Below the pieces are notes generated by a model. That model was given only the letters and a program-made list of their open reading frames with translations, had not been told where the DNA came from and did no database searches. The translations under genes and the position numbers were made by a program. Below, one piece after another: positions 1 through 12,896 of a stretch of 12,896 nucleotides of DNA; within the stretch, counting starts at the first letter, position 1, and every line of letters begins with the position of its first letter. The stretch is from Candidatus Bathyarchaeota archaeon (lineage in GTDB: Archaea > Thermoproteota > Bathyarchaeia > Bathyarchaeales > Bathycorpusculaceae), in NCBI GenBank assembly GCA_963739305.1, contig CAVTZU010000019.1:1-12896 (forward strand), given 5' to 3'.

Positions 1-27
1 TGACGCCGAAGGCAGGAAGTCTAGATT

Positions 28-1014
28 ATGCTCGCCAAGAACGCGATAGAAGTCAACCACCTAACGAAACGCTACAACGGCACTGTGGCAGTGGACAACA
101 TAGCCTTTCAAGTCAAGGAAGGCGAAATCTTCGGCTTCCTAGGCCCAAACGGCGCTGGAAAAACCACGACACTGAGGCTGCTAACTTGTCTAACAAGACC
201 CACTTCAGGCTCTGCAACAGTCGGAGGCCACGACATCTTAACCGAATCGGTCAAAGTGCGAGAGCATATCGGCGTGGTTCCTGAAGTGTCAAACATCTAC
301 GATGAAATGACCGCTTGGGATAACCTCATTTTTGCATCTCAACTCTACGGCGTACCCAAAGATCAAAGAGAAACAAGAGCGAAGGAACTTCTGGAGCTCT
401 TTGAACTTTATGAACGCCGAAAGAGCCGTGTTGGCACCTTTTCCAGAGGCATGAAAAGACGTGTGACGATAGCAACAGCCTTGATCCATAAACCAAGTAT
501 CCTATTCTTAGACGAACCCACGACAGGGCTAGACGTACAAAGCTCGCGAACGATACGAAGTCTCATCAAAGAACTTAACAAATCCAACGTGACCGTTTTC
601 CTGACCACCCATTACATCGAAGAGGCTGACCAGCTGTGTCAACGAGTCGCCATTATCAACCGCGGTAGAATCGTCACCATTGACAGTCCTGAAAAGCTGA
701 AGGCTTCAGCAGAAAAGAATCAGATTATCGAAGTATCGTTCAATCAAGGCGAGGATTTGGAGCGCAGACTGGTAAATCTAGACTATGTAAATAGAGTCAC
801 GCTGGCGGGCGACAAGTTTAGACTTCACGTTGAGAACACGTCTAAAACCATTTCACTTTTGGTTGATTTCGCCAGAAAGAACGAATTAGAAATCGTGTCC
901 ATTAACACTTTGAAACCAAGCCTGGAAGATGTTTTTGTTGAAATGACTGGAATTGCTCCAGAAGCCATGGCCACAGAGAAAGAACAGAATAAGAAGGGCG
1001 GAAACCTTGGCTAG
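28..1014 (+). CDS. ABC transporter ATP-binding protein (DrrA/NodI-like, ABC-2 exporter)
   Basis: 328 aa; Walker A GPNGAGKTT, signature FSRGMKRR, Walker B ILFLDEPT, H-loop LTTHY, C-terminal PSLEDVF typical of DrrA-like ATPases. Confidence 0.95.
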   Translation: MLAKNAIEVNHLTKRYNGTVAVDNIAFQVKEGEIFGFLGPNGAGKTTTLRLLTCLTRPTSGSATVGGHDILTESVKVREHIGVVPEVSNIYDEMTAWDNLIFASQLYGVPKDQRETRAKELLELFELYERRKSRVGTFSRGMKRRVTIATALIHKPSILFLDEPTTGLDVQSSRTIRSLIKELNKSNVTVFLTTHYIEEADQLCQRVAIINRGRIVTIDSPEKLKASAEKNQIIEVSFNQGEDLERRLVNLDYVNRVTLAGDKFRLHVENTSKTISLLVDFARKNELEIVSINTLKPSLEDVFVEMTGIAPEAMATEKEQNKKGGNLG

Positions 1015-1750
1015 AGAATGGCTCAAAGGACTGTTCAAGGCCCTCTACATCGCTAAGAAAGACGCGAAGGTTTACTATTTCAAGGCTCCAAACTTCACGT
1101 ACGGCCTTCTAATTCCAGTTTCTCTTTTTCTCGCATTTGCAATGGCTGGACAAATGAACCCCACACTCATCGTGCCAGGATTGGTCTCCCTGATGCTTCT
1201 TTTCGGTACTACATCAATTGAGGCTGTGGCAGTCGTCCTTGAAAAGCAGACAGGCACATTTGAAAGGTTGCTCACAGCACCCATCTCTTACTTTACACTC
1301 GTGGTTGGAAAAACGTTGGCAGGCTTCTTCTTCGGATTGATACTAGCCGCTGCAACCCTATTTCCTCTGGCAGCAGTCTCAGGAACAACGGTATCGAATC
1401 CATTACTGGCCGTGATCGCTATAGCCGTCACTTCGTTGGCGTTTTCGGCGCTTGGTGTTCTCGTTTCTGCCTATGCAAGATGGGTTCCGGAAGCACAGAT
1501 GCTTTCAAACTTCTTGAGGTTTCCAATGGTATTTCTCTCAGGAACTTTCGTCTACTTGGAGACTCTGCCGTCACAGTTACAGATCGTCGCTCGCTTCCTG
1601 CCACTCACGTACTCTGTCGAGGCGTTAAGAATTTCAATCGGAGAATCAGTCATCACAAGCACCTATCTGATTGACATCGCCGTCTTGGTTGCTTTCACTC
1701 TTGCTTTGATGGTTTTAGCGGCCAAGATACTTGAAAAAAGAAGTTCATAG
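1007..1750 (+). CDS. ABC-2 type transporter permease (DrrB-like)
   Basis: About six hydrophobic segments; ABC-2 motifs EKQTGTFERLLTAP, FLSGTF, LPLTYSVEALR. Start moved from 953 to the in-frame TTG at 1007, which overlaps the end of the ATPase gene and follows purine-rich AAGGGCGG. Confidence 0.92.
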   Translation: MAREWLKGLFKALYIAKKDAKVYYFKAPNFTYGLLIPVSLFLAFAMAGQMNPTLIVPGLVSLMLLFGTTSIEAVAVVLEKQTGTFERLLTAPISYFTLVVGKTLAGFFFGLILAAATLFPLAAVSGTTVSNPLLAVIAIAVTSLAFSALGVLVSAYARWVPEAQMLSNFLRFPMVFLSGTFVYLETLPSQLQIVARFLPLTYSVEALRISIGESVITSTYLIDIAVLVAFTLALMVLAAKILEKRSS

Positions 1751-2462
1751 TCCACGAAGCTACTTCGGGTCTGTGAAGCCAACCATAGCTGGCGTAGATT
1801 TCTCTTACCTTTTTGGAAACCAGGAACTCGACGAATTTCTTCGATAGCTCTTTGTCCTTGCTGCATGTAACTACGGCGACTACCGTGCTCCTGAAGACTT
1901 GAAACTTCTTGGGTAACTCAATTACCTCGCAGGTATCTGGCCAAACTCCTTGAAACGCATTCCAGCCGAATATGGCATCAACCTTGTCTGAATGAATCAA
2001 GCTCATCAGTGAACCGCATGCGTCCGCGTGATGCGTTATGTTTCGACGAATCTTATCAGTCAACCCAGCTTTGCTCGAGACATCATCCCAAACGCCTTTC
2101 AAGCAACCCTCGACAGCTATTCCGATGCGAACACCTTCTCTGCATAGGTCTTTGAGAGAGGTGATCTTCGCTGGATTCCCTACGGCCACGATAATCACTG
2201 ACCTCCGAAATCCGAGGCTTTTCCTCGTGCCTTTCAGTGTTAATCCACGATCTTCAGAATCGTCTAACATGTATTCAGCGCCGCAGGATATGACGTCACC
2301 TTGCTTTGATTCTGCTATTTCAGCGAAGAGGTCGCTGGGTTTGCCCACCTTCAAATCGCAGCTCACGTCAAATTGCTTCTCAAAAAGAACGATAGCGTCG
2401 CGAAGAGGCGGAGAAACTGCTCCGGCAGAATACACCTTCAACCGCGACTTAATCGAAGGCAT
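1695..2462 (-). CDS. ModA/WtpA-like substrate-binding-fold protein, no signal peptide, Cys-rich
   Basis: LKVYSAGAV, GDVIS, VIIVAVGNPAKITSLKDL, GVRIGI, VDAIFGW and KFVEFLVS..VREIYASYGW match the molybdate-binding SBP fold. The real stop may be at 1760-1762 (see findings). Confidence 0.8.
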   Translation of the reverse strand: MPSIKSRLKVYSAGAVSPPLRDAIVLFEKQFDVSCDLKVGKPSDLFAEIAESKQGDVISCGAEYMLDDSEDRGLTLKGTRKSLGFRRSVIIVAVGNPAKITSLKDLCREGVRIGIAVEGCLKGVWDDVSSKAGLTDKIRRNITHHADACGSLMSLIHSDKVDAIFGWNAFQGVWPDTCEVIELPKKFQVFRSTVVAVVTCSKDKELSKKFVEFLVSKKVREIYASYGWLHRPEVASWTMNFFFQVSWPLKPSKQE

Positions 2463-2499
2463 CTACAAGCTCACCAAGCTTGCTTGTGCCGGAGACAAA

Positions 2500-2509
2500 T
2501 TATAACTTT
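2500..2509 (-). promoter_or_regulatory. Putative BRE/TATA promoter of the ModA-like gene
   Basis: Minus strand reads GAAAG-TTATAA about 38 bp upstream of the ATG at 2462. Confidence 0.5.
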
Positions 2510-2583
2510 CGCGCGCGCTAAGATCGAATATGCTGAAGCAAGCGTGTGGGGATCGATTTCTATCATTTCGTGGGTTTGGAGTG

Positions 2584-3418
2584 TTATTTCGGCTTGACTC
2601 CGGAAACCTTCATACTGACCACTGAATTTCCGAATTGTTTCAGCTTTGCCACTGGAATTTCTGATGTTTTGGCTATTGCTTTCGCGGTTGGATCATTGGC
2701 CATGTCTTCGATAGGGAAAGTAGTTTTCTTCGTTGACTTTGACTTTTTGAAAACCAGCATCTTTTATCATCTGTAGATATTTGTCCTTCATTTCGGCGCC
2801 TGAGAGGCATCCGATGTATGCTTGAACGTTTTTCTTTATGATTTCTGGAAGCTTTTTGAGCAGAACTATATCCGAAACCATAAGCCTTCCGTTTGGTTTC
2901 AAGACTCTGAAGGCTTCTTCAAAAACTCTTTTTTTGTCTGGTGAGAGGTTGATTACGCAGTTTGAGATGATAACGTCAACCATGCCATTTGCTACTGGCA
3001 GGTTTTCGATTTCTCCAAGCCTGAATTCGACGTTTTTGTACTTGCTTTTCCTGGCGTTTTCTCTGGCTTTGTCGATCATTTCCGGGGTCATGTCTACGCC
3101 GATTACCTTGCCACTTTGGCCCACCCTGTTGGCGGCGAGGAAACAGTCAAAACCGCCTCCTGACCCGAGGTCTAGAACAGTTTCACCTTTTTTCAGAGAC
3201 GCCAATGCAACTGGGTTGCCGCACCCCAGGCCGAGGTTTGCGCCTTCTGGTACTGAGCTGATTTCTTCTTCAGAATAGCCTATTCTCTTGCTAATCTCTT
3301 CGCTCATGCTTGGAGTATTGGAGCTGCAGGATGTTGGTGCGCCGCAACAGGATTTCTCGTTCTTGGCGACTTTCGCGTAGCCTTCTCGAACGATTTTTCT
3401 TATCTTTTCTTTTTTCAT
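2584..3418 (-). CDS. arsM: Arsenite S-adenosylmethionine methyltransferase, with an apparent 1-nt insertion near 2714-2727
   Basis: ArsM motifs SCCG, NLGLGCGNP, VLDLGSGGGFDC, GVDMTPEM, SNCVINL, IGCLSGA. The ORF track ends at 2693, but removing one base continues the protein as FPIEDMANDPTAKAIAKTSEIPVAKLKQFGNSVVSMKVSGVKPK* to TAA at 2586-2584 (277 aa), which resembles the usual ArsM C-terminus. Confidence 0.93.
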
Positions 3419-3437
3419 TTCATTACACCTTGTTTAG

Positions 3438-3728
3438 TCAAGTGCAACCGCATTTGTCGTCTTGCTCTACCCATTCTTTGACGTCTTCTTCAGTTGAACC
3501 AAATGGACATTCGTCTGAACCTGGGTCTCCGGCCAGTTTTGAGGAAAACTTGTCCATTTTGCCGAATGCGCCTTTTCTGACAACTCTGCCTATAGCTATT
3601 GCCTCGAGGATTTCTTTCTTGCTTACTCCTGCTCCCTGAGCTTGAGTGATTGCCGTTTTGAGACAAGCTTGGCAATTCGCGGTTAGAGATGCTCCAACCG
3701 CTATTAGGAGTTTGGTTTTGTCTTCCAC
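3438..3728 (-). CDS. Carboxymuconolactone decarboxylase / AhpD-like protein with CxxC
   Basis: 96 aa, GTG start; KTKLLIAVGASLTANCQACL...GAGVSKKEILEAI is the CMD/AhpD core; C-terminal CGC; 19 bp upstream of arsM on the same strand. Confidence 0.85.
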   Translation of the reverse strand: MEDKTKLLIAVGASLTANCQACLKTAITQAQGAGVSKKEILEAIAIGRVVRKGAFGKMDKFSSKLAGDPGSDECPFGSTEEDVKEWVEQDDKCGCT

Positions 3729-3750
3729 GTCTGAACGCCGTGATTTTTGA

Positions 3751-3770
3751 CTACTACTATGTAGTAGTAG
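3751..3770. promoter_or_regulatory. Palindromic operator 1 (CTACTACTA-TG-TAGTAGTAG)
   Basis: Perfect 9-bp arms with a 2-bp spacer between the divergent CMD-arsM and TrmB genes. Confidence 0.75.
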
Positions 3771-3790
3771 AAACCTATTTAAGGATTTTC
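3770..3790. promoter_or_regulatory. Overlapping divergent BRE/TATA elements
   Basis: Plus strand GAAACC-TATTTAAG; minus strand GAAAATCC-TTAAATAG; centred between the two operators. Confidence 0.6.
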
Positions 3791-3793
3791 TGC

Positions 3794-3813
3794 CTTCTAC
3801 TTATCAGAAGAAG
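3794..3813. promoter_or_regulatory. Degenerate operator 2 (CTTCTACT-TATC-AGAAGAAG)
   Basis: 13/20 identical to operator 1; both fit CTWCTACT-N4-AGWAGWAG; its end overlaps the AGGAGG RBS (3812-3817) of the TrmB gene. Confidence 0.55.
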
Positions 3814-3826
3814 GAGGACTGCAGGG

Positions 3827-4588
3827 ATGAGCATTACGGAGACGGTGGCTCGAGACCGAATGGTTTCACGTCTCAAGGAACTGGAATTGTCAACTCATGA
3901 AGCATTGGCTTACGTCACCTTGTTAAAAGGCTCCAATATGACTGCTGGCAAGTTGTGCAAGCAAACGGGCATTCCTGACTCGAAAATCTATCATGCCTTA
4001 GACGCTCTGTCTAGCAAAGGTATGCTTACGGTTCAAAAAGGCACTCCTAATGTCTACTCTCCTGTTCCGCCGAAAGAAGCTATCGCTAACTTGAAACGCC
4101 AACTGACAGAGAAACTTGACGAGAAGATGAAGGAAGCAGACGTCTTGGTCGACATGCTTACACCGATCTACGATAGCGCTGAAAAGCCAGAGGAACTAGA
4201 AATCGCCTACATCATTCGAGGGCAAAAGAACATCATCAACAGGATGAAGGCACTCGTTGAGACTGCACATCATGAGATAACGATTTTTGCGATGCATCCA
4301 GCGGTTATGGAAGGGCTCAAGGAATCATTGATGGAGGCAAAAGAGAAGAGAAATGTCAAGTTGAACATTGCCATGACGCAGGAAGTCTTGGAAGAGGCAG
4401 ACCATTCCGACCTTGGGGAAGTACGTTTGCTCTATTGCTCCGTCGGCATGATAATTTCGGACACGAAAACGCTACTGACACTGTCAGACTGGGCAGATGA
4501 GACTGCCTCGTTGACGCAGGATCAGAATCTCATTCGCGTTGCAAGAGACTACTACGACAACCCTAAGTGCTGCAAGAACGTTCGTTAG
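3827..4588 (+). CDS. TrmB-family transcriptional regulator
   Basis: wHTH LELSTHEALAYVTLL...TGIPDSKIYHALDALSSKG...YSPVPP, then a coiled coil and IRGQKNI effector-domain start. ATG 3827 lies 9 nt after AGGAGG; the 3689 start would overlap the divergent gene. Ends PKCCKNVR. Confidence 0.92.
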   Translation: MSITETVARDRMVSRLKELELSTHEALAYVTLLKGSNMTAGKLCKQTGIPDSKIYHALDALSSKGMLTVQKGTPNVYSPVPPKEAIANLKRQLTEKLDEKMKEADVLVDMLTPIYDSAEKPEELEIAYIIRGQKNIINRMKALVETAHHEITIFAMHPAVMEGLKESLMEAKEKRNVKLNIAMTQEVLEEADHSDLGEVRLLYCSVGMIISDTKTLLTLSDWADETASLTQDQNLIRVARDYYDNPKCCKNVR

Positions 4589-4651
4589 AATGCACTCTGC
4601 ACATTTTGTCGAGCACAAAATCTTAAAGTGTCTGTCTGTTCTATGCGAAGC

Positions 4652-7096
4652 ATGGAAAGTTCAGACGCGGCGTCGAACGGGCTCTCTCAAATTGAGGCTG
4701 AACAGAGGCTCAAGAAGTATGGGCTAAACCGTTTTGCTGAACCTCAGAGAATGAGTTTTCTGGCAATCGCCCGAGAAGAAATTACTGAACCTATGATCCT
4801 GCTTCTTCTGTTCGTTGGTGTGGTCTACACGGTCCTTGGGACTTTGCAGGATGCCCTCACGATCTTCGCGGTCATTTTCGTTCTTGTTTTTGTCGAAATA
4901 TGGAATGAGTACCGCGCCAAGAAGGCTATAACCGCTCTTTCTGAGCTGGCTGCTCCGAAGACAAGGGTCATGCGAGACGGTCGGATAGTGGAGGTTGAAG
5001 CTGAGAAGATCGTTCCGGGTGACACTTTGGTATTCACACAGGGAACCCGAGTTGCAGCGGACTGTAAGCTTAGCGTTTCATTCAGCATTCAGGTCGACGA
5101 ATCTGTTCTGACGGGAGAATCTCTTCCGAAGGAAAAGAAGGTTGGAGACGACGTTTTCGCGGGAACATTAACTGTATCAGGTGAAGGAGAAGGGCAAGTC
5201 TACGCTACAGGCAAGAGCACCAGGTTCGGGAAGATTTCTGCTCTCGCTCAGAAGATCAAGCCTCCAAGAACGCCTTTACAGATGGCGATGAAGTCGCTGT
5301 CAAAGACTCTTGCTTGGGTCGCGATCTTCTTCAGCATCATCATACCCATTCTTGGTTTCCTGCGTCTAGGGTCTCCTGACATCAAAATACTGATACTAAC
5401 GGGGCTAGCGCTTGCTTTTGCCGCTATTCCTGAGGAACTTCCTATCATAATTACGATGATTTTGGGAATAGGATCCTACAGGCTTTCTCAGAGAGGCTTT
5501 CTAGTAAAGAAGCTCAAAGCCACCGAAACCCTCGGCGACGCCACCGTAATCGTCACCGACAAAACGGGAACGATCACGGAGAATAAGATGCAAGTCGCCC
5601 AGCTTTATCCACAGGACGAAGAGACCCGCATCCTTCGTGCAGCCGTTGCTGCGTTGACCGAGATGTCGATGTCATCCACTGACAGAGTGATTCTGGAGAA
5701 AGCCCGCGAATTAGGAGTCAAATTGGATTCGGGCGCGATTGTTCGTCAACGCGGTTTTGAAAACAACAGACGAACGAAAGCTGTCATTCGCACGAAGGAT
5801 GATAACGTCTGGGTTTCGGTCATCGGAGCTCCTGAAGAAATCCTGAGGGAATCCAAGAGCAACACTGCTTTTAATGAAGAGCTCGCCAACGAGACCGCAA
5901 AAGGGAGAAGAGTCATCGCCGTAGCAGAAAGATCACTCCAAACCAAAGATGCTAACCTGCCTTTCGCAGAGCTAGAGTCGGGCTTCGATTTCATCGGGTT
6001 GATTTCTATCGAAGACCCGCCGCGTCAAGGCGTGGCAGAAACGATTGAAGCGATTCAACGAGCCGGAATAAGAACCATAATGGTGACCGGCGACCATCCC
6101 CTTACAGCGGCTTACATTGCAGAGAAAGTCGGCATTCCTTCGAAAAAAGTGATGACAGGAGAGGAATTGGACACGCTTTCTGATGGGCAACTGCAGGAAA
6201 CCGTAAAAGAGGTCTCGGTTTTTGCAAGGACTACTCCTGAGCACAAGTACCGACTCGTAAACGCGTTGCATGCTAACAATGAAGTTGTCGCGGTCACTGG
6301 CGACGGTGTCAATGATGTTCTGGCCCTCAAGGCAGCGGATGTTGGGATCGCGATGGGAGTGAAAGGCACAGACGCCGCAAGGGAAGCAGCAGACGTTGTG
6401 CTGACTGATGACAATTTCATCAGCATAGGGCAAGCAGTCTTCGACGGCCGCAGGTTTTTCGACAACCTCAGAAAAGGCCTGAAGTACTATTTGTCCGTCA
6501 AAGTGGCGCTGATATCGATTTTCCTGTTGCCAATTGCGCTGGGCGTGCCCCTGCCTTTTGCTCCGATACAGATAATCGTCTTGGAACTTTTCATGGATCT
6601 TGCCGCCTCAGCAGGGTTTGTCTCTGAGCCAGCCGAAGAAACCATTTATAGTCGAACGCCACGGAACCCTAAAGCGAAGTTTCCTGATCAACGAATGATA
6701 ATTGAAATCGCGGTTTCTGGTGCGAGCCTCTTTGCCGCGGTGATGCTTTCCTACTTCTACGCGACTTGGCAGAATCTCTCGGTTACCGAGACTCAGACTT
6801 TCGCTTTTTCTGCTTGGATGATGGGCCACATAGTCCTTGCCTTCGTTTCACGCTCAGAAAACGAGCCCCTCTATGCTTTGGGCGCTTTGTCTAACAAAGT
6901 AATGGATCTGTGGGCAATTCTAGCTTTCTCCTTCCTCCTCGTAGCGGTCAACGTGCCTTCGGTGGGTTTTCAGCTCAGACTGTCGACGCTCTCGTTTCCC
7001 CAGATTGGCTTGATCCTAGGTTTTGCTCTTCTGACCATCGCTTGGCGCGAGGTCGCGAAACTCTTCTTGTTCAGAAGGAATTCGAAATTCGCATAA
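4652..7096 (+). CDS. Cation-translocating P-type ATPase (type II-like, substrate unknown)
   Basis: GLSQIEAEQRLKKYGLN, TGES, IPEELP, DKTGTIT, TGDH, FARTTPEHK, TGDGVND. Start uncertain (4628/4643/4652); 4652 lies about 25 nt after the TATA-like TCTTAAAG at 4621-4628. Confidence 0.95.
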   Translation: MESSDAASNGLSQIEAEQRLKKYGLNRFAEPQRMSFLAIAREEITEPMILLLLFVGVVYTVLGTLQDALTIFAVIFVLVFVEIWNEYRAKKAITALSELAAPKTRVMRDGRIVEVEAEKIVPGDTLVFTQGTRVAADCKLSVSFSIQVDESVLTGESLPKEKKVGDDVFAGTLTVSGEGEGQVYATGKSTRFGKISALAQKIKPPRTPLQMAMKSLSKTLAWVAIFFSIIIPILGFLRLGSPDIKILILTGLALAFAAIPEELPIIITMILGIGSYRLSQRGFLVKKLKATETLGDATVIVTDKTGTITENKMQVAQLYPQDEETRILRAAVAALTEMSMSSTDRVILEKARELGVKLDSGAIVRQRGFENNRRTKAVIRTKDDNVWVSVIGAPEEILRESKSNTAFNEELANETAKGRRVIAVAERSLQTKDANLPFAELESGFDFIGLISIEDPPRQGVAETIEAIQRAGIRTIMVTGDHPLTAAYIAEKVGIPSKKVMTGEELDTLSDGQLQETVKEVSVFARTTPEHKYRLVNALHANNEVVAVTGDGVNDVLALKAADVGIAMGVKGTDAAREAADVVLTDDNFISIGQAVFDGRRFFDNLRKGLKYYLSVKVALISIFLLPIALGVPLPFAPIQIIVLELFMDLAASAGFVSEPAEETIYSRTPRNPKAKFPDQRMIIEIAVSGASLFAAVMLSYFYATWQNLSVTETQTFAFSAWMMGHIVLAFVSRSENEPLYALGALSNKVMDLWAILAFSFLLVAVNVPSVGFQLRLSTLSFPQIGLILGFALLTIAWREVAKLFLFRRNSKFA

Positions 7097-7207
7097 ACAC
7101 CCCAGGTTCCTTACGAGAAAAAGGCAGTACAATCATTTTATGACGATATCCATTCTACAAAATCCCCCTTTGCGAGACTTGTAAAGAGTTGCCATCGAAT
7201 CGACAAA

Positions 7208-7224
7208 GCGCGTGCGATTTCATA
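7208..7224. repeat. Left copy of an imperfect inverted repeat flanking the pAgo cassette
   Basis: GCGCGTGCGATTTCATA; its reverse complement TATGAAATCGCACGCGC matches 10510-10527 at 16/17 positions plus a 1-nt indel. Confidence 0.5.
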
Positions 7225-7295
7225 GTGCATGCAGCGACTTTGAAAGAATTGGTCAACTTACGCAGCCGGGTGCTAGAAGAAAAGTCCTTTTTCGT

Positions 7296-8750
7296 TCACA
7301 TAAAGAATCTGTAGCTGGAAGGTGGAATTCCTCCACTTGAAACCATTTCCGCCATCACTGCTCCAACCTTTCTTGACACTCCAATCGTAACCGGCATTCT
7401 TGTGTAGAATGTTGAGGAATTCCAGTCAAGTTTCGTCAGACCCATGATATCTCTACAAATACTTTCAACCGACGTATCTAGTCGTTGACAAATCAAATGT
7501 AGCGGACGAGGGACCCCTGGTCCTGGGTACGTTGCAAGCGCGGGTACATATCCAGAAGTGAATAGCATTGCTTCATTTGTATCCACTACCGCTGTTCCAC
7601 GAACAACAGGGTAATCATACTTCGAGTGATATGCCCTGAAACTTGGCCATTCCATCAGGTGCACGATGTCTAGAACGTCAATGGTTTCGCAGGCGTTTTT
7701 ACATCCTTGTGTTTCTTCGTCAGAGAATCTAGTTGATTTGTGAACTACTACTCTCCGTGGCATCCTGTTTCTCTGCCTAACGAACAGCTCAATCGAATCT
7801 CCTACTATTTTCTGCATCTGTTGGGAATTCAGACGGACGTTCCGTTTCTCCTTTTCTTCATTCCAATCAAAAGCCTCACCCCTGATGACTTGGCTTTCCC
7901 CTGTCCTCATGTAAACTTGAGCGATACTTGCTCTCATCGTTCTGCCCGACTGTCCAATTTCATTATAGAAAGAAATGCCGATATAGCAAGTTTCATCGTC
8001 TATTTCCGCTAATTTCCATGGAGTGCCTGTGGCCTTGTAATATATTGCGACCGAGAAGTTCCAACCGATGAGTGCAGGACTCTGCTTCTGTGTTGAAAAT
8101 GCCAGCGTCTTGGGTGTTATCATCTGCGTAGTGAAGCCTCTCAAAGCTGCTTGAGCCTTGAGATGGTTGTGGAAGTCGAAGAGTTCTGCATTTTCGCTGT
8201 CTGGATCGCCAAATTCTCTGTGTTGGTACACAATTTTGTCGGTTTTTTGAAATGGATCTTTGCACAGACTGAGAAGGTCATCGTCTATTGGCAGCAAAAT
8301 CGTTTGTGGCCTTGGATGGGCCTCAGTTAGGTCATCGAATTTGTCGCAGTATTTTTTCACGACCAGAACAATTCTTTCTTTTCGCTTCTTTGTTTCTAAG
8401 CTTCGTATGAATGATCTCTCAATCCGCGGACTGCAATCGCTATCCACCAATATCTCAAATCTCAGAGGGCCTTTCATTGACAAGCCTGGGAAATCGATTC
8501 CTTTGTATTCTGTGCCAGGGCGTTCTTCAGCAGCTATTCTGTATTTCAGTCTGTCAAGCCATACCTTCGTTTTGTCCATGCTCCGGTCAGTTCCAATGAT
8601 TCCAGCTCGGATCGTTATTCTTGGTTGTTCGCTACTGCTCATTCCACCATGTGGACCATAGTTCAACAGGCCCACTTGGGGGTCTGGGCACTTGCCGTTT
8701 CCACCGAAGAATAATTCAGGTTCGTCAATCCGCAGAACTCTGAATTTCAT
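7296..8750 (-). CDS. Short prokaryotic Argonaute (MID-PIWI, catalytically inactive)
   Basis: 484 aa from ATG 8750 (ATGA overlap with the upstream stop). IDEPELFFG..DPQVGLLNYGP start, MID pocket FHNHLKA / TQM / YYKA.G.PW, PIWI CYIGISFY, VVVHKSTRF, VVRGT, YPG..VPRPL, IMGLTKLDWNS, PVTI, C-terminal YRFFM. No N/PAZ domains; catalytic Asp positions are substituted (GIS, HKST). Confidence 0.95.
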   Translation of the reverse strand: MKFRVLRIDEPELFFGGNGKCPDPQVGLLNYGPHGGMSSSEQPRITIRAGIIGTDRSMDKTKVWLDRLKYRIAAEERPGTEYKGIDFPGLSMKGPLRFEILVDSDCSPRIERSFIRSLETKKRKERIVLVVKKYCDKFDDLTEAHPRPQTILLPIDDDLLSLCKDPFQKTDKIVYQHREFGDPDSENAELFDFHNHLKAQAALRGFTTQMITPKTLAFSTQKQSPALIGWNFSVAIYYKATGTPWKLAEIDDETCYIGISFYNEIGQSGRTMRASIAQVYMRTGESQVIRGEAFDWNEEKEKRNVRLNSQQMQKIVGDSIELFVRQRNRMPRRVVVHKSTRFSDEETQGCKNACETIDVLDIVHLMEWPSFRAYHSKYDYPVVRGTAVVDTNEAMLFTSGYVPALATYPGPGVPRPLHLICQRLDTSVESICRDIMGLTKLDWNSSTFYTRMPVTIGVSRKVGAVMAEMVSSGGIPPSSYRFFM

Positions 8751-10189
8751 CCAGTGCCCCCAAAATCCCAAAGTCTGGTTTGATCTCTCTCAATCACTTT
8801 CGGACTCCAGTCCACTATTTCTTTGATGAAATCGCCAAATTGGAAACTATCAAACCATTTTTCTGGTTCTATGGTATATTTTTTCGATTCAAACAAGACG
8901 TATTTCCACAGTCTCATTAGCCCGAGTCTGGTCTTGCATCTATCGAATTTAGGATTTCGGAACTTTGCATCGAGTTTTTTGCGCGTTTCACCGTCTATTG
9001 GCGTCTCGCCGTCAAAAGTGTAATACTTTCTCGGTGTGATTTCAATGTAAGAGTTCATCCAGTAAGTAGGAGTCTCAAGCTCTATTGCTCTATGAAAGAA
9101 GAAATTCGTCTCTCCCTTCCTGCCGAATCGTGAATCCTCTTTGTGGACTAACCTCCTCACGACCCACCTTTGCTTTCTCTTTGGTCCCATCACAATTCTC
9201 TTAGTCTTCGACTTATCTAGCATAGGGAAGTAAAAGATGTCTGCTTTAACGTCACGGTATACGCCTCTGTTCCATATGATTCTCCTCAAATGTACATTCA
9301 CTAATTCGGAACACAAAGGAGGGTTTTCCAACTGAAGATCCTTAGTCTTCGAGGTAGTTTCAGCCCCGGTTACGTACTCAGTCAACGGATTCTCATGGTC
9401 AAACTTGACGAATGACATCATAATGTTATTCTTTGTTCTCCAAATGAATGGTGGAATCAACTTTCCTTTGAGGCCCTCATAAATCTCCATTTTTGTCTTT
9501 GCATTAGATCGGCACATGTAGTAAAGTGTTGGAAGGCCTAATGGAAGTATGCTCATTACCAGAGTGCTCTTTTTCATCGTTGGTGCTCTTCTCTTCTCAA
9601 CGATACTCAGAAGTTTTTGTGCCATTTTGGAAATCGAGGCAGCAGACTTTGACTCTTTTTCGCCGATGGCAGTATCTAGGCGTTGACTATTCGCGACAGT
9701 GACAGTGCTTTCAGAAAAGAACCTTATGCTGTCGCCAGCCTCCTCGTTGGACAAGGGGATATCTTTTCCCTCAATGCATTGCGCGTTGTACCAATTACAC
9801 CATTTGTCGATTGCAATCCTTTGGTTGTTTTCGGAAAATATCGCCTCCCACTCATCGGGTTTTTTCACGGCTTGGGCAAACAAGTGGAAATTAAACCTGT
9901 CATCTGGCTTCTTGCCACGCCAGAGTCTGAAATATCCGACTAGTTCCTTGGCAAACTTGCAGGAATGTAATGACAAGTTCTCTGCCTTGACTTCAACCAA
10001 GAACCTCTTGCCAGGAGCCATGGTTGGATTGCAAAAAAGCATATCTTCAAAAGTTCCTTCGATGAACGAGTCGGTGATCTGGGAATAGCCAAACGATTCC
10101 AAGTAAGCGCGGACACTTGTCTTATATGCTTCAGACTTGGCTGTCAGGGATTCTCTCCTGCCATACAAAAAATGAATTGTCGTGCTCAC
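8747..10189 (-). CDS. Short-pAgo partner: N-terminal PD-(D/E)xK-type nuclease fused to an APAZ-like domain
   Basis: 480 aa, GTG start next to AGGTGA. VRAYLESFGY..ED49MLF..FLVE66VK68 resembles Mrr/restriction-endonuclease catalytic motifs. The C-terminal half (STLVMSILPL.LP, FFHRAIEL, IEITPRKYYTFDGETP, W..VL) resembles APAZ domains. Translationally coupled to the pAgo gene. Confidence 0.8.
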   Translation of the reverse strand: MSTTIHFLYGRRESLTAKSEAYKTSVRAYLESFGYSQITDSFIEGTFEDMLFCNPTMAPGKRFLVEVKAENLSLHSCKFAKELVGYFRLWRGKKPDDRFNFHLFAQAVKKPDEWEAIFSENNQRIAIDKWCNWYNAQCIEGKDIPLSNEEAGDSIRFFSESTVTVANSQRLDTAIGEKESKSAASISKMAQKLLSIVEKRRAPTMKKSTLVMSILPLGLPTLYYMCRSNAKTKMEIYEGLKGKLIPPFIWRTKNNIMMSFVKFDHENPLTEYVTGAETTSKTKDLQLENPPLCSELVNVHLRRIIWNRGVYRDVKADIFYFPMLDKSKTKRIVMGPKRKQRWVVRRLVHKEDSRFGRKGETNFFFHRAIELETPTYWMNSYIEITPRKYYTFDGETPIDGETRKKLDAKFRNPKFDRCKTRLGLMRLWKYVLFESKKYTIEPEKWFDSFQFGDFIKEIVDWSPKVIERDQTRLWDFGGTG

Positions 10190-10306
10190 TCACCTTTGAA
10201 TCTCTTATTGGTCATGCAAATAAGATTGGGCGAGCTCTGCATTGTTGGTTCGCCCGTCATACGGAATCTTTTCAAATGCATCCATAGAACACCGCAATGT
10301 TTTGAG

Positions 10307-10341
10307 ATATAAACTTGCGTACTCACAATAAGTGAGTGCGC
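10307..10341 (-). promoter_or_regulatory. Putative promoter of the nuclease-APAZ/pAgo operon with adjacent palindrome
   Basis: Minus-strand TTTATAT at 10313-10307; immediately upstream is the inverted repeat GCGTACTCAC-AATAA-GTGAGTGCGC (10317-10341, 9/10 arms). Confidence 0.55.
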
Positions 10342-10509
10342 GCTAGGCACGCTATTTCTCTCTGAATTCCCTGACACTTTTTTCGGCTATTTCTCCAAAA
10401 TGATCTACCATTTTGTCTAGATTTGTCAAAGTCTTTTGTATCAGATTCTTTTCTGTGAAGGAAAAAAGCAGTTCCTTTTCAAGGAACGTATTGGCACCTG
10501 TCAAGTTTT

Positions 10510-10527
10510 TATGAAAATCGCGCGCGC
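10510..10527. repeat. Right copy of the imperfect inverted repeat flanking the pAgo cassette
   Basis: TATGAAAATCGCGCGCGC; see 7208-7224. Confidence 0.5.
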
Positions 10528-10598
10528 ACCGGGGCGTAGCCCGCTTGGAAAGCTCGCGTGTAATTCACAAAAGAGTCTTGAAGCTTTCACTGATGAAA

Positions 10599-10632
10599 CA
10601 GTCATGTGACGGCTCAACCGTCATATATGACG
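10599..10632 (+). promoter_or_regulatory. Tandem GTCA...TGAC palindromes upstream of the Bat-like regulator
   Basis: CAGTCATGTGACGG (10599-10612) and the perfect 14-bp palindrome CGTCATATATGACG (10619-10632). The second has a TATA-like core about 21-27 nt before ATG 10650. Confidence 0.65.
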
Positions 10633-10649
10633 CTGCGTAAGCCTATATT

Positions 10650-11387
10650 ATGACGCTGTTTGAAGTCGTATTCAAAGTGACACACGACTGTCCTTTCTGC
10701 AATATCTCAAAGAAATTCCCAGGTCTGAAAATGTTCAACTGGTGTAACAGAGAACACGATGTCATTGAACTCATCGTGGACAAGCCTGAAGAATACTCCA
10801 CAGTGATAGACGAAATATCCAAGATAGATGGAATCGTAGAGAAATCTTCCGACCTTCACAACGCCCACTTCTTCGTCAGGCAGTGTTACTGCAAAAGCGA
10901 GAATTCTGTGACCAGAATCCTTGATGCATTCGATCTTCTGCAGATTTCACCAATAGTCTATCGTTATGGCTGGGAATACTATCGTGTTATTGCGTTCAAG
11001 CACAAAGACTTGAAGGGGCTTATGGGAAAATTCGAAGAAAGAGGCTTTAGTTTCGAGATTCTGCGCAAAGTCGATTTTGACGGATTCATAGCGGGTTCGT
11101 TGACACTGACCGCGGATGCGCTATTTTCTGATTTGACTGAGAAGCAAATGGACGCTTTGCTGACGGCGTACAGCAATGGCTACTACAATCTGCCGAGAAG
11201 AGCCAACGTCCAAGACATAGCCAACAAGAAAAGGGTTTCCAGAACGACCTATCAAGAACACCTTAAAAAAGCCGAGAACAAGCTTGTTGCCTCCTTGATT
11301 CCCTACGTTCAGCTGTTTAGGCGCGTGGCGCCGGAGAAGAGAAACGAGTTAAACACAACAGTGCGACCTGGTTCTCTGGAAAGATAA
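10650..11387 (+). CDS. Bacterio-opsin-activator-like (HTH_10) transcriptional regulator
   Basis: 245 aa; C-terminal LTEKQMDALLTAYSNGYYNLPRRANVQDIA...VSRTTYQEHLKKAENKL is the HTH_10 signature; N-terminal HDCPFC and CYC. Confidence 0.92.
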   Translation: MTLFEVVFKVTHDCPFCNISKKFPGLKMFNWCNREHDVIELIVDKPEEYSTVIDEISKIDGIVEKSSDLHNAHFFVRQCYCKSENSVTRILDAFDLLQISPIVYRYGWEYYRVIAFKHKDLKGLMGKFEERGFSFEILRKVDFDGFIAGSLTLTADALFSDLTEKQMDALLTAYSNGYYNLPRRANVQDIANKKRVSRTTYQEHLKKAENKLVASLIPYVQLFRRVAPEKRNELNTTVRPGSLER

Positions 11388-11414
11388 GTTGAAAATGCAA
11401 TGGCCAATCGAAGG

Positions 11415-12162
11415 CTACTGTTTCTCAGCTTTTCCTACTGGGCAAGCTTCGAGGCACGTGCTGCATTCTAGCAGGCTGTTTGGTGTTGGACGTTTGGTGA
11501 GTTTCTTCTCGAGCTTCCTTGTCTCCTCGGGGACGTGTGTTGAATGTGGGTTTTCAGACGAGTAAACCATGCATCTGTCGACCTTCAATTTGTAGGGTTC
11601 AATTGCTTTGGCTGGGCAAGCGACTATGCATTTCTCGCAGTTTTTGCAGAAGTTCTCTCTGAATGGTTCATCGATATCCAATTCTGCGGTGGTTAGCACC
11701 GAAACTAATCTTACTCTTGGTCCGTATTCTGGGGTTACCAGTAAAGTGTTTTTGCCTTGGCAGCCCAATCCACATTTGACTGCTGCCGTTTTCAGAGGGA
11801 TTGCGCCCGAAGGAATTGATTCATAACCTTTTTTCTGCAAGTAATTGGCAATCGTCCAAGCCTTGTTTCTAGCAATCTGAGAGTACAGTTGGTAACCCTG
11901 TAAAGGGACTTTTGGCGTGAGTTTTTTGTTGAAATGTAGTTCAGTGGAATCGACGACGATGTTGAATGCTGTGTCCCATGCGTGGATTGCCATTAATATG
12001 ACTGATCTGGCTTCTGGCAGCTCTTGCTCGGGCGTCTTAAGAACACCGACGCGATCGATCTTTCCGTAAGGCAAACCGCGCAGTCCATCAGGATTTGATA
12101 TACCTGCTGGCTACAAACCCAGTCTTCTTAGCTAGTTTCTTTAAGTCCTGGGTCAACGTCAA
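11415..12162 (-). CDS. QueG / reductive-dehalogenase-like 2x[4Fe-4S] protein, with an apparent 1-nt insertion near 12108-12111
   Basis: LPEARSVI, PLKTAAVKCGLGCQGKNTLLVTPEYGPRVRLVSVLT, CKNCEKCIVACP, DRC, CSTCLEACP. An upstream frame from TTG 12162 (MTLTQDLKKLAKKTGFVA) joins AGISNPDGLRGLPYG if one base is removed (248 aa). Confidence 0.85.
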
Positions 12163-12184
12163 GATTCAACGCTTCCAAAGAGAC

Positions 12185-12526
12185 TTACAGTGTCTTACGG
12201 ATTTCTTCAAGGTTTTTGGTTGCCTCTGGTTCATTTGGCAAAAATTCCTTCAACTTCACGCAGACATAGTCATCGCAATGCGCGCAAGTCTCCACTCTTC
12301 TTTCTGCAGCACAAGGTCGGATCTTGCAGATTTTGCGGCACCAACCAGAAATTGTATCAGACTTGCATCCGTGACAGTCAACGTCTTCTGGTTTGAACTT
12401 AATCTCACCTTGATCAGACCAGTGTTTAGCTATCCGCTTTTTCCATTCAATGTCGTTCGCTTGAGTCGCTTTGAAAGCTTTGCACTCGTTACAGTCAAGT
12501 CCACAATAAGCAATCATTTCAGACAT
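12185..12526 (-). CDS. DUF3795-family Cys-rich small protein
   Basis: 113 aa; IAYCGLDCNEC, CHGC, CRKICKIRPCA, TCAHCDDYVC pattern; GAAGGTGA RBS upstream. Confidence 0.85.
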   Translation of the reverse strand: MSEMIAYCGLDCNECKAFKATQANDIEWKKRIAKHWSDQGEIKFKPEDVDCHGCKSDTISGWCRKICKIRPCAAERRVETCAHCDDYVCVKLKEFLPNEPEATKNLEEIRKTL

Positions 12527-12593
12527 GTTCTTTCACCTTCCTTCTTTCCAACCTTATCGTATATTGACTGCAACTTGCGGGATAAGCATTCTA

Positions 12594-12607
12594 CCGTCAT
12601 ATGACTG
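12594..12607 (-). promoter_or_regulatory. Palindromic site upstream of the DUF3795 operon
   Basis: Minus strand CAGTCATATGACGG, 13/14 identical to 10599-10612. Confidence 0.65.
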
Positions 12608-12642
12608 CGTGCTAATCATTCGAGAAGCGATTCAGGAGTTTG

Positions 12643-12720
12643 TGGTGCTCCGGCCGGGATTCGGACCCGGGTCCGCGACTCGAGAGGCCGCTATACTTGA
12701 CCGGACTATACTACCGGAGC
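12643..12720 (-). tRNA. tRNA-Glu (CTC), intronless, CCA encoded
   Basis: GCTCCGG acceptor pairs with CCGGAGC-A-CCA; anticodon arm GCGGC-CT-CTC-GA-GTCGC; T arm CCGGG-TCCGAAT-CCCGG; AT-rich upstream element at about 12747-12760. Confidence 0.95.
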
Positions 12721-12896
12721 GCTGGACTAGATTACTTGCGGATGCGGTATATTTTTATTCCTTCTGTCAACCTTGTTGTGCGCGCTACTACCTTCTCTTC
12801 TCGCACCCGCATAGGATTTTCATGTTCGTTATTTCCAACACAAAACAATGAAAAACGTTCGAGCGCGCCTGGCCTGTCACTGCCCGTCGACATGTG

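Follow-up and report, generated by a model that had tools for sequence, protein, structure and literature searches.

The window, the whole 12,896-nucleotide stretch of archaeal DNA analysed here, contains an intact two-gene short-Argonaute operon. By analogy with characterised systems, we consider it probable that the encoded pair is an immune module of this uncultured archaeon, working as SPARDA does: a guide-dependent collateral DNase that is activated by oligomerisation. Sequence comparison indicates that the nuclease domain is not of the SPARDA type, yet it is already catalogued, as the PADLOC 2023 model Aga_REase_Archaea. What is known already is the effector type, which has its place in defence catalogues; what is new is a divergent, intact example of it and not a new principle.

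The literature searched holds no characterised short-pAgo system with this archaeal nuclease type, and no bench work on any member of the type was found there; the family is sizeable, with 168 clusters. The module could show whether what holds for SPARDA and SPARHA, filament formation with collateral DNA cutting, also holds for another nuclease fold and in archaea. It is perhaps also the source of a new programmable DNA sensor.

Layout of the gene pair

The two genes share an ATGA overlap (Table 1). Neither is interrupted, both have the length typical of the family and each keeps every invariant residue. The ORF listing also offers a longer Argonaute frame that starts from a TTG at 8771. We favour the ATG because alignments with homologues and with solved short pAgos begin at residues 2-8. 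The partner-then-Argonaute order is kept in all three loci from reference genomes (L002, L003 and L004) and in the haloarchaeal plasmid locus (L005). Partner and Argonaute of a Dehalococcoidales pair likewise carry adjoining NCBI locus-tag numbers (…09505 and …09500). Together, residue conservation and the recurrent gene pair go well beyond what would be expected of chance ORFs.

Table 1. Positions in the window of the two genes, their domains and key codons.
Feature	Position	Strand	Details	Basis
Nuclease-APAZ partner gene	8747..10189	-	480 aa, GTG start	ORF + translation
Short (MID-PIWI) Argonaute gene	7296..8750	-	484 aa, ATG start	
ATGA overlap, partner stop/Argonaute start	8747..8750	-	partner TGA stop 8749..8747 overlaps Argonaute ATG 8750..8748	read directly in sequence
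N-terminal PD-(D/E)xK nuclease domain	9656..10189	-	aa 1-178	
Predicted catalytic codons	D49 10045..10043, E66 9994..9992, K68 9988..9986	-		conservation
APAZ (N-L1-L2-like) domain	8810..9577	-	~aa 205-460	profile + Foldseek
MID 5'-phosphate pocket codons	H194 8171..8169, K198 8159..8157, Q209 8126..8124, K239 8036..8034	-		alignment

An earlier note on this DNA had called a short-pAgo operon in an archaeon and had given its coordinates, strand, gene lengths and ATGA overlap. These details are correct. The operon call is borne out by the recurrence of the gene pair and by the PADLOC model pAgo_I, which matches the Argonaute at E 2.1e-121 with positions 3-455 of its 455 covered. The archaeal host is supported. 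A methanogen or ANME host was considered and rejected, since MCR alpha was not found in a genome that is 97.1% complete. The Argonaute gene is single-copy in this genome.

One of the related loci, L004, has an in-frame TGA inside its Argonaute gene. Are such pairs decaying remnants with no present function? The interrupted L004 gene would fit that reading, but for the window it is extremely improbable: here both genes are intact and of family-typical length, and all invariant residues are present.

The Argonaute subunit

The Argonaute consists of MID and PIWI domains, without N or PAZ, and aligns over residues 2-483 with the 471-485-aa short pAgos of SPARHA and SPARDA. We placed it by ranked similarity, not by a tree against reference clades. 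On that ranking the solved Argonaute most similar in sequence is that of SPARHA (9om4_B, E 4.7e-53), and three SPARDA Argonautes follow at E 2.5e-49 to 4.3e-45. All four alignments run nearly end to end, from query residues 2-8 to 477-483. A characterised defence system with a short-type Argonaute, SiAgo-Aga1-Aga2 of Sulfolobus islandicus, is likewise archaeal; as far as the accessible descriptions go, it differs from the window pair in being made up of three components, with a membrane effector. SiAgo is absent from the 10 solved sequences that match the window Argonaute at E <= 0.001. The Argonaute search returned 225 homologues.

We predict no cleavage by this Argonaute itself. In a profile alignment with the Thermus thermophilus Argonaute, V305, S339 and R460 stand opposite TtAgo E512, D546 and D660, which we take to be catalytic tetrad positions. 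None of the three mappable positions is thus acidic, in keeping with the earlier note, which had seen no catalytic tetrad. The first tetrad aspartate falls outside the aligned stretch; by eye, it corresponds to G258-x-S260, invariant in 31 homologues.

The pocket for a 5'-phosphorylated guide, in contrast to the tetrad, appears to be kept. Of the H-K-Q-K pocket read earlier from the sequence alone, H194, K198 and K239 do not vary among the 31 Argonaute homologues, and Q209 shows at least 90% conservation. K198, Q209 and K239 are the same residues in the SPARDA and SPARHA Argonautes, which have arginine opposite H194. The first pocket residue is accordingly H in the window and R in SPARDA, and XauAgo N179 stands opposite D192 of the window protein. 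Ryazansky 2018, in its accessible part, defines a Y/R-K-Q-K pocket and an HK type among short pAgos. The module could show the guide preference of an H-type MID pocket. According to the available portion of the SPARDA Argonaute paper, XauAgo Q222 and N230 read the second guide base. These second-guide-base contact residues of the SPARDA Argonautes are conserved in the window Argonaute, where Q223 and N231 align with them.

The nuclease-APAZ partner

The APAZ domain of the partner supplies the N-terminal half that is missing from the Argonaute. A profile search matches residues 209-394 to the SPARDA DREN-APAZ chain 9jsb_D at E 1.3e-4. With the whole partner as query, Foldseek ranks SPARDA DREN-APAZ chains best (E 1e-15), which bears out the APAZ fold proposed in the earlier note. 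Matches to chains that consist of APAZ only include 9qbl_A (TM 0.72, rmsd 3.3), 9vx1_E (TM 0.76) and the SPARHA chain 9om4_A (TM 0.70), and the best structural matches of the domain are the APAZ chains of SPARDA, SPARHA and SPARTA. In the AF2 model of the partner (mean pLDDT 82), a single long helix, residues 168-201, joins the nuclease domain to APAZ.

The D49...E66-V-K68 motif and the nuclease fold that had been assigned to the N-terminal domain are supported by conservation and structural neighbours alike. All 35 close homologues keep D49, E66 and K68 (the partner has 78 homologues in all). In a family alignment of 104 sequences, D49 and E66 are each kept in 103 and K68 in 104. This near-invariance argues for an active enzyme. 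In the AF2 model D49 lies just ahead of strand E50-54, and E66 and K68 lie inside strand E58-72; the modelled secondary structure fits the alpha-beta-beta-beta-alpha-beta core of PD-(D/E)xK enzymes. Nearly all structural neighbours of the domain are PD-(D/E)xK nucleases, the nearest folds being those of LmuA (Lamassu), DUF4297 (HerA-DUF4297) and Cap4 (CBASS). LmuA and Cap4 are effectors that work as oligomers. The three are controlled by SMC-like, HerA and SAVED partners, whereas the window effector is encoded with an Argonaute, and no sequence similarity between them and the N-terminal domain was detected by Pfam at E <= 10 or by PADLOC. The partner also has an invariant R12-E13 near its N-terminus and a conserved RLWDF motif at its C-terminal end.

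Which nuclease is it? PADLOC Aga_REase_Archaea (PDLC02417) matches residues 30-432 of the partner at E 1.8e-26 (91.6 bits). The N-terminal domain alone matches the model at E 5.4e-16, and the model finds the N-terminal domain in all 18 members compared. The earlier suggestion of an undescribed effector family does not survive this catalogue entry, nor the nearly full-length alignment of haloarchaeal plasmid proteins. What did hold is that, in the searches, no characterised DREN- or Mrr-APAZ protein proved closely identical to the partner.

Other assignments were tried and rejected. Mrr identity finds no support from the Pfam Mrr_cat profile, which does not match the window domain and reaches E 0.13 in a single one of the 18 N-terminal domains. 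DREN/DUF4365 identity is rejected: DUF4365 is absent from the 18 Pfam families listed for the 18 domains at E <= 10, and hhalign to a DUF4365-APAZ protein pairs only the APAZ domains (residues 209-432). Kinship with SMEK is likewise rejected, as the hhalign probability is 15.5% and the aligned region again covers APAZ only. The best 50 structural entries for the N-terminal domain include no SPARDA entry, an absence from that list which does not prove different folds. Pfam holds no family for the partner at E <= 0.01, and in NCBIfam the only match is Argonaute, far below cut-off. Searches against solved structures gave no match for the partner sequence and chance-level matches for the profile of the N-terminal domain (E 1.2).

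Haloarchaeal plasmid systems that pair Aga_REase_Archaea (PDLC02417) with pAgo_I (PDLC02376) have the same two genes, overlapping and in the same order. Their partner has the same architecture (hhalign probability 98.8% over window-partner residues 3-434, with D and E-x-K aligned), and the top-scoring PADLOC models of the haloarchaeal and window pairs are identical for both proteins. The window pair is nonetheless divergent, with an identity of only 22% for the partner and ~33% for the Argonaute. The haloarchaeal plasmid protein fits Aga_REase_Archaea at E 1.6e-166, with 552.9 bits against the 91.6 of the window partner. SPARDA systems (Xanthobacter, Novosphingopyxis, Enhydrobacter and Thermocrispum) resemble the window in joining an inactive short Argonaute to a PD-(D/E)xK-APAZ protein, but their effector is DREN/DUF4365 and that of the window is not. 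The effector of SPARHA is an HNH nuclease, that of the window a PD-(D/E)xK nuclease.

Proposed function and distribution

How might the pair act? By analogy with SPARDA, SPARHA and SPARTA, Argonaute and partner would form a heterodimer that takes up short guides, probably RNA. When the guide pairs with DNA of an invader, the complex would oligomerise, the nuclease domains would be brought side by side, and DNA would be cut indiscriminately. The outcome would be cell death or arrest, or removal of the plasmid. The SPARDA preprint, where accessible, describes filament assembly and nuclease tetramers, and the available part of the TmuRE-Ago paper reports non-specific DNA cutting. The nuclease domain has no sequence homology to DREN or SMEK, so the activation geometry of SPARDA may not carry over.

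A programmable, target-specific nuclease is an alternative: the PD-(D/E)xK domain would cut the guide-paired strand or DNA nearby and so stand in for the missing PIWI activity. Such a role was proposed early on for nuclease-APAZ partners, and RNA-guided target cutting is reported for one SMEK-APAZ system, both according to the accessible parts of the sources (Koopal 2022, TmuRE-Ago paper). The single long helix of the model, which would tether the nuclease to APAZ, is compatible with such a role. However, the characterised nuclease-APAZ and HNH-APAZ systems, as far as they are described in the literature searched, cut collaterally once activated, and the structural neighbours LmuA and Cap4 are described as oligomeric effectors. 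We regard target-specific cutting as unlikely.

The collateral DNase that we prefer may have a more particular origin. Tentatively, an Argonaute could have captured a nuclease of the Cap4/LmuA type as its effector, one that assembles into an LmuA-like tetramer and in which R12-E13 or RLWDF serves as a lock released by the target. This is possible, though doubtful. If true, the family, which is large and mostly archaeal, would join the DREN and HNH types as a third mechanistic class among the short-pAgo systems that bear a nuclease, with a nuclease assembly like the LmuA tetramer and not the homing-endonuclease-like DREN tetramer. Argonaute immunity would then be linked with the effectors on which CBASS and Lamassu draw.

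The profile of the N-terminal domain finds 168 cluster representatives (clusters at 50% identity). Among the 148 of these that were retrieved, 103 are 400-542 aa long and the rest are shorter pieces; no architecture other than the fusion to APAZ occurs. Aga_REase_Archaea matches 98 of the 103 full-length representatives at E <= 1e-15. The family ranges over haloarchaeal plasmids, uncultured Bathyarchaeia, Asgard and other archaea. Named hosts in the clade of the window are mostly non-halophilic uncultured archaea (Bathyarchaeia and Hodarchaeota), together with one Dehalococcoidales bacterium. The accessible part of Ryazansky 2018 lists an archaeal APAZ group III.

The pair behaves like defence genes: it occurs patchily (of 41 related genomes, 3 have a match, one of these being the window's own), a tyrosine recombinase gene adjoins the operon in two of three related loci, and relatives occur on 112 plasmid records. 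The pair might instead not be primarily immune and might serve guide production, DNA repair, chromosome upkeep, RNA cutting, or DNA binding without cutting. The surroundings of the operon agree with this, for its neighbours in the window are housekeeping-like transporters and regulators, with no integrase and no other defence genes. Against it stand the many plasmid-borne relatives, the integrases beside related loci, the near-invariant D-ExK of the 104 sequences, and the patchiness even among close relatives, where, of the 10 further genomes in the genus, one has a match, at only 55% identity. The characterised relatives, so far as the accessible sources describe them, are all defence systems. 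A non-immune role is therefore quite improbable, though less so than the decay considered above.

Around the operon in the window there are no noteworthy direct repeats. The sequencing runs listed as containing this DNA are four DNA runs of one study, perhaps its source, and two that match a small share of it; no RNA run is among them. Promoter-like and terminator-like sites do not exceed shuffled controls in a scan that models bacterial signals only. One tRNA-Glu lies 2.4 kb away.

The nuclease-APAZ partner and its family

The module in the window adds a new and divergent member to a kind of short Argonaute system that is listed in catalogues and untouched by experiment. The earlier note had the system type and the archaeal host right, and its proposal that the partner's N-terminal domain (residues 1-178) may be an undescribed effector family does not hold, since a PADLOC model already exists. 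That model, Aga_REase_Archaea (PDLC02417), matches the domain alone at E 5.4e-16, as it does in 18 of 18 members. Over the partner, which has no match in Pfam or NCBIfam, it covers residues 30-432 (E 1.8e-26).

How large is this family? A profile of the domain found 168 matches (E up to 0.001) among 1.84 billion representatives. Among 148 of these (P0201-P0348), 103 are 400-542 aa long and the others are shorter pieces; no domain context other than the APAZ fusion was seen in the 148. Aga_REase_Archaea matches 98 of the 103 full-length representatives at E up to 1e-15. Its scores run continuously from 57 to 413 bits, with the window's 91.6 bits within the divergent majority. Haloarchaeal plasmids carry Argonaute relatives at ~33% identity, and on one of them the gene upstream of the Argonaute fits the model at E 1.6e-166. 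Its product aligns with residues 3-434 of the window's partner (probability 98.8%, 22% identity), and the D and ExK residues are matched.

The available text of Ryazansky 2018 describes an APAZ group III of 18 archaeal proteins without a recognised extra domain; we infer that this is the same family. In the accessible parts of two further papers, 'REase' (TmuRE-Ago) and 'Mrr-like' (SPARHA) are listed among APAZ-fused nucleases. Our literature search found no paper characterising this nuclease-APAZ short-pAgo kind.

Residues 1-178 were folded separately from an 18-sequence alignment (pLDDT 81.8). The model runs helix, three strands, helix, strand; D49 opens strand two, and strand three carries E66-x-K68. 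Foldseek matches are weak (best E 0.008), and the leading ones are all PD-(D/E)xK nucleases (LmuA, Cap4, EndoMS). Conservation was read from the 103 representatives of 400-542 aa plus the window's partner. Both results bear out the nuclease fold and triad claimed for this domain. R12-E13 sit in a tail left unplaced by the model (pLDDT <50). By sequence, no Pfam family matched the domain; a scan of 18 N-domains gave Mrr_cat in one (E 0.13), with DUF4365 and DUF4297 absent among the 18 families listed. In profile comparisons, a DUF4365-APAZ protein aligned through APAZ alone (probability 86%), and a SMEK-APAZ protein reached 15.5%. With no DUF4365 match and an alignment confined to APAZ, the domain is therefore not the SPARDA effector.

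The C-terminal half is matched by three REase-APAZ and one SIR2-APAZ PADLOC models. A 35-homologue profile finds one solved protein, the SPARDA DREN-APAZ chain (E 1.3e-4, positions 209-394 only). The AlphaFold model has a mean pLDDT of 82, mostly >90 in the APAZ part. In Foldseek the SPARDA DREN-APAZ chains rank first (E 1e-15), SPARTA and SPARSA partners come next, and APAZ-only chains give TM 0.70-0.76 and rmsd 3.3-5.4. These matches confirm the APAZ fold that had been claimed. A role in regulation or at an interface is conceivable for either the R12-E13 tail or the C-terminal RLWDF motif.

Features of the operon, the partner and related loci (window positions unless a locus is named; conservation in the 104-sequence family alignment)
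Feature	Position	Strand	Detail
Partner gene	10189..8747	minus	uninterrupted, GTG start, 480 aa
Argonaute gene	8750..7296	minus	uninterrupted, ATG start, 484 aa
D49			kept in 103/104
E66			kept in 103/104
K68			kept in 104/104
E13	10153-10156 region		kept in 94/104; remaining 10 are gaps, so in every covering sequence
R12	10153-10156 region		kept in 85/104
E20			kept in 80/104
RLWDF motif	8753-8770		C-terminal; kept in close clade; low model confidence
63-aa ORF	10186-10377	minus	TGA overlaps partner's GTG start as GTGA
TTTATATC	10306-10313	minus	117 nt upstream of partner start
Hairpin, then T-run	10462-10487	minus	in 460-nt gap between operon and divergent HTH_10 regulator gene
Operon neighbours	2693-3418; 4628-7096	minus (2693-3418)	methyltransferase with cysteine-rich N-terminus, TrmB regulator, P-type cation ATPase
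tRNA-Glu (CTC) gene	12643-12720	minus	near contig end, 2.4 kb from operon
Tyrosine recombinase (Phage_integrase) genes	L002:8962-9777; L003:10-1185		flank the pair
In-frame TGA	L004:8495-8497		within Argonaute gene
Different short Argonaute	L012 (G016:C34:50031-53441)		same-family genome, 30% identity

The Argonaute and its guide pocket

The Argonaute has no Pfam match at E up to 0.01; PADLOC pAgo_I (PDLC02376) matches all of it (E 2.1e-121). Among solved structures, ten distinct sequences match it at E up to 0.001. A SPARHA (HNH-associated) Argonaute ranks first (4.7e-53), followed by three from SPARDA (2.5e-49 to 4.3e-45); the other six are five SPARTA or Piwi-domain-entry Argonautes (2.5e-43 to 2.3e-39) and 8in8_C, a Piwi-domain protein (3.3e-33). 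Since the alignments begin at residues 2-8 and end at 477-483, the Argonaute consists of MID and PIWI alone, as had been proposed.

The proposed H-K-Q-K pocket likewise stands: across 31 homologues H194, K198 and K239 never vary, conservation of Q209 is at least 90%, and the four align opposite R, K, Q, K of SPARDA/SPARHA Argonautes. Profile alignment with the Argonaute of Thermus thermophilus (plasmid pTT27; probability 80%, E 1.5e-5) sets V305, S339 and R460 opposite E512, D546 and D660 of its catalytic tetrad; the first tetrad aspartate lies outside the aligned stretch. The four-residue 5'-phosphate pocket is defined, and the HK type assigned to short pAgos, in the available text of Ryazansky 2018. 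XauAgo, in the accessible part of its description, reads the second guide base with Q222 and N230 and a first adenine with N179; these align with conserved Q223 and N231 and with D192 of the window's Argonaute.

Proposed activity and its alternatives

By analogy with SPARDA, SPARHA and TmuRE-Ago, as described in the available portions of those papers, Argonaute and partner would form a heterodimer that loads 5'-phosphorylated guides. Guide pairing with invader DNA would lead to oligomerisation, the nuclease domains would meet, and once assembled they would cut DNA without sequence preference. We consider this reading as a whole probable. Four things agree with it: a catalytic triad that hardly varies, the conservation of the guide pocket, two tightly coupled genes, and a distribution that is patchy and looks mobile. 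That the same heterodimer cuts specifically at its target seems to us rather unlikely. Because the window's nuclease belongs to another family, its assembly may differ in geometry from that of known systems; an Argonaute-controlled nuclease of Cap4/LmuA type with its own activation architecture is a tentative possibility.

Gene order, host and distribution

The window is the entire contig C19 of a genome bin (36 contigs, 2.3 Mb). Coordinates, ATGA overlap and features given in the earlier note agree exactly with two uninterrupted minus-strand genes, the letters ATGA being common to the partner's TGA stop and the Argonaute's ATG start; decay of the pair is a very remote prospect. The pair has a slightly lower G+C fraction (0.43-0.46) than the upstream transporter gene (0.49-0.51). 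Upstream, TTTATATC is similar to an archaeal TATA box. The 63-aa ORF has no Pfam match and an arbitrary-looking sequence, and is probably not a gene. Hairpin/T-run sites are not above shuffled controls in number.

The neighbouring methyltransferase is possibly of the arsenite type, and the surroundings look like a metal-handling region, not a defence island. To a non-defence role for the pair we give little credence. No tyrosine recombinase gene and no repeats flanking the operon were found in the window, nor any repeat of the tRNA-Glu 3' end near the operon.

The archaeal host is upheld by a full-length SSU rRNA that the archaeal model fits best, and the window has genes for regulators of the TrmB and HTH_10 types, which are typical of archaea. 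MCR alpha was not found in the genome (97.1% complete). The gene pair has named relatives in Bathyarchaeia (2 loci), Hodarchaeota and Dehalococcoidales. Farther Argonautes, at 44-48% identity, occur in Methanofastidiosia, Methanoperedens and ANME-1, the named members of what, judged by sequence, is a second subclade, set off by a stepwise drop from 56% to 48% among homologues P0167-P0200. Three of 41 related genomes match, the window's own included, with one further weak match (E 1e-3). Within the genus, one of 10 other genomes has a match (55% identity), with figures identical to those of the bathyarchaeal locus L004, which makes the window's host a probable bathyarchaeon. Recombinase genes flank the pair in two of three related loci, which hints at carriage on integrated elements.

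In L004, tblastn reads through the in-frame TGA in one frame at 60% identity; a nonsense mutation, recoding or an error in the assembly could each explain the codon. Beside the Argonaute of L012, the neighbour gene matches the window's partner weakly in the APAZ part (E 1e-3); with this locus the lineage would have a second type of short pAgo.
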